The notes under the pieces: generated by a model
Seen by the model: only the letters and a program-made list of their open reading frames with translations
Databases searched by the model: none
Told to the model about the DNA's origin: nothing
IMG/VR virus record: IMGVR_UViG_3300035670_000177
Coordinates: 3,212 to 67,211 of that record
DNA: 64,000 bases
Source: a virus
Strand: one strand, 5' to 3'
Shown: positions 1-64,000 of the stretch, piece by piece
Numbering within the stretch: the stretch's first letter is position 1
Layout of the letters: each line of letters begins with the position of its first letter
Made by a program: the position numbers and the translations under genes

Positions 1-94
1 ATCAGAGTTGACTTGTTTTAATAACTTATCGGAGGCCAAAATAAGCTTTCAAACAGAGGGTCTTCACAGATATCTCATTCTGATTTTTAAAATT

Positions 95-300
95 GCCTTT
101 CGGCCAACAAAGTCCCTAGCGTCTGCTAGGCTACGGTGTAATTAGTGTAAGCCTACACCATCTCTCACCCTGTCTTTTCGTAGAACTACTAAACCGTATC
201 CGCCCTCGTAGTCGTAGCTCGGATTTAGCATCCATGTTGGAAGGACTGGTCTACTCGCCAACGTATTACGCCGCGTATGAACGTAATATCCGTATTGCTC
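95..300 (-). ncRNA. candidate structured non-coding RNA (dense stem-loops)
   Basis: No credible ORF. Consecutive hairpins: TATTACG/CGTAATA (264-288), GTTGG/CCAAC (236-262), ATCCG/CGGAT (198-224), GGTGTA/TACACC (135-159), CCTAGC/GCTAGG (115-130), and GCC-GAAA-GGC (GNRA loop on minus, 95-104). Confidence 0.5.
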
Positions 301-302
301 TT

Positions 303-515
303 TTAACAAGTCACTTGGACTTTAGACCAATCAAAATCACTAAGCTTTGGAATACTAGGAGTTACAGTAATTTGATTTCGATCAGGAGTCTTCTTATCAA
401 ACACAAGCTTCAAATGATCTTTAATAATCTGCCATTGCTTTTCTGAGATAGTGTCAGTGTTAGCAATTTCTACGAAGCCTTGGAGCCAGTATGTGAAATC
501 CGTTGCATTATTCAT
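303..515 (-). CDS. hypothetical phage protein
   Basis: 70 aa ORF; ATGA overlap with the upstream HNH gene; GAGG SD. Confidence 0.75.
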   Translation of the reverse strand: MNNATDFTYWLQGFVEIANTDTISEKQWQIIKDHLKLVFDKKTPDRNQITVTPSIPKLSDFDWSKVQVTC

Positions 516-946
516 CTTGATGCCTCTAAATATTCTATAGTCTTTAGGAGGAGATTAGTATCATCTTTAAACTTACCAATACCTATATTGCACTCACAGC
601 ATAACAAACCTCTAACCACGCCTGTTGTATGACAATGGTCTACATTCAGAGTGTATAGAGGCGAGTCTCCACATATTGCACAAGAGTAGTTTTGAGAAAC
701 TAACATTTCATCATAGTCTTCTTGTGTCATACCATAGTTTTTAAAAAGATGATGTCCCTTTGCCGTAGCACGCATCTTCTCTTTTACTTCAGGATTATTC
801 TCGTATCGCATCTTTGTTTCTATTCTTCTACAAATCTTGCATTTCAGCCGTCTACGCTTCTCTGGTCTGTTCTTAGACCTATATTCACCAAAATAATCCA
901 AGGGTAAACACAAATTACAAGTGTTGCAAACTCTAGTTTCTTCCAA
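512..946 (-). CDS. endonuclease VII-type HNH homing endonuclease
   Basis: CAICG...LNVDHCH..G.VRGLLC..CN..IG motif; N-terminal CxxC pairs; TTG start with GAGG SD. Confidence 0.9.
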   Translation of the reverse strand: MEETRVCNTCNLCLPLDYFGEYRSKNRPEKRRRLKCKICRRIETKMRYENNPEVKEKMRATAKGHHLFKNYGMTQEDYDEMLVSQNYSCAICGDSPLYTLNVDHCHTTGVVRGLLCCECNIGIGKFKDDTNLLLKTIEYLEASR

Positions 947-959
947 ACTAAACCTCTTT

Positions 960-1110
960 AGTCAAACTACCTGATAAGCCGCAACAGGGACGTTCAACTA
1001 ACCCTACTTAAAAAGTAGCTTGCTAAAGAAGTCTTACTGTTGGACGTTTTTTAACGACTGTTGCGCAGCCGATTAATTAAGCATAGGACAGATTTTATTC
1101 CATCCTATAC
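960..1110 (-). other. structured 5' leader or small RNA upstream of the HNH gene
   Basis: Nested inverted repeats GCAACAG/CTGTTGC, GACGTTCAAC/GTTGGACGTT and CTACT/AGTAG, plus a hairpin at 1081-1110, downstream of the promoter at 1116-1144. Confidence 0.45.
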
Positions 1111-1115
1111 GCTAT

Positions 1116-1144
1116 AGTATAACACCATTTATCAAACAGATCAA
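1116..1144 (-). promoter_or_regulatory. sigma70 promoter
   Basis: TTGATC-17-TATACT with extended TG. Confidence 0.7.
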
Positions 1145-1362
1145 GCACTTTCTTCATTTTCATAAGAAATACTTATGAATTCAAACTCTGTAAGATTTTG
1201 GAACTGATATTCATGCACTTCACAACTGTGAGGGTTGTAAGCAACACCTCTACAATCATGACACATATCTTCAGGAAGTCCGTCAGGACGACTCATCATC
1301 AGTTCTGTATCTGTTAGAAAGCAATCACATGCAATACATTTACTCATATTCCTCTTCATCAC
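1141..1362 (-). CDS. small Cys-rich (zinc-finger-like) protein
   Basis: CxxC...CxxC; the likely start is the third Met (MSKCIAC). Confidence 0.65.
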   Translation of the reverse strand: MMKRNMSKCIACDCFLTDTELMMSRPDGLPEDMCHDCRGVAYNPHSCEVHEYQFQNLTEFEFISISYENEESA

Positions 1363-1726
1363 CCGTGTAGATTTCTACATGACCGAATGATAGAGTGCTT
1401 CCATCTGACGAACATTCAAAATCTTTTTCAAATTTAACCAAGGTGCATCCAAAAGGTTCACCACCACCTTGCCACAACTCTTTAGGGACAATACCAATCA
1501 AGCCTGCGTCAACAGGGAAATTAGCACCAATGCTGCTAGGATAAACGCCATCACCGTAAGCTGTGCCGTATGCGACAACCTTCAGTCCATTAATTGCAAT
1601 ATCTTCACCATCGTTCCAATACTGCTCACAGAAATCACCAACCCAATCGAAACCATCTAAGTGGTCTTCCGACAGCACATAACAGCAATCACCAATGTAA
1701 TATTCACCAGCTTCTAAAATAACCAT
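1340..1726 (-). CDS. conserved hypothetical phage protein (YYIGD/GDG/VDAGLIG motifs)
   Basis: 128 aa; AGGAG SD; own promoter. Confidence 0.8.
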   Translation of the reverse strand: MVILEAGEYYIGDCCYVLSEDHLDGFDWVGDFCEQYWNDGEDIAINGLKVVAYGTAYGDGVYPSSIGANFPVDAGLIGIVPKELWQGGGEPFGCTLVKFEKDFECSSDGSTLSFGHVEIYTGDEEEYE

Positions 1727-1756
1727 GATACATCTCCTTTTGTTTAAGTATGATCT

Positions 1757-1785
1757 ATTGTAGCAACGAATCTTTAGTTTGTAAA
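1757..1785 (-). promoter_or_regulatory. sigma70 promoter
   Basis: TTTACA-17-TACAAT with extended TG. Confidence 0.7.
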
Positions 1786-1789
1786 GCCC

Positions 1790-2194
1790 TCAGAGAAATT
1801 TATTTTCTTCTTTATCAAAAATAGAGGATCCATTCCATTTAAAAGCCTTCTCTGTTTTCGATTCAAACATGTACCAAAACTCTAGTGCCAGTTGTTCATC
1901 AAAATCTTGTTTTGAATTTTTACCGTAGGTCTTGTTGTATAAAGAAGAAAGAGATTCTTTATCCCAAAGCAGAACGGCTTTCTCCATAGCATATGCTTGA
2001 TCTTCTGTTAGATTCTCAACAACCTTAAAAACATTGAATTTATATTTCCCATGTTTAAACAAATCCCTGTTCAGTTCAGCACAACTACTTCTTCCCGATG
2101 TGCAGTGTAACAATCTGTCCTTCTTCCCTTTTCCTACATAAACCAAAAGATCATTAACTACACAAGCATAAACATAATATTCTTTATTTATCAT
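1790..2194 (-). CDS. GIY-YIG family nuclease
   Basis: YYVY...VYVGKG...R..H, E in 'AYAMEK', and 'LYN' match the GIY-YIG motifs. Confidence 0.8.
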   Translation of the reverse strand: MINKEYYVYACVVNDLLVYVGKGKKDRLLHCTSGRSSCAELNRDLFKHGKYKFNVFKVVENLTEDQAYAMEKAVLLWDKESLSSLYNKTYGKNSKQDFDEQLALEFWYMFESKTEKAFKWNGSSIFDKEENKFL

Positions 2195-2259
2195 CTTTAT
2201 TATCTTATTTACTATTATTTCTTTAGTTATCTAATATTATTATTACTTAATCTTATATA

Positions 2260-2704
2260 CTTCCAAACTGAGTTCAGATAAGAACTTCAGATAAAAGAAA
2301 CCCTTACCCAGCCATACAAAGCTAACGCTCTGCCTAAGACTGAGTAGAGTACCTTATCTGATAGCTTTTATCTGCCTCTATCCGTTGTGAATAGATCTTC
2401 CAAACTTGAGACGAGATTAAGAGAGCCTTAGCTCTGTGGTCTGCACGGATAACACAGCCACCTTCAGGACAATGACACGTTCAAAGCATTGTCTTGCTAC
2501 ATTGCATATCGCACAGCCTTGACGGGCTGACAGGGAGGTAGTAGCTTTCAGTTTACCTTGCAGACTGTCCCATCACTCACAGTAGTCCGCTTGTTTAAGC
2601 TTATCGCTGCCAGGTCATGTAGGAAGCTTGTGTTTCCACAACACCACCACACTAGCCGACCAACATGCCGATTCACACAAAGCAGTGAACTCTTTTTAAC
2701 TAAC
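2260..2704 (-). ncRNA. structured RNA element copy 1 (promoter-driven, upstream of GIY-YIG)
   Basis: ORF-free; many stems; G-U pairs in the 3' hairpin (2300-2350) favour the minus strand; shares a core motif with 37532-37560. Confidence 0.65.
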
Positions 2705-2710
2705 CCATCT

Positions 2711-2739
2711 ATTATGACAGCTTTTTAAATAGATAGCAA
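2711..2739 (-). promoter_or_regulatory. extended -10 sigma70 promoter for RNA copy 1
   Basis: TTGCTA-17-CATAAT, TGn, followed by AGATG. Confidence 0.7.
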
Positions 2740-2804
2740 GTCTTTTAAATCTTTTTATCACCTTACCTATATAATTCTACCATGATAAGCTTATTTTGTA
2801 TAGT

Positions 2805-2814
2805 ACCGTTCGTC
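2805..2814 (+). promoter_or_regulatory. AlgR-type (LytTR) binding box
   Basis: ACCGTTCGTC matches the Pseudomonas AlgR consensus and lies between divergent promoters. Confidence 0.45.
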
Positions 2815-2872
2815 GGAAATATAGAGACTCAACACTTCCACACGTCAACCTAAAAATTCATAAAAATAGATG

Positions 2873-2900
2873 TTGACGTAGGGTGGATCTGTGGTAGAAT
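2873..2900 (+). promoter_or_regulatory. sigma70 promoter of the plus-strand block
   Basis: TTGACG-16-TAGAAT with extended TG; GGAGG SD before the ATG at 2933. Confidence 0.75.
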
Positions 2901-2932
2901 GACACCATCAACAACGAAATGGAGGTGTTTTT

Positions 2933-3427
2933 ATGAAATTCTTAGATTGGCTTTTTGGAGGACAATCACAACCTAAACGGGTTGTTAGGAATCCAGAAGA
3001 TAAAGAGCTTGTGATGGTAGGAGAACCTGTAATCTCCTTTGTAAAATGTTTGAAATCTGACCCTAAACGGTTTAAGGTTTCCACTTATTCAGAGATGTAC
3101 GCAGAGAACTCAGGAAAATGGCCACCTATCTACACTTGGATGCGTAATCGTTGGGGTCATACTGGTTACTATAAGCTTACTGATCGCAAACAAGGAGATG
3201 AATATTATGCCATTATTCACAAAGGCGAAATCTACAGTGTAAGTGGTTTAAAGTTCTCTCTGAATGCTTGGGAAAGACGATATGTCATGAAAGCTTTCTA
3301 TGGATTTCGACAAAAAGCCAAAGACCGTAAATTAGAAATGGTTCGACGTAAAATGGATAAGATTCGAGAAGAGCAAGAGAGTATTGGGAAACTAGAACGT
3401 GCAAAACTAATGGAGAAATTTCAATGA
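2933..3427 (+). CDS. hypothetical protein
   Basis: 164 aa; GGAGG SD. Confidence 0.8.
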   Translation: MKFLDWLFGGQSQPKRVVRNPEDKELVMVGEPVISFVKCLKSDPKRFKVSTYSEMYAENSGKWPPIYTWMRNRWGHTGYYKLTDRKQGDEYYAIIHKGEIYSVSGLKFSLNAWERRYVMKAFYGFRQKAKDRKLEMVRRKMDKIREEQESIGKLERAKLMEKFQ

Positions 3428-4217
3428 ACATCAAACAATTTATCAAATTCTTGCAAACCCTTCCACAAGATGCTACTGTACAAGTGTTGTCCCACTCAAG
3501 AGGGACAGGCTACTACGATCAAGGAGGAACTTGCTCTGTAGAAGATTTCTCTGTAGAATGTAATGAGTTTCAGCGAGGAGATAAATGGGCTTATGGGGAG
3601 CACTATGAGCTTACAACAGACAGCAGTGGACAAATGTATCTTCAATTAGGAGTGATGGATAAATGAGCCACGAGTTAGCAGACCGTGATGTGCAAGAAGT
3701 TTATACGGGATATGTCTCTTGGAATAAAGAGTTTGTTGTGCATATCAATTATTGGGCTGACACATCAAGCACGTACTACACGCGAGAGGATTTAGAGTAT
3801 ATGCTTCGTGTCTTGGACGGATTGGAAGAAGGAGTACAACTAAAGTGAAAACACAACCAAACACACACGGAGGTTGGATGCATTTCGTGCAGCAAGTTAA
3901 AGAACTGATTGACTATCCCTTGACCTCTGATGATTACAGTTTGATGATGCGAGAATATTACATTCTTGGGAAGAAACCAGAAGATTTTGTGAATAGGGAG
4001 AAATGATATGAAACGTGTTATCAGTTATAGCTATAGAACCTTTGATCTTGGATGTGGTTGCTGTTCTGATTCATCATCTACATATGATTTGTTTGAAGAT
4101 GGCAAAATGGTTGGTGATGATCTTTGGTGTCCGGTTATGGAAAATGAAGAAGAGCTTAGGGAATATCTTGCACATCTGGAACCATTTGATGTAGACTCAG
4201 ATTCACAATATTTTTAA
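3424..4217 (+). other. tandem small hypothetical CDSs (3424-3666, 3663-3848, 4008-4217)
   Basis: Closely packed ORFs with ATGA overlaps and SD sequences. Confidence 0.7.
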
Positions 4218-4228
4218 AGGAGGGTGAT

Positions 4229-4810
4229 ATGAAATATGAACTAATGGCTTTCCATCCATTTACTGGAGAACGTGTAACAATCGTGATGAGTGAGTTTGTT
4301 CACAAAGCTTACCAATTTGCAAAGAATGCACACAAAGACCAGAAACGTAAATATACTTTTGAGCCTTATATCAATCATCCTGTTGAAGTGATGCAGATTG
4401 TTTCGACTGTCCCGCACACAGAAGAAATGCTTGCTGCTGCTCTGCTGCACGATGTAGTTGAAGATTGCGGTGTACAGCTTCAAGAGATTTTTGATACCTT
4501 TAGCCCAAATGTGTGTTATATGGTAAATGATCTTTCTGACGTATCTTCACCAGAAGATGGCAACAGGGCAACACGAAAGGCTAAAGATCGTAATTGGATT
4601 GCAGGTGCAAAAGCACGTTCTAAAACAATCAAACTTGCAGACCTAATCAGCAACAGCCGTTCAATCGTAAAATACGATAAAGATTTTGCTCGTGTGTACA
4701 TAAAAGAGAAAGAATTGCTTCTTGAAGTGTTGACAGAAGGTGATGCTACGTTATATGCTCAAGCAAAGCAAATCGTAGAAGAAGCTAAGAAGCAGTTGGG
4801 ACTAGAATGA
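4229..4810 (+). CDS. RelA/SpoT-type HD-domain hydrolase (small alarmone hydrolase, Mesh1-like)
   Basis: AH..Q.RK...PYINHP.EV...AALLHDVVED...IKLADLISN. Confidence 0.9.
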   Translation: MKYELMAFHPFTGERVTIVMSEFVHKAYQFAKNAHKDQKRKYTFEPYINHPVEVMQIVSTVPHTEEMLAAALLHDVVEDCGVQLQEIFDTFSPNVCYMVNDLSDVSSPEDGNRATRKAKDRNWIAGAKARSKTIKLADLISNSRSIVKYDKDFARVYIKEKELLLEVLTEGDATLYAQAKQIVEEAKKQLGLE

Positions 4811-5004
4811 AAATTGATCTAGGCTATCTCGGTACTGTTGATCTTGAGCCGATGGAAACAGAAGTAATGGCAAATGAAGGGTTTCTAGTTGTTTTGTCTG
4901 GCTACACACCTTGTGGTATTCGAGTACACGGAGTTGTTGACCATAAAGAGTGGAACAGTTATCCAACCACTTGGAACAATGCAATCTTGATTAAGATTAA
5001 CTAA
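4807..5004 (+). CDS. hypothetical protein
   Basis: 65 aa; ATGA overlap. Confidence 0.65.
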   Translation: MKIDLGYLGTVDLEPMETEVMANEGFLVVLSGYTPCGIRVHGVVDHKEWNSYPTTWNNAILIKIN

Positions 5005-5110
5005 GGGAAATAACCTATAAAAACGCTTTCAAAACTCTAAGCAGTAGAGTAGGATGGAAAACAAGAGAAGTCGTTTATTTAGGCTGTAAAACACAAGTAA
5101 AAGAGGAGAT

Positions 5111-5473
5111 TTGAACGTGAATATTTGGATTGTACAGGGTAGCTCTGGTCAATATGACGATTATTGGACTTGGGCACACAAAGCTTTCTACTCTTATGAG
5201 GCTGCACAAGCTTGGATTGACAGACAAGCAAAAGTGGATTATCAAGCTCTAGAAGAGTTGGAAGTCCTATCTTTTGAATACCGAGCATCATTGTCAACTG
5301 AAGGAATCGAGACAGATGAGCAATGGGAAGCTTTTTACGCTGAAGAAGAAAAGATGGTAAAGAGAGCTATAGAGGAAATTCAAGCGAAGTATCCAAATGC
5401 TGACTTGACACAGGATTATGACTTTAACGGCTATCGTGTGATTGAACAACCAATTGAACTTGAGGGGATTTGA
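5111..5473 (+). CDS. hypothetical protein
   Basis: 120 aa; GAGGAG SD. Confidence 0.75.
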   Translation: MNVNIWIVQGSSGQYDDYWTWAHKAFYSYEAAQAWIDRQAKVDYQALEELEVLSFEYRASLSTEGIETDEQWEAFYAEEEKMVKRAIEEIQAKYPNADLTQDYDFNGYRVIEQPIELEGI

Positions 5474-5650
5474 ATGATGTTTAAAGCAGGAGATGTGGTG
5501 CAATTGAAATCAGGTGGTCCGCTGATGACTATCATTGTTGTGGACTACCCTGACACGGAGCGAGAAACTATTAATGTAGTCTGGTTTAATTCACAAAATG
5601 ATATTTGCTATGAAACTGTAAAAGCTTTTGCATTGGAGAAAACAAAATGA
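5474..5650 (+). CDS. YodC/DUF2158-like small protein (not in the ORF track)
   Basis: Manual translation: MMFKAGDVVQLKSGGPLMTI...VVWF, 58 aa. Confidence 0.8.
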   Translation: MMFKAGDVVQLKSGGPLMTIIVVDYPDTERETINVVWFNSQNDICYETVKAFALEKTK

Positions 5651-7850
5651 GACAAGAAGATATTGATTTCTTTAATCGTATAGACCCAAAGAAAGAGAAT
5701 GGGTCTATCCAAGCAATTCTTTCAGAAGGTAATCTACAAGCATTGAGCTTTGAGAGCGTTTCCAAACGCATTATTATGAATCTTCTGAATGATAGACAAG
5801 CTATTTTGACGGAGAATAAAGTGATGTCGAGCTACCTTAAGAAGATTGGTCATTACACTGCTGAAGCGATTGGACTAAAACAATGAAATGGTCTGACCTA
5901 CTGACAAGAAAAGATATTGAAAACTTGTTGAAATTAGCGTACTATCGTACTTTTAAAGGAGAGAAGAAATGAGTGATGTACGAAAGGTTGTAGGTGATAT
6001 TAATGAAAAATTATTTAATGAGTCGGTGTCGGATATGGATTATTTCCGCTTTCTTGAGTTGACTTGCACGCCATCTGGTGATTTCATTAAGTACATGGGA
6101 CATTTCATCTGGGACTCTGAGAACGATTACCGTGAATGGGTTGACGATGAGCAGGAACCACTAGAAGGCTATCTAATCAAACAAATGATTGAAATTAATA
6201 AAGTGATTGTTAATAGTCTTCGTGTTCTTGACAAACGATATAAAGCAATTGCTAGAGTTATGGACAACCGATTGAAAGGTGATGAGCTTCGTGTGGATAT
6301 TCTAGAACGAACACAAGAATTTATGGACAATCAAGACAAGTAAAACAGGAGAATTAAGATGAGTGGTAAATTTGTAAGCTTGGTAATGGTGGATCGTCAG
6401 TCAGATAATCTAGACGAAGAATGGGGTCGTGGTTTTAAAGGAATTACACATCTAGAGTTTGAAACAGTGCAAGACGCACGACAGTTCTTCTTAGAACAAG
6501 ACCGTCTATACCAAGATGGTATTTGGAAAGATACTCGGTTTGTCATGGTTCCATTTATGGGTAATAAATAAGATGATTTACATTCTCGCTTACTTAACCT
6601 GCGGCGTATGCTCTTTTTATCTTTTAAAATCATTCCTCTATCGCATCACAAAGGATCAAGGAGGGTTGTTCCATTGCATTCAGGAGTTGTTTGAGCAAAT
6701 GGACAAAGAAGAAATTAAAAAGAAAGGATACGCCGACAGTTCATGGAAACTAGCTGATGAAAATACGATGTTGGCTGTTGTTCATACACTATTTTTGATT
6801 ATTAACCTAGCTATTTGGCCAATTGTACTTGTAGCTTTGCTTTATTGGATGTATACTGGTGCTACTTGGGATGAATTGATTTATGAGGAGAAAGAATGAA
6901 AACTGTAAAACATAATTTTATGTCTTTGGAGATTGGTGAAAAGTTTAGACATATTGATTTTGACGATGAACGGATTTTCACTAAAGTAACTAGAGGCCGT
7001 TATCGTGATCAATTTGGATTCGAAGACTTTATGATGGATGCCCTAACTAAACGCTGGATTAAAGTGGAAGACGAAGATGAGTAATGTCCTTAGAGATGCA
7101 ATTATGCAGTTATACCGCGATAGTCCAGAAATTCTTTATGTGCTTAGTCAAGTGGATTTTACACAGCTTAATACTAAGTTTCAGGCTGAACTGGACCAAC
7201 GAATAGATAGAACTACTTATCAAAAAGTGGAGGATTTTCTTGCAACATCTGAATATTTGCTATACTGTGAATCTATCCAATCTGCAAGCATGGCAATGAC
7301 TCAAGATTTAGCTAAGCTTATTGAATTCGTACTTAACAAACCTAAAGGAGAAGTTAATTAATGAAATTTAGTATCCGTCTAACTGAACAAGAATGTAAAG
7401 ATGTATTTGGAACTATCAAGGCAGAACATCATTTTCCAATTGTGATTAATGGACGTAAGTTTGACTGCCATATAGCGACTATGTCAAGCTACTCAAACGG
7501 TAACGGTTGGTTTGGTCCAGCAAGCATGGAGCTAGAAATTGACGGCTATGGTGAAGACAAGGAAGCACAAGAAATTGCACAAGCTAAGGCTGAAGTCAAT
7601 CGTACAAAGGAAGCACATAAAGAAGCTCAACGTAAACTAAGTGCTTTGATGGAGGAAGAGAATGGAAATTCGTAAAATTATCAGAACTTACGAAGTGGAT
7701 ATGCAGTGTGACAATTGTGGTGTTGGTGAAATGCGATCTGACGGCACTAAACTCCTGAGTTATCCACCTAAGTATCCTCACGTCTGTAATAATTGTGGAC
7801 GTAAGGAAAATTATGGTAAATCTTACCCTTCAATTGAATATGGAGAATAA
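5647..7850 (+). other. run of small hypothetical CDSs (5647-5886, 5969-6343, 6359-6571, ~6573-6899 membrane, 6896-7084, 7077-7361, 7361-7675, 7662-7850 Zn-ribbon)
   Basis: Co-directional overlapping ORFs with SD sequences. Confidence 0.7.
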
Positions 7851-7853
7851 ATC

Positions 7854-8262
7854 TTGAGTACCAAACAGCAATATCAATCCGTCCTAGAGGATATGAATGG
7901 CTTAGAGGGTCAATTTGATTTATCTGTTGCACTTATTTCATCGCTTGATGATGGGAGTGAGGTGTTTAGCCACACCTCGGACATTTACACACAAATTGCT
8001 AACATTAAATCATGGAGTAGTAGTAAGATAAATGAGATTGAGAAGCAAGAGATGCTTGAGGGATTTTTAGCAGGGATGAGGGGTTTGTTTATTGAATATG
8101 GGGCTAAGCTTGAAATCGTGAGTGCTGCTGAGGGATCAGGTTACGGTCTTGCGTATGGGGGGGAGTAGTGAGAGTGTTGGGTTTAAGCTAACAATTGAGA
8201 AAGAAGGGTTGACAGTTTCTAAAATCTATGACAAACTGTCTCTACAAGCTGAAGACTTGTAA
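7854..8262 (+). pseudogene. hypothetical gene frameshifted at a G7 tract
   Basis: The ORF stops at 8168 just after G7 (8157-8163); removing one G extends it to TAA at 8262. Confidence 0.55.
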
Positions 8263-8288
8263 AATAAATTAATAGAAGGAAATTTATC

Positions 8289-9092
8289 GTGGGAAGTCGT
8301 GAACGCATGATTATGATGGAAGTTGATGGTGTTGAGGTAGAGCTACCACGTAAGAGGACCAAAAAGACAAGGAATGGCGGTGTAAAACCTGAAATTAAGG
8401 AGAAGTTTGCAGAAGCTCGGAATAATCCACCTCCTGTAGTAGCTAAGACAGCAAAACAGAAGGAATATTTCAAACTGCTAGAAGATCCTGAAGTAAAAGC
8501 TATTGTCTGCCTAGGTCTGCATGGAACGGGGAAAACCTTTTGTGCTGCTGTAGTTGCGGCAGATAAGTTCCGTAAAAATGAGATTCAGCAAATCATTGTT
8601 GCTCGTGCTTATGTACAGACAGGCAAAACATCAGGCTATAAACCCGGCAGTAGTTTGCAGAAATTATATCCATATGTTCGAAATGTCCTTGATACAATTA
8701 AGAGTCGTATTGGCGATGGTGCTTACGAAGTTGCTTTGAAGGATGGGGAGTCTGGAGAAATTCAGGTACAAGAGGTTGAAAGTATCAGAGGTCGCTCCTT
8801 CGACCTGCCCAGCTATCTCATAATTGATGAAGCTCAACAAAGTACAGAAGAGGAAATGAAGAGTATCGTAACGCGGGTTTCTGATAATTGTAAGCTAATT
8901 CTATGCGGTGATATTTTGCAGAAGGATATTCAAGGCGAATCCGGTCTTGAATGGTTCATGAAATTCAGCAAACGACACAACTTGAAAGGCGTTGCTGTGA
9001 TTGACTTCTCAGATCCAAGCGAGATTGTACGTGGAGGGCTTGTTCGAGATATTGCGATTGGTTTAATGAAAGATAGAGAGAATAATGAATAA
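8289..9092 (+). CDS. phoH: PhoH family ATPase
   Basis: GLHGTGKT Walker A; RGRSF; IIDEAQ; CGD..Q.D; IVR. Confidence 0.95.
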   Translation: MGSRERMIMMEVDGVEVELPRKRTKKTRNGGVKPEIKEKFAEARNNPPPVVAKTAKQKEYFKLLEDPEVKAIVCLGLHGTGKTFCAAVVAADKFRKNEIQQIIVARAYVQTGKTSGYKPGSSLQKLYPYVRNVLDTIKSRIGDGAYEVALKDGESGEIQVQEVESIRGRSFDLPSYLIIDEAQQSTEEEMKSIVTRVSDNCKLILCGDILQKDIQGESGLEWFMKFSKRHNLKGVAVIDFSDPSEIVRGGLVRDIAIGLMKDRENNE

Positions 9093-10113
9093 TCAAGTTA
9101 AAGATATTGCAGGTGAGAGATTTGGTAGCCTTGTTGCAATAGAACCAACTGGAAAGTCTGACTCAAGTAGAAGTGCGATTTGGCTGTGTATTTGTGATTG
9201 TGGCAATGAGCACGAAGCTGTTTCTAAAAGCCTAAGAAGTGGTCATACAAAGTCGTGTGGGTGTTACTCTTTCAGGCCAAGGAAATACCAACCAGAAGTA
9301 GGAGTAACATACGGATACTTAACTTATGTAAGTGAAGCTCCAAGGATTGTTCGGCCGTCTAAAACTGTGAAGGCTGGTAATTTTACTTGTATTTGCGGAA
9401 AAGAGGTTGTAAAATCTTTTCAAGAAGTTTGTAGCGGAAACATCACCTCCTGCGGTTGTATGAAAGGTAAGGCTGGTATTGCAGATATAACGGGACAAAA
9501 ATTTGATCGACTTACTGCAATTAAAAGAACAGAGGAAAAACGTACTGGAGGATACTTCTGGGAGTGTGTATGTGACTGTGGTAATACAAGACTTGCTACC
9601 GTAGGTGCTTTAAACTCAGGACAAGCACGATCTTGTGGTTGTTTACGGGTTGATATGAATACTACTCATGGTATGACAAAAACTCCGACATATATGTCTT
9701 ACAGGAGTATGTTGGAAAGAGTCGGTAATCCTAAGTTTGACGAATGGTACAGCGATGTAGAAATTCACCCTGATTGGGATATGGATAAAGGAGGTTCTTT
9801 TGAAAATTTCTTACGAGACATGGGAGAACGGCCAGAAGGGACAAGTTTAAACAGGATTAACGGTGCTAAAATATATTCCAAGGATACTTGTGAATGGGCA
9901 ACTTTGAGCATGCAATCTTTTGATCAAAAGCGCAGCAAAGTTAACACATCAGGTCGAACTGGAGTGTTCCAAGTTAAAGAGACTGGAAGATGGGTGGCCC
10001 AAATCAAGAAAAATGGTAAAGTTATTCAGGTGTATAGGGGCGACTCTTTTGAAGAGGCCTGTGAAGCACGCACAAAAGCAGAAATTGAATATTTTGGATT
10101 TTCAAAGGAGTAA
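9085..10113 (+). CDS. HNH-AP2-type homing endonuclease with three Cys-rich repeats
   Basis: Repeated W.C.CDCG...SCGC units; F..DMGERP...L.RI...C.WAT; C-terminal GV...W.A.I...EEA..AR. Confidence 0.9.
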   Translation: MNNQVKDIAGERFGSLVAIEPTGKSDSSRSAIWLCICDCGNEHEAVSKSLRSGHTKSCGCYSFRPRKYQPEVGVTYGYLTYVSEAPRIVRPSKTVKAGNFTCICGKEVVKSFQEVCSGNITSCGCMKGKAGIADITGQKFDRLTAIKRTEEKRTGGYFWECVCDCGNTRLATVGALNSGQARSCGCLRVDMNTTHGMTKTPTYMSYRSMLERVGNPKFDEWYSDVEIHPDWDMDKGGSFENFLRDMGERPEGTSLNRINGAKIYSKDTCEWATLSMQSFDQKRSKVNTSGRTGVFQVKETGRWVAQIKKNGKVIQVYRGDSFEEACEARTKAEIEYFGFSKE

Positions 10114-10117
10114 CAAA

Positions 10118-10876
10118 ATGGCAGAAGAAAATATTTTTCCAATGATTAACGACCAATGCCCAGTAGGACATTCAACTCAAGTTATCAACTCGTTTGATAT
10201 TGTACTTGATGAGAATATTCGTGAACCTGCTTATTATCGAGATGCTTTCCAAGTATTGCGGCAAGCCCAAGCAGGGGACCGCGTAAACTTCTTCATCAAT
10301 AATTCCGGGGGCCGACTTGATACTGCTGTTTGCTTCGTGAACCTTATGAAGGAAACACAAGCGGAAGTTTATGCTTACTTAGAAGGTGATACTCATTCGG
10401 CTGCATCGATCATTGCATTAAACGCCCACATGATCCAAGTTAAACCCTACGCAAGTATGATGATTCATCACGCAAGTTTTGGTTCAGGCGGGACCGTGCA
10501 GAACGTAATGGATCATGTAAACTTCACCAGCAAGCAAACTGAGCGACTGATCCGAGACACCTATAAATTTTTCTTGACAGACACGGAGTTGGATGAAGTA
10601 ATTCGTAATCGTGAAATCTGGCTTACGGATGAAGAAATTGGTGAACGGTTAGAGATTATGTTTGAAGCCCGTGCTAACGAGCCTTGTGATTGTGGTCAAT
10701 GCGGTATTAATCCAGAAGAAGACTTCGAGATGCCGACTCTTGATAACATGATCGCTGACGCAGTTGCACAAGGGATTGAGCAATACGAAAAGAAAAAGCT
10801 TGACGCTGAGAAGAAAGCTGCTCGTAAGACTAAACCAAAAAGTACTATTGCAGAAAAATCTGAGAAACCAGAATAA
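10118..10876 (+). CDS. ClpP-like serine protease
   Basis: INNSGG, HSAAS (Ser), MIHH (His); AGGAG SD before the ATG at 10118. Confidence 0.9.
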   Translation: MAEENIFPMINDQCPVGHSTQVINSFDIVLDENIREPAYYRDAFQVLRQAQAGDRVNFFINNSGGRLDTAVCFVNLMKETQAEVYAYLEGDTHSAASIIALNAHMIQVKPYASMMIHHASFGSGGTVQNVMDHVNFTSKQTERLIRDTYKFFLTDTELDEVIRNREIWLTDEEIGERLEIMFEARANEPCDCGQCGINPEEDFEMPTLDNMIADAVAQGIEQYEKKKLDAEKKAARKTKPKSTIAEKSEKPE

Positions 10877-10882
10877 TTTCAG

Positions 10883-10921
10883 TTGACAGAAGATAGTGTG
10901 CTGCTTTAGTATGGGCACACT
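10883..10921 (+). promoter_or_regulatory. sigma70 promoter with the -10 inside an inverted repeat
   Basis: TTGACA-18-TAGTAT; inverted repeat 10895-10902/10914-10921. Confidence 0.6.
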
Positions 10922-10939
10922 TGATTCAAAGGAGGTGAT

Positions 10940-11927
10940 ATGTCTAAAGAAATCAAAGTAACTGTTGTTGAAGCTTCTGGGATTGATGATTATAGTGACG
11001 ATGAAGGCTTTACTTTCAAACATCCAGCAAAATACTATTTTGTAAACGCATTGGGTCAATATATTTATATTCATACTCGTGATATGAAAGTTGCTGTCGA
11101 ATACATTAAAGAAAACTATGATGGCCGTTACACTGTTCGTACCGCTAAGGAAAGCAAATCGGATAATAATTATACCTGCACTGGAACAACATCGAGGCGG
11201 GGTACTGCTAGCCACCTTCGACCAACTGTTTAGGAGGATATATGAGAGTAAAAATAGAAAAGGTTCTGGATTTACTGAGACAGCTTGAAGAAATTAATAA
11301 ATACCCCATTGATCAAATTGAGTGGATTTACAATAACGAGTCTGTTAAAGTTAGCAAGAAAGAAATTGAAGACTGGAAATTCACTGGGCTTTCTAACGTG
11401 AGTTTTATAGAAATTATTCTGACAGGAGAACTTGAAAAGTGCGTAACAAAGACTTAATCAAAAAGCTAAGTATGTTTGACCCAGAAGGGATTGTAGTATT
11501 GCGAAATTCAGAAGGCAATTCACCTACACTCCATAACGTAGAACAAGAGGAAGGTGTTCACGACCTTGATGGTTGGGATTTGCTTGGTGATTGGAGGAAT
11601 GTAAAAGAAATGGAAGATTTTTATGGATCTTCTGATAGTGATCCTCTAGCTTTCGTTAGTCTTATTGTATTGTCTTAAGGGGGTTGTATGCTATTAGTTC
11701 TTCTTTACCTAAGTATCGGTTTTGTTTTTGGCTGCTTCGTGGTTTACAAAATGCTAGATGTTTGGGGTTGGGATGATCTGCTTGAGGATTTCAATAAGCG
11801 TCTAAAAGGTAAACATACAGAACTTAACGTATTTAAGTTGTCATTTCCAATTTTCACAGTTTCGACAATTACATTTACTTGGCCTTACTTTATTTACTTG
11901 TTTGTAAATAAGAAGTATTTCAAATGA
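10940..11927 (+). other. small hypothetical CDSs (10940-11233, 11242-11457, 11439-11678, 11688-11927 membrane)
   Basis: SD-preceded tandem ORFs. Confidence 0.7.
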
Positions 11928-12340
11928 AAGACATTTACAAACTAGCCTTGATGGATATGGCTTGCAGATTTGGAGAGACATCGTTTGCAACAAGGCTTAA
12001 AGTTGGAAGTTTGATTTATAAAAATGGCTCAGTAATATCGTTAGGTTGTAACGGCCAGCCTCCTGGGTGGGAAACAGAAGTTTGTGAAGATGAAAATGGT
12101 AATACGTTACCAACTGTAAGGCATTCTGAAGATGCGGCGCTACAGAAGCTTTGGAGAAGCACAGAAACCGCTGAAGGTGCCGAAATATTCATTTCACACA
12201 AACCGTGTTTGGCTTGCAGTATCAAAATTGTTACAGCAGGAATTAATAAAGTCTACTACCGTCACGAATACCGCTGTAACAATGGTTTAGAATATCTATT
12301 GAAGCATAACGTTTCTATTGAGAGAATTAATCAAAATTAA
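11924..12340 (+). CDS. dCMP deaminase
   Basis: R.KVG..I...G.NG.P.G...C; HSE..A; PCLAC zinc motif. Confidence 0.9.
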   Translation: MKDIYKLALMDMACRFGETSFATRLKVGSLIYKNGSVISLGCNGQPPGWETEVCEDENGNTLPTVRHSEDAALQKLWRSTETAEGAEIFISHKPCLACSIKIVTAGINKVYYRHEYRCNNGLEYLLKHNVSIERINQN

Positions 12341-12341
12341 C

Positions 12342-12389
12342 TTGCACATCCCGATTTGGTGAGGTATTCTATCTCTACTGGATCGGGAT
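12342..12389 (+). promoter_or_regulatory. sigma70 promoter embedded in a 13 bp inverted repeat
   Basis: TTGCAC-17-TATTCT; inverted repeat 12348-12360/12377-12389. Confidence 0.6.
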
Positions 12390-12425
12390 TTATTGTTTAT
12401 AGGACTTTTAAATGGAGGAAAGAAA

Positions 12426-13702
12426 ATGGCTACAAAGAAGCAGATTTATGCAGAACTCATTGCTCTGCAAAAGAATCTAGAGAAAGCTTGTAATCGAGCA
12501 GAACGCATTAGTCAGAAAATAGACATTCCATCGTTTGCTGAACTGTTCTTTATCAAGACTCAGTTAGACGAAATCATAGAGATGGCTAAGAGTAAGTAAA
12601 TTTAAGGAGAACAAATAATGTACAACGAACACACCGAAGAAGAAATCATCACTCTATATCATAAAGTTGCAAGAGAGCTTAGTTTCTTCAATGCAGCAGA
12701 GGGAGCTTCATGGTATGCTGAATCTGTTGCACGAAATACTTGTCAAAAAGTTTACCGGGAATTGTGTGAAGAATTTAAATCCCGCAATATTCAAATTCCA
12801 CAAGGCGATTATCTGATTTAGGAGATGTGCAATGAACACAGAAGCTAAATACGAATCAATCAAACGTATTAACAAACAGTTGCTTGAGTACGCATCGTGC
12901 CGTCCCGAATGGCACAGGCAGCTTCACGGAGACAGAGAGCTTCATGAGACAATGCAGCTTGCAAAACAGCTTTTAGCTCAAACAGAATACGAATTAGCAC
13001 TTGAAGAAGCTGAACGACTTGAGCTATACTTTGCTGGTGATTCAATCGCATTACACAATATGGAGTAAGAAATGCCTTATGTAATCAGTTTTAATGATGA
13101 AACCGAAAAGTTTGTGATGGATGGGTATGAAGAAACCTATATTGGTGAGCATTTCATGAGTATCGCTAGAAATGAATGTTTAGAAGCAGAGGTCACATCA
13201 GCAATTTGTGAATCTCATGTACTAGCCATTCTTCGTGGTAATGGTGTTGAAATTGAACTTGTAGATATTGATTGGTAGTTTTTACAAAACAAAGGAGAAC
13301 AAAATGGAAATTAAAAACACAACCACTATTCAACTAGCTAGCCTTGACGCATTCTGCCTAGAATTAGGGTATAAACGCACTGTTGATGGCCTTCGTTACG
13401 AATTCATCTACCCTGTTAAAACAGGTGAACGATTCATCAGCCTACGATCAGCAGCAGAGCTTCACAATACTCGTTGGGTTTATCATAAAGTAGCAAAGCT
13501 TTATTTCCCACCAGATCATTGGGGTAAGGCTAATACAGATTCTCCGTTTAAGCTCTCTGCCTATGAATATGAGAAAAGTCAAGCTAGAAAAATTATTGAA
13601 TTTGTGCATTTACAAAAGACTAACGATGGTCGGATTGTCACGCAAAGTCATCAAGTCAAATTTCGGTGTGCGTTTTATTATGAACAATTTCTGGAGGATT
13701 GA
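12426..13702 (+). other. small hypothetical CDSs (~12426-12599, 12618-12821, 12832-13068, 13072-13278, ~13304-13702)
   Basis: Tandem ORFs with GGAG SDs. Confidence 0.7.
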
Positions 13703-13869
13703 GTTATGATGAACTCTGAACGCTCAGCTCTCTTAGAGAAAATTAAACAAGCAGAACATAAAGCTACTGAACAGTTTTACTTGGGCTTACGTAAGGCATT
13801 AGGTGTTGTTAATCGTGCTGATTATCTTACAGAAGAACAGAAGCAGAAGCTTGCAGAGGACTTCTTGAA

Positions 13870-14340
13870 ATGATTCGTCGAATTGCAGCGCTTCGTTATG
13901 TTTGTAAGAAATACAATCTAGGTTACAACTGGAAGATTAACCATTTCAAAGATGTAGGTGCTATTTGCTGGCGTGTAAATGAAGAAACTGCACGATATGA
14001 ATGGCTTGAAGTGAGCTTGTTTAGTAAGAACTTTTGGGATATTCTCTGGCACGAAGTAGGACACCTGTGCTTGAAGCGCTCGATGGATTACCAATCCAAA
14101 CATTGCGAGTCTTTGGGGATTTCTTGGAGATGGGGTGCAATGGCTTCTGATGTTTTGATGGCTGAGGAAGCTTTAGCGTCTAAATTCTCAATCCGTATGC
14201 AGAAAGGCAAAGCTGACAAGAAATGGCTTGAGAAATGTTGGCACAGCTATACAAGCTGGATTATGAAAGACTATACAGAATCAGAAAATCTCGATTTACA
14301 TGTATCAACAATTGCTAGATATGTGAAGGTATTCAAATGA
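13870..14340 (+). CDS. HEXXH zinc-metallopeptidase-like protein
   Basis: LWHEVGHL plus downstream EE.LA..F. Confidence 0.6.
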   Translation: MIRRIAALRYVCKKYNLGYNWKINHFKDVGAICWRVNEETARYEWLEVSLFSKNFWDILWHEVGHLCLKRSMDYQSKHCESLGISWRWGAMASDVLMAEEALASKFSIRMQKGKADKKWLEKCWHSYTSWIMKDYTESENLDLHVSTIARYVKVFK

Positions 14341-14863
14341 TCGAAGAAGTGAGACTGTACTCTACAGTGGCAGGTGAACTAGTAAAGCTTGTACAGACAG
14401 AGACACCAAAATGCTTTGTAGAATATGAGCAATATTTAGCTTTGGAGAAAGCTTACAAAGAACTTGTGGAGAAAGAGAATGACAACTGATAACCTTAAGC
14501 AAATCCATCTGACAAACATCAATAACAAACCTGAGTTATACATTGACGGTCTAATTATACTTGACAAGATAAATTCAGTATATTTCCAAGATGCTATTTA
14601 TCGAGCACGAGATAATACGATTGTTACAAGTACAGGACCTAAAAAGATTATTGATTTGGTGCAACGTGGCTTTACGGTTTACTATTTGAGTTAGGATGAC
14701 TTATGGAAATTACACACATTCCTAGAGGATTTATGTGCTGTGTTTGTGAGAAAGCCTTAGAGAATTGTAGTAAGCTTCCTTTCAACACAACGCAAGTGAT
14801 TCACGTTTTCAAAAATGACAAACTCAAAGAAGTGAAATGTTCTGAATTTAAGGAGAAACAAAA

Positions 14864-15265
14864 ATGATTAAAGGAACGAGAAATCAGTTGGGAAATGTCT
14901 CAAACAGGTTCCAGACAAATACCAAGCGCGTGTTGGCTGTTTGTTCGGCAGGACTTTTACGTTCACCAACTACAGCTAATATTCTTCACAAGGAATTTGG
15001 TTTTAACACAAGGGCTTGCGGCAGTTGTAAAAAGTTTGCATTAATCCCAATCAGTGAAGCTCTTATCCTTTGGGCTGATGAAATTGTTTTTGTAAACCAC
15101 GACAATTGGTTTGACTTAGACGAGGAAGAACAAAACCTGATTCGTGATTCAGAAATTACAGTTCGTATTTTAGACATCCCAGACGAACACTGCTGGGGTG
15201 AACCAGAACTTGAACAGGAGATTATTAAACAATGGAAAGCAAGCAAAGCAGCAATAAATCTATGA
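14864..15265 (+). CDS. low-molecular-weight protein-tyrosine-phosphatase-like protein
   Basis: VCSAGLLRSPTA (CX5RS), WAD.I and L.IPD motifs. Confidence 0.85.
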   Translation: MIKGTRNQLGNVSNRFQTNTKRVLAVCSAGLLRSPTTANILHKEFGFNTRACGSCKKFALIPISEALILWADEIVFVNHDNWFDLDEEEQNLIRDSEITVRILDIPDEHCWGEPELEQEIIKQWKASKAAINL

Positions 15266-15372
15266 GTCGTGAAGAGCTAAAAGAAATGCTGAATCGCCAG
15301 AAAGAGGTTGAGTTTTATAAGCATCAAGATCGAGTAGCTGGCAGAAGTCAGCAATCCTAGAGGACGTTAATA

Positions 15373-15636
15373 ATGAAACCCTTCATAGCTTTTTCTTTCA
15401 TTATAGCTTTAACAGCATGTGCCAATACACAACCTAGATTGAATGGAAGTGGTACACAATATCAAGCTTGGCAAACACAAGTATTAGAAGAATGTGCTAG
15501 GAAAGCAGCTACAATTACTGTACAATTAATGGAAGAAAAGGCTAAGAATGGAATTTATTTGAATGTTGAGCAGGGATATGTTATAAACAGATATGTATTA
15601 GAGCTTTGTTATAAGAGGAATGGGATTGTAATATGA
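15373..15636 (+). CDS. putative lipoprotein
   Basis: Signal peptide with lipobox LTAC. Confidence 0.65.
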   Translation: MKPFIAFSFIIALTACANTQPRLNGSGTQYQAWQTQVLEECARKAATITVQLMEEKAKNGIYLNVEQGYVINRYVLELCYKRNGIVI

Positions 15637-16877
15637 AAATTAACGGGGAAGAAGAAATGAGTAACGAAAATTTTGAACTGATTGACAGTTTTGGTAAGCC
15701 TATTAAGGCTTGGACTAAAGGCGTTCCCGTAGAAGAGGCAGCTAAACAGCAACTACGAAATATTGCAAGTATGCCTTTCATCCATGAACACGTTGCAGTG
15801 ATGCCAGATGTGCACTTTGGTATGGGAGCTACAGTAGGTAGTGTAATTGCTACAACAGGTGCTATTATCCCAGCGGCAGTGGGTGTAGACATTGGTTGCG
15901 GAATGATCGCACAAGAAACGTCGCTACGAGCAAAAGACTTACCTGATAATCTTGCAGCTATTCGTTCAGATATTGAGCGTGCAATTCCTCATGGATTTGT
16001 CACAACTCCGGGACGAGCAATTAAAGGTGGTTGGGAAGTTGCACCAAACTCTGTTATCTCTCGCTACCGTGGGCTTGCAGATCGATACGAAAAGATTGTA
16101 GAAAAGCACCCCAAGATTAATCACAAAAGCCCTCTAAAACAAATGGGAAGTCTTGGTGGAGGAAATCACTTTATTGAAATCTGCCTCGATGAACGTGATG
16201 TAGTTTGGGTTATGCTTCATTCGGGCAGTCGAGGGCCGGGAAACAAGATTGGTGAATACTTTATTGAAAAAGCAAAAGAGGAAATGCTTAAAAACAATGT
16301 ACACCTTCTAGACAAAGATTTGTCTTATCTTGTAGAAGGCTCAGAGCTTTTTGAGGACTATTGCGAAGCTGTTTCATGGGCACAAGATTATGCTATGGAA
16401 AACCGTCTACAGATGATGGAACTAACTTTGTCGGTCCTTCGTAAGCACCTGCCGTCTTTCACACTAGCAAAAAGCGCTGTTAATGCCCACCACAACTATG
16501 TTTCAAAAGAACACCACTTTGGATCGGATGTATTGGTAACTCGTAAAGGTGCAGTAAAAGCAGGACTTGGTGATCTTGGTATTATTCCAGGCTCCATGGG
16601 TGCTAAAAGCTTTATTGTAAAAGGTAAAGGTAATAAAGAATCTTTCTGCTCTTGTTCTCATGGTGCTGGTCGTAAAATGAGTCGTGGGGAAGCAAAGCGA
16701 ACGTTCACAGTAGAAGACCATGTAAAAGCAACCAAGGGTGTTGAGTGCCGTAAAGATAAAGACGTTATCGATGAAACTCCAGCAGCTTACAAGGATATTG
16801 ATGCTGTAATGCTTGCTCAAGCTGATTTGGTAGAGGTATTGCACACACTACGCCAAGTTCTTTGTGTTAAGGGGTAG
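15633..16877 (+). CDS. rtcB: RtcB RNA ligase
   Basis: MPDVH.G.G, GVDIGCG, GGGNHF.E, HSGSRG, HHN, PGSMG, HGAGR, YKDI. Alternative start at 15657. Confidence 0.97.
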   Translation: MKINGEEEMSNENFELIDSFGKPIKAWTKGVPVEEAAKQQLRNIASMPFIHEHVAVMPDVHFGMGATVGSVIATTGAIIPAAVGVDIGCGMIAQETSLRAKDLPDNLAAIRSDIERAIPHGFVTTPGRAIKGGWEVAPNSVISRYRGLADRYEKIVEKHPKINHKSPLKQMGSLGGGNHFIEICLDERDVVWVMLHSGSRGPGNKIGEYFIEKAKEEMLKNNVHLLDKDLSYLVEGSELFEDYCEAVSWAQDYAMENRLQMMELTLSVLRKHLPSFTLAKSAVNAHHNYVSKEHHFGSDVLVTRKGAVKAGLGDLGIIPGSMGAKSFIVKGKGNKESFCSCSHGAGRKMSRGEAKRTFTVEDHVKATKGVECRKDKDVIDETPAAYKDIDAVMLAQADLVEVLHTLRQVLCVKG

Positions 16878-16880
16878 ACA

Positions 16881-19800
16881 ATGATTTTGGAATATCATGT
16901 GATGTCTGAATGTGAACAGAATTTACTAGACATAGAACTAGAAACACGGGATAAGTTAGATATTGACTTATATAGTGAAGGTCCATTTGCTTGTTATAAC
17001 TCTATACAATTGAGTAAACGACAGGTTGAACACTTGATTGATCAACTTATGGTATTCCATTCAGAAATGGAGGATTAAACATGATTGAAATCACAGAAGA
17101 AATGAAACAAGCTGCACAGCAAGCTAAGAAAGACAAGATTGCTTATGCTAAAGAATATCTTGATTTAGATTGGGGTGATGATGAGAAGCATTGGCGTGAG
17201 CTTAGTAAGACGTGAATATGTGTGCTATTATGTGTTTCGTTTAAATTAATGCTGAAAAAGACGGGGTAAATGGTATGGAACTTGAGACGGAAGAACAATT
17301 CTTTGATAGAATGCGAGAATTGGCAAGAGAAATTGATAGTAACCAAAGAGATTATGTGGCCTCAAACGGGTGCTATGCTGAATCTGGCTACGACTTCTTT
17401 GAACAACAAGTAAGAGAAGAATTTGAAGAATATGCTCGAAGACAGGGTTATGATATTACACGAAATAGGGAGTACAGCTTCTTCTACGCTGACGGTAGGA
17501 CAGAAGATGCTTGGAGAATGTATCATCAAGCTCATGTAAGGGGTAGGGAGTTTCAGATTAAAAGGATTGAAGCTTCGCTTAATACTAGATTGGTTGGACA
17601 CGAAGGTTAAATAACATGGAAAAGATTATTTATGTTGTAAAGCGATATGAACTGGCAGACACAGGTCTAATTGATTACCCAAATGTCCTTCAAATCTTTG
17701 ATGAGAAAGCTTTTGTATCTCAACAAGATGCACAAGACTATAAGAATTCCCTAGATCCAACAGACGATGGTTTTGAATACACTTGTCCTTGTGGATGTGG
17801 TGATGTACACTGGCGTTCTTGGGAAGTAGAACCGCTTGTTCTGTCTTTGCCTGGCTTACCTAAACAAGAAAAGCTGGGTAATGAGTTTGCACAAATGATT
17901 GAGGATAACTTCTGGGAGTTGGTGATTAAATGAAATACAGAGTAACGCTAGAATACGGCCTATACGAACCACAGTTTCGAGAGTGGTTTATTTGGAAGAA
18001 CACTTCTTACCCCTCGGTAAGCTTCCATACGCTTGAAGAAGCGTTAGAGGAAATCGAAGCACACAAGAAAATGCTTTCAAACCGAGGTAAACAAGTTGTG
18101 TGGGAAAGCAATCCAATTCCAAGCGAAGGGTATAACATTAATTTCTTTACGGATGTTGAACGACCTAAGACGCCTCCTGTAAAACCACCGAAGGGCAGAT
18201 AAGATGAGCGATTACAAAGATAATCATGATCTATTCCTTGAAGAATGGGGAACACCAGAACAGAAAGCTCAATTAGCTGACCGAAGGGAACGAATGCAAG
18301 AGTTCCTAAAAGATATCCAAGTGTTGACTGTTGAAGATGCAATAAAGAGGAGTTTTAATTTTGATTATTTTCAAAACAAGCAATGACCCTGTAAAGTCTT
18401 GTCAATTATACAGAGAATTGGGGTGTAGTCATGTGGACGGAATGTTGTGTGATTTCCCTAAATGCAGCATGTTGAAAGATTACAAAGAAGTAAAGGAGAA
18501 AAGGTAATGTTCTTCTTAGGGTTGATAGTCGGAATTATTACAGTGGTAGTTATCGGGATAGCTTTAATTTATGATGCGTTTATGAATAATAAACTATGAC
18601 AAACATTCTTAAATTCCAGCCTAAAGAAAAGAAAGAATGGATTGGACAAATATCCTTGACATTCCATGTGCAAACAGATATTCTTGATGACGGAAGTGTT
18701 TGGTATCGTGTTGGCACACAAAACCTTCGGGATAAAGAAATTATTTGGGATGAGTGGAGGAAGGTGGATGAAATATAGACAACGAGATTGTGACTGGTGC
18801 ACAAAGGAGTGGGAAGGATACGAAACAAAGCCCGGATACTATCAGTACATTGAAGGTGGGACTTTTGAAATCTGTGGAGCTTGCAACGGAACAGCTTTGA
18901 TTGACGATCATTGTTATTGCTATGCACGTTACAGCGGTGAGTGTTGCTGTGACTACAGAGGCTGGGATGAATAATGCCCAAACACGAACGATCAGAATAC
19001 ATGAAAGGTGTTCTCTTCGCTGAAGAGCAGAAAGAGGTTGGTTGGATGTTTAAGGGTTGTAATTACGAAGAACAGAGCTTAGAATGGCAATGGAGTTCTT
19101 CTGAAGGCTGTGAGAAACCAAGGCAGATTCTCTTTGCAGAGAATGAATTCTTCGATGGTGTAATTGATTATCAGAAACATATTGAGAGGTTGGAATGATT
19201 TATCTTGTGATTTGTTTGTGGGTACTAGGGTCAATCTTGTGTTATGCTTCATTAGCAGAAGAGCCTATGGAGATTGGAGAAAAGGTTGCATGGATTGTCT
19301 TATGGCCGTTCCTGACAGCGTCTGGAGTTGTGTTAGGTGTAACGCTCTGGATTTATGAGACTATTACTGGAAAGAAAGTGAGGTTTTAAATGAAATATAA
19401 ATATAAGCAAGGCGATGAGGTTGCCCTATACTCAGTCTGTGGTGGGGAAATGGGAATCAAAGTTGTGGTATATACGTGTTACACTTCAGATGAAGAGAAT
19501 CATCCAGCAGCACCTCACAATAGGTACGTGGTTTATCGACCGAAGAACAACGGGAATTTGATTGACTACCATCTGTACGATGTATCTGAAAATGAGCTGG
19601 GCGAACGTCGAGAAGGAAATATTGATCTATGAATGTACAAATGGTTCCATCAGTCACTGAGAATGAAGCTTGGGAAGCTTTGAATGCTAAATTCGGAGAG
19701 CAATTCGTCATTCCTCCTACTTGTTATTTCGAATATTGGGCATATCCGCAAGTGTTTGGTAGTACAGCAGGACCATTTAAGGGTAAGATTGCAGGGCAAG

Positions 19801-20876
19801 CAATGACAACATTTATAATTGAAGCATGGGCTGTGGATGATCTGGCTGTATTGTTCTGTCAAGGGAAGATTGTTAAAGTGTGTAATGAGTGGGAAGGTCC
19901 ACAGAGTGTGAGGATTTGAGATGAAGTTTAAAGACAAGCTTATTGATTTAATGCTTAAACAGGCTGAATTTGAGGAATCAAATCACGAATACATTAACCC
20001 TCACCTGCTTGGGGCTATCCTCAGCGGTCTATATGATGTGGGCTATATGAAAACCCTTACAGTAGAGGATCAAGTTAAATTGGATAAATTTGTAAGTGAT
20101 ATGTGGGGAGCATAACATGGGATACAAACTAGACTACTATATCGAACGTCAGCTGTATGATGAATTTGGTGGACAAGAGCTTTACATGGAAGAAATACAT
20201 ATTACAGGGAACGGGGTTACGGATACAGTTAGCCTTAAACAAGGTGATATGTATATTACAATGACTAACACACAAGCTATTGAGCTTCGTGAACTACTTG
20301 GAAGGGTTTCTTGATGAATAAAGAATACGATTTTAAACTGGATGTAGATGACTGGATTCAAGTGGGAGATACACGATTCTTTGAAATTGAAGCTAGTCCT
20401 GAACAAGTAGACAGGTTTATTAAAGATAACGAATTGTTTAAGGATGCACATTCAGGTTGTGTATGTGATTGTGAGGTCAACTATGGTGGTAGTTGTAAGA
20501 ATCCTAAAGCTTATTTGAGTGGAGGTTGTAAATAATGTTATTGAGTGCTGTGTATGAGCAATATGATCGTGATGATTTGGAAACTATGTTATGGGAAAAG
20601 CATTGTGAGATTGTAAGCTTGAAAACTTTACTCGCTACGTGTATTGAAGAAATGCATGAACTGGGGAGTGATAAACATGATCTTATGAAATTGATCGAAG
20701 ATCAGCACAGAACTGATTGGAGCTATAATGCAAACTACTCTGTAGGTGCATACAACCAAATGAGGAAATACATTGCTGAGCTTGAGAATCTTGTAGGTAA
20801 AGAAGGAGCTTTGAAGATTAGAAACAATCCTTGTCAATACTTGTGTTCTTGGTGGGACGCAACAGAACCAAAATAA
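16881..20876 (+). other. long array of small hypothetical CDSs (e.g. 16881-17078, 17081-17215, 17275-17610, 17616-17933, 17930-18202, 18204-18386, 18596-18778, 18974-19198, 19195-19389, 19390-19632, 19629-19919, 19921-20115, 20311-20535, 20535-20876)
   Basis: Contiguous or overlapping plus-strand ORFs, translationally coupled. Confidence 0.7.
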
Positions 20877-20880
20877 AATA

Positions 20881-20898
20881 AGCCCCGAAAGGGGCTTT
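20881..20898 (+). terminator. intrinsic terminator
   Basis: AGCCCC-GAAA-GGGGCT-TT. Confidence 0.75.
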
Positions 20899-20916
20899 AG
20901 TCATTTAGGAGAAAAT

Positions 20917-21198
20917 ATGTTTATCCCTTACACAGAAAAAGTATTAAAGCTTAGAGAAAATAAAGACTATCTTGGATACGGCATAGCACGAAGAGAACAA
21001 GTCTTAGCTTTTACAGGACCACTGCAATACCAAACTCCCGCTGTAGAAACACTTGCACTGAGAAAGAACCAAGATGAACCGTGTGCCAAATATCGAGAAG
21101 TTATGAGACTAGCCTTACAATTCAAATGTCTATGGGGAGAGAAGCAATTAGAAGAGGATGCAAGAAGAGTACATGAACTTACAAACAAAGAAAGATAG
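20917..21198 (+). CDS. hypothetical protein
   Basis: 93 aa; AGGAG SD. Confidence 0.75.
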   Translation: MFIPYTEKVLKLRENKDYLGYGIARREQVLAFTGPLQYQTPAVETLALRKNQDEPCAKYREVMRLALQFKCLWGEKQLEEDARRVHELTNKER

Positions 21199-21724
21199 GT
21201 ATGATGGAACCTTTGTATTCAATGAGGACACAGGAGAAATCCTAGTACACGTACCTAATCTTAAACCAAAGAAGAGGGTAGTTCCTATTGAGAGGTACAT
21301 AGGAGTGGATACCAAATATCCTAAAGACTGCATAACGGCTGATAGCCTGTTAGCTGCTACATCTGTGATTGATGCTTATGTGAAAGACAAAGCAGTTGTC
21401 TCATCTCATGTTCTTCTTGAGTGTGTTGTGCAAGGACTTCTAACACCGCAAGAAGCGAAGCTTTTGAAGTACATCATCACAAACTGTACAGCATGGAATA
21501 TCTACATAGGATCAACTAAAGATCTAACCACTTCTGGAATCCAAGAGAAGAACCTAACAAGACTTCTAACATCTATGAGTCCAAATATCTTAAGGATTAG
21601 AGAAAGGAATAAACCACAAAGAGGGGATATTGTTATTGAATTCAGCCCCTTCTATGGCTGGAGAGGAGACAACGAACTTCGTACTGGAGCACTGAATAAT
21701 TGGTATGGGATGGCAGATACTTGA
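21158..21724 (+). CDS. winged-helix DNA-binding protein, RepL-like C-terminus
   Basis: LT..E.KLL.YI...helix-turn-helix...I.FSPFYGWRG resembles RepL-type proteins. Confidence 0.5.
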   Translation: MQEEYMNLQTKKDRYDGTFVFNEDTGEILVHVPNLKPKKRVVPIERYIGVDTKYPKDCITADSLLAATSVIDAYVKDKAVVSSHVLLECVVQGLLTPQEAKLLKYIITNCTAWNIYIGSTKDLTTSGIQEKNLTRLLTSMSPNILRIRERNKPQRGDIVIEFSPFYGWRGDNELRTGALNNWYGMADT

Positions 21725-22104
21725 CTTCTCCGCATTTTTGCGAACGAGATAACCCTCTACCCCTTATAATTCAAGGGTGTTAAAATCTTCTATACATATT
21801 AATAGACTAGAAGGAAATATCCAACATCCCTCTGAGAGAACATGCTTGTTTAGGTGTTCTCTATTGATGCTTGTATAAGAAATATGTAAGGATGATTTTA
21901 GGTAAGTTCCGACCAACCAGATATCTAGTAACAGGTCTTAACACCTTACCACCCCCACTACCAAATAGCAACTAACTTTATCGAATATCTAATAAAACAT
22001 TTCTATCAGAACCTTCCAATCGACAGCTTGTCTCTTAAACACAGTAATTAAGACTTCCTCTATTAGAACTAATTAGTTAATAGAATAGAGCTATTAGTGG
22101 AGAC

Positions 22105-22129
22105 GAAAGAAAGCCCCAGTGAAGGGGCT
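22105..22129 (-). terminator. intrinsic terminator ending the early minus-strand block
   Basis: AGCCCC-TTCACT-GGGGCT followed by TTCTTTC on minus. Confidence 0.8.
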
Positions 22130-22150
22130 AGTTTGGAGGGGATTGTTTAG

Positions 22151-22294
22151 TCAGTCTTCTTCGACTGGATATGGTCCCATGATGTCATCTGTCTGCATGG
22201 CCTTCTTAACATCTTCGATAGACCAGTCTGATGGGAATTCAACCTTTTGAGAAGAGCCGTCAGCGTAAAAAGCAAAGAAGGTATTGAAAGACAT
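22151..22294 (-). CDS. small early protein (MSFNTFF...)
   Basis: AGGAG SD; promoter TTGACT-17-TATACT at 22338-22366. Confidence 0.75.
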   Translation of the reverse strand: MSFNTFFAFYADGSSQKVEFPSDWSIEDVKKAMQTDDIMGPYPVEED

Positions 22295-22683
22295 TTTGTT
22301 TCTCCTTAGTTGAGACGTTCTGTCTCTGTATGTGTTCAGTATAAGAGAACTAGACAAGGCAGTCAAGAAGAAAAATAAAGAAATTTAAGAAAAGATCATT
22401 TAAAGAATTTATCAGTTAAGAATGTGTTATTAAGATGTTCTATTGCTCCCATTCTGACGAATGGTAGAGAATAAATTCAAGAAAATCCTGGAAAGGGGTT
22501 GACTTTTTAAAGGGAATGTTGTTCGTGCTTAACTCAACACAAGTGTTTCGTACGCAATCCGAACGTATAAATAGTGACTAAATACTCTTATCAAGTCACG
22601 TTGTAGACCTTACCAGGTAAGGCTTTCACTGTTTAGTTAGGTATTGATAAAGTGTTTGTTTAGTGAAGAATGGAAACAAGAAT

Positions 22684-22701
22684 GCCCGTCTAATGACGGG
22701 C
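22684..22701 (-). terminator. intrinsic terminator
   Basis: GCCCGTC-4-GACGGGC followed by ATTCTTGTTT on minus. Confidence 0.65.
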
Positions 22702-23726
22702 TATTGTGAAGTGTGTATTTAGCGGTTAGATGTTGGTTATCGTCAGATTTTGAATATTCTTGTGACCACTAACCTTATTTCATATTCAGAGAACATTTTG
22801 TATAGCCATTGTGAGATTTCTTCTCCTGTCTGAAATTCTTGCTCAAAGCTGTTATCAATAGAGTCGAGAAAATAATTCACAATAAACATGATTACACCTT
22901 TACAGTTTGATTGTGACAGTTAGCATATAGCTACCAGTGACAGTTACATTTTCTGGTAACTGGTCGAGTTTAAACGACTTGCCAATACCCATCTCTTTAA
23001 GGATCATCTTTGCACGGACGTTCAGAATGTCTGCTTTTACTCTGCCCGAGAACATACGATGAGACTGTGCATCTTTTATGTGAGAGATTTTGAATGTTTC
23101 AGGCAAGAATACTTCTTTGTGAGAGAAAGAATCGTCCATGTTGTAGATGTCTACGGCTTTGGTTTTGAATTCGATGTGGGTCATTTTCTTTACTCGGTTT
23201 GTTGTCTTTCTGTGTGTAATTCTAGCAGACTGAGATTAAAGGTCAAGCATTACTTTCAATTATTTTTGATCTTTTCTTGTGCTACTTTATTCACCTTCTC
23301 GGCAAGGCTGATGACGAAATGTTCTTGTGTGTTGTATTCAGACAGGAAATCAATGGTGATAGATTGATCGCCATGAGTAAGGCACAAGATGCCGCTAGAC
23401 TTGCATACAAGAGCCCAGTAAGTGCCTGCATTAGGCGAATAGACAATCTCTTCAGCCTGATAAACAGATTCACCGTTGCGAGTGTAGTTTGGAGAATCAA
23501 TCCAATTGAAAGACATTGCTTTCAATTGAGCTTTGACAAGAGCGTATTTAGCAGATTGAAGAGTGTTCATTTATTTGCATCCTGTATCTGTTTGTTGTCT
23601 TGATGGAATTGATTTTACAGATATTCAGCCGACTTGTAAGGCGCTATTTTCATAAATTTATGGTTATTTTCATTACTACGCCCTGGACACGCCGCACCTG
23701 GGTGACCGCTTCTTATAGGCATGAAA

Positions 23727-23746
23727 AAGCCCCAGTTAAGGGGCTT
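23727..23746 (-). terminator. intrinsic terminator
   Basis: AAGCCCC-6-GGGGCTT plus a T-run on minus. Confidence 0.8.
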
Positions 23747-25456
23747 AATTTTGTGTGTTTGTATTACATCATGCCTTTGTGCCAGTTCAGGGCTCCATGT
23801 TGGCGAATGCTTTTTATGGCAGCTTGGCAAGCTTCTTTTGTACCGCCTTGCACAGGGCAAAAACTATACCTGTGAGTGTCCACAATCTTGAGGGTATATT
23901 GACGGCCTTCCGGCATGTATTCGCGCTTTTCTACTACTGCAATAGTGTGCAAAGAGATGCGGATTTCGCAAGATTGAAAAGACATGGTGAATCTCTCCTG
24001 GCCCGGGTGATCAGGTGGCCTGCCTGTGGGGCTTGATTGCCTCCGATGTGTGTATATTAGGCTTTTCCTTCGTAAGAGTAAAGAGATTTTTTAAATCGAT
24101 AGCCTCGTCAAGGGCTTTTAGAGGAAAATACTATAAAGAAAGCAGAAATCCAGTCAAGCACTATTTCCAATTATTTAGATACAAGCGAGGTTTTCCGTAC
24201 TCATCTTTCAATGCTTGGCTATGGAGATTTCTAACGTTCCACTGTGCAACAACAAGATCTAAGTCTTGACTTGACTTTGTTTTATAACCACAATTTTCAC
24301 ATTCTACTAAGTAACCTGTATCGGTTTCAAATCCCACAGTAGCGCACCCGCCGCAATCACAATGAGAGAGACTTTCTGACATTTTCTGTATCTCCTTGAA
24401 ATTTGAATAATTTTCTAATATTCATCCACAACACACTTAAAGCTAGCTTCTACAATCTTTCCTTCCATAGCAACAGCTTTATAACGCTCGACTGCATCTT
24501 TATACATCTGAGCATAACTCTCATTCTTACTATCTTGATATTCCTCATGCATACGTTCAATGCAATCTTGTTTAGTGAGCTTATAGTCAATGACATACTC
24601 TTCACTCTGTACATGAGTCGAGAAAGTGAGGATGAGAGCGTAAGTGATCATGATGTTGTCCTTTGGTGTTTGCTTTCGATATGTGTAAGCTTAGTGGAAA
24701 GCTCTCTGTGTGTCAAGGGTTATTTGAGAGCTTTCTGTAAATTTAGTTAATAATTCTCAATGTCCAGGCTGATAGCAGACATCGTTGTCATAGCCTTAAG
24801 AAGCTCTTGCATTTCGTATTCGGATGGTTTCCTGTATCCTGAGAACTCAAACACACGACCATCATTGTCTGTGATAGCCTCTGTCAAGGCAGACATAAAG
24901 CAATCTGGTCCAAGGTCTTCAATCAAGGCTTTGATCATATTAGTTGCAAGAGTATTACTCATTTGTGCATCTCCTGTGTTATAGACTGTCAAAAGCGATT
25001 GGTGTATACGTGACGTAGTTACTACTAACGCTTGTAAACACTTTGTTATACTTAGCTTGCCAATGTGGGACAGCCAATACAACGTTCTGACGGATACCGT
25101 CGGCATTCATAAGCTTTGTGTGTATGAAGACAATAAGAGTTTTCATTTAATTCAGATTCCAAAGCGGTGAGTGAGGATGCTGTCCCGTGCCTTCGGAGTC
25201 ATCTTGTTGCCATAACGGTGAGATTCACGGATAGCTGCATGGGCACGTTCTGCTTCAGAGAAACTGATTTTGTTATCACGAAAGGCTTGTTGAATTCGTG
25301 CATCCAGTGCTTGCATGTTCATGCTGTTTCTCCTAAAGAGTGTTTCTGTCTTTGTTAAACAAATCATAGCCCCCATCCACCATCCATGTCAAGCATTTTT
25401 AGGCTGGTATCAAGCCTTTTCACAAAGAATTTTTCATTTATTTCGTACATTTTCTG

Positions 25457-25590
25457 TTGACAAGGCAAGGAGGATTTGCCATAATGAACTCACACAAGGC
25501 GAGGATAGTAGCTCGGAGACAAACACCTAACTCGTCTATAGAAAAGCATAAGGGTATAAAAGAAAAGAGCCTTTCGGCTCCTCTCCTTCT
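25457..25590 (+). ncRNA. candidate ~90-100 nt small RNA with its own promoter
   Basis: TTGACA-17-CATAAT (25457-25485) fires into ORF-free sequence ending at the GAGCC-TTTC-GGCTC hairpin (25567-25580). Confidence 0.5.
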
Positions 25591-26399
25591 TGCTTCCTTA
25601 GAAATCGCTGTTGTCACACCTAGCTTCAGCAACAAAGCGGATACGACCGTTGATGGTCATTGCAGCCTGTACAGTCCAGTTGTTCTCAGTACCGTACACC
25701 ATCACGCTAACACCTTCTTTAACCTCTACGCTACCAATCTTACCAGCGGCTACCAACACAGCTTGAGAACGATCATTCATCACTTTACGAAGACCAGTGA
25801 AGATGGTATCCATGGTGACTGCTTTGTGGTTGGATTTGAAGTTTTGCATGGCTGTTGCTCCGTGTGCTTGCTTTGTATGGGTTTATTATTTGGCCTTTTC
25901 AGACACCTGTCAACATTTATTTTGTAAATTTTAATTAATTCTTTTTGGTTACAATCTCAGCCTTAGCCTCAGTCGGATAACCAAGATGCTCCAGCAGCAT
26001 CAAGACGGCGCTGTAGTTCATGAAGCCACCAACCTTTTCAATACCGATCACTTTACCTTCATGGATGATTTTGTAAGTTTTCATGTCTTATCTCCGGTTA
26101 GGCGAGGCTTTTACGCCCTGTTGTGATTGATTCTACAGAGATACAGACAGGTCGTCAAGCATCTTTTTAGCTTTTCTTTTCTCTATTTTATGTTTAATCC
26201 TAAGTTTTGCTTCTTCTCGCTGTTGTCCTGCAGAAGGTAGCATTAGACGTAATTCTAGAAACTCTGTAGCCTCTTCCTGGGTCATCCAAAGAATACCAGC
26301 ATATTGGAGATGTGGATTGTGTGGCGCTTGATTCATTCGAGATTCAGCTAGAGCGCCTAACTCATTCATCCGTGCGATGATTTCTTGTTCTGTCATTTC

Positions 26400-26708
26400 T
26401 CAATCTCCATAAAACCCGCTGCAGTCGCAATTCACATTGCTACTCGGCTGTTTCCTTGATTCCCAAACGTCATCACTATTAAGCTTAGAAAAGCCATATT
26501 CCGTATCAACTACATCGTAACCATCCCCACACCACTTATACAAACGTTCTGTCTTCCTGTCATATTTATAGCATGAATCACTGTTTGGATGCATTGTACC
26601 AATGCGGTATCAAACAGTATTGCTTTCAATGTAAGAGACTGTTAATAGAATGTAGTTGTACTGATCGATAAATAAACGGTATTGATCTTGCTCTTTGATA
26701 CTATTCAT
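26400..26708 (-). pseudogene. gene interrupted by an in-frame TGA (26610-26612)
   Basis: The ATG at 26708 overlaps the upstream stop (ATGA) and is in frame with ORF 26400-26594: MNSIKEQ...NTV*YRIGTMHPN. Confidence 0.65.
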
Positions 26709-29700
26709 TCTTCTACCCCTATACCTAAAGACCGTAAAACTTCGACGACTTCTTGTCTGTAGTAAGGGAACAGGAATGGTAGCTTAACTTTGACAGATTT
26801 TCTAGAGGATACCCAAGCTTCATATGCTTTTTGCGTACTATAAAATTTATATGAGCCATCTTCAAGTAACTTAAGATTAAAAACTCCTTCTCCTTTTGCC
26901 CACTCTTCAAAAGAGTTCTTGATTGCATCTTCCATCACAACGCCTCCACATAATTACGTTTAAAACCCCTCACAACATTATTCTTACGCTTATTTGTCTT
27001 TTGTTTATATATGATGTCTCTTTCATATTCGTGGTTACACGAATTACTAGAAGGCCGAATAGCTTCAAAAGAGATGTGTGTTTCATTCATGTTGTGAAGC
27101 ATTGCGTAGTTGATTTTCATTTAGCTGTCCTTGTTCATCCAATTTGCAATAGCTTCGATCCAACCAGCATTATGCATTCCATAAGAAAACATACCAAACC
27201 CGATACCTACAAATGGTGCACAAGCAATAGCCCATGCACTGCCCAACAGCATGAAGAACATACTTGAGGATAAAACAAGAATCAATGCAGGAATAACTAG
27301 CCACTTAGTTTTTGATTTCATTTCAATTCTCCACAACACTAAGGCTTCTCATATAAAGAAAGGCTTCTTGATAAGAGTCAAACCATTCAATCCCGGCGTA
27401 CAACCAACCTGCGGGGGTCATAACCCAATCTTTAACGATCCAAAAGCCATCTTCCTCAACGATTTCCATCTGAAGCCTCACCATTAATTTTAGATTGCCA
27501 CACACCATTTTCCCGCCAAAGCTTGTAGCTCTGTTTTATGCTGGCAGCTAAGGCTTCCCTCTGCCAAGTTTGAATGCTTTGTAGAGCTTTGTCAAGACTT
27601 TTCATGATCATTTATCCTTAAGGAAGCAATGCGTGGCATTCGCCAGTTTGGATGTAGACAGCACGTTGCTGGAATGTAAAAGTGTGGTCCCATTCACCAG
27701 CTTCAATGTCGTCCATCCGTTTTAGCGTTGATTCAACATAACTATTAATATCATTCACCTTAACATCTCCACTGATAGCTTCATCAATGCATGCTTGAGT
27801 ATTATCAAGGAACCATTGACGCGTTTGCATAATAGTTTCTTTTGTGATGTTCATAGTGAATTCCTTTTAAAAGACTAATTTTGCTGCTGTTAGGGCTATT
27901 GTGCTGCAAACCACGAAGTATGTAAATTGATGATTATTAATCCAATCTGCCACTTTCGATAGGCTCAGACTATTACTAGGCTTTTTAACGTCTTTAAAAC
28001 GATTTCCCTCTATAGCAGTACGTTTGCTTGTCTTAGAGCTTTTCTCGCTTTTTACGTGTGTTTTTCCCAAAGAAATAGCTTCTTCGTCTTCGATTTCAAA
28101 GGGAGCACGTACAGATTTTGCTTTAGCTAACAGAATTTCAGCTTTAGCTCGTTTAGAGCTAATCACAGAGAGAAGCATAGAATACTCATCAATGTCGATG
28201 TTTCCTTTTTGATATTCAGCTACCAATTCTTTCATTTGATTTGTAAGCGTAGTGACACGCTTAGCTTGTGGAAGAATCCGATCTTGAATGCTGACAGATG
28301 GTTTCTTTTTAGGCTTACGAGCTTCAATAGTTTCATCACTGAAAGCACCAACACGAGCACGGCCTTGTTTGTCGAATGTAGCGATGTCAACAGATTTATC
28401 ACCACGATATTGACCATTACCACCTGACCATTGATTGTGGTCGCTGGCTGCATCAATCCACGAAGGCTGAATGTACATGCGGGTCATGATAAACCTCCAA
28501 AAACAAGAAAACCCTAAGACTTGTGATCATCTTAGGGCTTCATAAGATTTGTGTCAACCTTTATTTTGTTCTGGGTAGATACAAATCGAGAAGATTTTAC
28601 CCAAACCGGCAGACCATGCATATTCAATGCGAAGGTAGCTCATACCACCAAGCTCAACAGGATAGAAGTCAAAATGACTGTAAACACCACGACCAGCTTT
28701 CAGCATCTCTTGTGACAAGGAAGCATGGCAACGTTTCACACCATCCTCTTCCCATTCTTTGACCATCATGCCAGTTTCTTTTGCAACTTCAAGAAAGCGA
28801 GTAAGCCGTTTTTCGTAGGAGTTAACAGGGTTTTTGCTGTAGATGATCTGTGCAGTAGAGAAGTTGCGCATGATTTCGACTCCGTTGATTTGCTTTGATT
28901 CTTGGATGTTTGATCCGGTATGTGCTAATCTTAGCCGGTCTTCATAGTCGTGTCAACATATGTTTCCAGTAAATATTACGAATTACTGCTACAAAACTCT
29001 ATACCAAGGTGCGTAACAGATAAATTACCATTTGTCAACCTTACTTTGAATTCGTTGTTATGATTTGGTCTGCTTTCAATTTTTGACGTAAGCAGAGCAG
29101 CCAAAGGCTCATCTACGACTTCTCCGAAATGCTCCTCAAGGAATTCAGAAATCACCACCTTAAAATAGTAACGCCTCTTCATATCTTGATTCATTTAAAT
29201 ACTTCCACATACATCTGAGATTCTTTATCAAATGTCCAGCTTCTACCTAGCACTGTATAATCCGCTTTATCGTCTGCGAAAGCTTTAGCACCAACGCCAC
29301 AAGCTTTACGAAGCTCTAGTATTTCAGACGAGGCGTAGCGACCAGAGAGGCTTGCCCTCTCGACCTCTTGAGCACACACATTGAAATAGCTATTAAACAA
29401 AGCCTCCTTTTGTTTTGTATGTGCTGTGTACCGGTCGTATGTTCCGAAGGCTGTAAACGAAGTGGCAGCCAACAGTGCTGAGATTGATAGGAGTTTATTC
29501 AATTGAGGGCCTCCTTGATATTACTAATAAAGTTAGACTTCTCTTCCGGCGTCAGATCACAAGAAAGTTCTTCAACCAAAGTCATGACAAGCCATTGGGT
29601 AAACTCCACTTCTGCAATAATCCCATCTGCAATTCGTACAGCCTCTACGAAACTGACTTGATCCATATCAGACAAGGCAAAAGCCAGATCATTAACAGAA

Positions 29701-31926
29701 ACTTCTACATTAAAACGTGGCATTATTTCTTCTCCTTTTTAATAGTTTCTTGCAATTGTTCTGCTTCTTTTTGCAATTCTGCCAGCTTAGCCATTACATT
29801 GTCAAGCTGCTCTTCAGCCTTTGATTTTTCTTTAAAAACTTCGGCCTCAAGAATGTACTGAATTCCATAGTAATTGATGTTACTGATCCCTGAAAATTTT
29901 TCAATATATTTATTGTAAATTTCTTGTTTGGGGTCTAGTAAAGCTTTCAATTCTTTATATAAATCTGTTGTAACATCACCATTAGTTTTAGAAATTACAG
30001 CATACAAACGAAGTGCTTCACGGGCACTCACAGAAAAACTTACGATATCTTCTTTCTTCATCTTATATCTCCTAATTTAAATTAATTTAGCCTTTCAGAC
30101 TGCTTGCCAGCAAACTTGTCTGTGCAAACATTGTACACAGCTTCAATCTCTTTTGCAAGCTCTATTTCATCTGATTGACTGATTGTTCTGTCAATCGAAT
30201 AGGCTTCTGTGAGGCTCAAGCTTCTTTGGTAAGCAGCATACAGAAACTCATGTGAGCTTTGTTTGAGCATCAATCCATAGCTGTTACGGATGTAGGCTAT
30301 TTTCTCTGAGGTTGTCATTGTGTCTCTCCAATCAACACTGGACGCTTTCAGGCGTGATACCGAAGTTCTGAATCACATAATCTATACCAGACCCCTTAGC
30401 AACGTCAAGAACCATTGTAGCAGGTTCATCGTAAGGGTACACAGTGGATGGGAGGTCCGTATAGATAAGCACCCTATCAGTCCCGCATTGACGTTCAATA
30501 ACCAAGATTCGATTTACACTAAAAGACAGGTTCATCTACTACTCCTCAATAAGCTTCTCAAGAATCACACGGCTACTATCGCTCAATCCTTTGTCGTTGT
30601 CAAGGATGTGCTGCACTAAAAGCTTTTGACCTTCGTGGGCTTTGATGCCTAGCGTCTGAGCTGCCTGAAAAGCGTTGTCAGCAAGCATCCATTTGTCTTC
30701 AATCAACACCTTTTGACGCCCCGAAGGAAGACTTAGCCACCACTCGTTGAAATTCATTTCAAATCCTCTTTGTTTACATACACTTTAACCCAAGACTGTT
30801 CTCCGTTGGCGACAGCCAACATCCCAGACGCATAAAGCTTCCCTGATGGTGTTACGTAGCCGTATAGGGCGTACTCCTTATCGGTCTCATCAAACAGAAG
30901 ACGAAGTTCGTTAGCCATTTCTTGTCGAACCGGACGACCTTCTGCTGCATCCCGTTCAAAGGCAGCAATAGCCATGTTCAGAATTGCACGTACATTACTC
31001 ATCTCTTATTCCTCAAATTCAATGTCAACAGATCCGCATTTCACATGGCGCAGATTGTTAAGGTTCACATTAACCCATTTTTCGTTTGTTACGTCAACCA
31101 TTGTGTAAAGATTTGGTTTGTGAGCCACTGTGTTTGCTTGAGCCTTAGAGGCATGACCAGCAGCAAACATATTGTGTTGCATGTGTTTACCAGTACAAGC
31201 GCGGACTTCTCCGTTGGATTTCACCCATTCAATGCTGTAGAAGCGACCAGCAAAGCTGTCCAACAGTTCACGTTTAGCTTGAATCGACATTTTGTATTTC
31301 ATGATGTTCATCTCCAGTGATTTGCTTTGTAAAACGAATCATAGCTCCATCAGCACGCTGTGTCAACACATTTTTCAAAAATAAAAATAGGGGAGGGCTA
31401 TCGCCCAGTCCCCATTATTCCAATTCATCAAAAATTCCAGCTTCTACCAACGTTTTGTGAATATTGTGTAATGCTATCCAATACTCCTTTGTGTCTTGAT
31501 TGCTGTGTTCGGGGATGTCAGACCACAAATGAAGCTGCTGAGAGTAAGCCACAAGACCAAGGCTTAGACCATACTGCTGATCTTGAATGGCAGTAATAAT
31601 ATTTTCGTTTGTCTCCCCTTCAAGCATTTGTTCTAGGATTTGTAAAGCTTTTTCTTTGTTATACATTACCAATCCTTTTCAAATGTAAATGTTTCATTTG
31701 TGAATCGACGTAATACATCAGTACACATCTTAAAACGGTCGTGGTAAACAAGGCCCAGTGTTTTACATTTCAATGCCGTCTGCCGGTATTTGTTTGCTCT
31801 TTCACGATTAAATTTATTGTTCACTCTTGAGGTTGCAAGTTCTGCAAACAACATCAAACGATCAAACTTGTCCAACCAATTCTCAAGAACTCGTTTTGCT
31901 TCCTGTTCATGCCACATCATAATCAT
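26705..31926 (-). other. early/middle small CDSs (26705-26938, 26935-27120, 27121-27321 membrane, 27618-27854, 27867-28487, 28554-28871, 28976-29194, 29191-29502 secreted, 29499-29723, 29723-30061, 30082-30318, 30332-30535, 30539-30757, 30754-31002, 31006-31311, 31415-31672, 31666-31926)
   Basis: Tightly packed minus-strand ORFs. Confidence 0.7.
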
Positions 31927-32297
31927 TCTCCAATAGTTACTTGAACACTTGTAATAAATGCTGTTTCAGCGATTGCCAGTCTACAGCTCGGACAAGGCCA
32001 AGCATCCATCTTCTGTCCCTTACTACCTACTCTTGCCACATACAATGTACAATCTTTAGGGTTCATTTTAGCAGCTTTAATAATAGATGCAAGCTCACTA
32101 TGGAGGTAACAGCGTTCTGGATCAAAACCAGCCTTTACACTGTAATGCTTCTGTAGCGTGTGGCTTTTCTCATACAGATTTTGGCTTTCACTAAGGATTT
32201 TACCACGTTTAGAAACGATTAGTGAGTACACCCTTGCTCTCCCCTTGATATAGGGAATCGAGCGTGCTTTGTCTGTGCAGAGCTGTATAAAAGACAT
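31923..32297 (-). CDS. second cytidine/dCMP deaminase-fold protein
   Basis: LHSE..SI...LYVAR...PCPSC. Confidence 0.8.
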   Translation of the reverse strand: MSFIQLCTDKARSIPYIKGRARVYSLIVSKRGKILSESQNLYEKSHTLQKHYSVKAGFDPERCYLHSELASIIKAAKMNPKDCTLYVARVGSKGQKMDAWPCPSCRLAIAETAFITSVQVTIGE

Positions 32298-33241
32298 TAT
32301 CCAAATTTCTCTTTCAGTCTTTCATATTCTTTTCGCTCCCTAGCCTCTTGTTTCTCTTTCTTGACTTTTGCTTCTGCTTTTTCTCTGGTTTCTTTCTTCA
32401 GTCGCTTTTGGTATTCTTGTTCTGTCTCTTCTCTTTGAATAATAATGCGAGCGCAGATATTGCTGTAACCAGAATCGATATCTAAATCAGCGTCACCATA
32501 TTCCGCAATAAGCTTATCTAGCTGTTCTCTCATTTCAAACAAACTGCTCGAATAAACTAATTCATCTACATCTTTAAAGTCTTCTACCATCTTTTTCATA
32601 GTATTTCTCCTTTTAATCCCACTTCATAATTTCATCAATAACAGCAGGTGATAAATAATCATCATAATCTTGATCTTCTACGGGCGAGATTGAAACAACT
32701 CCGACGCCTTGAGCCATCCAAGAAATAACTTGAAGGCCTGTATCATTCAAGTATTGGACGGCTTCTTTCAAGTTATTAAGCGCAATCAATTGATCTTCAG
32801 TATAACGACTCATAATATCTCTCCCTTACAAATTAAATTCTTTCGCTGCTCTTAATAACAAACACCCTAATGCACGAGACTGCATCAAATAACCCTTCTC
32901 ATTCCTAACACAAGCTTCAGACGAATAAAGCCTCCATGCTTGTGTATTATCACATTTATGCAATACAAATCCTGCTTCAATGAGGGATTGTTTGATTGTT
33001 GAGGCATAAGTGCGCATAATTAATCCCAAATGCCAAAGGCTTGATACTTAATAGAGTCCACAAAACCACAACCTTGACTCATCTCGCAACGAATGTCCAT
33101 CTTCAACACAACTTCACCATCGTTCTTGTCTACAACATAGACAGTTTCTTGGTCTTGTGATTCATAAATAATAATCCCACGACTTTCAAATTTCTTGTAG
33201 ACAACATTGCCGTCGATAGTAAAGCTAATTTCTACGTTCAT
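32297..33241 (-). other. small CDSs (32297-32599, 32613-32813, 32826-33029, 33020-33241)
   Basis: SD-preceded ORFs. Confidence 0.65.
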
Positions 33242-33378
33242 GGTTTTCTCCCAGAGCTGCTGTTTTGTTGAGGTAATTATTGCACACAAAAGAAAGCCCG
33301 TCAATGGTAGGGAAGCCCATTTAACCACAGAGCTTATTAAAAGATTCTATAGCTAATGGGCTGTTAGATTGACAAAGG

Positions 33379-34344
33379 CTATTTAGTTCGAAAGCTAATC
33401 AGCTTACGTTCCGCTGCTTGATACCGTTCATAGCCTTTAGATTTATTCGTAATGCGGTCAGGGGCATACCATGAAATCTGTTCAATTGTTGGATTGATTG
33501 GTTCATGCTTTACAATCTCAACAATCTTTGGTTTTGAGGATGTTTCTACTGAGTAACGAAGCTCTCCATTTGAATACCAGGGACGTAAGAACAAATCAAC
33601 CCACTTATCATCTACAACTTCAATCCATTCTCCGTAAGTTTGTTCCCGAGTGCTACTATGCCAAGATCGATAAGAATAATTATAACCACGAACATTCCAA
33701 GTAGCTTTCACTTTACCAAGATAGTAATATTCGTGTTTGTCTTCAAAGAACTTCACCCAATCACCAGCCTTAATATCTTTAATGGAAATTAGCTTGTTAG
33801 CCAAAGTATCCATTTGATCAAGTGTAATCAAGTAAGGCTCTGAATTGATTGGAAGCAAAATGTGGTTATTACCTTCTCGTCCCCAACAACATTCTTGTTG
33901 AACAACACCACTAACAACAGTTGTGTGATGTAAAAGAGTTGCAAGGTTATCTGTGGGAATTTCGACTGTGAAATTACGAGGATCTTTTACACGAAATAGT
34001 TTATTGCTTGTACTCCAACGAGCAACAGAAGATCCTACATAAAATCCTGTAAGAGGTGTGTTGTCGTAAATGAACTCTTCACCTTTTCGTGCTGGAATTA
34101 CATGATCTACAATGACATGACCTTGTTCATCACGTTCATAATCGTATGAAGTTTTAGCGTCAGGTTTTAGTTTATAAACGTTCTGCGGACCAACAGATGC
34201 CCATGAACGGCCTGTTGCTTGCATCTTGGCGATGTTTGCAAGTGGTTGTCCGTCTTTTCCTTCTGCGTAGGGTGACATATAGGCAAGCTCATCTTCCCTA
34301 TCTACGCCTTTAACTACGAATAGTTGCTTTGCAATATTAATCAT
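33379..34344 (-). CDS. conserved hypothetical phage protein
   Basis: 321 aa; DN.PL.GF...R.S....FRV.DPR.F.VEI motif seen in phage proteins. Confidence 0.85.
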   Translation of the reverse strand: MINIAKQLFVVKGVDREDELAYMSPYAEGKDGQPLANIAKMQATGRSWASVGPQNVYKLKPDAKTSYDYERDEQGHVIVDHVIPARKGEEFIYDNTPLTGFYVGSSVARWSTSNKLFRVKDPRNFTVEIPTDNLATLLHHTTVVSGVVQQECCWGREGNNHILLPINSEPYLITLDQMDTLANKLISIKDIKAGDWVKFFEDKHEYYYLGKVKATWNVRGYNYSYRSWHSSTREQTYGEWIEVVDDKWVDLFLRPWYSNGELRYSVETSSKPKIVEIVKHEPINPTIEQISWYAPDRITNKSKGYERYQAAERKLISFRTK

Positions 34345-34537
34345 TCTCTTCTCCTAAACTAATTAATCTTTCTTTTACGTCTGTTAGACGCTCTCCCAAC
34401 AAAATCTTAGCTCTCACTTTCTCTTTATCAATGCAAACAATATCAGCAATTTGAGACAATGTAAATCCCTCTTGCCTAAGATTGTAACAACGGATAGCTT
34501 GAGCGTGTGAACGTTTCTGTGATCCTGATCCTGGCAT
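34337..34537 (-). CDS. small HTH protein
   Basis: LRQEGFTLSQIADIVCIDKEKVR. Confidence 0.6.
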   Translation of the reverse strand: MPGSGSQKRSHAQAIRCYNLRQEGFTLSQIADIVCIDKEKVRAKILLGERLTDVKERLISLGEEND

Positions 34538-35584
34538 TAGAATTTACTCTGAAATTCTTGATCTTCCCATTCAATGTAATCAACTTCTACTTGAACATTC
34601 GCCCAATCCAATACTTCTTGAGCTAACTGATTGAATGTGTCGTGACCAGAATAAATTACTCGTCCTTGATCGTCTTGAACAATAGTCCAATAGCCTGATT
34701 CTGGTGTGTTTACAATTAGTTTACTCATTTATTCAAAATCTCCACATTCAACTTCATAATTACCCCAGCAGTTTTCACGATACCATTCTGCTTCATCTGC
34801 ATCAAGGTCTTCAAGAGCCATTGATTCAAGATGTTGTTTACTAATCCACTTGTTAATCGAATAGGCTACTTCCGCCATGATTTCTTGCTTACGTTCTTTG
34901 CTAATCATTTAATATCTCCAATTCTTGTACATAATAGCAGCAGTCAGCTTTAGGTACTTTCCCTTGCATTTCATCCTTTCGTTTGTTTGCAGTAGATGGA
35001 CAATCATAAGCTTCGATTAACTTAGTACCATATCCATTACCTCCCCAAACTTCAACATATAATACATAAATTGTTTTCATTTATGATTTCTCCACCACCA
35101 TTGCGTTACAGACAAGCAGATCATACCCATCATAAAACCTGCGTAGTAATCAATATTCATTTAATATCCTCCTCTCGCACAGCAATCAAGACGCAATATT
35201 TGTTTCGTGGTATATATTGCTCACAAGCTGCGATAATAGCATCATTCTGTTTCTTTTCCAATACAGCTGGTGTTCCACCAATACGCCAAGCAAGGAACAA
35301 AAGCATAAGGATAGCACCTACACAAAACCAGAAAGCTCTCCAGCCAATATCAAACAACATAATCAATCCCCCTTCCAATAACGTAAAACATAAGCATCTT
35401 CATTAGTGAGAAAGCTAATCACTTCATACTTAACACCCGGAAGATTGTAAACATCTGAACAACCCCAAGTAGCACCGAATTCGTTCTTAAGCCATTCTGT
35501 TTCTCTTGATTCTTTACAACGGAATTGTAGAAACTTACGGAGGTGCTCTGTTAACTCTGATTCTTCTATTTCAATCCACATTAT

Positions 35585-35791
35585 TTATTCCTCTGGGTAA
35601 GTCATGTGTGCCCAATGAGTAACATCCCACATTTCAAGATGTTCACCAAAGCGACTATCCCAAATAGTGAAAACATCGTCTTTAATGTGAGCAATATCAA
35701 TCTGTTGTCCACCACAATGAGCGGGATAGCACACAAGATAGTCGCCATAAACAACAGGCATCTTGTCTTTCACACTAATCCATTCAATCAT
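35585..35791 (-). CDS. DUF551-like protein
   Basis: MIEWISVKDKMP...VTHWAHM..P. Confidence 0.75.
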   Translation of the reverse strand: MIEWISVKDKMPVVYGDYLVCYPAHCGGQQIDIAHIKDDVFTIWDSRFGEHLEMWDVTHWAHMTYPEE

Positions 35792-35990
35792 TTGAATACT
35801 CTTCCGGAAAATTAGCTTCTGCCCAATACAGAGCATCTACAATCACACCTTCAACAAGGAAGTAGCCCGGATCGTCGCCATTTTTATAATAACGTGCTTC
35901 TTGAATCTGTGGAAAACCTGCTGTAGTGAACACAAAATAGTGACCCCAATCAGAAGGCATTTCATCGTTTACGTTAGTCCAGTTAATCAT
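35784..35990 (-). CDS. DUF551-like protein (tandem paralog)
   Basis: MINWTNVNDEMP...LYWAEANFPE. Confidence 0.65.
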   Translation of the reverse strand: MINWTNVNDEMPSDWGHYFVFTTAGFPQIQEARYYKNGDDPGYFLVEGVIVDALYWAEANFPEEYSND

Positions 35991-36729
35991 TCGTTTTCTC
36001 CTTTTATATTCTTCAATATTTTTGTTCCTAGCTTCTCGACAAGCTCTTTCTAAACCAGCGCCCACACGAGTCTATTCCTTCCCATCATGATTCTTAGGTC
36101 CATACTGATGAATGACCACTTGTTTACCTTTGTTCTTTTCATTGATGTAGATATCAATTGCATAGTATGCAGACTCAATATCTTTGTAATATTCATACCA
36201 ACCATGATTGATGTTAACCCAAAGAAAACCAAACTTCTTCATTTGAGGGTAATACCAATCACCCACCTGTTTAATTCGATATCTCATAGCCTAACTCCAC
36301 AATATCCAGCCACAATTATAATGACAAGTGCTAGACAGAAAGCCATAACACCGTAAGTCAACCCTTTAATCTCTTGTCTGCCAAAGATGTCAAATCCTGA
36401 TGCGATAGAGCACACACCAAACACAATACAAATGAAAGCTGCGATGTAAATAAAATCAGCCATCATTCACTCCAGTAAGTCAAGTCTTCAAGGACGGCTT
36501 CAACAGGATCATATTCAGAACGTTCCTCATACAAAGCTTCTGCAAATCCATAGGCTGTTACAGTGTCAACGCCTTTAGAATGATATGCGTTGAAGGCTTT
36601 AGCAATCCACATAATGCGTTCAACGTCTTGTTTGGTCATCATTTTGTGTAGGTTGGTCATTTCAGAATCCCCGAATAGTTTTGATGTGCTTATCATAGGA
36701 CAAAAGAAAAGGGCCGTCAAGGCCCCATT

Positions 36730-37407
36730 TTAAAAATTGTAGCTTTTTGATTTCTTACGCTGTAGGTTTACCTTGTTCAGCACAATGCGGTACTCTGCAA
36801 CCTCGTGATGGTATTCAACAAATTTATTCAGAAGCTCTTGATCCTCCATAATCCAAACCGTTGCATTGTCACCAGGATGATGAATAACTAGAGATTCGCT
36901 AGAAATGTTGTGAATGTCGATAAAATCCTTGACAATTTCATTGAACTGTTTAGGGTAGTGGTCAATGTGACTGTCTTTCTTCCTGACCTTTAAGTTTGTT
37001 TCTGGACAAATCACGTAACCTTTCGAATCACCGAACTCATTAAAATAGGTATCTTTATAATCAATTGTCTGATCGTTTATAGCTGCACGGAAGATATCTT
37101 TAATCTTACCTTCTTTTGATTGTGAACTAATTGCTTTCACATAACTAAAATCAGTTACAGAACCATCAGCACGAAGTACATAGAATTGACGATTACGAGG
37201 ATTGATTAGGCAAGTACGAACACCAATCTTATACCCATCTCCTTGAGTCTTTTCATCATAACAATCATGCATTTTAAGGACATCGTTAATTACTTCAAAC
37301 CACTCACCATACAACTCAGAATTAAGTTTTGCATTGTTTAGTACAAACTTACAATAATTCTTTAGTGTTTGTTTAGTTTTAAATTCCATACCACCAGCTT
37401 CTACCAT
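36730..37407 (-). CDS. DCL (DUF3223) domain protein with an HNH-like C-terminal domain
   Basis: H....K..G...I.V...R.F...R.DG...DFSY.K (DCL signature); C-terminal CPET...HIDH.P...YH...N. Confidence 0.75.
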   Translation of the reverse strand: MVEAGGMEFKTKQTLKNYCKFVLNNAKLNSELYGEWFEVINDVLKMHDCYDEKTQGDGYKIGVRTCLINPRNRQFYVLRADGSVTDFSYVKAISSQSKEGKIKDIFRAAINDQTIDYKDTYFNEFGDSKGYVICPETNLKVRKKDSHIDHYPKQFNEIVKDFIDIHNISSESLVIHHPGDNATVWIMEDQELLNKFVEYHHEVAEYRIVLNKVNLQRKKSKSYNF

Positions 37408-37484
37408 CTCTTTACTCTCTTTTATATTTACTTAGGTTTGTTTTACATCTTTATTTGTTTACTTATTCTTTATATCTAATACAT

Positions 37485-37859
37485 ATCGTCTTAGATTAAA
37501 GCTTAGGAAAGATAGATTTATCCCAGCAATTGCCATACAAGAGTATCCTCTTGCCTAGACAAAAGCTTAATCTATCTCTCCTAAGCTGTCAACATCTCAT
37601 CGTCTTGAGTTGTCGCCTAGGCCATCATTAGGACGGAAGCTACCTGTTTGTAAGCATAGCCAAGATTGCTCATCATTCCACACGAAAAAGATTGACGTGC
37701 GTCACCGATCCCCTATAATGAGCTTCGATTCAGGTTGGCCGAGGATCTTCCCTCTTCATAGCCTTTAAGACAGAGCCGGTGAGTGATAGCTAATTAGCTA
37801 GCCCTAAAACGGGCAAATGACATTTCTCTCTCTGTCCGATACGCCATAAAACAACGTAG
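37485..37859 (-). ncRNA. structured RNA element copy 2 (promoter-driven, upstream of DCL/HNH)
   Basis: ORF-free; many stems; 19 bp basal stem 37500-37587 with G-U on minus; shares a core motif with copy 1. Confidence 0.65.
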
Positions 37860-37865
37860 GCATCT

Positions 37866-37893
37866 ATTCTATCACGAATCACCTAGAATACAA
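37866..37893 (-). promoter_or_regulatory. extended -10 sigma70 promoter for RNA copy 2
   Basis: TTGTAT-16-TAGAAT, TGn, followed by AGATG. Confidence 0.65.
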
Positions 37894-37988
37894 GAGATAA
37901 ATATTCTTTTTATTCAGCCTTTAGGAGATATATTCTCTCTTATTTACACAATCTATCAACCCTACACCATCCTATTGAAAATCTTAAT

Positions 37989-38016
37989 TAGACTCCTAAG
38001 CCAAGAGGTGTAGAAT
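37989..38016 (+). promoter_or_regulatory. sigma70 promoter
   Basis: TAGACT-16-TAGAAT upstream of the CDS at 38053. Confidence 0.55.
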
Positions 38017-38052
38017 AGAACGTATCGAAAACACAAACACGGAGATATACAG

Positions 38053-41000
38053 ATGGAATACAAAATCACACAGAAAGTCCTTGATCTGGTAGAAAAATTA
38101 TTCAAAGAAGGCTACACTGGTACTGTTGAAATTACGAAAGGTTATGCAACAGGAACAGCAAAACACCTTGAAGATAGCCTGTCTGTACAGCTTTCCGGCT
38201 TCTGCAAGGAACATCTCTATATGGTAGAGACGGTAGGTGAAGGCTATGGTGCCAATTGCGTGATGTTCGTTGGTCGCTATGATGAGCTTGGTCTTGCTGA
38301 AGACCCCAATGTTGAAACTGTTGTTGACATCGCTTGGCGAAAATACAAGACTTACAAAGACCGTGGTTACGGTATGCCTAATGAATTCGAAAGTCTGTTT
38401 ATAAAATACGGCTACCTGAAGAAGAAGGTTGTTGAAGTCTACGAAGAACAAGACTAAACACCCCTTTTACCAGGGAAATACAGCTAAAATAAACGCTTTA
38501 GCACACAAGACATACAGAGCTTGCGCTTAGAGAAGAAATGCACTAGAATGTGTGAAAAACCTGAGGATAAACGTCTTTGACGTTAACGGAGATTTGTAAT
38601 GAAAGAAAAGCTGAAAACCTTGTTTGAAAATTACCGAGGCACTGATTGGGGAATGGCCGCTGAGAAAATTGGTGATAACGTTCTTGAAATTGTTCGAGAT
38701 TTTGAAGAGGAAGTTGCTAGAAACGACGAATGTTGGAATGCTGTCATCAACTACATGCTTGGTAAAGGTTACACAGAAGAACCTCTTGAATTCCTACGCT
38801 GTTGGAATGAAGGTAATTTCGATGCTTTGCGTGAAGAGTGGCCTGATGCACCAAAAGAAATTTACTATGCTGATCCTTTGTACAAAGGTGAATAAGGAGA
38901 ATTGAGATGAGTGTTTTAACCTACCAACCAAGTCCAGAGCTTGGAGAAGTGAAAGTCGGAGATATGGTCAGCACACACGACAGCCAAGGATTCTTGATGG
39001 GGATGGTACGTGTAACTAAAGTAGCTAAGAGTTACATCAAAACTGAATGTGGTCGCCAATGGACGGTTGATTATGGTGAGTGGATTGCTTGCTTCCATGG
39101 CAATAAACCAGAAAGCTACCCTTTCCCGAATATTCGTAAAGTATAAAGGAGATAAAAGATGAGTAAAATTACGCTGCTGTACTTCAAAGACACGGGCAAA
39201 TGGGCATACGAAGGCACCTTGGAATTCCCCGATGATGGGAATATGTACGAACTGCGGGACTTGGTGAAGTCACTGGAGGACCAGCGGAAGCTTCCCGGTC
39301 TTGCTTCCGGTTCATGGGATGGTCCAATCTATATTGATTCTTCTTTACATCCCAAAGGCTTTCCACAATTGATTCTGTAAACGCTTGACACAGACCACAG
39401 AATGATGTTTAATAAGCCTAACGAAACGAAATGAGGAAGCAGCATCATGAGACACGAAATAGCTATCGACAACATCATTCTGACCTGTGACATTCACAGC
39501 TACATCAAGAAGTCTCCTGATTTCAACACGCTTGATAGCGACTGGGATGCAAGGGGTTATGAAGAGCTTGACTTCACTGTTGAAAGTGCTCTTGAGCTTG
39601 ACGAAGACGGACTACCTTTTGATTTATCTTCGACTGAGATTGACAAGCTGATGGCTGATGAGTGGTTTGTGAAGCTTATGCAGGAACGGCTAAAGAAAGA
39701 GATTTTGAAAATTATTGAAGCTGAGAAGGAGAATGAATGATGAGCAAGATTACAGCGTTTAAAGATTTACTGAAGGTTGTTAAGAAACATAAAGATTTCC
39801 TGTCTGAGGAACAGTTGTATCTTAATCCTAAAACTCTTGAGGGCATGATTCGTGCTCTTGAAGTGAGCGAACGCTTCGGCGTTGAGCTTTCTCATACACA
39901 AGGCGGAGATTGGCTACAGCTTAAGAATGTCTACGATGAATGGACACGACTGGGGTTGTTTGGTGAGAAGTATGGTCGTACAATCTCCTGGTCAGACGAC
40001 GGCAGTCAGCCTGTAGATGAATGGCTGTTTAAGATCAGCTTTACAACCGGTGCTTATATCTTTGGTGAGGGCGGTCTTTTTGACAAGAGCTATCCAAAGA
40101 AAACCTTCGATGCGTTCTTTGCTGAGTTGAAATCCTTTGGACCTGTATTTGTAGATTCAGCTAACCATTCGCTGTATTTCCGTGAGGATAATTCTAAAGC
40201 TGTTTACGAAGCTTTTTGGGATATCTTCAATAAGTACAAGAAAATGGTAAGCGAAGAAATGAAAGAACAACGCAAGCAAGAGATACTTAAAGAGTTGGAA
40301 GGACTTCAATGATGAAAATCGTAGATTGGTTCTTCAATAATTGGTGGGGTGGCGTTATTCTAGCTACTCTTGTCTGCACAACAAGCGACATCATTGTGTT
40401 TGGTAATAAGGTGGAGTTTGCTAATACATACATAGAAGGCATTAAGCTTTGTGAGGAGAAGAGTAAGTCACAATGCCTGTTGATGGTGGTGCCTGTAGAT
40501 AAAATTAAAGGAGTTGAAGAGTGATTACTAAATTTGTAGATATTTTAATGCAACACCAAGAAGAATTGAAAGGATTTTTTGTAAAACATCCAGATAATTA
40601 CAAAGATATTGTAAAGGCTGTTATTAGCTTGATTAGTATGTATAATGATAGTTATGAATCGCCAGACCCTGATTTGATTCATGAGATTGATGACGGTGAT
40701 TATCAAGGAACTTTGGTATATATTATTGCATCAAAAGGCTATCAGCCTGACACATACTGGGCTGTGAAAGTAGGGTATGGTAGTTGCTCTGGTTGTGATA
40801 CACTGGAAGCTATTCGTGATTACAGCGATGATGTCCCGGATGAGCAACAGGTTAAAGATTACATGACTTTGTGCCTTCATATTATTCAAGGCTTGAAGGA
40901 AATCTAATGACATTCAAAGTAAACATTGAACACGGGGTCTGCGGAGCAGACAGTACAAGCCTGTACACAACAGATGAGCTTATTTCCTATGGGCTTTCTG

Positions 41001-42345
41001 GCTGTCTTTATGCTGGAGAGACAGATTTGACAGCATTTGTCGAACAGATAGTGTCACATTATGAAACTAAGTGTGTAGCACATGACACAGATATTAATGA
41101 TCTAGAAGACGATGCTTATAGTCGTGGGCGTAGTGAATTGCTAGATGAGATTAAGAATTATTTGGAGAATATTTAATGGAACAAGTATTGAAGGCTATTA
41201 GTATTAATGATTTGGGTGTTGTGGTTGTAAAGCTTCCTACGGGTACATATTTGATCGATGGTGAAGTTGTTGTATCGGAGTACAGCTATAATCAAGCACA
41301 GCGAGAAATTGCCGTTAAAGATTTGGAAAACATCCGAACAATTTCCACAGTTACACATAAGACTCATTATGTTTCTGAAGCTGGGGATACTTTGTCAGTT
41401 AACGATTACCAAGAACAGTTGATTAAACTGTCCAAGTATTCAACTTTTGATGGTGCTGATGAGGATGAACACACATGGGAATCTCTTGAGGATGAATTTG
41501 CCTATCGTAAATTTAAGCAGACATGGAAAGTTGTCTACAAGAAAGAAACTATCTATTCAGAGCCTATGCTTGTAGATAAGACACATATTCGTCAAGACAC
41601 AGGTAATCCATACATCGTAGCTGGATATCTTACCGGGCGGGCTGATGTTCCTCTGTACAGCTATTCTCGTACACAAGCAATGCACCATCTTGTATCAGAT
41701 AAGTTTAAAAGTCTTGGTATGGATTTTGTTAAAGGGGTAAGCTATAGTTCCACCGAAGGCAAGAAAGTTTGGGGTAATTCGGATCATTCTGGGTTTGAAT
41801 ACTTAGTAGCTTTTGGTAAATACATCATCGGTAAAAATCTTGTAGCCAAAACTCGTGGAGAGTTTAAAGGCTCTCTTGAGCAATTACAGAAAACGTTCCA
41901 AGAAGATAAGAAATGGATTGAAGATTTGATTCAAACACATTATAATCTTCACTTTAGGAATGAATCAGCTTCAACTATGCTGCTAAGTGAAGTATACAAT
42001 GGTGTGAAAACTTGCTTGAATTATGTGAATACCATAGACGTTAAGGTTAAGTCGGAAACAAGTAAACGTAGTGTAGTACAACAACTTACTAAACTACTTG
42101 ATGCTGTAAATAAAGAAATCCTTGAGAAGTAGGGAGGCTTTTAAATGAACGTGACAAAACATTCTAGTAAGAACAGTACTTCTAAAGGTAGGATGCTGAA
42201 AGAATTGAAGAAACATCTTGATGCAGGGGCAACACAAATCGCTATTACATTGGAAGAGGATGAGGGTGATTCTTCGAAAAATGTGTATATGCTTGTTGTG
42301 CATGGGGTTAAATCTGAGGACCAGCAAAGCGAACAAAACTCATGA
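38053..42345 (+). other. hypothetical CDSs (38053-38457, 38599-38895, ~38908-39146, 39159-39380, 39447-39740, 39737-40312, 40309-40524, 40521-40907, ~40907-41176, 41176-42132, 42145-42345)
   Basis: Co-directional ORFs with SDs; promoter TTGACA-17-TTTAAT at 39385-39413. Confidence 0.75.
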
Positions 42346-43943
42346 CTTACCAAAAGAAATTTAAAAAGGAGAATTACGTGCAATCTATTGAGTCAATTGA
42401 AGACGTTCTGACTTATCCTATTAAGGCCATCCCAGAGCGGGGTATTAAACAATTTACAGCAGAACATTTCGAAATCCGCACACTGTTTTCTGAAGCTAGC
42501 GGCAAAGTAGAAGCTTACTATTTCCCTGTAAAGAAAGAAGGGAAAATTATTGGCTTCAGTAAGCGAGATATGCGTTATCCTAAAAAACATGATAACCACT
42601 TCTCAGCAGTCGGTAACGTTGATATTAAATCTGATCTTTGGGGTCAAGATAAGTGTAAAGCAGGTAAGACCTTAATCATCACTGAAGGTCAATTTGATGC
42701 TGCAATCACTTGGCAAGCTCTTATGGAGCACCAAAAGAATCCTGGCGAATACGTTCCAAACGTAGTTAGTATCGGCTTCGGGACTAAGAATGCCGCTGAA
42801 CACGTAGGCAACAATCTTGATTTTGTAGAAAAGTATTCTGAAGCCCGGATCGTCTTTGATGGTGATGAAGCTAAACCAGCAGAAGCCAAGAAAGGCATTA
42901 TGAAAGGCAAGGAAGCAACTGGCGAAGTTTGCCTTTTGCTGGGCAGTCGTGCTAAAGTAGTTGAACTGGAAAAAGACAAAGACCCTTGCGACTACAAGGA
43001 TAATCTTAAAGAGCTTAGCCGTCTTGTTAGCTGGACTGCTAAAGAATATGCACCGGAAGTATTGATTCGTGGTGGTATTGGTCTTGATAACCTCTTGACT
43101 CCCGTTGAATCTGGTACGATGGTTAGTTGCTTGCCTGAAACAATGCGAGTTATGCATGGTCTGCGACCAGCAGAGCTTACTGTAATCCTTGCTCCTACAA
43201 ACGTCGGGAAATCTACAATTTGCCGTGAAGTGCAGTATGCTCTTGCAAAAGATGGTAAGCATGTTGCTAACTACTTCATCGAAGAAGATAGTAAGAAAAC
43301 TCAACAAGCAATGATTGCACTTGATAATAATGTTCTTCTACCTAAATTCCGAGAAGATCCAAACATTATTACCCGTGAAGCTGCTGAAAAGAGTTACATG
43401 GAGCTTATTGATAATGGACGTACTCTTTGGATCGACACAGCACAGACTTTCGGTAAGCTCACCCCAAAAGAGTTTATCAAGAGCCTGAAGTGGGCACATG
43501 CAATGGGAGCTGAGTTTGCTATCCTTGACCACATCAGTATGATCTTTAGTGCATCAGAGAATGATAATGAACGTAAAGAGATTGACCAGCTTCTGACAGA
43601 GCTTGCAGCTTTTGTAACAACTACACGAATGCATTTGATTGTAGTGGCTCACATTAAGCGTATGCCAATCATCGCACCAAAAGATAAAGAAGGTAATGTC
43701 AAGTATCCTTACTGGGTTAAAGTAGATAAGGAAGCAGGCCGTGGTTCTGGTGCTTTTGAACAGCTAGCACACAACATTATTGTCCTTGAGCCTGAGATTC
43801 TTGAAAGTGGTGATCGTGGGCGCATGCGGACAAGGGTTGTAAAAAACCGTGAGTGGGGTTATATTGGTTTGGGTGATGTACTTACCATGCATCCTGTAAC
43901 TGGTCGATTGGTAAATGCAAAGACGAATGAAGAAGAATTTTAA
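42342..43943 (+). CDS. DNA primase-helicase (TOPRIM plus SF4 helicase)
   Basis: ITEG.FDA, FDGD, APTNVGKST, ILDHIS, RGSGAFEQ, KNR. Alternative GTG start at 42378. Confidence 0.95.
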   Translation: MTYQKKFKKENYVQSIESIEDVLTYPIKAIPERGIKQFTAEHFEIRTLFSEASGKVEAYYFPVKKEGKIIGFSKRDMRYPKKHDNHFSAVGNVDIKSDLWGQDKCKAGKTLIITEGQFDAAITWQALMEHQKNPGEYVPNVVSIGFGTKNAAEHVGNNLDFVEKYSEARIVFDGDEAKPAEAKKGIMKGKEATGEVCLLLGSRAKVVELEKDKDPCDYKDNLKELSRLVSWTAKEYAPEVLIRGGIGLDNLLTPVESGTMVSCLPETMRVMHGLRPAELTVILAPTNVGKSTICREVQYALAKDGKHVANYFIEEDSKKTQQAMIALDNNVLLPKFREDPNIITREAAEKSYMELIDNGRTLWIDTAQTFGKLTPKEFIKSLKWAHAMGAEFAILDHISMIFSASENDNERKEIDQLLTELAAFVTTTRMHLIVVAHIKRMPIIAPKDKEGNVKYPYWVKVDKEAGRGSGAFEQLAHNIIVLEPEILESGDRGRMRTRVVKNREWGYIGLGDVLTMHPVTGRLVNAKTNEEEF

Positions 43944-43952
43944 GGAGTAAAG

Positions 43953-46415
43953 ATGTTCATCGACATTAGCTGGGACCGTGAAACAACTGGTCTTCTAGAT
44001 GAAACGGCTATTGATTACACTCAAAGCCCATACAAACTACGAGACACTTTTAAGACAAACTGTATTGTTGTTGAAGAACATCAGACAGGTAAAATTATTG
44101 CTTTCTATGACGGTCCTAAGTACATTCTCGATGGCCGTCGTTATGAAGAAAAAGGAGAGCATGGGACTTATATTCTTGAAAATTATGTTCCTCAAGAATA
44201 TGAGCACCATCCACTCAAAGCTTTTAAGGAATATGTTCTTAAAACAAATATTCGAAAAGTAGTTGCACACAACCAAATCAACTTCGACTTGCTGGTTGGT
44301 AAGCTTGAAGAGGATATGGATTATACAATTGAGGCTGATACTTGGTGTGGTAAGGAAGTTGAATTTGAGGATACACTTGTACTCTCAAAAACGCTAAACC
44401 CTGACCGCTTCGGTGGCCACAGTTTGGAGAAACTTTCTGAAAAGGTAAGCATTCAGAAGATTGATTTTCGTAAACACATGCCAGCAGATATCCGCTTCTT
44501 GGAATTTGCAGCCGATGAGTTGTATTATTGCATTTATGACGTTAAAGCCAACACTCAAGTTTACTATTATCTTGACAAAGAGCGTGAAGGTTGGGATTGG
44601 AAAGATGCGATTAGCCTTGAAAAGTCTGTTGCGGAATTGATTACTCGGCAAACACACCGAGGTTTTAAGTTTGACAAAGAGCTTGCAGAGAAAAATGTAA
44701 AAGAGCTGGATGCTTTGATGGAAGAAAGGCGGCTTCGTGTTGAGCCTGTTCTACCTAAACGCCCAGCTACAAAAGCTTTTATGAAAGATTTCACTCCGCC
44801 TGTTCGTCAGTTCAAGAAAGATCGAAGCGTTGCAGCAGACCTTGTAAAGTTTGCAGATAAGGTTGGAGCAGAGCTTAAGCTTGACGAAGAGAATGTACCG
44901 GTTGAGTTTATTTTTCAGGGTAAGAGTTATTCTTTACCATTGAAGACTGAACCGCTTGTTACTGAGATGGATGCTACAATCGATGATACAACGCACATTA
45001 AAGAGTGGCTTTGCAGTTTAGGTTGGTCGCCCCAAGAGTATAAAGAGAAGGACTTGTCAACAGACACGAAAAAGATTAAGCTAATTCATGAAAAGCTTGT
45101 AGCTGCAATTGATCGTTATGTTGCTCAAACTCTTGCAAGTAACTTCTGTGATGATCGTTGCGACCATTTGGATACAACAAGGCAAAAACTAAAATCTGCT
45201 CTTATGAAACGTGCAGAGTCAGGACGAGCTATTAAGGTACTGACAAATCCAAGCTTCACTGTAGGGCAAGACAAGGAAATGGACCCCGGCCTTGAAGTAA
45301 TTGCTGAGAAATTTCCTTTTGTACGTGATGTTGTAGAGTACCTAACTTATAAACATCGTCGTAACAGTATTCTTGGTGGAGGTTTGGAATGGGATGAAGA
45401 TGAAGAACCGGAAAAAGGATATATCGCTTCTGTTCGTCAAGATGGGCGTATTCCAACACCAGCAGATACTTGCGGGGCTGCTACCAGCCGTATGAAACAT
45501 CGTCTGGTGGCCAACATTCCCCGCGTAACGTCTTTGTATGGCGAACCTATGCGAGAGATGTTCTGTGTTGACGATGGTTACTATCAGATTGGTTATGACT
45601 TCGATAGCCTAGAAGCACGAGAAGAGGCGCATTACTGTTGGAAGTATGAACAAGGAAGTAAAGAATATTGCAACTCTCTTTTGATGGACAAACCTTTTGA
45701 CGTACATACAATGATGGCGAAACGGATTACAGAAATTATTGGACGAGAGTTTGGGCGATCCCCTGCAAAAAACGTTAAATACGGCTGTACTTATGGTGCT
45801 CAAGCTAAAAAGGTGGCTAAAACTATCGGCAGTGATATTCGTGTTGGTGAGATGGTCTTTAGTGCATTTTGGGAAGCAGCGGCACCGCTAGATCAACTTA
45901 AAAAGCGTCTTGCTGCATATTGGGAAAATCAAGGAGGTAAGAAGTTTATTCTGGGCTTAGATGGTCGTAAGGTTCCAACACGTTCTGCCCATGCTATCTT
46001 GAATTCTTTGTTCCAGAGCGCAGGGGTACTATGTGCAAAACGTGCTATGGTGATCCATGACCGTAAATTGAAAGCTGAAGGTTTGGACGTTGACTTCTTT
46101 AGAGAGGACTGGAAAAATAAGACTTTCTGCCAACAACTGATTGCCTACCATGATGAGGCTCAGATAGAAGTTAAGAGAGAATTGGTACAGTTTAAAATGT
46201 TTGCCACTCAGGAAGAAGCTCAAGCTTTTAAGGATGCTTCAGATAAGATTTGGTCTGACATTAAACCCAACAAAAACGGAGGCGTGTTTATTGCGTACTC
46301 CCGTCCGGGTGAGCTAGCAGCACAAGCAGTAAAGGAAGCCGGAGAGTATTATAATTTGAATGTTGAATTGACAGCAGGCTACATGGTTCATCGAAATTGG
46401 GCTGGGTGCCATTGA
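43953..46415 (+). CDS. family A DNA polymerase with 3'-5' exonuclease
   Basis: DRETTG, HNQINFD, YCIYDV; motif A DFDSLEAR; motif B R..AK...YG..YG; motif C HDE. Confidence 0.97.
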   Translation: MFIDISWDRETTGLLDETAIDYTQSPYKLRDTFKTNCIVVEEHQTGKIIAFYDGPKYILDGRRYEEKGEHGTYILENYVPQEYEHHPLKAFKEYVLKTNIRKVVAHNQINFDLLVGKLEEDMDYTIEADTWCGKEVEFEDTLVLSKTLNPDRFGGHSLEKLSEKVSIQKIDFRKHMPADIRFLEFAADELYYCIYDVKANTQVYYYLDKEREGWDWKDAISLEKSVAELITRQTHRGFKFDKELAEKNVKELDALMEERRLRVEPVLPKRPATKAFMKDFTPPVRQFKKDRSVAADLVKFADKVGAELKLDEENVPVEFIFQGKSYSLPLKTEPLVTEMDATIDDTTHIKEWLCSLGWSPQEYKEKDLSTDTKKIKLIHEKLVAAIDRYVAQTLASNFCDDRCDHLDTTRQKLKSALMKRAESGRAIKVLTNPSFTVGQDKEMDPGLEVIAEKFPFVRDVVEYLTYKHRRNSILGGGLEWDEDEEPEKGYIASVRQDGRIPTPADTCGAATSRMKHRLVANIPRVTSLYGEPMREMFCVDDGYYQIGYDFDSLEAREEAHYCWKYEQGSKEYCNSLLMDKPFDVHTMMAKRITEIIGREFGRSPAKNVKYGCTYGAQAKKVAKTIGSDIRVGEMVFSAFWEAAAPLDQLKKRLAAYWENQGGKKFILGLDGRKVPTRSAHAILNSLFQSAGVLCAKRAMVIHDRKLKAEGLDVDFFREDWKNKTFCQQLIAYHDEAQIEVKRELVQFKMFATQEEAQAFKDASDKIWSDIKPNKNGGVFIAYSRPGELAAQAVKEAGEYYNLNVELTAGYMVHRNWAGCH

Positions 46416-46424
46416 TGAGGTAAT

Positions 46425-47081
46425 ATGGAAGAGATTTGGAAAGATATTAAAGATTATGAGGGTGTATATCAAGTAAGTAGTAGGGGTAGGGTGAAGAGAT
46501 TGCCAACCACAGTCACAATGAGAAATCAGGTAACAGAATGGCAGCAACCTTTGACAGAATATGTCTTCACTCCTTCCTTGGACAGTAAGGGCTACCCTCA
46601 AGTTTTGTTGTCTATTGGCGATAAAAAGAGGGTAGCAAGAGTTCACAGATTGGTTGCAGAGGCTTTTCTACCCGCGCCTTCTGAAAAATTAGTTGAAAAT
46701 TGTCGTAATGCCGGTTTAGACTACGTGCTTGTGAATCACAAAGATACTGTTCGGACAAACAATGAATGGGAAAACCTTGAGTGGTGTAGCCCTAAATTCA
46801 ATTGTGATTGGTGCGTCGAGACTGGATCGCACAATACGGAGACTATTAAAGGCTCTCTAAACTACAACGCACAGTTAACCGAGGCCGATGTTACTGAAAT
46901 TGTACAGAAGCTCAGGGCAGGAGGCATCAGTCAGGAAAAGCTTGCAGAACTGTATGGAGTAAAGCAAATTACAATATCTAATATCTGGACAGGACGGAGC
47001 TGGTCATGGTTTACAGGGATTCCCCGTAAGTCACGAACGAGACGCAAACAAGGAAAATCAGAGTCAATCGCAGAAAGCTAA
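46425..47081 (+). CDS. NUMOD4-HNH homing endonuclease with C-terminal HTH
   Basis: EIWKDI..YEG.YQVS..GRV; VHRLVA.AF; VNHKD..R.NN...NLEW. Confidence 0.93.
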   Translation: MEEIWKDIKDYEGVYQVSSRGRVKRLPTTVTMRNQVTEWQQPLTEYVFTPSLDSKGYPQVLLSIGDKKRVARVHRLVAEAFLPAPSEKLVENCRNAGLDYVLVNHKDTVRTNNEWENLEWCSPKFNCDWCVETGSHNTETIKGSLNYNAQLTEADVTEIVQKLRAGGISQEKLAELYGVKQITISNIWTGRSWSWFTGIPRKSRTRRKQGKSESIAES

Positions 47082-47114
47082 TTGCCACTAACTGAAAAAT
47101 AAATAATTTTGTTG

Positions 47115-47151
47115 TAGACAGACCCATTTATAGGTGCTAAAATAGATGGGT
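47115..47151 (+). promoter_or_regulatory. sigma70 promoter overlapped by an inverted repeat
   Basis: TAGACA-17-TAAAAT; inverted repeat ACCCATTTA/TAGATGGGT. Confidence 0.6.
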
Positions 47152-47191
47152 AAGGTTTAAAAATAAACCTCTCAAAAATCAAAGGAGAGAC

Positions 47192-47897
47192 GTGATGCTG
47201 AACAAAGACAATCAACTGATTGGTAGATACCACTACATGATCAAAGCAGGTGCTGTGGTTAAGTTTGATCAATTTGATGAGGAAGGAGAAATTATTGGAA
47301 CAATGGAAGTAACTACAGCAGAAGATATCTGCGTATGGCTTGAAAACACCAAAGTAAATCTCTCAGCTTACAAAAACGTCTAACTAAGGAGAAACAAAAT
47401 GGCTAAAACTCTATACACCTACGAAATCAATGTAAATGGCTCACCGCTTGTAACTGATCTTGAATCACGAGAGCTTGCAAGGGATGAATTGAAGTTGGTG
47501 AAGAAAGCTGGTTATACTGATGCAAAGATTTTGCAACGCACTTACAAACTAGAAACTACTAAACAAGTACGCTAACTTAAATAAATAAGGAGATAAAATG
47601 AATATTGGTCTAGAAGAAATTATTCAATACATTGAAATCGTTCCAGAATTTAAACCTGTTGTACGTAAGCTCATTGATGCTCTGAAAGCTTATGAAGATG
47701 AATACAATGAGATTTCAAATTTTGTAATTGATCGAACTGTTGCAAATAAGATTAAAATGTACAAAGCATTCCAAGACGCAGGGATTAGTGATGACCATGC
47801 GTTAGCGCTAACTGTAAATGTATATCAGCAGTTTGAAAAGACTGTTAAAGAATTTGGCAAGAATGTTTCGGCTAGTAAAGCGGACAAGAAAAGCTAA
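47192..47897 (+). other. small CDSs (47192-47383, 47399-47575, 47598-47897)
   Basis: AGGAG SDs. Confidence 0.7.
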
Positions 47898-47968
47898 ATA
47901 ATCTCGAAAGAGATATCCTCAACAAAGTAATGTGACTAAATAATACACGTAAATAGAGAGAAATAAAT

Positions 47969-48736
47969 ATGACTAAGAAAGCTCAACTGAAAACTGAAGT
48001 AATTGTCCGTGATCTGCCGAAGAAAGGTGATTTCGAAACTCTTAATATCTATCTGAAGAATGTTCCTGTGTTCTATCCGGTAGTACACACTCCGAAGGAG
48101 AAGTTCCAGAGTAAAGAACGTGAGTTCAGTGTAACGCCTTTTGTGGATGAAGAAGCTAAGGATAAGCTGTTGGACGAAGTGATGGTTAACAAGACCTTTG
48201 CAGAAGTAGGGGTTTCGAAAACCAGCAAGCCACCCAGGAAGATCAAATATCCACTGAGTTCTCAAGTTGAAGAAGGTAAGGCGAATTATGATCTGGTAGA
48301 TGGTCTTTGGGGTTTCAGTGTAGCTAAAGCTGAATTCTCGAAACAAGGTAATCCTATGAGTGTCAATGTGATTGACCTTGAAGGTAAGCCATTTACTGAG
48401 AACGTTGGCAATGGCTCTATCGTCAATCTGAAGCTGTTTGGATACAAAAATCGAGAAGGTCAGGTTGTAGTTCAACTGGATACTCTGCAAGTGGTTGAAC
48501 ATGTTCCGTTTGAATCTCGTGGTTCTTCTGATTCGGTAGAAGACGATGTACTTGGTGTGAGTTACCAAGTGAAGAAAGCTGATAAGCCGGTTGAAGCTAA
48601 GGAAGTTCCTGTTGCAGCCAAACAAACTACTAAACAAGCTCCATCACCAGCACAGGATTTTGATCAATTCGATGATGATATTCCGTTTGCTCCTATCGGG
48701 TTACAGGAAGGTAAGATGATCCTGCATATGATCTGA
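47969..48736 (+). CDS. gp2.5-like single-stranded DNA-binding protein
   Basis: VGNGS..N..L..Y...L..LQVVE.V; acidic tail with DDDIPF. Confidence 0.85.
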   Translation: MTKKAQLKTEVIVRDLPKKGDFETLNIYLKNVPVFYPVVHTPKEKFQSKEREFSVTPFVDEEAKDKLLDEVMVNKTFAEVGVSKTSKPPRKIKYPLSSQVEEGKANYDLVDGLWGFSVAKAEFSKQGNPMSVNVIDLEGKPFTENVGNGSIVNLKLFGYKNREGQVVVQLDTLQVVEHVPFESRGSSDSVEDDVLGVSYQVKKADKPVEAKEVPVAAKQTTKQAPSPAQDFDQFDDDIPFAPIGLQEGKMILHMI

Positions 48737-49164
48737 TGAAGAAGTGTTTTAAGTGTGGGGTTGAAAAACCCCTATCTGAATTCTATAAACATCCAAGAAT
48801 GGCAGACGGAACGGTAAACAAATGCAAGGAATGTAATAAAAAGGATGTAAGAGAAAACAGAGAGCTTAGGCACGACTATTATATTGACTATGATCGAAAA
48901 CGAGGCGGATCAAGACAAGATCCTCAATACCTTAGGGATTACAGAGCTAAGTATCCGAAGAAATATAAAGCCCACTTGGCTGTAGCCAATGCTGTTCGGA
49001 GCGGAGTATTAGTAAATCCTAGAGTGTGTGAACTTTGTCCTGAAGACTACGCAATTGTTGCTCATCATTGCGATTATGATAAACCTTTGGAAGTTCTCTG
49101 GTTATGCGAGTTTTGCCATAAACAATGGCATAAAGAGAACGGTGAAGGCTTAAATGCAAGTTAG
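48736..49164 (+). CDS. HNH endonuclease
   Basis: CFKC...EFY...CKEC; C..C...AHH.DY.KPLEV.WLC..CH...H. Confidence 0.9.
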   Translation: MKKCFKCGVEKPLSEFYKHPRMADGTVNKCKECNKKDVRENRELRHDYYIDYDRKRGGSRQDPQYLRDYRAKYPKKYKAHLAVANAVRSGVLVNPRVCELCPEDYAIVAHHCDYDKPLEVLWLCEFCHKQWHKENGEGLNAS

Positions 49165-49220
49165 CCCTTTCTGATCTAATTACAAAGCACAAGGACGTGC
49201 ATTATTTAAAGGAGAAACAA

Positions 49221-49783
49221 ATGGGTACTGTAGTACGACAAGAGAAGATTGGTGATTCCTCGATTACACTAAGCTTTGAAAACTATCAGGACTTTCTTGA
49301 TTATCAAAAGAAAGAACGCGAGCAAGATGCTTTAGATGTAGAAGAGGCAGCTAATCGTCGTAGTGACTTTGTAGTAAATTTCTTTAAAACTCCAGACGAA
49401 TTGCCATGGAATAAATACCAGCTTGTGTTGTCAGAGGAAGAATACTATTATCTGTCTTGCATTCTAGGTCATCTGGTCCCTGCTGGTGAGATTAGTAAGA
49501 GCTTGCTGGATAAAGTAGGCTTGGATGACTTGGCCTGCGAAGATTTTGATAAAGTGGTCTTAACTTGTACTGAAATTAAACTAGTGGAGAGTAAGTAATG
49601 AGTAGTGTAATTAAACGTCTAGAGGGTGTAGTTGAAAGCTTGAAGAAAACTCGTGACAACGATCAGGCTGAATATGAGCATCATGTAGCGTCTGCTGAGA
49701 GTTATAAAGATAGTGTTATTAATCTCAGTATTGAGATTCAAGAAGTAGAAGAAGCCCTAAATAAACTTAAGGAGAGCAAATAA
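49221..49783 (+). other. hypothetical CDSs (49221-49598; 49598-49783 coiled-coil)
   Basis: SD-preceded ORFs. Confidence 0.7.
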
Positions 49784-50034
49784 TGAAAGAACGTCAATCA
49801 CTCTTTGACCGCAGCTACCAGCTAGAACAAGAAATCTTCACCCTTCAAGAAGACTTGAAAGAGTTGAAAGGAGAATTCACCTACCACAAAGAATATTGTG
49901 TAGATGGGTTTGATAAAGAAGAAGTGGCTAAGATCATGAAGGCTGCCAAAGCTAAGGTTAAACAAGATGATCTTCTAGCCAAAGCTGAGGAACTAAACGA
50001 GATTCAGCAGATTCAAGACACTTACTCGAAGTAA
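49783..50034 (+). CDS. GapR/T4 DsbA-like dsDNA-binding protein
   Basis: LE.E...L.ED.KE.....G.D...V.KI pattern. Confidence 0.55.
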   Translation: MKERQSLFDRSYQLEQEIFTLQEDLKELKGEFTYHKEYCVDGFDKEEVAKIMKAAKAKVKQDDLLAKAEELNEIQQIQDTYSK

Positions 50035-50041
50035 TTCATAT

Positions 50042-50061
50042 AGGCCCGAAAGGGCCTTTTT
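50042..50061 (+). terminator. intrinsic terminator
   Basis: AGGCCC-GAAA-GGGCCT-TTTT. Confidence 0.85.
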
Positions 50062-50073
50062 AGTGAGGAATAA

Positions 50074-51006
50074 ATGGGGAAGTTACTAGTAATCGATACC
50101 GATACAATCCTATACTCTTCAGCAGCAATGCACCAAGAAAATAATTGCAACGTGATCCACAAAGCATCCGGTAGAGAAAAGCTATTCGCCTCAAAAACTG
50201 CTTTCAACGACTGGATCAAATCTCAAGACAAGTGGTCTAAAGATGAGTTTGATTTCCAGACAGTTAGTAAGGTAGTCGGCGAACCTAGATTTGCTTTCCA
50301 ATCAATCAAACAAAAGATTGAAAATATAATCGAAGAAACCGGTATTAGTGATTTCAAGATTTGTATTGAAGGCGAAGGGAACTTCAGGAAAGATTTTAAG
50401 TCTGAATTCGTGCAATATAAATCTCACCGTCCACCTAAGCCTTTGTTGTTTGATGAGTGTCGTGAGTTCTTGGTCAAGAAGTATAAGAAACAACTTATAG
50501 AAGCAGTAGGTCGTGAAACAGATGATAATTGCAATATTTTTGCTTGGGAAAGCTACAACAAAGGGTTGACCAAAAGAAATAAAGAAGCTTCTGATGTTGT
50601 TTTGGCTTATGTGGACAAAGATTTAGCTGCCAATAGTCGTGGTTGGATGTTCAACTATTTCAAACCAGAGCAAGGTGTTTTTTGGAATGACGGCCTTACT
50701 CAGTCCTACAATTTTGCTACGCAGATGTTGACTGGCGATGGTGCAGATGCAATCCCAGGAATTGAGAAGTTATCTGAAGAGATACGAGAGAAGTATAAGA
50801 TCAAAACTAAAGGGGTTGGTCCAGCAACAGCAGAAAAGCTTTTAGCTGATTGCAAGACAGAGCAAGAGATTGCACAAAGAGTAAAAGAGTGTTATGAATC
50901 TGCTTGGGAAGATAGATGGGCTAGGCGCATGAATGAGAATGGATTCTTCCTATATCTTCTTCGCAGTGATCAGGATAGTTGGAACATGGAGAGGTATTTA
51001 CAATGA
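50074..51006 (+). CDS. 5'-3' exonuclease (T7 gp6/FEN-like)
   Basis: IDTD..LY, NFR....YK..R..KP, ETDD, DKDL, GD.AD.IPG, GVG..TA. Confidence 0.92.
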   Translation: MGKLLVIDTDTILYSSAAMHQENNCNVIHKASGREKLFASKTAFNDWIKSQDKWSKDEFDFQTVSKVVGEPRFAFQSIKQKIENIIEETGISDFKICIEGEGNFRKDFKSEFVQYKSHRPPKPLLFDECREFLVKKYKKQLIEAVGRETDDNCNIFAWESYNKGLTKRNKEASDVVLAYVDKDLAANSRGWMFNYFKPEQGVFWNDGLTQSYNFATQMLTGDGADAIPGIEKLSEEIREKYKIKTKGVGPATAEKLLADCKTEQEIAQRVKECYESAWEDRWARRMNENGFFLYLLRSDQDSWNMERYLQ

Positions 51007-51563
51007 ATCCTTGGGAAGAGGCGCCACATATCTGGCCCACTAAATCTAGCTTTTTTACTTTCCTACGTGGAGCACTCAGGCGAGCTATTTGGGAGAAATG
51101 GCCACTTAAGATTGAGTTTAAAAACGAAGTGTGTGACGTTCCGCCAGAAGGTTACAAAGGTCGAGCAAAGTCTGGTGCATATTGCGCCTTATCTGGTGAA
51201 TGGGTAGGTAAATCAGCCTCGGAGATAGACCATATTCTTGGCAATGTCTCTTTGAAAGACTGGGAGGACGTACTACCTTTTATCTTACACCTCTGTGCAT
51301 CCAAGGATAATATGCAACTAGTGTCAAAGGAAGCACACAAAATTAAGAGTTATGCTGAAAAGATGGGTATTAGCTTTGAGGAAGCATCGTATGCCAAGCT
51401 CGCAATTGCTTTAGTAAAAGACAAAAAAGATGTTGCGTGGATTAAAGAGAAAGGCTATACTCCTGCTACGTCTAGTGCTAAAAGGCGTTTGCAAATAGTA
51501 GAAATTCTTAAAAGAGAAGCTGAAAACGCTTCAGGAGAACAAGAAAATGCAGAAACTGACTAA
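51003..51563 (+). CDS. HNH-like endonuclease
   Basis: LRG.LRR..W...P.K; CA....EIDH...N.QL....H..K. Confidence 0.8.
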   Translation: MNPWEEAPHIWPTKSSFFTFLRGALRRAIWEKWPLKIEFKNEVCDVPPEGYKGRAKSGAYCALSGEWVGKSASEIDHILGNVSLKDWEDVLPFILHLCASKDNMQLVSKEAHKIKSYAEKMGISFEEASYAKLAIALVKDKKDVAWIKEKGYTPATSSAKRRLQIVEILKREAENASGEQENAETD

Positions 51564-52023
51564 AGAACAAATGTTAAGTGAGTTAATGATTAAACTTGAA
51601 ACTATTGATGGTAAGCTTAACAAGTTACTAGAAAATCAGCAGGTCGTTGTTGTTAACGAAACACGGGTTTATCCAAACCCAATCCAAGATAGTGAGGAGT
51701 TCGATGGAGCCTATAAATGAGAGATTATTTCACAAATGTATTAATCGCTGACTTTCTGGAATACACCACTTTCTTCTACGTCTTCTGTAGCCAGATTGGT
51801 ATTTAGATATGGCAGAGATTATTGATCTGTTCCCAAAAGCAGAAAAGAAGTTCTTGAATTATGAAAAGCTAAATGAGCATGACATTCAAAAGTTTCTAGA
51901 TGTTCTTGATGAAAGCTTAGAGACATTTATGACCATGAGTCCGCACGAGAAGTATAATTTGTATGCAAGCTTGGTTTCATTCACGCACACTAGTCTTGGT
52001 ATTTTTATGAAAGGAGAGAAGGT

Positions 52024-52920
52024 TTGAGTAATATTGAATGGAAAGTTGACGCTGTAAAACTAGCTGAAGGTGGTCTTAGCTGGCGTGCAATCGCTAAAGA
52101 ACTTGACGTACCTCGTACGACTGTAAGTGACTTCCTTCGTAAGTATTTTGACACTAACTTCGAACAGTTTACAAAGCCTACAGAAGTACACATGATTCGC
52201 AAGGCCGATAAAGAAGAAGATAATTCACGAATTCTTTTGATTAGTGATTTACATATCCCTTATCATCACAAGGATTCAATTGCGTTTCTTAAGCATTTGA
52301 AAGAGAAGTACAACCCAACACGAGTAATCTGTTTAGGGGATGAGGTTGATGCCCATGCCTTGAGTTATCATGATCATGATCCAGACCTTCCAAGCGCTGG
52401 CGATGAGCTTCGTAGAGCAATGCCTGTGATTCAAGAGCTTCACCAGATTTTCCCTAAAATGGATATCATTGAATCCAATCATGGGAGTCTGATTTGGCGT
52501 AAGGCAAAAACAAATGGAATCCCCAAGCATTACATCAAAAGCTATAATGATGTTCTTGGGGTTGACGATGGATGGAAATGGAGCTACGATTTAACTGTGA
52601 AACTTCCTAACGGTACTTATTGCTACATTCACCACGGGAAGTCAAATGATGTAATTAAAGCAAGTCAGCTTTCTGGTATGTCGGCTGTTCAGGGCCATTA
52701 TCACGAGAAGTTTAAGATTGATTATTGGGGTAATGCAACTGGCCTTTACTTTGGTTTGCAGTGTGGCTGTTTGATTGATGATGATGCTTACGCATTCAGC
52801 TATAACAATTGCAATTTGAAAAGGCCAGTTATCGGCACTGGCTTGATTATTGACAGTCAGCCTATTTTAGAGCCACTTATTATGGATACGGAAGGGAATT
52901 GGATTGGACCAAGAAGTTAA
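52024..52920 (+). CDS. calcineurin-like metallophosphoesterase with N-terminal HTH
   Basis: SDLH.P, GDEVD, SNH, HHG, GHYH. Confidence 0.9.
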   Translation: MSNIEWKVDAVKLAEGGLSWRAIAKELDVPRTTVSDFLRKYFDTNFEQFTKPTEVHMIRKADKEEDNSRILLISDLHIPYHHKDSIAFLKHLKEKYNPTRVICLGDEVDAHALSYHDHDPDLPSAGDELRRAMPVIQELHQIFPKMDIIESNHGSLIWRKAKTNGIPKHYIKSYNDVLGVDDGWKWSYDLTVKLPNGTYCYIHHGKSNDVIKASQLSGMSAVQGHYHEKFKIDYWGNATGLYFGLQCGCLIDDDAYAFSYNNCNLKRPVIGTGLIIDSQPILEPLIMDTEGNWIGPRS

Positions 52921-53371
52921 AATTTGTTCTTGCTGTGGTGGAGAAAAAGAGGTAAAATCTTTCGGGAAACATAGCAGAATTTGTCGAGAGTGTAAGAACG
53001 AAAAGCAGAGAATTAAACGTAGACAAAATGGAGATGCTGCAACAAAGAAGTATGAAAAGACTAAGAAAGGTTTTCTCATGCGTTCTTATCGGAACATGCT
53101 TTCTCGTGTAACAGGGATTCAAAGCAAGAAAGCTCATTTGTACGAAGGGCTTGATATCTTAAGCAAGGAAGAATTTTACGAATGGGCGATTAATGATTCT
53201 ACCTTCAACGCTTTGTTTGAAGAGTATCAAAAGCTAGGGTATGATATGCGATTTGCGCCATCTGTAGATCGTGAAGATTCTTCGAAGGGTTATAATTTGG
53301 ATAACATGCGTTGGTTGCCTCATTGGAAGAATTCACAACTTGGCGCATTATCAAAGAGGAGGGAGAAATGA
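52904..53371 (+). CDS. HNH-like homing endonuclease
   Basis: CSCC...CREC; PSVDR.DS.KGY...N.RW....N. Confidence 0.85.
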   Translation: MDQEVKICSCCGGEKEVKSFGKHSRICRECKNEKQRIKRRQNGDAATKKYEKTKKGFLMRSYRNMLSRVTGIQSKKAHLYEGLDILSKEEFYEWAINDSTFNALFEEYQKLGYDMRFAPSVDREDSSKGYNLDNMRWLPHWKNSQLGALSKRREK

Positions 53372-53513
53372 GCAACGACATTGTACTGTACCAACGCGTC
53401 TCGCATCTTGAAAAAGAACTTGACGAAGTGTTGAAAGAACTGTCACAATTGAAACAGAATTATCAGGAAGTGCTTGATATGTTGCGTTCGAAAGCCGCAA
53501 AGAAGGAGAAGAA

Positions 53514-54059
53514 ATGAAAGTAATCAAGATTGGGGATAAGTTTAAAGCTACCAGACTTCCCGAGTATTTTAAAGACATGACGGTTGGTAAGGTTTATACT
53601 GTACAAGGGTTTGATGAAGATGGTGATCCTTATTTCAGAGATGACAAGGACGCTAGGAATTTTGCACTAGAGTTTAACAGCATTGAAGATTACGGTGTAG
53701 TTTGGTTAGATGTAGATTCAATTGAAAAACCAATCCTAGAAGAACGCAAGAAAGATAAAATCCGAATGGAACTTGTAGATCAAGGTTTCCCATTAGCACT
53801 ACTTGAACTTGCTAAAGTAATGACGTGGGCTAATCAGAACAAAGGATACAAGGACCATGATTGGAAAAACATCCCAAATGCTGAGAATGCTTTCAAAGGT
53901 GCTGCTGCAAGGCATCGTGTGAAGTTTGATGCACAACGAAGCTTCGGTAATGAAATGCTTGACTGCACTGACGAAGAGAGTGGTATCATTCATCTTGCAC
54001 ATGAGGCTTTTAATGTGTTAGCACTACTTGAACTTGCTCTTGTAGGAAAAGTTAAATGA
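53514..54059 (+). CDS. DUF5664 dATP/dGTP diphosphohydrolase-domain protein
   Basis: LA.VMT...Y..HDWK...A..RH...D.ESG..HLAH. Confidence 0.8.
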   Translation: MKVIKIGDKFKATRLPEYFKDMTVGKVYTVQGFDEDGDPYFRDDKDARNFALEFNSIEDYGVVWLDVDSIEKPILEERKKDKIRMELVDQGFPLALLELAKVMTWANQNKGYKDHDWKNIPNAENAFKGAAARHRVKFDAQRSFGNEMLDCTDEESGIIHLAHEAFNVLALLELALVGKVK

Positions 54060-54277
54060 GTCAAAGTAAAAGACAAAGCTTGATTGAAACCATTTCCAAT
54101 ACTTCAATAGGTATGATAGGATCATGGCTTATAACAATGATGTGTTTGATGTTCTTTACAAGTCCAGTTGGTATTGCTACGAGCACAACGATTTTATGCA
54201 CTGTCTGGTCGGTTGGAAGAGGATATTGCCTAAGACGTTATTTCAATAACATGCAACAGAAACAAGTAATTAATTAA
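54056..54277 (+). CDS. small membrane protein
   Basis: QSK.QSLIE...N..IG...R.Y..RR.FN; two transmembrane segments. Confidence 0.75.
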   Translation: MSQSKRQSLIETISNTSIGMIGSWLITMMCLMFFTSPVGIATSTTILCTVWSVGRGYCLRRYFNNMQQKQVIN

Positions 54278-54290
54278 ATAAGGAAAAGTA

Positions 54291-54770
54291 GTGAGTAATA
54301 TTCGCGTAACTCGTTTTAATGTAATCTCCGGTAACGGCCCTCATATGGGCACTGATTATGAATACTGGAAGCAAATCAAAAACCAAGCTAAGCGTGTTTA
54401 TGAAGAAGCAAAAGAGCTTCTGGAAGCAGCAGAAGCAGAAGATATGCTTGGTGTGGTGGATGGCTTTGCAGATGTACGTTACACTAATGAGTACATGGAA
54501 GACCTTCTAGTTGCAGGGGAGATTGAAACTAAGAAGGCTTGGGAAGCTGTGTGTAATAACAATGATCAGAAGTTTACTACAAGCTACACTTACGTAAGCG
54601 AAAGTAAAGAAGCTCTTGAAGATAAAGGTGTTGAGTGCTACATTGATCAGACGCAGTATGAAGGAGAAATCTACTACGTGTGCCGTCGTAATGAAGATAA
54701 TAAGATTCTAAAGTTGAAGCATCACCAATCACCTGATCTTTCAGATTTCATTCCGAAGGAGTTCAAGTAA
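54291..54770 (+). CDS. MazG-like NTP pyrophosphohydrolase
   Basis: EE..E...D..AD..Y...V...N..K. Confidence 0.8.
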   Translation: MSNIRVTRFNVISGNGPHMGTDYEYWKQIKNQAKRVYEEAKELLEAAEAEDMLGVVDGFADVRYTNEYMEDLLVAGEIETKKAWEAVCNNNDQKFTTSYTYVSESKEALEDKGVECYIDQTQYEGEIYYVCRRNEDNKILKLKHHQSPDLSDFIPKEFK

Positions 54771-55465
54771 TGGATTTCAACCCAAAGTATTTCAATTTCA
54801 TCAAAGCTCGTGTAGTGGGCGTAACTGTACCAACTGTTGATTTTATTCCAGACAGCGAAGGGATTATTTCATACTGTGCTCGTGTGTCCAATCCTTCGAA
54901 CCAACAGAACTTTGAAAGTGCAGCAGGGCTTCTTAAATACTGTATTAAGAATGGACATTGGTCTGTATTTGATATGGCTAATATTCTGATTGAAGTAGAA
55001 GCTCCACGAGATATTGCAAGACAAGTATTGCGTCATTCATCAATGAAGTTCCAAGAGTTTTCACAGCGTTATGCAGAAGCTCAAAACTTCCATGTACGCG
55101 AAACTCGACTTCAAGATAAAAAGAATCGTCAGAACAGCATTGAACTTGATCTTACGAATAAAGAAGATTTTGATAAGTATCTTGAATGGGAAAAGCGGCA
55201 AGGTGAGGTGATTGCTCTGGTAAAGAAACACTACGCTTGGGCAATTGAGAATGATATTGCTAAAGAGTGCGCTCGTGTAATCCTTCCAGAAGGTAATACA
55301 ATGAGCTACATGTATGCAAACACAACGGTGCGAAGTGCAATTACGTATCTGAATGTTCGTGACGATGAAGGTGTTACACAGAAAGAGCATGTGTACTTGG
55401 CAAAGGTGATTAAACCTGCTATTATTGAACACTTCCCATTCTTAGAAGAACTGCTGGAGAAATAA
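54770..55465 (+). CDS. thyX: flavin-dependent thymidylate synthase
   Basis: ARVS, GH.SVF, RH.S..FQE.SQRY, E.AR..LP, Q.E. Confidence 0.95.
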   Translation: MDFNPKYFNFIKARVVGVTVPTVDFIPDSEGIISYCARVSNPSNQQNFESAAGLLKYCIKNGHWSVFDMANILIEVEAPRDIARQVLRHSSMKFQEFSQRYAEAQNFHVRETRLQDKKNRQNSIELDLTNKEDFDKYLEWEKRQGEVIALVKKHYAWAIENDIAKECARVILPEGNTMSYMYANTTVRSAITYLNVRDDEGVTQKEHVYLAKVIKPAIIEHFPFLEELLEK

Positions 55466-55824
55466 AATGGAAAACAACATTGACTATGGCTTCTGTGACT
55501 ACTTAGACGCTCTTTGGAATATCTATTCTGTACGAAGTGGTATGTCTTTAGCGAATGCTGCAAGGCGCGTCTTAGATATTCGTGAAGATGCTCTAGTAGC
55601 TTATTTGGATGGTGTTTCAGCACAACAGTTTTATATAGAAGATATTGAGGAAGTAGAATGAATCTTATTGTTGAATGTGTAGATGATGATGCAGAAGGAT
55701 TTTATCGAGTAATTCTAGAAGACGGTAGTTCATTCGAAGCTGAGGAACTCGGGTATGCTTTCAATGATGCACTAACTTTCCTCGGTTTTAAAATTCAATA
55801 CAAAGATGTAGAAGAGTATCCACT

Positions 55825-56238
55825 ATGAGCGAACAAGCAGTAAGCAGCAAGAAGCCACAAGAAGACCTGTTCAATCAATACCTAAGTTTCAGTGATCTAG
55901 ACAAACTTCAAGGTTGGAAAGAAGCTTGGAAAAATGGTAACATTGAAGAAGTAGAGAAACTTCTATTTAAAGCAGGAGTAGACTTAGAATTTGGTTGGGA
56001 AATCGTAGTAAATAATCATCGACCAAGAACATCAAATCTTCCTGTATATGGCCCACGATTTGAATTCAAGGAACGTGAAGATAAAGAGTTTATTCAGTCA
56101 GGTATGAAGGCTGTAGAAGATATCATTAACTCTTGTAGTGACAGCAGTATGCGATTGGAACTTAAAGGTATGTCCCGCAGAGATAACAATACTGCAAATG
56201 CATGCAAACACGCTGCCTCAGAAAAACCAGAAGTATAA
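55825..56238 (+). CDS. hypothetical protein
   Basis: 137 aa ORF before the RNR gene. Confidence 0.75.
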   Translation: MSEQAVSSKKPQEDLFNQYLSFSDLDKLQGWKEAWKNGNIEEVEKLLFKAGVDLEFGWEIVVNNHRPRTSNLPVYGPRFEFKEREDKEFIQSGMKAVEDIINSCSDSSMRLELKGMSRRDNNTANACKHAASEKPEV

Positions 56239-56269
56239 TTTTAACTAAATAGAGAAAGTAAGGAAGCAA

Positions 56270-58492
56270 ATGAATAACGCTGGTAAAAACATGATGTCTC
56301 AATCTAAATTCTACATGGGCTATTCCCGTTGGATGGAGGTTGAAGGTCGATATGAAACGTGGGAAGAGTCGGTTGAGCGTGTGATGAACATGCACCGAGA
56401 AAAATACAAAAATGTAATGTCGGATGAGCTTGAATATTACATCAGCTTTGCTGAACAAGCATACAAAGAAAAGGTTGTCCTTGGAGCACAACGAGCACTT
56501 CAATTTGGCGGTGAGCAGTTGTTTAAACATGAAGCTCGTATGTACAACTGTTCTGTAAGCCATTGTGATCGTGTTTCATTCTTCCAAGAGTGTATGTATC
56601 TTCTTCTTTGCGGTTGTGGTGTAGGTTTCTCTGTCCAATCACACCACATTGCAAAACTACCAAAGATTCACAAACGCTTTGATAAGAAAGTAAAAGTTTT
56701 CCAAGTTCCAGATACTATTGAAGGTTGGGCTGATGCTTTCGGTGTGCTGCTAGCAAGCTATTTCGTAGATGGTGGTAACTTCCCTGATTATAAAGGTTGT
56801 CAAGTACACTTTGACTTTAGCAAGATTCGTCCCAAAGGTTCGCTGATTAATGGCGGGTTTAAGGCTCCGGGTCCAGATGGTTTGCGTTCTGCTCTAGTTA
56901 AGTGTGAAGCTCTGCTTGAAAAGCTTGTAGAGAATGAAAAAGAAGCTGTAAGTCTGAAAACAATCACAGCTTATGACTTTGTTATGCACATGAGCGATGC
57001 TGTTCTTTCTGGTGGTGTTCGTCGTTCAGCAACTATTTGCTTGTTTGACAAGGACGATCAGTTGATGCTTAAGGCTAAAACTGGAGATTGGTTCGTAGAT
57101 AATCCACAACGTGGACGTAGTAACAACTCTGTAATGCTTGTACGTGATGAACTTTCACGGGAAGAATGGGCTGATATTATGAAGTCTGTAAAAGACTTTG
57201 GCGAGCCTGGATTTATCTTCACAGCAAATAAAGAGTTCTGCTATAATCCTTGTGTTGAGATTGGCATGTTACCAGTTGCAGAAGATGGTGAAAGTGGTTT
57301 CCAGTTCTGCAATCTTACAGAGATTAATGGCGGTAAGTGCGTAGATAAAGAATCGTTCTTCCGGGCTTGTAAAGCTGGTGCGATTCTCGGTACTCTGCAA
57401 GCTGGTTACTCAAACTTTAAGTATCTGTCTGACGCAACTCGACGGATTACGGAAAAAGAAGCCCTGCTTGGGGTTAGTATTACAGGCTGGATGAACAATC
57501 CTGATGTCTTGTTTGATGAACAGAACATGATTGATGGTGCAACAGTTGTAAAAGATATCAATGCTGTAGTTGCTTGCCTTCTTGGTATTAACGCTGCTGC
57601 TCGTACAACTGCTGTCAAACCGAGTGGTAATGCCTCTGTTCTCCTTGGCACTGCTTCAGGGATTCACGGTGAACACTCTGCTCGTTACTTCCGTAATGTG
57701 CAGATGAATAAGCAAGATGAGGTGACTGCTCTTCTAGAAGAGACAAACCCTAAAATGGTTGAGTCTTCTGTTTGGAGCAGTAATGGGACAGATGTTGTAG
57801 TAAGCTTTCCAATTGAAAGTAAAGAGGGTAGCGTATTTAAGTCTGATTTGATGGGTGTGAAACAACTTGATTATGTCAAGAAGGCTCAGCAATATTGGGT
57901 AGAGTACGGCACTAATCTTGATCTGTGTGTAGACAAGAACCTTCGTCATAACGTGAGTAACACTATCACTGTTGACGACTGGGATGAAGTTGAAGAATAC
58001 ATTTACAAAAACCGCGAATGGTTTGCTGGTATCTCTCTTCTAAGTTCTATGGGTGATCGTGCTTATGTTCAAGCTCCGTTCACTGAGGTGTTTACAGCAG
58101 AACAGATCCTTGAAATGTATGGTGAAGCATCTATGTTTGCTTCTGGTCTGATTGTAGAAGCTCTACATGCTTTCAATGACAATCTGTGGATGGCTTGCGA
58201 TACTGTTCTTGGGTTTGGTTTGAAGCTTGATCCAGAACAATCAAGCGATCTTCTAAAGCGTGATTGGGTGCGGCGAGCTAAGAAATATGCAGACAACTAC
58301 TTTGCCGGTGATTTACTGAAGATGACATTCTGTCTCAAGGATTGCTACAATCTTCACAAGTGGGTGAGCATTGAAAAGAATCTGAAAGATTTGGATTTCT
58401 CTAAAGATCTATCTCAGCAGAAATACACAGAAGTAGATACGATGGGTAGCCAAGCTTGTGCGGGAGGTACTTGTGAAATCAGCTGGTCCTGA
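56270..58492 (+). CDS. nrdJ: class II (adenosylcobalamin) ribonucleoside-triphosphate reductase
   Basis: YNC, G.GVG, GG.A.GP..L, GGVRRSA, NPCVEI, CNLTEIN, KPSG, C-terminal CAGGTC; no beta subunit adjacent. Confidence 0.92.
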   Translation: MNNAGKNMMSQSKFYMGYSRWMEVEGRYETWEESVERVMNMHREKYKNVMSDELEYYISFAEQAYKEKVVLGAQRALQFGGEQLFKHEARMYNCSVSHCDRVSFFQECMYLLLCGCGVGFSVQSHHIAKLPKIHKRFDKKVKVFQVPDTIEGWADAFGVLLASYFVDGGNFPDYKGCQVHFDFSKIRPKGSLINGGFKAPGPDGLRSALVKCEALLEKLVENEKEAVSLKTITAYDFVMHMSDAVLSGGVRRSATICLFDKDDQLMLKAKTGDWFVDNPQRGRSNNSVMLVRDELSREEWADIMKSVKDFGEPGFIFTANKEFCYNPCVEIGMLPVAEDGESGFQFCNLTEINGGKCVDKESFFRACKAGAILGTLQAGYSNFKYLSDATRRITEKEALLGVSITGWMNNPDVLFDEQNMIDGATVVKDINAVVACLLGINAAARTTAVKPSGNASVLLGTASGIHGEHSARYFRNVQMNKQDEVTALLEETNPKMVESSVWSSNGTDVVVSFPIESKEGSVFKSDLMGVKQLDYVKKAQQYWVEYGTNLDLCVDKNLRHNVSNTITVDDWDEVEEYIYKNREWFAGISLLSSMGDRAYVQAPFTEVFTAEQILEMYGEASMFASGLIVEALHAFNDNLWMACDTVLGFGLKLDPEQSSDLLKRDWVRRAKKYADNYFAGDLLKMTFCLKDCYNLHKWVSIEKNLKDLDFSKDLSQQKYTEVDTMGSQACAGGTCEISWS

Positions 58493-59096
58493 TTTAGATA
58501 AGGCTATCGCTTTATATCTGTCGGGCAGTACAGTGGAAGATGCGAGGGATGTTACTGTCCCTCCAATCACTACTTATTCTTTTTATAAAGCTTTAGAAGA
58601 AAGAGGAATTGAATTCAGAGGAAGGATTTCCAGGAAAATAGAAATTCCAGAAGAAGCTTTGCTTACCTGTAAATCTTGTAAAGAAACTAAAGAAGCTTTT
58701 GAATTTAGTAAGCAACCAAGCAGTAGAATTGGGTATGACACCGCCAGATGTAAAGCTTGTAAAAGAGAGGAAAGAAAAACTGTAGAAGCTTGGGCTAATA
58801 AGCCGATTGTTAAGAAAATCTTTGACCGAGTCAAGGGAAGGGCTGTAAGAAAAGGAATTCCCTTTGACTTAGAATTAGAAGACATAATTATTCCTGAAGT
58901 CTGTCCTGTTTTTAAAGTACCTTTTATTTACGGAGACCACTCGTGGACATATTCTGTAGATAGGATTAAACCAGAATTAGGTTATGTAAAAGGTAATATT
59001 GTAATAATCTCCAACAAAGCAAATATGATGAAAAATACAGCGACAACGGAGGATATAAAAATGTTATATGAGTGGATGCTGAGCTTGGAGTTCTAA
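58473..59096 (+). CDS. HNH-like homing endonuclease
   Basis: CKSC..CKAC; RA...F.L...I.IP..CP...SVDRI.P..GY..GN..IIS..AN..K. GTG start overlaps the end of nrdJ. Confidence 0.88.
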   Translation: MKSAGPDLDKAIALYLSGSTVEDARDVTVPPITTYSFYKALEERGIEFRGRISRKIEIPEEALLTCKSCKETKEAFEFSKQPSSRIGYDTARCKACKREERKTVEAWANKPIVKKIFDRVKGRAVRKGIPFDLELEDIIIPEVCPVFKVPFIYGDHSWTYSVDRIKPELGYVKGNIVIISNKANMMKNTATTEDIKMLYEWMLSLEF

Positions 59097-59288
59097 ATGG
59101 ACTACGTTGAACTGATGCGAAAGGTTGATGTACAAACAAACGTTACTCATTCTTGCCCAAAATGTGAAAATCCAGTACGCTGTGACATTTCACTTGGTAA
59201 AAGTACATGCTGGTGCTTCAGTGTGCAAAGCAAAGAGCTTGAAATGAATGATCTTTGTATGTGTAAGAAGTGTTTAAAAGAAGCTTGA
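59097..59288 (+). CDS. cysteine-rich CWC protein
   Basis: CPKC...C....CWC...C.C..CL. Confidence 0.8.
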   Translation: MDYVELMRKVDVQTNVTHSCPKCENPVRCDISLGKSTCWCFSVQSKELEMNDLCMCKKCLKEA

Positions 59289-59295
59289 TTTTTAT

Positions 59296-59319
59296 AGCCC
59301 CTTAATTGGGGCTTTCTTT
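59296..59319 (+). terminator. intrinsic terminator
   Basis: AGCCCC-TTAATT-GGGGCT-TTCTTT. Confidence 0.8.
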
Positions 59320-59332
59320 GTTAGGAAAGTTT

Positions 59333-60184
59333 ATGATTACGGAGCAAGATTATTTTTGTGGAACCAAGTTTGGTCATGGGGACCATTTGGAAGTGGTTGG
59401 TTGGAAACCTAGTAATAACGGTAGATATAAAAAATACATTGTTAAATGCAGAGTTTGTGCATTGGATACTGAACTCTTTGGTGAGGGATTATTTGAAACA
59501 GAAAAAGGTAGCTTAGTTAAAGGGAAGATACCATGCGGTTGCAGTAAATACTACTCCCCTACAGAGAGTCAATTCTTGATCCTATGCGCTAGGGCAGAGC
59601 GAACGGCCAAATTTAAATTTATAGGATTGGCAGAGGATTATAAAGGTAAGAATACAAAACTATTATTGCTTTGTGACAATGGACATTTTTCAAAAGAAAT
59701 CCTTTATTCTTATCAGGCGTTTGGTGGGCGTTGTAAAGAGTGTGTTAACGAGAGAGTTAGGTTAAAAGAAGATGAAATGGTTCGCAGGTGTATGTCCACT
59801 GGTAATTTTCCAGAAGGTACAACATTTAAGAGGTATTTAGATTATAGTAATAAGTCACCAAGCCTATTTTGGAAAGTTTATTGTCCCGATTGTGAAGAGG
59901 TTAGTATTTCTCGTGCTCATAATTTAATGAATGGACACAGGCCTTGCAGTTGTAGAAGGAGCTATTCACCCCCATCTTTTGCGTACATAGATTATATTAT
60001 GTCAAGTCATTTAGGGCCTTTTGCAATTAAATTTGGTATTACTAATTTTCCAGCAAAGCGATTGCACAGCTTAACTAGAGATTGCACTTATATAGTACAG
60101 TCTAGCTCTCTTTGGTATTTTGAGGATACAATAGAAAAGATTTTTATGAATTTTGGAGGGGTAAGGTTGACTGAGCCAGGATAA
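59333..60184 (+). CDS. Cys-rich homing-endonuclease-like protein with an apparently shortened GIY-YIG/T5orf172-like domain
   Basis: Repeated C..C/PC.C units; Y...IKFGIT....R followed by an abrupt end. Confidence 0.7.
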   Translation: MITEQDYFCGTKFGHGDHLEVVGWKPSNNGRYKKYIVKCRVCALDTELFGEGLFETEKGSLVKGKIPCGCSKYYSPTESQFLILCARAERTAKFKFIGLAEDYKGKNTKLLLLCDNGHFSKEILYSYQAFGGRCKECVNERVRLKEDEMVRRCMSTGNFPEGTTFKRYLDYSNKSPSLFWKVYCPDCEEVSISRAHNLMNGHRPCSCRRSYSPPSFAYIDYIMSSHLGPFAIKFGITNFPAKRLHSLTRDCTYIVQSSSLWYFEDTIEKIFMNFGGVRLTEPG

Positions 60185-60236
60185 TGTCTTATCATCACCC
60201 GTATCGAGGCGAAAGCTTCCTTACGGGTGCTCTTTT
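60167..60236 (+). promoter_or_regulatory. promoter-like boxes immediately followed by a terminator-like hairpin
   Basis: TTGACT-17-TATCAT, then CACCCGTA...GAGGC-GAAA-GCTTC...TACGGGTG-CTCTTTT. Confidence 0.5.
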
Positions 60237-60259
60237 ATCTGAGGCTTTGATAAATCAAA

Positions 60260-60556
60260 ATGAATTACGACGAAAGGTGCAGAGAGGATTTCAAAACCAA
60301 TAAAAACTCCTGTATAGCATGGTATCTTATGTCAAGCTATGCTTACTACGTTAAGGACGAAAGCCTTCTGTCTGATCCGGTATTTGATAAAATGTGCTTG
60401 CACATTCTCAACAATTGGGATACACTTGAACACAAGCTTAAGAGCTTTGTACCAAAAGAAAGCCTTTCAGCAGGTACAGGCTATAATATTGCTTTCTCAA
60501 GCTTTCCTAATGGTTTTGTAAGAGTAATTGAAAATCTGATTGGAGAAATTCATTGA
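60260..60556 (+). CDS. stand-alone NAD-dependent DNA ligase domain Ia-like protein
   Basis: SYAYYVKDESLLSDPVFD resembles LigA Y.Y...D.P...D..YD. Confidence 0.7.
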   Translation: MNYDERCREDFKTNKNSCIAWYLMSSYAYYVKDESLLSDPVFDKMCLHILNNWDTLEHKLKSFVPKESLSAGTGYNIAFSSFPNGFVRVIENLIGEIH

Positions 60557-61770
60557 CACCAAAGAAATTGTGGTTTATCTTTGATGGGGTTGAGGAGGTT
60601 TGTGGTCCTTACGATTCTGAAAAGATTGCACAGCAAGAGCTTGACATGTACATTGAAGAGTTATATTTTCTAGACTACTTTCCAAACCCCTATATTGACT
60701 TCATTGAGCAAGACGATTACACTGAGTCAGCATACAAAGAGAAGTTTTATAAAACAAAGGAGAAATAAAATGGCTTTTAAATTCCACCGTCGTTCACGTT
60801 TTAATTATTGGTCTGATTCCAAGCTTGTCCGTTGGCTTGCTAAAACACCACCACACAAGCCAATCATTCTTAAAACTGAGGAAGAGATTGATAATTTCCT
60901 TGACTCTTTGTCTCATAAAGTGCCATTCTTTGAGAATGTAGCCGATAAGCTACAAAACATTTGCAAGTTCCCATCAGACCTTTACCACTCAATCCGTATT
61001 TACTTCAAGAACTCCAAAGGCAACACCCATGTTCTTGATGGTGGACTTGAGAAAGGTCAATGGTATGATTTGACTTATCGTATCCCACGTTGCTTGTTCT
61101 TTGAGCTTGATAAATTCATTACTCAAGAAAAGGGTTTGGAAAACCATGAGTGGGAGAAGACATTGACTTATGATGAAGGTTACGGTATTGGTCCCGATCA
61201 TGAACTTTACGGTAAACTTACTAACCAAGCAGTAGCCGCAATCGAGCAAGATGAGATTTGGAATTGGTGGAAGGAAAACAAGTACAGAGAGTGTATTGGT
61301 ACTGATCAGGAAGAGGTTGAATATCAGAAGCAGGAAGAAGAGATGTTAATTCGTTTAATCAAAATTCGTAACAGTCTTTGGACTTGAGAGGAGAAAGAGA
61401 TGAAAATTAAAGCGAAATATACTTTCTTCCCTTACTGCATTAAGGGTTTTATTTATGATGTTGTGACTGACGAACAAACAATTATTAAATTCGGAGGTAT
61501 GAAGCCGGTAGATGGTGAAACGTGGTTTATTGGCGATAATGGAGAAGCGAATTTCCTTTATGATTCTGAATTTGAGGTAGTAGAGGAATGAGAGGAAACC
61601 CACTAGTAAACCTTGCTGCCATCCTCGTTATGCTCGCTAGTGTTCTTATAGGAGGAGGTTATTGGCTGATTAATAAACAAGAGCAATCAAGAGAGGTATT
61701 GCAGTTGCCTGAGAAAGTTAATAAGAAACCATTGACGTTCGAGAAAGCAGTTAAGGAGACAAAAGAATGA
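60553..61770 (+). other. hypothetical CDSs (60553-60768, 60770-61387, 61400-61591, 61588-61770)
   Basis: SD-preceded tandem ORFs. Confidence 0.7.
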
Positions 61771-62120
61771 AGAAAATGTATATTGCAGTACTAGATGAAT
61801 TTCCAGACTTCATGACGCCTACGCTCGTGGCTCATGCTGTTTTACGCGAACACCTGCACAAAACAAGTGCTACTATCAGTCCTTGTAAAGACTATGAAGA
61901 TTGGATTCAAAATTCATTCAGAAAGTGTGTGCTGCGAGTGAGTGCCAAAGAATATGAGAAAATCAAAGCTTTGGTTAATACTCACAAAATCGTTGTAACT
62001 GAGTCTTGGGAGAACAATACACTAGGTGGTAAAGGTTCCTGCCTTACTTGTGTTGTAGACAGTGATGCTGTTCCAAACGTATTGAAATTCGCTAAGTTGT
62101 GGAAGCCAAAGTCTGAATAA
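61767..62120 (+). CDS. peptidyl-tRNA hydrolase 2-like protein
   Basis: KMYIAV...VAHA.L...W...FRK.V.RV. Confidence 0.65.
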   Translation: MKKMYIAVLDEFPDFMTPTLVAHAVLREHLHKTSATISPCKDYEDWIQNSFRKCVLRVSAKEYEKIKALVNTHKIVVTESWENNTLGGKGSCLTCVVDSDAVPNVLKFAKLWKPKSE

Positions 62121-62127
62121 TTTTTAG

Positions 62128-62167
62128 ACAAAAGAAAAAGCTCCCAACCAATTAAGGAAGGGAGCTT
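62128..62167. terminator. terminator at the convergence with the lysis operon
   Basis: AAGCTCCC...GGGAGCTT with a long T-tract on minus. Confidence 0.75.
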
Positions 62168-62221
62168 AAATTAGGATAAATATGGGCTGGCTAAGCCCTA
62201 TGTCTGCTTCATTGCAAACTA

Positions 62222-62581
62222 TTATTGTTGTACTGTCACACTATTATTTAGAAGGTTATTATTTATAACCTTACTTTGCTTCTTGAGGTTCTTGTTCTCT
62301 TGTTCAAGAGCTTTCACTTTCCCTTCCAAGATATCCTGCCTCGTTGACATACTCGATTGATATTCATCTACATTTCGAGATAGTCTATTCAACCTGATTT
62401 CTGTGTATTCAAGATTACTAGAAATAGCTTTAGTAATATCTTCCTTGAATAGTTGAAGACTGCCTTCAAAATCAAAAGCCTTAGCGTTCTGATTGACCCC
62501 CCCATACAAGACAATGCCCATCACCAAACCAAGTAAGAGGTATGTAGTTAGGACTAGTCTTTCCACAAACTTCCAGAACAT
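62222..62581 (-). CDS. N-terminal TM plus coiled-coil protein (lysis accessory)
   Basis: GGAGG SD; last gene of the lysis cassette. Confidence 0.7.
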   Translation of the reverse strand: MFWKFVERLVLTTYLLLGLVMGIVLYGGVNQNAKAFDFEGSLQLFKEDITKAISSNLEYTEIRLNRLSRNVDEYQSSMSTRQDILEGKVKALEQENKNLKKQSKVINNNLLNNSVTVQQ

Positions 62582-62595
62582 AAGACCTCCTTGTT

Positions 62596-62895
62596 TTATT
62601 TTTGTTTTATCAGAAGGTCGATCCTGTCTAGAATGTCTTTCTTGTCGTTTGCACTTCTGGTGATTAGGTCAGTCTTCATCGCCGAGATAGAAGCATTGAT
62701 TTCTTCTTTAAACTCTTTCAAATCACTACGATCAACTTTAGTGGTTTGAAGAACAATGTTTTGATTTCGAAGTTCCTTAATAGCGTCTTGTTGGCTATTA
62801 TAAAGCATTGTGACAAAAGCAAGAACTACAGTAAGAAGCCCAATTGCCGCCCTTTCAATATAATTGTTCATCCGTGCATTAGCATCATTTGACAT
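62596..62895 (-). CDS. single-TM coiled-coil protein (holin/antiholin-like)
   Basis: MSNDANARM..., one transmembrane segment; GGAG SD. Confidence 0.6.
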   Translation of the reverse strand: MSNDANARMNNYIERAAIGLLTVVLAFVTMLYNSQQDAIKELRNQNIVLQTTKVDRSDLKEFKEEINASISAMKTDLITRSANDKKDILDRIDLLIKQK

Positions 62896-63163
62896 TGTGT
62901 AGTTGCTCCTGCTCTTGTCTCCACTTCCGTTGTTTATCAAGCAAAAGCTCATAATCAAACACACAAGATGTGTTCTTCACATAACCACGAGCTAAAGAAC
63001 GAACCGTATCTTCTGCACTGACAGCACCACAAGGATTGACAAGCAAATTATTTGGCATAAACACATACTCCGTCTTTGTTTGGATTACAGGTTCTGTCGA
63101 GGAGCAGCCGTAAATCATCAGGAAGCTTAGCATCAATGTCCAAGCTAACATTTGGTTTTTCAT
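62885..63163 (-). CDS. o-spanin (Rz1-like lipoprotein)
   Basis: Lipobox IYGC, P..LL.PC; overlaps the 3' end of the i-spanin gene. Confidence 0.85.
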   Translation of the reverse strand: MKNQMLAWTLMLSFLMIYGCSSTEPVIQTKTEYVFMPNNLLVNPCGAVSAEDTVRSLARGYVKNTSCVFDYELLLDKQRKWRQEQEQLHNVK

Positions 63164-63470
63164 TGATTGAAGCCTCTTGTTTTAGTTTAGGAGAAGGTTT
63201 AGCTTCAAGCGTATTCAACTCATCAAGAATCTTATCTTTCTTGTCAGATCGTTCTTGCTTCTGTTCTTGATATTCAGTGTTGATAAGGTCCGTCAGAGAG
63301 CAGCTTTGTTTGTCCTTTTCTCTGGCGTTTTCTGATGCTTTTAGCGCTTCTTGAGTAGATGTAAGGGCTGATGTAAGGGTAGCCTTATCTTCGCTTAAAT
63401 CATACGTTTTATAGCCTAAAAAAGAGCAAAGAAGAAAGAGAATAGCTAAAGCTCCGAGTAGGAATTTCAT
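63048..63470 (-). CDS. i-spanin (Rz-like)
   Basis: N-terminal TM plus coiled coil; LP..L..LL C-terminus. Confidence 0.85.
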   Translation of the reverse strand: MKFLLGALAILFLLCSFLGYKTYDLSEDKATLTSALTSTQEALKASENAREKDKQSCSLTDLINTEYQEQKQERSDKKDKILDELNTLEAKPSPKLKQEASINEKPNVSLDIDAKLPDDLRLLLDRTCNPNKDGVCVYAK

Positions 63471-63727
63471 GTTTTCTCATCCTCTTGCTTTTCTTCTTGG
63501 TATTGCCACAAATTCTTTTGTTTGATGAACCTAGACAGCAAGCCTAATGCGTTTAATGTGAACATCAAAATTGCATAGGTTTGGGTTGTCATGGTAGGTT
63601 CAAGTAAGCCAACAAAAGGAAGAATTTGGTCAATGAATGTGAGAAGCACAGAAGCAATGTGAAACCAGAAAGACCAAGTAAAGAAAACTCTTTTCCAATT
63701 GGGGACTACTTTAACATTTTTAATCAT
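63467..63727 (-). CDS. putative holin
   Basis: W......WS, two TM helices, R.IKQ, charged tail; lies between endolysin and spanins. Confidence 0.75.
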   Translation of the reverse strand: MIKNVKVVPNWKRVFFTWSFWFHIASVLLTFIDQILPFVGLLEPTMTTQTYAILMFTLNALGLLSRFIKQKNLWQYQEEKQEDEKT

Positions 63728-64000
63728 GATAGAAATAAGTCCCTCTCAGCAATTCTTCGTCTTGTTAAGCCCTTTAAGACTTTACCGCCCGCACGATTCC
63801 ATCGTTCGAACTCCTTTGATGCTCCTGTATAGTCTGAAGCATTAAGCTTCTTAAGTAATGTTGAGGATTTAAGATTACCAAGACCCAAGTTGAAACTAAA
63901 CGAAACAAGGGCATCAAATTGATTTCGATTCAAAGGTACTTTAACAAGATCAGAAACACCTTTCTCGAATCTTTCTAAATCTTTCTTAAGAAGTTGTTCT
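63724..64000 (-). CDS. GH24 lysozyme endolysin (5' end outside the window)
   Basis: LN.NQFDALVSF.FN.G.G....STLL..LN...W..AGG....GL.RRR..E...F. Confidence 0.95.
   Translation of the reverse strand, partial: EQLLKKDLERFEKGVSDLVKVPLNRNQFDALVSFSFNLGLGNLKSSTLLKKLNASDYTGASKEFERWNRAGGKVLKGLTRRRIAERDLFLS

Follow-up and report, generated by a model that had tools for sequence, protein, structure and literature searches.

Two long intergenic gaps in a 64,000-nucleotide stretch of viral DNA (from IMG/VR record IMGVR_UViG_3300035670_000177; the whole stretch is hereafter called the window) encode, as we can state with high confidence, members of one structured RNA family that is both real and new. A first-pass annotation of the window had suggested an undescribed RNA family, and this suggestion is supported by strong covariation, by the lack of any Rfam match and by the silence of the literature. 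Judging from their alignments, family members are large (~290-450 nt), multi-helix, pseudoknotted RNAs. The two gaps had also been described as divergent copies of one cassette: they do carry the same RNA family, but as two subtypes of it (hereafter type 1 and type 2), and not as a single cassette duplicated.

Architecture, fold and covariation of the two subtypes

As annotated, both gaps contain an extended -10 promoter with AGATG next downstream (Table 1), from which the RNA is predicted to be transcribed by a host-type RNA polymerase. The promoter of copy 2 was missed by the scan because of its weak -35. The motif TGnnAnAATnGATG, with four exact occurrences in the window, therefore represents a general promoter type of this phage. 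No terminator-like site separates RNA and ORF in either copy, and each RNA thus makes up the 5' portion of the unit with which it is transcribed. A repeat that we call X has its 3' copy a few bases ahead of the next Shine-Dalgarno sequence in PAK_P1 copy B, SYP and Y1-MI. The A-rich tract reported past the RNA was recovered as well: AT content over the 100 nt following the 3' repeat is 85% and 74% in the two window copies, against ~61% for the locus, and the 17 loci measured all show 68-85% over this stretch, their overall AT content being 46-64%. A T4-late-like TATAAAT motif after the 3' repeat was considered and dropped, being no more frequent than expected (27 found, 28.5 expected). On the opposite strand, a strong antisense promoter-like site was found in copy 2 (37692-37719, plus strand) and none in copy 1; its -35 is kept, by eye, in L002 and L127 alone among the six type 2 sequences.

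Table 1. Features of the two RNA loci (positions in the window).
Feature	Position	Strand	Description and basis
Copy 1 promoter	2711..2739	-	TTGCTA-17-CATAAT, TG before -10 (extended -10); found by promoter scan
Copy 1 predicted transcription start	about 2704-2709	-	Motif at 2706-2719
Type 1 structured RNA	2260..2704	-	Predicted start to end of 3' repeat; alignment, RNAalifold, pair counts, strand test
Internal copy of repeat X	2397..2410	-	CTCAAGTTTGGAAG
Long 3' hairpin with conserved internal loop (core 2311-2340)	2270..2381	-	R1 match, E 1e-22
3' copy of repeat X, at hairpin foot	2260..2272	-	CTCAGTTTGGAAG
AT-rich, purine-rich spacer	2195..2259	-	Insertion place of homing endonuclease genes in relatives
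134-aa ORF, GIY-YIG-like	1790..2194	-	Sub-threshold scores; read as passenger homing endonuclease
Copy 2 promoter	37866..37893	-	TTGTAT-16-TAGAAT with TG; read from the sequence, absent from the consensus scan list
Type 2 structured RNA	37485..37860	-	Alignment A3, RNAalifold, pair counts, no Rfam match
Internal copy of repeat X, in hairpin loop	37599..37609	-	CTCAAGACGAT
Long 3' hairpin with conserved loop (core 37532-37560)	37489..37595	-	R1 match, E 1.7e-12
3' copy of repeat X	37485..37494	-	CTAAGACGAT
A-rich spacer	37408..37484	-	Sequence
225-aa ORF, N-terminal DUF3223 domain	36730..37407	-	Pfam matches DUF3223 alone; nuclease identity putative
Terminator-like hairpin	36710..36726	-	Closes the copy 2 unit: promoter, RNA, ORF, terminator

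Contigs from RNA libraries span 2347-2695, 2404-2629 and 2428-2675, leaving 2180-2346 uncovered. Contig X15 begins at 2695 and crosses the internal X uncut, and one contig from a relative ends within the internal X, at 2404. These contigs are assemblies, which carry no information on starts, ends or strand and may include DNA carry-over, and they weakly suggest that the copy 1 RNA is expressed; the absence of cover over 1790-2003, 2180-2346 and 2726-2881 carries no inference.

Both stretches are structured, in agreement with the multi-stem sequence first described (MFE z-scores of -2.41 for copy 1 and -3.67 for copy 2). Type 1 sequences (alignment A2, 12 sequences) and type 2 sequences (alignment A3, 6 sequences) were folded with RNAalifold, with 97.2% of the cells paired in A2. 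Covarying homologs were found in related phages for both subtypes. In type 1, 38 of 119 pairs have both sides changed, against 17.3 +/- 2.2 in shuffled alignments, none of 500 shuffles reaching 38 and slid controls giving 5-11 pairs; in type 2, the count is 33 of 73, against 14.9 +/- 2.6, again beyond every one of 500 shuffles. Type 1 has a pseudoknot made by two additional helices, with compensatory variants in 15/15 sequences and at most one mismatch per helix. A long-range helix returned by RNAalifold (AACUGA/UCAGUU, columns 123-128 with 429-434) is broken in the most divergent sequence and devoid of real covariation, and was not counted. Alifold energies favor the given strand in type 1 (-107.1 versus -56.4 for the reverse complement) and in type 2 (-50.5 versus -43.9), confirming the minus-strand folding that had been deduced from G-U pairs. 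Compact tertiary folds with invariant unpaired bases are commoner in ribozymes or in protein- or ligand-binding RNAs than in primers.

The two subtypes are connected by the apex of their long 3' hairpin, in which the first-pass annotation had seen conservation with compensatory changes. Just two places in the window are exact matches to the shared pattern TAGGCA-N12-TGTATGGC, 2311-2336 and 37532-37557, on the minus strand in both cases; chance alone would give ~0.25 matches, and two were reached in 2 of 100 shuffles. The conserved internal loop of this hairpin in copy 1 has what we take to be a resemblance to the 11-nt tetraloop receptor. RNAalifold on the mixed alignment found the apical stem alone, and the search model built from it, R1, is mostly a sequence profile, since it keeps just 7 base pairs.

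No match at gathering score was obtained in the whole window with Rfam 15 (4227 models, including group I/II introns, RNase P, tmRNA, HEARO, GOLLD, ROOL and GIR1). In E-value mode, both gaps gave just weak matches attributable to chance, none falling consistently on the RNA, and eight homologous loci gave nothing on the RNA. Outside the supplementary tables of the PAK_P3/PAK_P4 transcriptome papers and of a 2023 catalogue of candidate RNAs, in which an overlapping transcript or a short motif may be listed, no description of the RNA was found in the literature.

A repeat conserved as identity

Each RNA contains a short internal segment, X (a hairpin loop in type 2), that is identical, and not complementary, to a second segment, at the terminal hairpin's 3' foot. 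The two copies match in 27 of 27 sequences with both sites locatable, while X itself varies by lineage. An exact repeat of at least 8 nt is present at fixed positions in 21 of 21 sequences, whereas shuffled sequences average 5.8 nt and 1.0% of them reach 9 nt; six further cultured-phage loci carry X repeats of 8-12 nt. The RNAs of L110/L076 and of L159 are near-identical, yet the same G-to-C change affects both X copies. The two PAK_P1 copies share the X core (AUCUGCAU), which would also suit a common partner in trans. By eye, both X copies can occupy hairpin loops in several members.

Searches for a complement of X, exact or G-U-tolerant, within 1.5 kb at 13 loci revealed no consistent site. 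In the whole window, with at most one mismatch, just 27644-27654(+) and 54230-54239(+) were found, neither convincing. When the type 2 alignment columns were scanned, the best candidate, in the apical stem, held for 4 of 6 sequences; we attribute it to chance because L159 and L127 do not fit. X therefore displays covariation that keeps identity instead of complementarity, an unusual signature that also provides a direct experimental handle.

Distribution of the RNA and its interchangeable neighbors

Members of the family were identified in IMG/VR and metagenome contigs, in Nitrincola phage 1M3-16, in Pseudomonas phage SYP, in the phages PAK_P1, ventosus and Y1-MI, and in two Pseudomonas chromosomal islands. 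A blastn search with the PAK_P1 RNA returned 179 phage records, of the Pakpunavirus type for the 123 with at least 99% identity. PAK_P4 carries this RNA as well. The family is not rare, and is widespread in Pseudomonas phages, where the RNA is either unannotated or labelled 'hypothetical protein' in the records inspected. The window and PAK_P1 have two copies each, every copy heading an operon at a divergent junction; five complete relatives have a single copy. In G009, whose PolA is 97% identical, the slot of copy 2 holds a different ~400-nt non-coding stretch behind an unchanged promoter type, showing that copy 2 is replaceable. R1 found no match in G008 and G009, both fragments and thus uninformative on copy 1, nor in PAK_P3. 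The latter phage has two published non-coding RNAs, ncRNA1 and ncRNA2, whose relation to the present family is putative at most. At the VCM locus L193, the motif search was empty and the blast match is limited to the 5' part of the RNA. Pattern matches at L123-L125, L120, L021, L054, L130, L145 and L165-L173 were discarded as chance.

L159 and L076 carry the type 2 cassette in different genomic surroundings, and their RNAs show 8 differences (~97-98% identical), versus ~85% identity, by eye, for the adjacent ORF. In the two Pseudomonas islands the RNA adjoins an integrase, and comparison of the island proteins with Pfam, PHROGs and PADLOC gave nothing except two serine recombinases.

The ORFs downstream of the RNA encode HNH, CapR-domain, MUG113/T5orf172, GIY-YIG-like or DUF3223 proteins, or no nuclease at all, as in PAK_P1 copies A and B, L034, L129, L142, L126 and the Pseudomonas islands. 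At one site, flanked in all cases by this RNA and one Zn-ribbon gene, relatives carry an HNH, CapR-domain, T5orf172 or GIY-YIG-like gene or nothing, the behavior of a homing cassette. Both window neighbors had been annotated as nucleases. The ORF at 1790-2194 is indeed GIY-YIG-like, with E values of 0.063 (PF01541) and 0.028 (PF22945), the former score of 14.0 bits being below the Pfam cut-off of 22.6; by eye, it has the motif YVY...VYVGKG and a C-terminal domain similar to one in L055. For the ORF of copy 2, the assignment reduces to the DUF3223 match. Because the downstream gene varies or is absent, the nucleases are most probably passengers, that is, free-standing homing endonuclease genes that replace one another and have come to occupy the AT-rich spacer beside a conserved RNA. 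The hitch-hiking endonuclease of the first-pass annotation is thereby upheld, and its tempting alternative, a nuclease partnered by the RNA, is corrected: the adjacent nucleases are neighbors. In the nuclease-free type 1 alleles L129 and L034, the next gene has its own promoter and is therefore independent of the leader. The downstream genes are mutually unrelated, which would be odd for gene-specific regulation.

Possible modes of action

The overall explanation that we favor blends a well supported family identity with a weakly supported mechanism, and as a whole we consider it evenly poised between right and wrong. We infer that the RNA works in cis, at the place where it is encoded. A contact with template DNA is proposed because the identity of the X copies is kept and no complementary RNA segment was found; that X touches its own DNA is a tentative idea, held at well below even likelihood. 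By construction, X would have its sole complement in the DNA strand that templates the 3' copy, or in an antisense transcript of that copy. The folded RNA would grip its own template right behind the polymerase, with an R-loop toehold at the 3' X, and one of two outcomes could follow: read-through and expression of the downstream genes would be controlled, the RNA standing in front of an operon in the manner of nut or put, or the RNA would prime DNA synthesis like RNA II of ColE1. Control of downstream expression in cis is possible, if doubtful. More speculative is the version in which the RNA would belong to a new class that reads its own gene, a loop identical to the 3' flank seizing the template and the resulting R-loop serving as a portable, RNA-defined replication origin or polymerase switch, the module being mobile between phages and islands with homing endonucleases.

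The put RNA is ~70 nt long, with two stem-loops. HK022 put and lambda nut resemble the present RNAs in position only, as promoter-proximal leaders that open an operon at a divergent junction, with two copies per genome in the window and PAK_P1. They differ from them in size (290-450 nt for the phage RNA) and by the absence of any sequence or Rfam relation, and antitermination is hypothetical here. GOLLD and ROOL, usually found beside tRNA genes, are likewise large, highly structured, phage-carried RNAs, but their architecture is different, no Rfam match links them to this family, and the RNA described here occupies a promoter-proximal leader position. In ColE1 RNA II, a G-loop contacts a C-stretch, and an upstream part of the RNA, being identical in sequence to non-template DNA further downstream, is able to pair with the template there. 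The phage RNA shares with it a host-polymerase promoter followed by a folded RNA of several hundred nucleotides that would act at its own 3' end and be extended by a Pol I-type enzyme. It differs in having no sequence relation to RNA II, in being pseudoknotted and much more conserved, in having ORFs directly downstream and in an RNA I-type antisense promoter limited to 2 of 6 type 2 members; the hybrid is hypothetical here. The primer mechanism of RNA II taken as reference is that described in PMC5043065.

The replication origin already raised in the first-pass annotation would follow this scheme: the host polymerase would make an RNA II-like primer, the X loop would nucleate a lasting hybrid on the template at the 3' X, the AT tract would open, and the phage Pol A-type polymerase would extend the processed RNA. 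We judge this rather unlikely. It fits the succession of promoter, folded RNA of ~300-450 nt and AT-rich tract, a direct repeat that co-varies without an RNA complement, the family-A polymerase and primase-helicase encoded by the phage, and the integrase adjoining the RNA in the two islands. The cumulative GC-skew minima at both loci would also fit, but are uninformative because they coincide with the gene-orientation switch. An origin is harder to reconcile with SYP and PAK_P1 copy B, where the next ORF starts within ~10-30 nt so that no unwinding tract is left, with the different sequence in the copy 2 slot of G009, with the changing context of the type 2 cassette between L159 and L076, and with an RNA I-kind antisense promoter detected by eye in just L002 and L127. 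Of comparably low likelihood is a trans-acting structured RNA, for host take-over or as an anti-defence decoy, that would be made from a strong promoter and processed from the leader, its two X loops binding two copies of one complementary nucleic acid. The very high conservation of the RNA well above that of the ORF, a slot whose content is replaceable among close relatives, a common trait of accessory early loci, the X core common to both PAK_P1 copies, the placement of both X copies in potential hairpin loops, and RNA-library contigs lying over the RNA and not over the ORF behind would all agree with such a role. There is, however, no terminator or defined 3' end, and since X differs among close relatives, its partner would have to co-vary, whereas the searches in the window and around the 13 loci gave none.

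A self-processing ribozyme, reacting equivalently at the two X copies so that the ~110-135 nt between them are released or rejoined, would give homing endonuclease genes an intron-like harbor; we find it improbable. The complex pseudoknotted fold, the invariant unpaired blocks and the presumed tetraloop-receptor-like loop are in its favor, as are the several endonuclease families, reminiscent of group I introns, and the relative's contig that ends inside the internal X. Group I introns and the lariat-capping ribozyme are similarly complex RNAs with tertiary-contact motifs directly upstream of endonuclease ORFs of several unrelated families. Here, by contrast, no flanking exons were found, a promoter and a divergent gene being located upstream of the RNA; no Rfam intron or ribozyme family matches, many members are endonuclease-free, the endonuclease gene lies outside the RNA, and contig X15 spans the internal X uncut. 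A link with the RtcB ligase that the phage encodes was abandoned, RtcB being missing from all five other carriers. Far less probable still is that the RNA guides or partners the nuclease beside it, the other role first proposed. Nuclease-like ORFs do adjoin the RNA in many loci and, as in IscB omega-RNA/HEARO and the IS110 bridge RNA, a structured RNA beside a nuclease or recombinase gene has a loop that co-varies with nearby DNA, to which it matches as guides do. The same RNA is nevertheless found beside unrelated small nucleases or none, so partner genes are interchangeable or missing, and the matched DNA is the element's own, which would imply self-targeting. The defining proteins of the IscB, TnpB and IS110 types are absent: the window neighbors, of 134 and 225 aa, lack the RuvC and HNH domains of IscB (about 400-500 aa), and no match to HEARO (RF02033) was obtained. 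Finally, the notion that the locus is not an RNA at all, reflecting chance similarity or a missed protein-coding gene as the 'hypothetical protein' labels of some GenBank records would have it, can practically be discounted: stop-free runs reach 40-87 codons at most, a length that differs among homologues, compensatory changes are more numerous than in any control, and conservation is far above that of the neighbors.

The RNA is almost invariant in Pakpunavirus-type phages, which are common therapeutic candidates against Pseudomonas aeruginosa, and selection this strong on a pseudoknotted RNA makes an important role in infection very likely. If the RNA does contact its own DNA, it would represent a new way of marking an origin or of controlling a polymerase; if it does not, it would still be among the larger orphan RNA classes in phages.

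A structured RNA family of two types

Reading the sequence of the two gaps confirmed the layout proposed for both by the first-pass annotation, with promoter, structured RNA, A-rich tract and ORF on the minus strand. The apex common to both copies, TAGGCA-N12-TGTATGGC, occurs exactly twice in the window, each time on the minus strand, against a chance expectation of 0.25, and both stretches fold better than shuffles (z-scores of -2.41 for copy 1 and -3.67 for copy 2) and than their own reverse complements. Relatives were gathered from viral, metagenome and genome collections by pattern scans on the shared apex, and chance matches were dropped by demanding the apical stem and matching flanks. 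For type 1 (12 distinct sequences), RNAalifold gave 119 pairs, with 97.2% of cells paired and double-sided changes in 38 pairs, compared with 17.3 +/- 2.2 in column shuffles (0/500 reaching the observed value) and 5-11 in slid controls. For type 2 (6 sequences), double-sided changes were found in 33/73 pairs (shuffles 14.9 +/- 2.6, 0/500; slid controls 5-10). The alignments fold better on the given strand than as reverse complements (-107.1 vs -56.4 for type 1, -50.5 vs -43.9 for type 2), and stop-free runs across the RNA span only 40-87 codons. In type 1, the helices UAUCCGU/ACGGAUA and GUCUC/GAGGC cross each other in a pseudoknot; compensatory variants number three for the first and two for the second, and in 15/15 sequences neither helix has more than one mismatch. 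The 3' hairpin holds a conserved internal loop, GUC-U(U/A)AG-GCA ... UG-UAU-GGC, which we take to resemble the 11-nt GAAA tetraloop receptor (CCUAAG/UAUGG); GNRA loops lie elsewhere in the RNA in several members. In the RNA of locus L159, a 5' domain like that of type 1 is joined to the core of type 2, and R1, a 3'-hairpin profile drawn from both types, hits the two copies in the window and nothing else there (E 1e-22 and 1.7e-12); the two types were therefore treated as one family.

No Rfam family reached its gathering score and no tRNA was found anywhere in the window, and Rfam searches of the two gaps in E-value mode returned only chance-level matches. Full-text literature searches turned up no published description of this RNA; a short fragment may be listed in supplements of the papers compared. 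It is not described in the available portions of an ONT-cappable-seq study of Pseudomonas phages (10.1101/2023.10.13.562163), a PAK_P3/PAK_P4 comparison (PMC5563952), a catalogue of 8,495 candidate phage RNAs of 29-151 nt (PMC10690425) or the Minerva preprint. We conclude that the RNA family is real and new, as had been proposed.

Transcription unit, distribution and neighbouring genes

The copy 2 promoter has a weak -35 and is absent from the consensus-scan list, but its -10/AGATG block is the same as that of copy 1. The sequence TGnnAnAATnGATG occurs exactly four times within the window, indicating a promoter type normal for this phage. A scan of both window copies revealed no terminator-like site between the RNA and the next ORF, and the RNA thus forms the leader of its own transcription unit; a terminator follows the ORF in the copy 2 cassette and likewise in L076 and L159. 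Contigs from RNA libraries cover much of copy 1 and leave the spacer and most of the ORF uncovered, a weak hint, from assemblies whose ends and strand are not readable, that the RNA accumulates. The window also encodes an RtcB RNA ligase; RtcB was found in 0/5 other RNA-carrying genomes tested.

Features of the window and of compared loci (L-numbers)
Feature	Location	Strand	Observation
RNA copy 1 (type 1)	window 2260-2704	-	
RNA copy 2 (type 2)	window 37485-37860	-	
Copy 1 promoter	window 2739-2711	-	TTGCTA-17-CATAAT, TG before -10; found in consensus scan
Copy 2 promoter	window 37893-37866	-	TTGTAT-16-TAGAAT, TG before -10; read from sequence
Promoter-like site	window 37692-37719	+	TTGACG-16-TATAAT, strong, 11/12 matches; antisense into 5' third of RNA copy 2; among type 2 sequences, -35 kept only in L002 and L127
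ORF after copy 1	window 1790-2194		GIY-YIG, sub-threshold only
ORF after copy 2	window 36730-37407		DUF3223 only
Endonuclease VII-type ORF	window 512-946	-	Pfam E 5e-23; same leftward operon
Small Zn-ribbon gene	window 1141-1362	-	
RtcB RNA ligase gene	window 15633-16877	+	Pfam E 9.5e-126
RNA-library contigs	window 2347-2695, 2404-2629, 2428-2675		
Non-coding stretch of G009	L180 about 11880-12240	-	~400 nt, differs from copy 2; behind TGTTAGAATAGATGG promoter; syntenic with window 36653-38030
Palindromic insertion, PAK_P1 copy B	L191 1110-1150		AT-rich; inside internal X hairpin
'Hypothetical protein' CDS over RNA	L144 2401-2646		SYP vBPpSSYP_113
Chromosomal island	L156 527-9927		G001, Pseudomonas brassicacearum
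Homologous island	L157		G002
SRP RNA	L138 1-80	-	bacterial; 35.8 bits, just below gathering score

With the window RNAs, blastn matched only Nitrincola phage 1M3-16 and Pseudomonas phage vB_PpS_SYP, each in a divergent-gene gap. The window phage's polymerase places it near Pakpunavirus-type Pseudomonas phages (59% identity), and R1 detected homologues in ventosus, vB_PF_Y1-MI and PAK_P1. As in the window, PAK_P1 carries the RNA twice at operon heads in divergent junctions: copy A in a 474-nt gap ahead of the small Zn-ribbon gene, copy B in a 398-nt gap ~6 kb upstream of the polymerase gene. The PAK_P1 RNA matched 179 phage records, 123 at >=99% identity and 56 at 60-90%, with phages of Pseudomonas syringae and fluorescens among the latter. 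Beneath these matches, the annotation reads 'none' or 'hypothetical protein'; such CDS features, found in SYP and several Pakpunavirus GenBank records, are probably spurious calls. In the RNA-seq-annotated PAK_P4 record, 'promoter_11' is followed by 350 unannotated bases, with no ncRNA feature, and then by the same small Zn-ribbon gene. This gene (MRCxCC... / MSKCIACDC...) is the conserved downstream gene group-wide (window, L129, L034, L018, L055, PAK_P1 gp176), with its own extended -10 promoter in type 1 relatives. In ventosus and Y1-MI, endonuclease VII genes come directly after that for the polymerase.

The two homologous ~10 kb chromosomal islands contain a large serine recombinase, a type 1-like RNA, a long AT-rich tract, unknown small proteins, a resolvase and a Zn-ribbon protein of 461/464 aa (57% identical between the two), and matched nothing in PHROGs or PADLOC. 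A metagenome contig with a type 1-like RNA (L138) also bears an SRP RNA, and thus probably represents a bacterial chromosome harbouring an island, not phage DNA.

Downstream ORFs were surveyed at loci with sufficient flank, with domains assigned by Pfam. The RNA is followed by HNH proteins in L139 (with NUMOD4), L068, L037 (beyond a 77-aa ORF) and L132 (an L068 homologue by eye), by a CapR-domain protein in L018 and SYP, by MUG113/T5orf172 in L127, by GIY-YIG-like ORFs in the window and L055 (C-terminus, by eye), by DUF3223 at window copy 2, and by a 324-aa ORF, outside the domain scan, in the L076 group and L159; no nuclease follows it in L034, L129, L142, L126, the Pseudomonas islands or PAK_P1 A and B. 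The nuclease labels first given to the two window ORFs were weaker than claimed (see table). In L129 and L034, the RNA is followed by a ~110-nt A-rich spacer and then the Zn-ribbon gene with its own promoter, and an endonuclease ORF occupies this otherwise empty spacer in L018 and L055. Such variable presence, with several endonuclease families using a single site beside conserved sequence, is the hallmark of free-standing homing endonucleases, as known for the T4 seg/mob genes. The RNAs of L159 and L076 differ at 8 positions (~97-98% identical) compared with roughly 85% identity by eye for the adjoining ORF, showing that selection acts far more strongly on the RNA than on its passenger, and flanks beyond the promoter-RNA-ORF-terminator unit are unrelated, showing that this unit can occupy different contexts. 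The endonucleases are most probably hitch-hikers, neighbours of the RNA, as in one of the two readings suggested initially; the other, in which the RNA guides the nuclease, is unsupported, the RNA adjoining varied nuclease families or none.

A co-varying direct repeat

A segment, X, lies upstream of the long 3' hairpin and is repeated exactly at the hairpin's 3' foot in every member where both copies could be located. In type 1, CUCA-A-GUU[..]GRAAG is matched by CUCA-GUU[..]GRAA; in type 2, a hairpin loop CUCA-X-AUGAG is matched by UCUA-X-AU. Exact repeats of >=8 nt at fixed distances were present in 21/21 sequences (in shuffles the mean is 5.8 nt, with 9 nt reached in 1.0%), and six further cultured-phage loci have repeats of 8-12 nt. 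By lineage, X reads UGGAAG, GGAAG, GAAAG, AGAAG, AGGAAG or UUGAUGG in type 1, AUCUUCAU in the Nitrincola phage, and AAGACGAU, AACAGAAU, AACACAAU, AACAAAAU, AGGAAUAU, AGUGAGAC, AUCUGCAUG, AUCCCCAUGAGA, AGCUUCAUGAG or AACGUAAU in type 2. Between L076 and L159, whose RNAs are nearly identical, the two X copies show one and the same G-to-C change. Covariation of X thus keeps identity, not complementarity. No segment complementary to X was found around the RNA loci or in the alignments, and matches in the rest of the window were unconvincing. In PAK_P1 copy B (as also in JHP, L194), an AT-rich palindromic insertion inside the internal X hairpin places X twice internally and once at the 3' foot. The non-coding stretch in the copy 2 slot of G009, a close relative of the window phage, includes AAACGCCCUACA as a direct repeat of 12 nt, together with GGGCGUUU as its complement; it could represent a further class of leader RNA.

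Possible modes of action

Two identical X segments would call for one reader. The only complement sure to exist and to co-vary automatically would be the template DNA strand of the 3' X copy, or an antisense transcript, which favours a cis-acting RNA. We tentatively propose that internal X pairs with the RNA's own template DNA just behind the polymerase. One plausible output, suggested by the nut/put-like position of the RNA, would be to gate read-through or expression. Alternatively, the output could be replication priming; in ColE1 RNA II, a loop contacts the template. The RNA may be a replication origin or primer, as the first-pass annotation also suggested: an AT-rich tract is present at RNA loci, the window phage encodes a family-A polymerase, and the RNA adjoins an integrase in the two Pseudomonas islands. 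A priming output would parallel the ColE1 RNA II mechanism described in PMC5043065. However, GC-skew minima are accounted for by gene orientation, SYP and PAK_P1 copy B lack a spacer after the RNA, five complete relatives carry one copy each, PAK_P3 has no copy detectable with R1, and the copy 2 slot of G009, despite 97% polymerase identity, is occupied by another non-coding stretch, structured-looking and preceded by the same type of promoter. Such replaceability of the slot, together with the extreme conservation of the RNA, would suit a trans-acting RNA equally well.

The direct-repeat signature offers a clean experimental entry to the function of the RNA, which is also carried by phages used in the laboratory, PAK_P1 and PAK_P4 among them.

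What the first reader, a model, noticed from the sequence alone, without database searches (positions are those of the whole stretch)
2260..2410. Copy-specific direct repeats bracket the 3' hairpin in both RNAs (ColE1-like R-loop logic)
Seen: in copy 1, AGUUUGGAAG occurs just before (2397-2406) and just after (2260-2269) the hairpin region. In copy 2 a different word, AAGACGAU, occurs before (37599-37606) and after (37485-37492). In both RNAs the upstream copy overlaps a shared CUCAAG, and in copy 2 it overlaps the loop of CUCA-AGACGA-UGAG. The downstream copy abuts the A-rich tract. Established: ColE1 RNA II uses an upstream segment to pair with the downstream template strand and form a persistent primer hybrid for a PolA enzyme, and T4 origins are a promoter plus an unwinding element. 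Inference: the variable 8-10 nt word acts as an internal guide matching its own downstream DNA, consistent with R-loop priming or guide/target pairing.
Basis: partly seen in the sequence, partly recalled or inferred. Interest (0 to 1): 0.75.

Follow-up and report, generated by a model that had tools for sequence, protein, structure and literature searches.

The report
Twin words flank phage RNA hairpin
A previously undescribed structured leader RNA of Pseudomonas-type phages carries the same short, lineage-specific word on both sides of its last hairpin; the two copies change together across relatives, which points to a sequence-addressed function that is still unproven.

Summary
Within the window alone they are not beyond chance. 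Comparison with relatives makes them real: I found 26 different words of 8-13 nt, each present twice in its own element, always after a conserved CYC(A)/CYC anchor 5' and 3' of a conserved long hairpin. One further locus matches at 10 of 12 positions and one has decayed. The elements are a structured, sigma-70-driven leader RNA of about 300-450 nt with no Rfam match. It occurs in over 120 Pakpunavirus records (PAK_P1, PAK_P4, JG004, phiMK), in many uncultured phages, and next to integrases in three Pseudomonas chromosomal islands. The words look single-stranded. They have no complementary partner in the RNA, its flanks or the phage genome, and they do not track the adjacent zinc-ribbon gene. 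An orientation-corrected GC-skew switch falls at 3 of 3 "copy-B" loci and at 0 of 5 "copy-A" loci, and two genomes have the switch without the RNA. Best guess (0.3): the words pair with the template DNA of their own locus. Rivals are a host target, processing sites, or DNA-level repeats.

The parts
2711..2739 (-). sigma-70-like promoter of RNA copy 1 (TTGCTA, 17 nt spacer, CATAAT, with TG before the -10)
   Evidence: 9 of 12 matches, TG present; sequence. The transcription start near 2704 is inferred from it.
2260..2704 (-). RNA copy 1 (type 1, about 445 nt): 5' multi-helix domain plus 3' module
   Evidence: Fold z-score -2.7. 78-91% identical homologs in G001-G003 whose conservation ends right after word 2. 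No Rfam match. A 349-nt contig from an RNA-library run covers 2347-2695 with 1 difference.
2397..2410 (-). anchor CTCA plus upstream word AGTTTGGAAG (word 1, copy 1)
2273..2374 (-). long hairpin of copy 1 with the conserved core GTCTTAGGCA-hairpin-TTGTATGGC
   Evidence: Inverted repeats I5 and I7. Model R1 hit at 2285-2364, 76.5 bits. Pair covariation.
2260..2272 (-). anchor CTC plus downstream word AGTTTGGAAG (word 2, copy 1)
2195..2259 (-). A-rich, C-poor unstructured tract after word 2
   Evidence: Sequence. GC 0.245 for 2101-2300.
1790..2194 (-). GIY-YIG-like small ORF. I read it as a free-standing homing endonuclease gene inserted after the RNA; the close relative L053 does not have it at this place.
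   Evidence: Weak Pfam hits to GIY-YIG and LEM-3_GIY-YIG, E 0.03-0.06. A different downstream sequence in L053.
1141..1362 (-). small zinc-ribbon protein, the conserved first gene behind copy-A-type RNAs
   Evidence: phrog_10364. Homologs lie downstream of 16 RNA loci.
37866..37893 (-). promoter-like site of RNA copy 2 (TTGTAT, 16 nt spacer, TAGAAT, with TG before the -10)
   Evidence: Read from the sequence. The scan did not list it (its -35 matches only 3 of 6), so this is my reading.
37485..37860 (-). RNA copy 2 (type 2, about 375 nt)
   Evidence: Fold z-score -3.8. It aligns with 17 type-2/3 homologs: 50 consensus pairs, 34 with changes on both sides. No Rfam match.
37599..37609 (-). anchor CTC plus upstream word AAGACGAT (word 1, copy 2)
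37500..37587 (-). long hairpin of copy 2 with core GTCTAGGCA-hairpin-TTGTATGGC
   Evidence: 19-nt arms, 95% complementary (I1). R1 hit at 37506-37584, 54 bits.
37485..37494 (-). anchor CT plus downstream word AAGACGAT (word 2, copy 2)
37408..37484 (-). A-rich tract after word 2 of copy 2
   Evidence: sequence
36730..37407 (-). DUF3223-domain ORF with an HNH-like C-terminal part (the HNH reading is mine), directly behind copy 2
   Evidence: PF11523, E 3e-10; phrog_28887

Best explanation
Shown: the two loci are paralogs of a new family of structured leader RNAs, each transcribed from an early sigma-70-type promoter. The common 3' module is a long conserved hairpin. Its 5' and 3' feet each carry a conserved CYC(A)/CYC anchor followed by the same 8-13 nt word. 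The word is lineage-specific and unpaired, and selection keeps its two copies identical. Inferred (mechanism, about 0.3): the words are address sequences that work by base pairing with a strand that is not part of the RNA. The only perfect complement I found is the template DNA strand of the locus itself. So the most likely single reading is that the hairpin holds the upstream word next to the just-transcribed downstream word, where the upstream word pairs with the template strand. That would seed or stabilise an RNA:DNA hybrid at the edge of the AT-rich tract. Whether the hybrid primes DNA synthesis, as in ColE1, T4 oriF/oriG or T7, or instead controls passage of RNA polymerase into the early operon, is not decided.
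For: Co-variation: 8 of 8 anchored bases are identical in 14 of 14 representatives, against a mean of 3.3 of 8 in 168 unrelated cross pairs. There are 26 distinct words in all. Near relatives show paired small changes: a T deletion in both copies (window copy 1 against L053 and L059); G to A in both (L053 against L054); GA to AG in both (L054 against L076); G/A in both (window copy 2 against L058); C/T in both (L056 against L131). The anchor also changes in both copies, to CCC (L080 and the islands) or CTG (L118, L127). The words are no more self-pairing than shuffled words: mean z -0.33, 0.08 and 0.16, and the downstream unit has zero folding energy in 10 of 21. There is no cis partner. Duplex energies with the element's own region equal those with other genomes' regions for the upstream 330 nt and downstream 220 nt, the hairpin tip and the whole inter-word region (own region ranks 13.8 of 21 on average). 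The exact word occurs only twice per genome in 5 of 5 genomes. An orientation-corrected GC-skew switch lies at copy-B-type loci in 3 of 3 genomes: G011 rank 1 of 92, G010 rank 3 of 86, G004 rank 6 of 97. The phage has a family-A DNA polymerase, a primase-helicase and a 5'-3' exonuclease. In three Pseudomonas islands the RNA follows the integrase and is followed by at least 200 nt of AT-rich sequence, 36-41% GC in 250-nt bins to the end of the fetched loci.
Against: The skew switch is not at any of 5 copy-A-type loci (ranks 47, 26, 81, 52 and 20). G003 and G013 have the switch near 14 kb. In G003 no such RNA is found there (best R1 score 9.7 bits with filters off); in G013 the whole-genome R1 search found only the copy at 71 kb. 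By my arithmetic, the G003 place is the one syntenic with window copy 2. So if the switch marks the origin, the origin does not need this RNA. The nascent downstream word already pairs with the same DNA, so the role of a second copy is unexplained. The words are short for a stable hybrid. Words stay unchanged over diverged clade members whose stems have co-varied (AGCGTCATGAG in L056, L064, L077, L081 and L089). The two Pakpunavirus paralogs share ATCTGCAT. Both facts fit a common trans partner at least as well. In G011 the number of sites that can pair with the word (GU allowed) slightly exceeds all 20 shuffles (33 against a maximum of 31).
Confidence: 0.3

Rival explanations
1. Duplicated seed for a trans target. 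The two single-stranded words are two equal binding sites for one host-encoded, or otherwise external, RNA or DNA. The word follows the target, which differs between host lineages.
For: The words are unpaired, and no partner was found in the RNA or the phage genome. A word stays fixed within a clade while stems co-vary. Both paralogs of Pakpunavirus share ATCTGCAT although their stems differ. All 123 Pakpunavirus records match this stretch at 90-100% identity.
Against: The two copies in the window carry unrelated words (AGTTTGGAAG, AAGACGAT), as do those in G004 and G014. This model needs both copies to change after each change of target. No host sequence was available to test it.
Confidence: 0.2
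2. Twin processing or protein-recognition sites. A nuclease or RNA-binding factor acts at the CYC(A)|word junction on both sides, releasing the hairpin or joining the flanks, possibly with the phage RNA ligase.
For: A conserved anchor sits beside each word in the same register in nearly all homologs. The window phage encodes RtcB at 15633-16877. Several hairpin-proximal sequences (GATAGA/TCTATC, TTAGG/TAT) are conserved like protein sites.
Against: A protein reading 26 unrelated words is unlikely. The words do not follow the adjacent zinc-ribbon protein: window against L053 is 30% protein identity with nearly the same word, and L056 against L162 is 72% identity with unrelated words. The four laid runs show no joint across the hairpin, but those are contigs, which cannot show rare forms.
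Confidence: 0.15
3. DNA-level repeats. The two roughly 20-bp units are binding sites (iteron-like) or crossover sites for a DNA-binding protein or recombinase, and merely lie inside an RNA gene.
For: The units are followed by an AT-rich tract. They are near-identical at both loci of Pakpunavirus. Copy-B loci lie at the skew switch. In bacterial islands the RNA lies next to serine or tyrosine integrases.
Against: There is a constant one-base register shift between anchor and word in the two copies. Near-identical relatives show paired single-base changes. No recombinase was seen among the 10 large window ORFs scanned. No deletion allele was seen in the contigs. The word is not repeated at the island edge within the fetched 8-kb loci. 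The same island RNA sits beside two unrelated integrase types.
Confidence: 0.12
4. Passive relic or chance: a target-site duplication of a MITE-like hairpin insertion, or a random repeat.
For: The anatomy (a hairpin of about 100-130 nt between 8-13 nt direct repeats) resembles a MITE with a target-site duplication. In the window alone the repeats are within chance (my arithmetic).
Against: The copies are perfectly identical in 26 word classes despite deep divergence of the rest. Paired changes occur within orthologous lineages. The hairpin arms do not abut the repeats as terminal inverted repeats would.
Confidence: 0.03

Closest known systems
ColE1 RNA II preprimer (recalled from Masukata and Tomizawa, Cell 1990; not read here)
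   Same: A promoter-driven, folded RNA of several hundred nt. An upstream segment has the same sequence as the RNA made at the hybrid site, so it can pair with the template strand there. A family-A polymerase is present.
   Different: No sequence or Rfam relation. The repeated word here is arbitrary and lineage-specific rather than a G-run. No antisense RNA I was found. RNase H cutting and priming were not tested. 5 of 8 loci are not at the GC-skew switch.
Phage T4 oriF/oriG and the T7 primary origin (recalled)
   Same: A promoter followed by an AT-rich unwinding tract. Two loci per genome. The transcript could prime leading-strand synthesis.
   Different: Those origins need no large structured RNA and no repeated word. 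Nothing here shows initiation.
Satellite phage P4 immunity leader: seqA - CI RNA (seqB) - seqC (recalled)
   Same: The leader of an early operon in a mobile element. Two similar sequences flank a stable processed stem-loop RNA and co-vary between elements.
   Different: In P4 the flanked RNA carries seqB, which is complementary to both repeats. Here the inter-word region is no more complementary to its own word than to foreign words (own rank 13.8 of 21).
Lambda nutL/nutR and HK022 putL/putR (recalled)
   Same: One element behind each of two early promoters, acting in cis on the transcript. The specificity elements are identical within a phage and differ between phages.
   Different: nut and put elements are short hairpins. 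The words here are not hairpin-forming beyond chance. They differ between the two copies in the window, G004 and G014.
IS110 bridge RNA / IS1111 seekRNA (recalled)
   Same: Short stretches inside a non-coding RNA are identical to nearby DNA. That kind of clue first revealed RNA-guided DNA recognition in those elements.
   Different: No DEDD/serine IS110-type recombinase lies beside the RNA. In the islands the neighbours are ordinary serine or tyrosine integrases, and the word is not found at the island edge.

Membership tests
Any Rfam 15 family | covariance-model match at gathering score, or a credible sub-threshold match | tested here: not met
   0 matches at gathering score in the whole window. 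Only noise at E up to 10 at both loci. Only tRNAs and noise in 5 homologous loci.
ColE1-type RNA II primer | an upstream RNA segment able to pair with the template strand at the hybrid or origin site | tested here: met
   Word 1 equals word 2 in 26 word classes.
ColE1-type RNA II primer | persistent hybrid, RNase H cut and polymerase extension at that site | not testable with these tools
   Needs DRIP or RNase H assays and mapping of RNA-DNA junctions.
ColE1-type RNA II primer | the locus is the replication origin | tested here: inconclusive
   The orientation-corrected GC-skew switch lies at 3 of 3 copy-B loci and 0 of 5 copy-A loci. G003 and G013 have a switch without the RNA.
P4 CI RNA / seqA-seqB-seqC leader | direct repeats flanking a stable stem-loop RNA in an early leader | tested here: met
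P4 CI RNA / seqA-seqB-seqC leader | a sequence inside the flanked RNA that is complementary to both repeats | tested here: not met
   Duplex energy with the own region -5.26 against -5.82 for cross-genome pairs; own region ranks 13.8 of 21. For the hairpin tip, -4.75 against -4.50.
MITE with target-site duplication | terminal inverted repeats abutting the direct repeats, with repeats free to decay independently | tested here: not met
   Linkers of 0-25 nt lie between words and hairpin arms. Paired changes keep the copies identical.
nut/put-type antitermination site | the specificity element is a small hairpin | tested here: not met
   The word units fold no better than shuffled words.
Type III toxin-antitoxin RNA repeats | tandem repeat units followed by an endoribonuclease toxin gene | tested here: not met
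   Only the unit of about 20-25 nt is repeated, and what follows word 2 is unlike what follows word 1. The downstream genes are a zinc-ribbon protein or homing endonucleases.
IS110 bridge RNA / seekRNA | an adjacent IS110-type recombinase and a guide matching the element's flanks | tested here: not met
   No such gene near the loci. The island neighbours are large serine or tyrosine integrases, and there is no third word copy in the 8-kb loci.

The most novel reading that the evidence does not exclude
This is a portable, RNA-addressed initiation module. A leader RNA carries an internal copy of the DNA word at its own 3' boundary. Held in place by the hairpin, that copy seeds an R-loop which the phage's T7-like replisome, or a satellite-like island exploiting it, uses as a start site. 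The word acts as a private address that keeps co-infecting relatives from cross-using each other's sites.
Probability: 0.2. Interest if true: 0.9.

Novelty: categorically new. Interest (0 to 1): 0.8.

Why it matters
The RNA sits behind an early promoter in a group of phages that is widely isolated and studied (PAK_P1, PAK_P2, PAK_P4, JG004, C11, K8, phiMK and about 120 other records). Yet the database records annotate it as nothing, or as spurious small ORFs. It is far better conserved than the genes around it: the RNA is 91% identical between the window and G003, while the neighbouring zinc-ribbon proteins are 30% identical. A direct repeat that co-varies without any complementary partner is not how RNA structure normally shows itself. 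It is the kind of signal that revealed RNA-guided DNA recognition in other mobile elements. If the words address DNA, this would be a new way for a virus to mark a start site or a control point. If they address a host molecule, it is a new class of phage regulatory RNA with a programmable seed. Either way the question becomes directly testable in laboratory phage-host pairs, by comparing single word mutants with compensatory double mutants.

Tried and rejected
1. A cis RNA partner for the word. I searched for contiguous complements over the whole RNA. I then compared duplex energies within a genome against cross-genome pairs for the hairpin tip, the upstream 330 nt and downstream 220 nt and the inter-word region. 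None showed a signal.
2. A partner elsewhere in the phage genome. Exact and 1-mismatch scans covered 5 genomes. GU-tolerant scans of G004, G011 and the window were compared with shuffled words. There was no clear enrichment; G011 gave 33 sites against a shuffle maximum of 31.
3. Local hairpins, or a word1-word2 closing duplex, as the reason for identity. Rejected.
4. A third copy of AGTTTGGAAG at the start of the Endo VII-like ORF (940-949). Relatives have no such copy at a comparable gene start, so I treat it as chance.
5. Translational bypass or a coding reading. Stops occur in all frames shortly after both words in the window, the word spacing is not in frame across homologs, and no conserved ORF is present.
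6. Co-evolution with the zinc-ribbon protein. Rejected.
7. The word at the island boundary. Not found within the fetched 8-kb loci.
8. Sequencing runs. Only contigs were served. The RNA-library runs hold relatives, and nothing about starts, ends or expression can be concluded. No joint across the hairpin was listed and no cover gap is interpreted.
9. The search for related loci with the two downstream proteins found no relatives.
10. PAK_P3 (Nankokuvirus) has no R1 hit in the parts loaded, 1-50000 and 78000-88097. The stretch 50001-77999 was not loaded.
Supplements of the PAK_P3/PAK_P4 transcriptome papers, which may list transcript ends over this locus, could not be read.

Full report
What is at the coordinates. 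On the - strand the window holds two non-coding stretches: about 2704-2260 (copy 1) and about 37860-37485 (copy 2). Each lies behind a sigma-70-like promoter at a junction of divergent transcription. In copy 1 the 10-mer AGTTTGGAAG lies at 2397-2406 and 2260-2269 (D8). In copy 2 the 8-mer AAGACGAT lies at 37599-37606 and 37485-37492. Taken alone this is not beyond chance. By my arithmetic the expected numbers of such pairs are about 0.2 and 2.3. One search lists other 9-10 nt repeats. The 8-mer occurs 9 times in the window, and the 10-mer occurs a third time at 940-949.

The elements are RNAs of one family, and the family is not catalogued. Both stretches fold better than all 100 shuffles, with z-scores of -2.7 and -3.8. 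Rfam 15 gives nothing at gathering score in the whole window and only noise at E up to 10. blastn does not connect the two copies. They do share a 3' module, a long hairpin with the core GTCT(T)AGGCA-small hairpin-TTGTATGGC. Pattern scans of IMG/VR with this core and with a 5' motif brought in many homologs. A covariance model of the core (R1) separates true from false hits.

On 21 sequences the three helices of the core are 81% paired, against 71% in shuffles (0 of 500 shuffles reach the observed value), and 10 pairs change on both sides. On 18 full-length type-2/3 RNAs, RNAalifold finds 50 pairs, of which 34 have compensatory double changes, and it leaves both words unpaired. Invariant G-U pairs fix the strand.

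The co-variation test. In every true homolog the word differs but occurs twice in the same places: 5' of the long hairpin after CYC plus one extra base (mostly CTCA), and 3' of it after CYC. tabulates 21 loci. At anchored positions the two copies are identical at 8 of 8 bases in 14 of 14 representatives with different words. Unrelated cross-genome pairs average 3.3 of 8, and none of 168 reaches 8.

A looser statistic does not discriminate. The longest common substring in 80-nt windows gave 8-12 for same-genome pairs, but 8 or more in about 8% of cross pairs. The evidence therefore rests on position, not on length.

Later scans raised the number of distinct perfect words to 26. Near relatives show paired small changes: a T deletion in both copies (window copy 1 against L053 and L059), G to A in both (L054), GA to AG in both (L076), G/A in both (window copy 2 against L058) and C/T in both (L056 against L131). 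The anchor itself changes in both copies, to CCC in L080 and the bacterial islands and to CTG in L118 and L127. There are two exceptions: L156 has 10 of 12 identical, and L141 has a decayed repeat. L128 keeps a word pair around a different hairpin that R1 does not recognise.

Where the family occurs. The window is an IMG/VR contig of 67 kb, estimated 76% complete. Its DNA polymerase is 59% identical to those of Pakpunavirus phages. The type-3 RNA of phiMK matches 123 Pseudomonas phage records at 90-100% identity. In distant mode it matches 179 records, including PAK_P1, PAK_P2, PAK_P4, JG004, C11 and K8, and more weakly P. syringae and P. fluorescens phages of about 98 kb.

In the annotated records the stretch is blank or carries small hypothetical ORFs. 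In PAK_P4 a 'putative promoter_11' ends where the RNA starts, followed by gp171 and then tRNA genes. In phiMK the RNA heads the tRNA cluster. A small zinc-ribbon protein (phrog_10364) is the conserved first gene behind 16 of the roughly 30 loci compared. In the window it sits further downstream, behind a GIY-YIG-like ORF that the close relative L053 lacks at that place. Copy 2 is followed by a DUF3223 ORF, and in L127 a GIY-YIG ORF starts 7 nt after word 2. I read these as free-standing homing endonuclease genes that have settled beside a highly conserved RNA gene.

Six complete or near-complete genomes have one copy (G001, G002, G003, G009, G010, G013). G004, G011, G012, G014 and the window have two, about 32-36 kb apart. 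The parts of PAK_P3 that I loaded have none.

A scan of bacterial genomes found the type-1 RNA, with word ATTTTGAT and anchors CCCA/CCC, in three Pseudomonas chromosomes. In each it lies directly downstream of an integrase at the edge of a low-GC island. The integrase is a large serine recombinase in two and a tyrosine integrase in the third.

What the words are not. They are not kept alike by a shared complementary partner in cis. No conserved complement exists anywhere in the RNA. Same-genome duplex energies equal cross-genome ones for the hairpin tip, the upstream 330 nt and downstream 220 nt and the whole inter-word region, where the own region ranks 13.8 of 21 on average. This rules out a P4-like seqA/seqB/seqC arrangement and a simple riboswitch-type alternative pairing.

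They are not small hairpins or a closing duplex beyond chance. The downstream unit has zero folding energy in 10 of 21 cases, so the words look selected to be open. The exact word occurs only twice per genome in 5 of 5 genomes. GU-tolerant complements in G004, G011 and the window are about as frequent as for shuffled words; G011 is slightly above its 20 shuffles. The words do not follow the zinc-ribbon protein. The third AGTTTGGAAG at 940-949 has no counterpart in relatives.

Bearing on the R-loop reading. The only perfect complement I could find for a word is the template strand of its own locus. The locus has a strong promoter, a folded RNA and an AT-rich tract, and the phage has a family-A polymerase, a primase-helicase and an exonuclease. 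All this fits the ColE1 or T4 logic.

I fitted GC skew per kb as gene orientation plus one switch point in six complete genomes. The best switch falls at copy B in G011 (rank 1 of 92), within 1 kb of the single type-2 copy in G010 (rank 3 of 86), and within 1-4 kb of copy B in G004 (rank 6 of 97). In G004, genes on both sides of copy B mostly run the same way. None of the five copy-A-type loci is near the switch (ranks 47, 26, 81, 52 and 20).

In G003 and G013 the switch lies near 14 kb. In G003 no R1-type RNA exists there: the best score is 9.7 bits with filters off, and the only ORF-free gap is 215 nt. In G013 the whole-genome R1 search found only the copy at 71 kb. By my arithmetic from the coordinates, that place in G003 is syntenic with window copy 2. 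So the RNA is often at the hub where skew turns, but the turn does not depend on it.

The PaP1 paper (passages seen) places a putative origin at the GC-skew minimum near the genome end. That is where copy A lies in PAK_P1 coordinates, and the raw minimum in G011 is indeed at copy A. That minimum coincides with a change of gene orientation, however. The skew evidence is therefore mixed, and no R-loop or initiation has been measured.

Other evidence. In a run filed as transcriptomic RNA-seq, a 349-nt contig equals window 2347-2695 with one difference, while contigs of the same run over neighbouring genes differ at 17-46 positions. This shows strong conservation of the RNA gene in a relative. It does not show transcription, because contigs of an RNA library can hold DNA. 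No joint across the hairpin was listed, which proves nothing about rare forms.

A word stays fixed across clade members whose stems have co-varied (AGCGTCATGAG in L056, L064, L077, L081 and L089). The two Pakpunavirus paralogs share ATCTGCAT although their hairpin stems differ. This fits a common trans partner. It also fits slow change under a rule that requires two simultaneous mutations.

Literature. I searched for PAK_P3 plus non-coding RNA, Pakpunavirus plus RNA-seq or noncoding, Pakpunavirus plus origin of replication, and JG004/PAK_P1/PaP1 plus ncRNA, structured RNA or riboswitch. I read passages of PMC10914365, the PAK_P3 Hi-C preprint, PMC5563952 and PMC3652863. None describes this RNA. 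Their supplements were closed and may list transcript ends here. Comparisons with ColE1, T4, T7, P4, lambda, HK022 and IS110 rest on my recall.

Verdict. Its mechanism is open. I put about 0.3 on pairing of the upstream word with the template DNA of the downstream word, 0.2 on an external (host) target, 0.15 on twin processing or recognition sites, 0.12 on DNA-level repeats and 0.03 on a passive relic.

Noticed in passing
window 1790-2194 (-), 36730-37407 (-); L127 just after word 2: Endonuclease-like ORFs sit directly behind the RNAs: GIY-YIG-like in the window and in L127, and DUF3223 with an HNH-like tail behind copy 2. The close relative L053 lacks the GIY-YIG ORF at this place. They look like free-standing homing endonuclease genes using the conserved RNA gene as a landing zone.
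   Followed up: partly
window 2560-2580 (-) and 37780-37790 (-): The most conserved loop of type-1 RNAs (GTGAGTGAT in CTGTGAGTGATGGGACAG) is the exact complement of the invariant ATCACTCAC motif of type-2/3 RNAs. In the window both types are present, so the two RNAs could pair over 9 nt. This is unexplained.
   Followed up: no
window 940-949 (-): A third exact AGTTTGGAAG overlaps the TTG start of the Endo VII-like ORF 512-946. Relatives G003 and G009 have no comparable copy at a gene start, so it is probably chance.
   Followed up: yes
window, 9 places: AAGACGAT occurs 9 times against 2.2 expected from dinucleotide shuffles (0 of 100 shuffles reach 9). This may be a codon effect (GAA GAC GAT).
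   Followed up: no
window 15633-16877 (+): A phage-encoded RtcB-type RNA ligase (phrog_1075, E 3e-147), although ARAGORN finds no tRNA gene in the window.
   Followed up: no
L182 (PAK_P1-length record G012, copy B): The upstream word region carries an insertion of about 20 nt (ATACATATATGTAT-type palindrome) that creates an extra copy of the word. phiMK copy B (L183) lacks it.
   Followed up: no
L203, L204, L209 (Pseudomonas chromosomes): The type-1 RNA lies immediately downstream of an integrase at the edge of a low-GC island, and the sequence after it stays AT-rich (36-41% GC in 250-nt bins) to the end of the fetched loci. The integrase is a serine recombinase in two islands and a tyrosine integrase in one. 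This may be a prophage or satellite-like element that shares the phage leader RNA.
   Followed up: partly
G003 about 13-14 kb, G013 about 14 kb: The orientation-corrected GC-skew switch lies at a divergent junction that has no R1-type RNA. In G003 this place is syntenic with window copy 2.
   Followed up: partly
window copy 1 against L053: RNA and zinc-ribbon gene: The RNA is 91% identical between the two phages, but the zinc-ribbon proteins behind it are only 30% identical. The window protein resembles that of L078 instead. This points to mosaic exchange around a conserved RNA gene.
   Followed up: partly

What the first reader, a model, noticed from the sequence alone, without database searches (positions are those of the whole stretch)
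36730..37893. Copy 2 of the RNA cassette precedes a DCL(DUF3223)-HNH-like protein
Seen: a 19 bp basal stem AGCUUAGGAGAGAUAGAUU/AAUCUAUCUUUCCUAAGCU (37500-37587) carries the shared apex motif. Upstream stems include GACAGAG/CUCUGUC, GCCC/GGGC, GAGG/CCUC, GCUCAUUAU/AUGAUGAGC and ACCUG/CAGGU. The downstream ORF has the DCL signature plus an HNH-like HIDH...N tail, and the unit closes at the terminator near 36701-36725. Established: DCL domains are linked to plastid rRNA processing and occur in plant Pol IV/V C-terminal regions. Inference: an RNA-linked domain fused to a nuclease and co-transcribed with a structured RNA is a good ribonucleoprotein candidate. However, the same RNA motif paired with unrelated nuclease folds suggests a shared factor (replisome or host protein) may read the motif and the nucleases are interchangeable cargo.
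Basis: partly seen in the sequence, partly recalled or inferred. Interest (0 to 1): 0.82.

Follow-up and report, generated by a model that had tools for sequence, protein, structure and literature searches.

The report
Phage leader RNA beside swappable nuclease genes
A real, previously uncatalogued structured RNA of about 400 bases heads an early phage operon, and the DCL-domain gene behind it is one of many swappable genes found at that spot, not a dedicated protein partner of the RNA.

Summary
The 19-bp hairpin at 37500-37587 is real (z = -8.4). The ORF has a DUF3223/DCL domain, and a terminator closes the unit.

The 645-nt gap holds a structured RNA of about 430 nt with strong covariation: 18 of 65 pairs have compensatory changes, against 0-3 in slid controls. 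It matches no Rfam 15 family.

I found 14 loci of this RNA family, in three subtypes. They include the cultured Pseudomonas phages vB_PpS_SYP and phiPMW. Each RNA sits behind a sigma70-like promoter at the head of an early operon.

The gene directly behind the RNA varies. Of 12 readable loci, 7 carry HNH, NUMOD4-HNH_3, CapR-domain, GIY-YIG-like or the HamC-like DCL protein. Five carry no nuclease-like gene.

Conversely, none of 53 viral loci encoding relatives of the DCL protein, nor phage AP-16-3, has this RNA.

The HNH-like tail is unproven: there is no Pfam HNH hit and no HNH fold match. The RNA's function is open. Direct repeats that evolve in concert flank the hairpin and remain unexplained.

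The parts
37866..37893 (-). Likely promoter of the RNA: TTGTAT, 16-nt spacer, TG-n-TAGAAT (extended -10 type)
   Evidence: Read from the sequence. The scan's stricter rule did not list it and instead lists TTGATA-16-GAGAAT at 37959-37932. Homologous loci have consensus promoters at the same place: TTGACA-17-TATAGT in SYP and L191, TTGACA-18-TATACT in phiPMW.
37429..37865 (-). Structured leader RNA, type A ('copy 2'), about 430 nt
   Evidence: 65 consensus pairs with SYP, 18 compensatory, against 0-3 in slid controls. z = -4.28 for 37408-37900. No ORF of 40 aa or more on this strand. No Rfam family. One contig of an RNA-seq library is 437 nt long and spans exactly 37429-37865, with 17 differences.
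37768..37837 (-). 5' helix GGACAGAG/CUCUGUCU enclosing the conserved strands AGAGAAAUGUC and CACUCACCGG
   Evidence: Kept in all 4 type A/A2 sequences, with compensatory changes at 4 pairs.
37730..37768 (-). Conserved core UUAAAGGC...AAGAGGGAAGAUC...GGCCAACCUGA
   Evidence: Nearly identical in SYP. The blastn hit to SYP covers this stretch.
37660..37667 (-). Guide-like strand AAUCUUGG, complementary to both direct repeats
   Evidence: The consensus fold pairs it with repeat 2. SYP has AAUCUUAC with GUGAG, giving one compensatory and two one-sided changes. No equivalent partner was found in the other subtypes.
37599..37609 (-). Direct repeat 1 (CUCAAGACGAU)
   Evidence: A repeat pair flanks the hairpin in all 12 members checked.
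37500..37587 (-). Terminal hairpin with 19-bp basal stem; apex motif UAGGCA-[4-bp stem, NNUR loop]-UUGUAUGG at 37533-37557
   Evidence: The apex motif is shared with copy 1 and 9 other loci.
37485..37494 (-). Direct repeat 2 (CUAAGACGAU)
   Evidence: In SYP, L191 and phiPMW the Shine-Dalgarno sequence of the first ORF lies 0-6 nt behind this repeat.
36730..37407 (-). 225-aa HamC-like protein: DCL/DUF3223 domain (about residues 1-95) plus an uncharacterised C-terminal domain (96-225) with conserved R107, C134, H147, D149, H150, P152, F155, H200, N214
   Evidence: Pfam. PADLOC HamC PDLC00202, E = 1.1e-28, residues 8-217. AF2 pLDDT 94.7. Foldseek to 2k0m, E = 9e-6. Alignments A4 and A6.
36700..36726 (-). 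Intrinsic terminator closing the unit
36692..36720 (-). Promoter-like site TTGACG-17-TATGAT (10 of 12) overlapping the terminator, ahead of the next early genes
   Evidence: Consensus match only.
2232..2715 (-). Copy 1 of the RNA (type B) behind TTGCTA-17-CATAAT
   Evidence: 123 consensus pairs in 6 sequences, 20 compensatory, against 1-4 in slid controls. CM hit at 154 bits.
1790..2194 (-). 134-aa ORF behind copy 1, weakly GIY-YIG-like
   Evidence: Pfam GIY-YIG E = 0.063 and LEM-3_GIY-YIG E = 0.028, both below their cut-offs.

Best explanation
The gap 37408-38052 encodes a structured RNA of about 430 nt on the minus strand. It is made from its own sigma70-type promoter in a region where transcription diverges.

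The RNA belongs to a family that Rfam does not hold. I found 14 loci in 13 phage records, in subtypes A, A2 and B. The family RNA always stands first in an early operon.

Its parts, in order, are:
- a covarying 5' helix around strictly conserved single strands;
- a variable middle domain;
- a long hairpin whose tip carries a conserved internal-loop motif;
- two direct repeats flanking that hairpin.

The 225-aa gene behind it encodes a full-length HamC-like protein: a DCL/DUF3223 domain plus an uncharacterised metal-site-like domain. In this phage it occupies a variable slot between the RNA and the conserved early genes. In other members the slot holds homing-endonuclease-type genes of at least four kinds, or nothing.

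Shown: RNA and protein are neighbours because the slot behind this RNA is a landing place for selfish or accessory genes. They are not two halves of one machine.

Inferred: the slot attracts such genes because it offers a strong early promoter and lies next to a highly conserved DNA stretch. This is the usual setting for free-standing homing endonuclease genes, and their cleavage site may lie in the RNA gene itself.

Inferred, weaker (about 35%): the RNA acts in cis on what follows it. In members without an insert, the ribosome-binding site of the first gene sits directly behind repeat 2. In type A, a guide-like strand can pair with either repeat, which would let the fold hide or expose that site. 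The long perfect stem is also a plausible RNase III site separating the RNA from the mRNA.
For: RNA is real:
- Type A has 18 of 65 pairs with changes on both sides, against 0-3 in six slid controls, and 100% of cells paired.
- Type B has 20 of 123, against 1-4, with 98.8% paired against 36-40%.
- No ORF of 40 aa or more lies on that strand.
- The hairpin has z = -8.36.

Family. Members were found with DNA patterns and checked by eye, nhmmer or the covariance model (CM):
- 3 of 3 viral stretches;
- 4 of 7 metagenome stretches;
- 4 of 4 and 3 of 3;
- SYP and phiPMW.

The slot varies across the 12 loci whose downstream gene can be read:
- HamC-like (window A);
- weak GIY-YIG-like (window B);
- CapR-domain proteins (SYP, L020), a domain of putative T5orf172/GIY-YIG-type homing endonucleases according to passages of PMC8096241;
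- HNH (L086, which appears from the sequence to have its own promoter; L125, weak);
- NUMOD4-HNH_3 (L131);
- no nuclease-like gene in L124 (91 aa, no family), L127, L190, L191 and phiPMW.

Synteny:
- Among type B loci, L020, L124, L127 and L190 share a conserved 64-aa CxxC protein downstream. L131 and the window share a second one.
- L191 and SYP both run on to a Band-7 gene.

The protein is independent of the RNA:
- 0 of 53 viral loci with relatives gave an nhmmer hit at E <= 10.
- 0 of 54 (these plus AP-16-3) gave a CM hit at E < 0.01; the best was E = 0.062, and it was not upstream.
- L132, L133, L134 and L136 lie directly behind an HTH-type ORF.
- The complete 99.6-kb phage G004 has the protein and no RNA.

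One unit: a terminator follows the ORF, and the scan found no sigma70-like site on the minus strand between RNA and ORF. A DNA contig of a 94%-identical relative keeps both (X6).
Against: - The HamC-like protein is not a proven nuclease or homing endonuclease. In L132-L134 it sits in what looks like a stable operon, so 'selfish insert' may be the wrong label for it.
- Only two loci show the full type A core and apex motif (the window and SYP). The three A2 records share only its 5' core. The slot argument therefore rests mostly on type B.
- Contexts of the closest protein homologues (62-78% identity) could not be fetched, so a lineage-specific RNA-protein pairing is not excluded.
- In the one close relative seen (X6) RNA and ORF stay together.
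- RNA-library contigs break at 37836-37848. This would also fit a mobile RNA-plus-ORF cassette.
- The CM covers only the hairpin and repeats, and the nhmmer profiles are specific to these RNA types. A different RNA upstream of the homologues would be missed. ORF maps were read for only 5 of the 53 loci.
- The cis-regulatory model is untested. No common pairing partner for the repeats was found across subtypes.
Confidence: 0.7

Rival explanations
1. Dedicated ribonucleoprotein. The RNA is bound by the DCL domain and guides, activates or scaffolds the nuclease domain of the protein made from the same transcript.
For: - RNA and ORF lie in one unit.
- DCL domains occur in RNA-linked contexts, namely the Pol IV/V C-termini. 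The plastid rRNA processing link is recalled, not tested.
- RNA and ORF stay together in a 94%-identical relative.
- A guide-like strand and repeats exist.
Against: - 0 of 54 loci with protein relatives have the RNA.
- 11 of 12 readable RNA loci lack this protein. They carry unrelated genes or none.
- The guide-like strand pairs within the RNA itself.
Confidence: 0.06
2. Intron-like or otherwise mobile RNA element. The RNA would be a ribozyme or mobile cassette that carries homing endonuclease genes, as group I introns do. The repeats and guide strand would mark processing or splice sites.
For: - One RNA fold appears with several endonuclease families.
- Contigs of relatives break at the RNA's 5' edge. 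One joint skips 36661-37835, with the letters between not known.
- The window phage has two copies, where three complete relatives and SYP have one each.
- The repeats evolve in concert.
- The phage encodes an RtcB ligase.
Against: - No group I, group II or small-ribozyme model of Rfam matches, even at E <= 10 in the 801-nt stretch or E <= 1 in five other loci.
- No host gene is interrupted. The RNA lies in a 5' leader.
- The RNA occurs without any endonuclease gene.
- The only RNA-library contig over it is colinear with the DNA.
- Its position is syntenic among relatives.
Confidence: 0.08
3. Trans-acting stable RNA. The RNA would be a product in its own right, for example a decoy or inhibitor of a host factor, or an assembly-forming ornate RNA like the large phage RNAs of unknown role. 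Its place before the early genes would be only a matter of timing.
For: - It is large, with many conserved single strands and a possible tertiary-contact motif at the hairpin tip.
- It has its own strong promoter.
- A 437-nt contig in an RNA library matches just the RNA.
- In L086 and L190 a further promoter-like site, read from the sequence, lies between the RNA and the next gene.
Against: - No match to GOLLD, ROOL, OLE, 6S or other Rfam models.
- In SYP, L191 and phiPMW the first gene's ribosome site abuts the RNA, which suggests coupling in cis.
- Contigs cannot show RNA ends or abundance.
Confidence: 0.15

Closest known systems
Free-standing homing endonuclease genes in intergenic slots of lytic phages (seg/mob genes of T4-like phages, recalled; putative CapR/T5orf172 homing genes of ICP1, passages of PMC8096241)
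   Same: Among close relatives, one intergenic position beside conserved sequence holds unrelated endonuclease genes (HNH, NUMOD4-HNH_3, GIY-YIG-like, CapR-domain) or none.
   Different: The conserved neighbour is a structured RNA gene, not a protein gene. No cleavage site or homing has been shown. The window's occupant is a HamC-like protein that is not a known homing enzyme.
HamC, the DUF3223 accessory protein of type II Hachiman defence (PADLOC; passages of PMC8565338 and PMC11914072)
   Same: Full-length profile match, E = 1.1e-28, covering both domains.
   Different: It is encoded by a phage. No hamA or hamB gene lies beside it: the flanking ORFs are 85 and 134 aa with no family. The function of HamC itself is unknown.
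DCL / DUF3223 domain (PDB 2k0m; C-termini of plant NRPD1 and NRPE1)
   Same: The N-terminal 95 residues match by sequence (E = 3e-8 to 2e-4) and by fold (TM 0.77 on the target, rmsd 1.6).
   Different: It is fused to a 130-residue domain with no solved relative.
Leader-derived regulatory RNAs of phages P1/P7 (c4) and P4 (CI), in which one strand pairs with two repeated target sites in the same transcript (recalled)
   Same: A leader RNA behind an early promoter, with a strand complementary to two direct repeats. One repeat lies at the ribosome site of the next gene.
   Different: It is four to five times larger. Both repeats lie downstream of the guide-like strand and flank a hairpin. Rfam's models gave no match. 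The pairing is supported only in type A.
Large ornate phage-associated RNAs of unknown function (GOLLD, ROOL; recalled)
   Same: A several-hundred-nucleotide, highly structured, phage-borne RNA of unknown role.
   Different: No similarity by covariance model. It has a fixed position as an operon leader.

Membership tests
DUF3223 / DCL domain (PF11523) | Profile match above Pfam's gathering score | tested here: met
   40.9 bits against a cut-off of 21, residues 22-93.
DUF3223 / DCL domain (PF11523) | Fold of the solved representative 2k0m | tested here: met
   Foldseek E = 9.1e-6, TM 0.77 on the target, rmsd 1.6 over 91 columns.
HamC of type II Hachiman | Match to the HamC profiles | tested here: met
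   PDLC00202 E = 1.1e-28, residues 8-217 of 225. Four further HamC models also match.
HamC of type II Hachiman | Encoded next to hamA (DUF1837) and hamB (helicase) | tested here: not met
   The neighbours are ORFs of 85 and 134 aa with no Pfam or PHROG family. It is a phage gene.
HNH / His-Me finger nuclease | Match to an HNH-type profile | tested here: not met
   No HNH model at E <= 1 in Pfam. hhalign against a real HNH protein aligns only 19 columns (C..HIDH.P), probability 5%.
HNH / His-Me finger nuclease | Beta-beta-alpha metal finger fold | tested here: inconclusive
   The confident model (pLDDT 92.9) has no PDB match at E <= 0.001. None of the 49 matches listed, of 87 at E <= 10, is titled as an HNH enzyme. 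BFVD gives only uncharacterised relatives. Small motifs can escape Foldseek. The language-model neighbours carry HNH in 11-28% of members at scores of 0.86-0.88, which is a lead only.
HNH / His-Me finger nuclease | Catalytic His, metal-binding Asn/His in the order H..N..H | tested here: inconclusive
   H147, D149, H150, H200 and N214 are conserved. About 50 residues separate HIDH from H200 and N214, and the order is H..H..N.
Free-standing homing endonuclease gene | Sporadic presence at one locus among close relatives | tested here: met
   This holds for the slot: 7 of 12 loci are occupied by 5 kinds of gene and 5 of 12 are not. For the HamC-like gene itself there is only one such locus.
Free-standing homing endonuclease gene | Cuts the insert-free allele and spreads by repair | not testable with these tools
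   Needs cleavage and co-infection assays.
Group I / group II intron | Match to the ribozyme core models | tested here: not met
   No Rfam match at the gathering score in the window, at E <= 10 in 37300-38100, or at E <= 1 in five other loci.
Group I / group II intron | Interrupts a gene whose exons are joined | tested here: not met
   The RNA starts about 25 nt behind a promoter in a divergent intergenic region. The RNA-library contig is colinear with the DNA.
Any Rfam 15 family (including GOLLD, ROOL, HEARO, C4, 6S) | Covariance-model match | tested here: not met
   The best hit is a chance MIR390 match at 24.8 bits against a gathering score of 77.
11-nt tetraloop-receptor-like motif | CCUAAG...UAUGG internal loop docking a GAAA loop | not tested
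   The resemblance is recalled: UAUGG on the 3' strand and CUAGG or CUUAGG on the 5' strand. GAAA or GCAA loops cap a 5' hairpin in only 2 type B members.

The most novel reading that the evidence does not exclude
The RNA is a new class of large early-leader RNA of lytic phages that works through its own fold. A guide-like strand would choose between two direct repeats that evolve in concert on either side of a receptor-bearing hairpin. That choice would either toggle translation of the first early gene or direct processing that frees the hairpin or separates the RNA from the mRNA. The RNA's highly conserved DNA would be the homing target that has drawn at least five nuclease families to the same slot.
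Probability: 0.3. Interest if true: 0.8.

Novelty: new variant of a known kind. Interest (0 to 1): 0.55.

Why it matters
- It removes a tempting false lead, an RNA-guided DCL-HNH enzyme.
- It replaces that lead with two testable things.
- The first is an uncatalogued, strongly covarying RNA family of 330-450 nt. It is present in two cultured Pseudomonas phages, phiPMW and vB_PpS_SYP, where current records annotate it as protein-coding.
- The second is a clear example of an RNA gene serving as the anchor of a hot spot for homing-endonuclease-type genes.
- If the repeats and guide strand form a switch or processing signal, this would be a new way for phages to control their earliest genes.
- It also shows that HamC-like proteins are common phage genes. 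That bears on what HamC does in type II Hachiman defence.

Tried and rejected
- Sequence search for more copies inside the window: blastn with word size 7 found only the self match and the hairpin's own arms. Copy 1 was found by reading the sequence and confirmed with the covariance model.
From the printed contexts, only L020 and L086 looked like the RNA. That judgement was by eye.
- Pattern AAGATCNNNGGCCAACCTGA gave 4 stretches, none of them the RNA.
- The genome-contig scan gave 4 stretches. None matched beyond the pattern itself. L197 matched only the 49 nt around the motif (E = 0.004) and was not examined further.
- blastn of the type B RNA against isolated phages found no match.
- Homologues of the two flanking genes were sought in G001-G003 and SYP and not found.
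- A common pairing partner for the direct repeats was sought with RNAduplex in 9 members. Partners and positions differed and energies were modest (-6.6 to -14.3 kcal/mol), so this supports no model.
- Full-length covariance models were not built. The tool times out on models over about 190 positions, so only the 145-position hairpin model R1 exists.
- Read laying gave contigs only, so no RNA ends, strand or level. The parts without cover and the small-share runs are not used as evidence. The joint 36660-37836 has 'between: not known' and a side of 30, so it is not evidence of a precise deletion.
The contexts of the 41 database homologues therefore could not be seen.
- Supplementary files of papers were not opened.
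- The phiPMW genome paper (PMC5587285, passages by term search) has no 'ncRNA', 'riboswitch' or 'gp181' and one unrelated 'non-coding'.
- Literature searches run: 'DUF3223'; 'CapR homology domain'; 'free-standing homing endonuclease' with 'noncoding RNA' and 'bacteriophage'; 'phiPMW'. None of the listings or passages I saw describes this RNA. I read no paper in full.
Full report
**Setting.** The window is bases 3212-67211 of a 67-kb IMG/VR virus record judged 76% complete. Its G+C content is 39%. It encodes a DNA polymerase, a primase-helicase, a ribonucleotide reductase, an RtcB ligase and several HNH genes.

Minus-strand genes run from 37407 down to about 31400, and plus-strand genes start at 38053. 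The 645-nt gap 37408-38052 is therefore a region of divergent transcription.

**The observation.** The hairpin is as described.
- The arms 37500-37518 and 37569-37587 form 19 pairs, one of them G-U. This is the best inverted repeat among the 5 found in the window.
- The 98-nt hairpin folds at -45.7 kcal/mol, against -21.1 +/- 2.9 for shuffles, so z = -8.36.
- The larger stretch 37408-37900 has z = -4.28.
- The ORF 36730-37407 (225 aa) carries Pfam DUF3223 above its threshold.
- The only terminator-like site in 36400-38200 lies at 36726-36710, directly behind the ORF.
GACAGAG/CUCUGUC has four compensatory pairs, and GCUCAUUAU/AUGAUGAGC is kept in part (6 consensus pairs, two compensatory).
- GCCC/GGGC sits in an insert found only in the window.
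- GAGG/CCUC and ACCUG/CAGGU are not conserved.

**The RNA is real and forms a family.** A blastn search of isolated phages matched 80 nt of the gap to Pseudomonas phage vB_PpS_SYP. Reading that locus showed the same RNA behind a consensus promoter.

The consensus fold of the two sequences has 65 pairs, 18 of them with changes on both sides. Six controls with slid partners gave 0-3. All cells are paired, against 39-47% in the controls.

Copy 1 in the window (2232-2715, minus strand) shares little sequence with copy 2. It has the same hairpin-tip motif, TAGGCA-N11-TTGTATGG.

A degenerate form of that motif found further members:
- 3 of 3 true members in viral contigs;
- 4 of 7 in metagenome contigs.

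Blocks of the two 5' cores found L190, then L191 (identical to L193) and L192. blastn with L191 found phage phiPMW.

For six type B sequences the consensus fold has 123 pairs, 20 of them compensatory, against 1-4 in slid controls.

In all there are 14 loci in 13 records, in three subtypes:
- Type A: window copy 2 and SYP.
- Type A2: L191/L193, L192 and phiPMW. These share the 5' core of type A but have a different hairpin tip.
- Type B: window copy 1, L020, L086, L124, L125, L127, L130, L131 and L190.

A covariance model of the hairpin and its flanks finds two copies in the window and none elsewhere in it. It finds one copy in each of three complete 86-89-kb relatives and in SYP.

No Rfam 15 family matches any member. 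The records of SYP and phiPMW annotate hypothetical proteins over the RNA. The window has no ORF of 40 aa or more there on that strand.

**Expression.** All runs laid were contigs, so RNA ends and levels cannot be read. One contig of an RNA-seq library is 437 nt long and matches exactly 37429-37865, with 17 differences. Other contigs of relatives stop matching at 37836-37848, the RNA's 5' edge.

This is a weak hint of a discrete transcript and of mosaic exchange at the RNA's border, no more. A DNA contig of a 94%-identical relative keeps both RNA and ORF.

**What lies behind the RNA.** I listed the ORFs downstream of each locus and scanned them against Pfam.

| Locus | Gene directly behind the RNA |
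|---|---|
| Window A | HamC-like DCL protein |
| Window B | 134 aa, GIY-YIG-like below the Pfam cut-off |
| SYP, L020 | about 330 aa with a CapR homology domain |
| L086 | HNH, behind a promoter-like site read from the sequence |
| L125 | HNH, just below the cut-off |
| L131 | NUMOD4 plus HNH_3 |
| L124 | 91 aa, no family; a NUMOD4-HNH_3 gene lies two genes further on |
| L127, L190 | no insert; the RNA is followed by a conserved 64-aa CxxC protein |
| L191 | 105 aa, no family |
| phiPMW | 67-aa gp182 |
| L130, L192 | cut off |

Passages of PMC8096241 describe the CapR homology domain as part of putative T5orf172/GIY-YIG-type homing endonucleases of phage ICP1.

So 7 of 12 readable loci carry a nuclease-like or homing-type gene of five kinds, and 5 of 12 carry none. 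The genes further downstream are shared:
- the CxxC protein among type B loci;
- a Band-7 gene in SYP and L191.

Homology among type B loci ends 10-45 nt behind the second repeat. This is the pattern of free-standing homing endonuclease genes occupying one intergenic slot.

**The protein.**
- The 225-aa protein has 41 homologues of 46-78% identity in the large protein database, nearly all about 225 aa.
- It matches PADLOC's HamC models over its full length, with E = 1.1e-28. HamC is the DUF3223 accessory protein that Payne et al. found with 3.8% of Hachiman systems (passages).
- The AlphaFold model is confident, with pLDDT 94.7.
- Its N-terminal domain matches 2k0m, and by sequence the C-terminal regions of plant Pol IV and Pol V largest subunits.
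- The C-terminal 130 residues keep R107, C134, H147, D149, H150, P152, F155, H200 and N214 across 19 diverse relatives.
- Folded alone, that domain is again confident (pLDDT 92.9). It has no PDB match at E <= 0.001, and none of the listed matches is titled as an HNH enzyme. BFVD returns only uncharacterised phage relatives.
- No Pfam HNH model hits.
- hhalign against a true HNH protein aligns only the 19 columns around C..HIDH.P, at 5% probability.
- A language-model search gives HNH-tinged neighbours at 0.86-0.88, below the level that counts.

The tail is therefore a conserved, probably metal-binding domain with half of an HNH-like motif. Nuclease activity is possible but unshown.

**Do the protein's relatives have the RNA?** The search for related loci gave 53 viral loci.
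- nhmmer with profiles of types A and B found nothing at E <= 10, while finding all positives.
- The covariance model found nothing at E < 0.01 in these loci or in phage AP-16-3. Its best hit was E = 0.062, and that was not upstream.
- I read ORF maps for the five nearest loci. L132, L133, L134 and L136 (44-61% identity) follow an HTH-type ORF within about 50 nt. L135 follows a 96-nt gap.
- In AP-16-3 the gene overlaps its neighbours in a co-directional operon.
- The complete 99.6-kb phage holding L134 has no copy of the RNA.

There are limits. The searches detect only this RNA family, and the contexts of the closest homologues (62-78% identity) could not be fetched.

**How it most likely works.**

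Shown:
- The RNA is a conserved, structured first element of an early transcription unit.
- The gene behind it is exchangeable.

Inferred:
- The slot collects selfish or accessory genes because it lies behind a strong early promoter and beside very conserved DNA. Their target may be the RNA gene itself.

In the window the unit is self-contained. It has a promoter, the RNA, the ORF and a terminator. A further promoter-like site at 36720-36692 could serve the following genes.

For the RNA itself I favour a role in cis, at about 35%. In SYP, L191 and phiPMW the Shine-Dalgarno sequence of the first gene lies 0-6 nt behind repeat 2. In type A the strand AAUCUUGG (AAUCUUAC in SYP) can pair with either repeat, with one compensatory change. 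The 19-25-bp basal stem would suit RNase III.

**An unexplained feature.** In all 12 members checked, a direct repeat of 8-12 nt flanks the hairpin. The repeat differs between members but is the same on both sides within each:
- AAGACGAU
- AGUGAGAC
- UCUGAGCAUAUU
- UUGAGCAUAU
- UGAGCAUGA
- AGUUUGGAAG
- AGUUGGAAG
- AGUUGAAA
- AGUUAGAA

Within type B there are four parallel changes in both copies. I found no partner common to all subtypes.

**Comparison and novelty.** The nuclease side is the known biology of free-standing homing genes, with an unusual anchor (an RNA gene) and an unusual occupant (a HamC-like protein). The RNA is not in Rfam. It was not mentioned in the passages of the phiPMW paper that I searched.

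I rate the whole as a new variant of a known kind. The RNA could prove to be more than that.

Noticed in passing
window 37599-37609 and 37485-37494; window 2232-2690; L191, L192, L198, L020, L124, L190: Direct repeats of 8-12 nt flank the terminal hairpin in every member checked. They differ between members but change in parallel on both sides (four parallel changes within type B). No common pairing partner was found.
   Followed up: partly
L002 2434-2679 (-) and L198 2314-2703 (+): The GenBank records of phages SYP (gene _113) and phiPMW (gp181) annotate hypothetical proteins over the structured RNA. The window has no matching ORF, so these calls are probably spurious.
   Followed up: partly
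window 15633-16877 (+): The phage encodes an RtcB-type RNA ligase (phrog_1075, E = 2.6e-147). It joins 2',3'-cyclic phosphate and 5'-OH ends (recalled), which is of interest if the leader RNA is cut.
   Followed up: no
window 9085-10113 (+) and 59306-60184 (+): Two further HNH/endonuclease genes lie in the same phage, so homing-type genes are frequent in this genome.
   Followed up: no
window 36692-36720 (-): A 10-of-12 sigma70-like site overlaps the terminator behind the ORF. The RNA-ORF unit may therefore have been inserted upstream of an existing promoter for the next early genes.
   Followed up: no
window 37483-37529: A 1351-nt contig of a metatranscriptome (X16) shares only these 47 nt (the 3' half of the hairpin plus repeat 2) at 100% identity, with unlike sequence on both sides. 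This hints at a further RNA variant or a recombinant.
   Followed up: no
L136 3705-4844 (+): In this 86-kb viral contig the HamC-like gene is followed directly by a CapR-domain (homing-type) gene.
   Followed up: no
L139 3265-3651 (+): This relative of the DCL protein has a stop codon inside the aligned C-terminal part, so it may be broken.
   Followed up: no
L191 4866-4900, L198 2730-2766, L192: Type A2 hairpin tips carry the internal loop on the opposite strand (CCCUUGG...CCCUAAAGGGG) compared with types A and B (CUAGGCA...UGUAUGG), as if the same motif were flipped.
   Followed up: no
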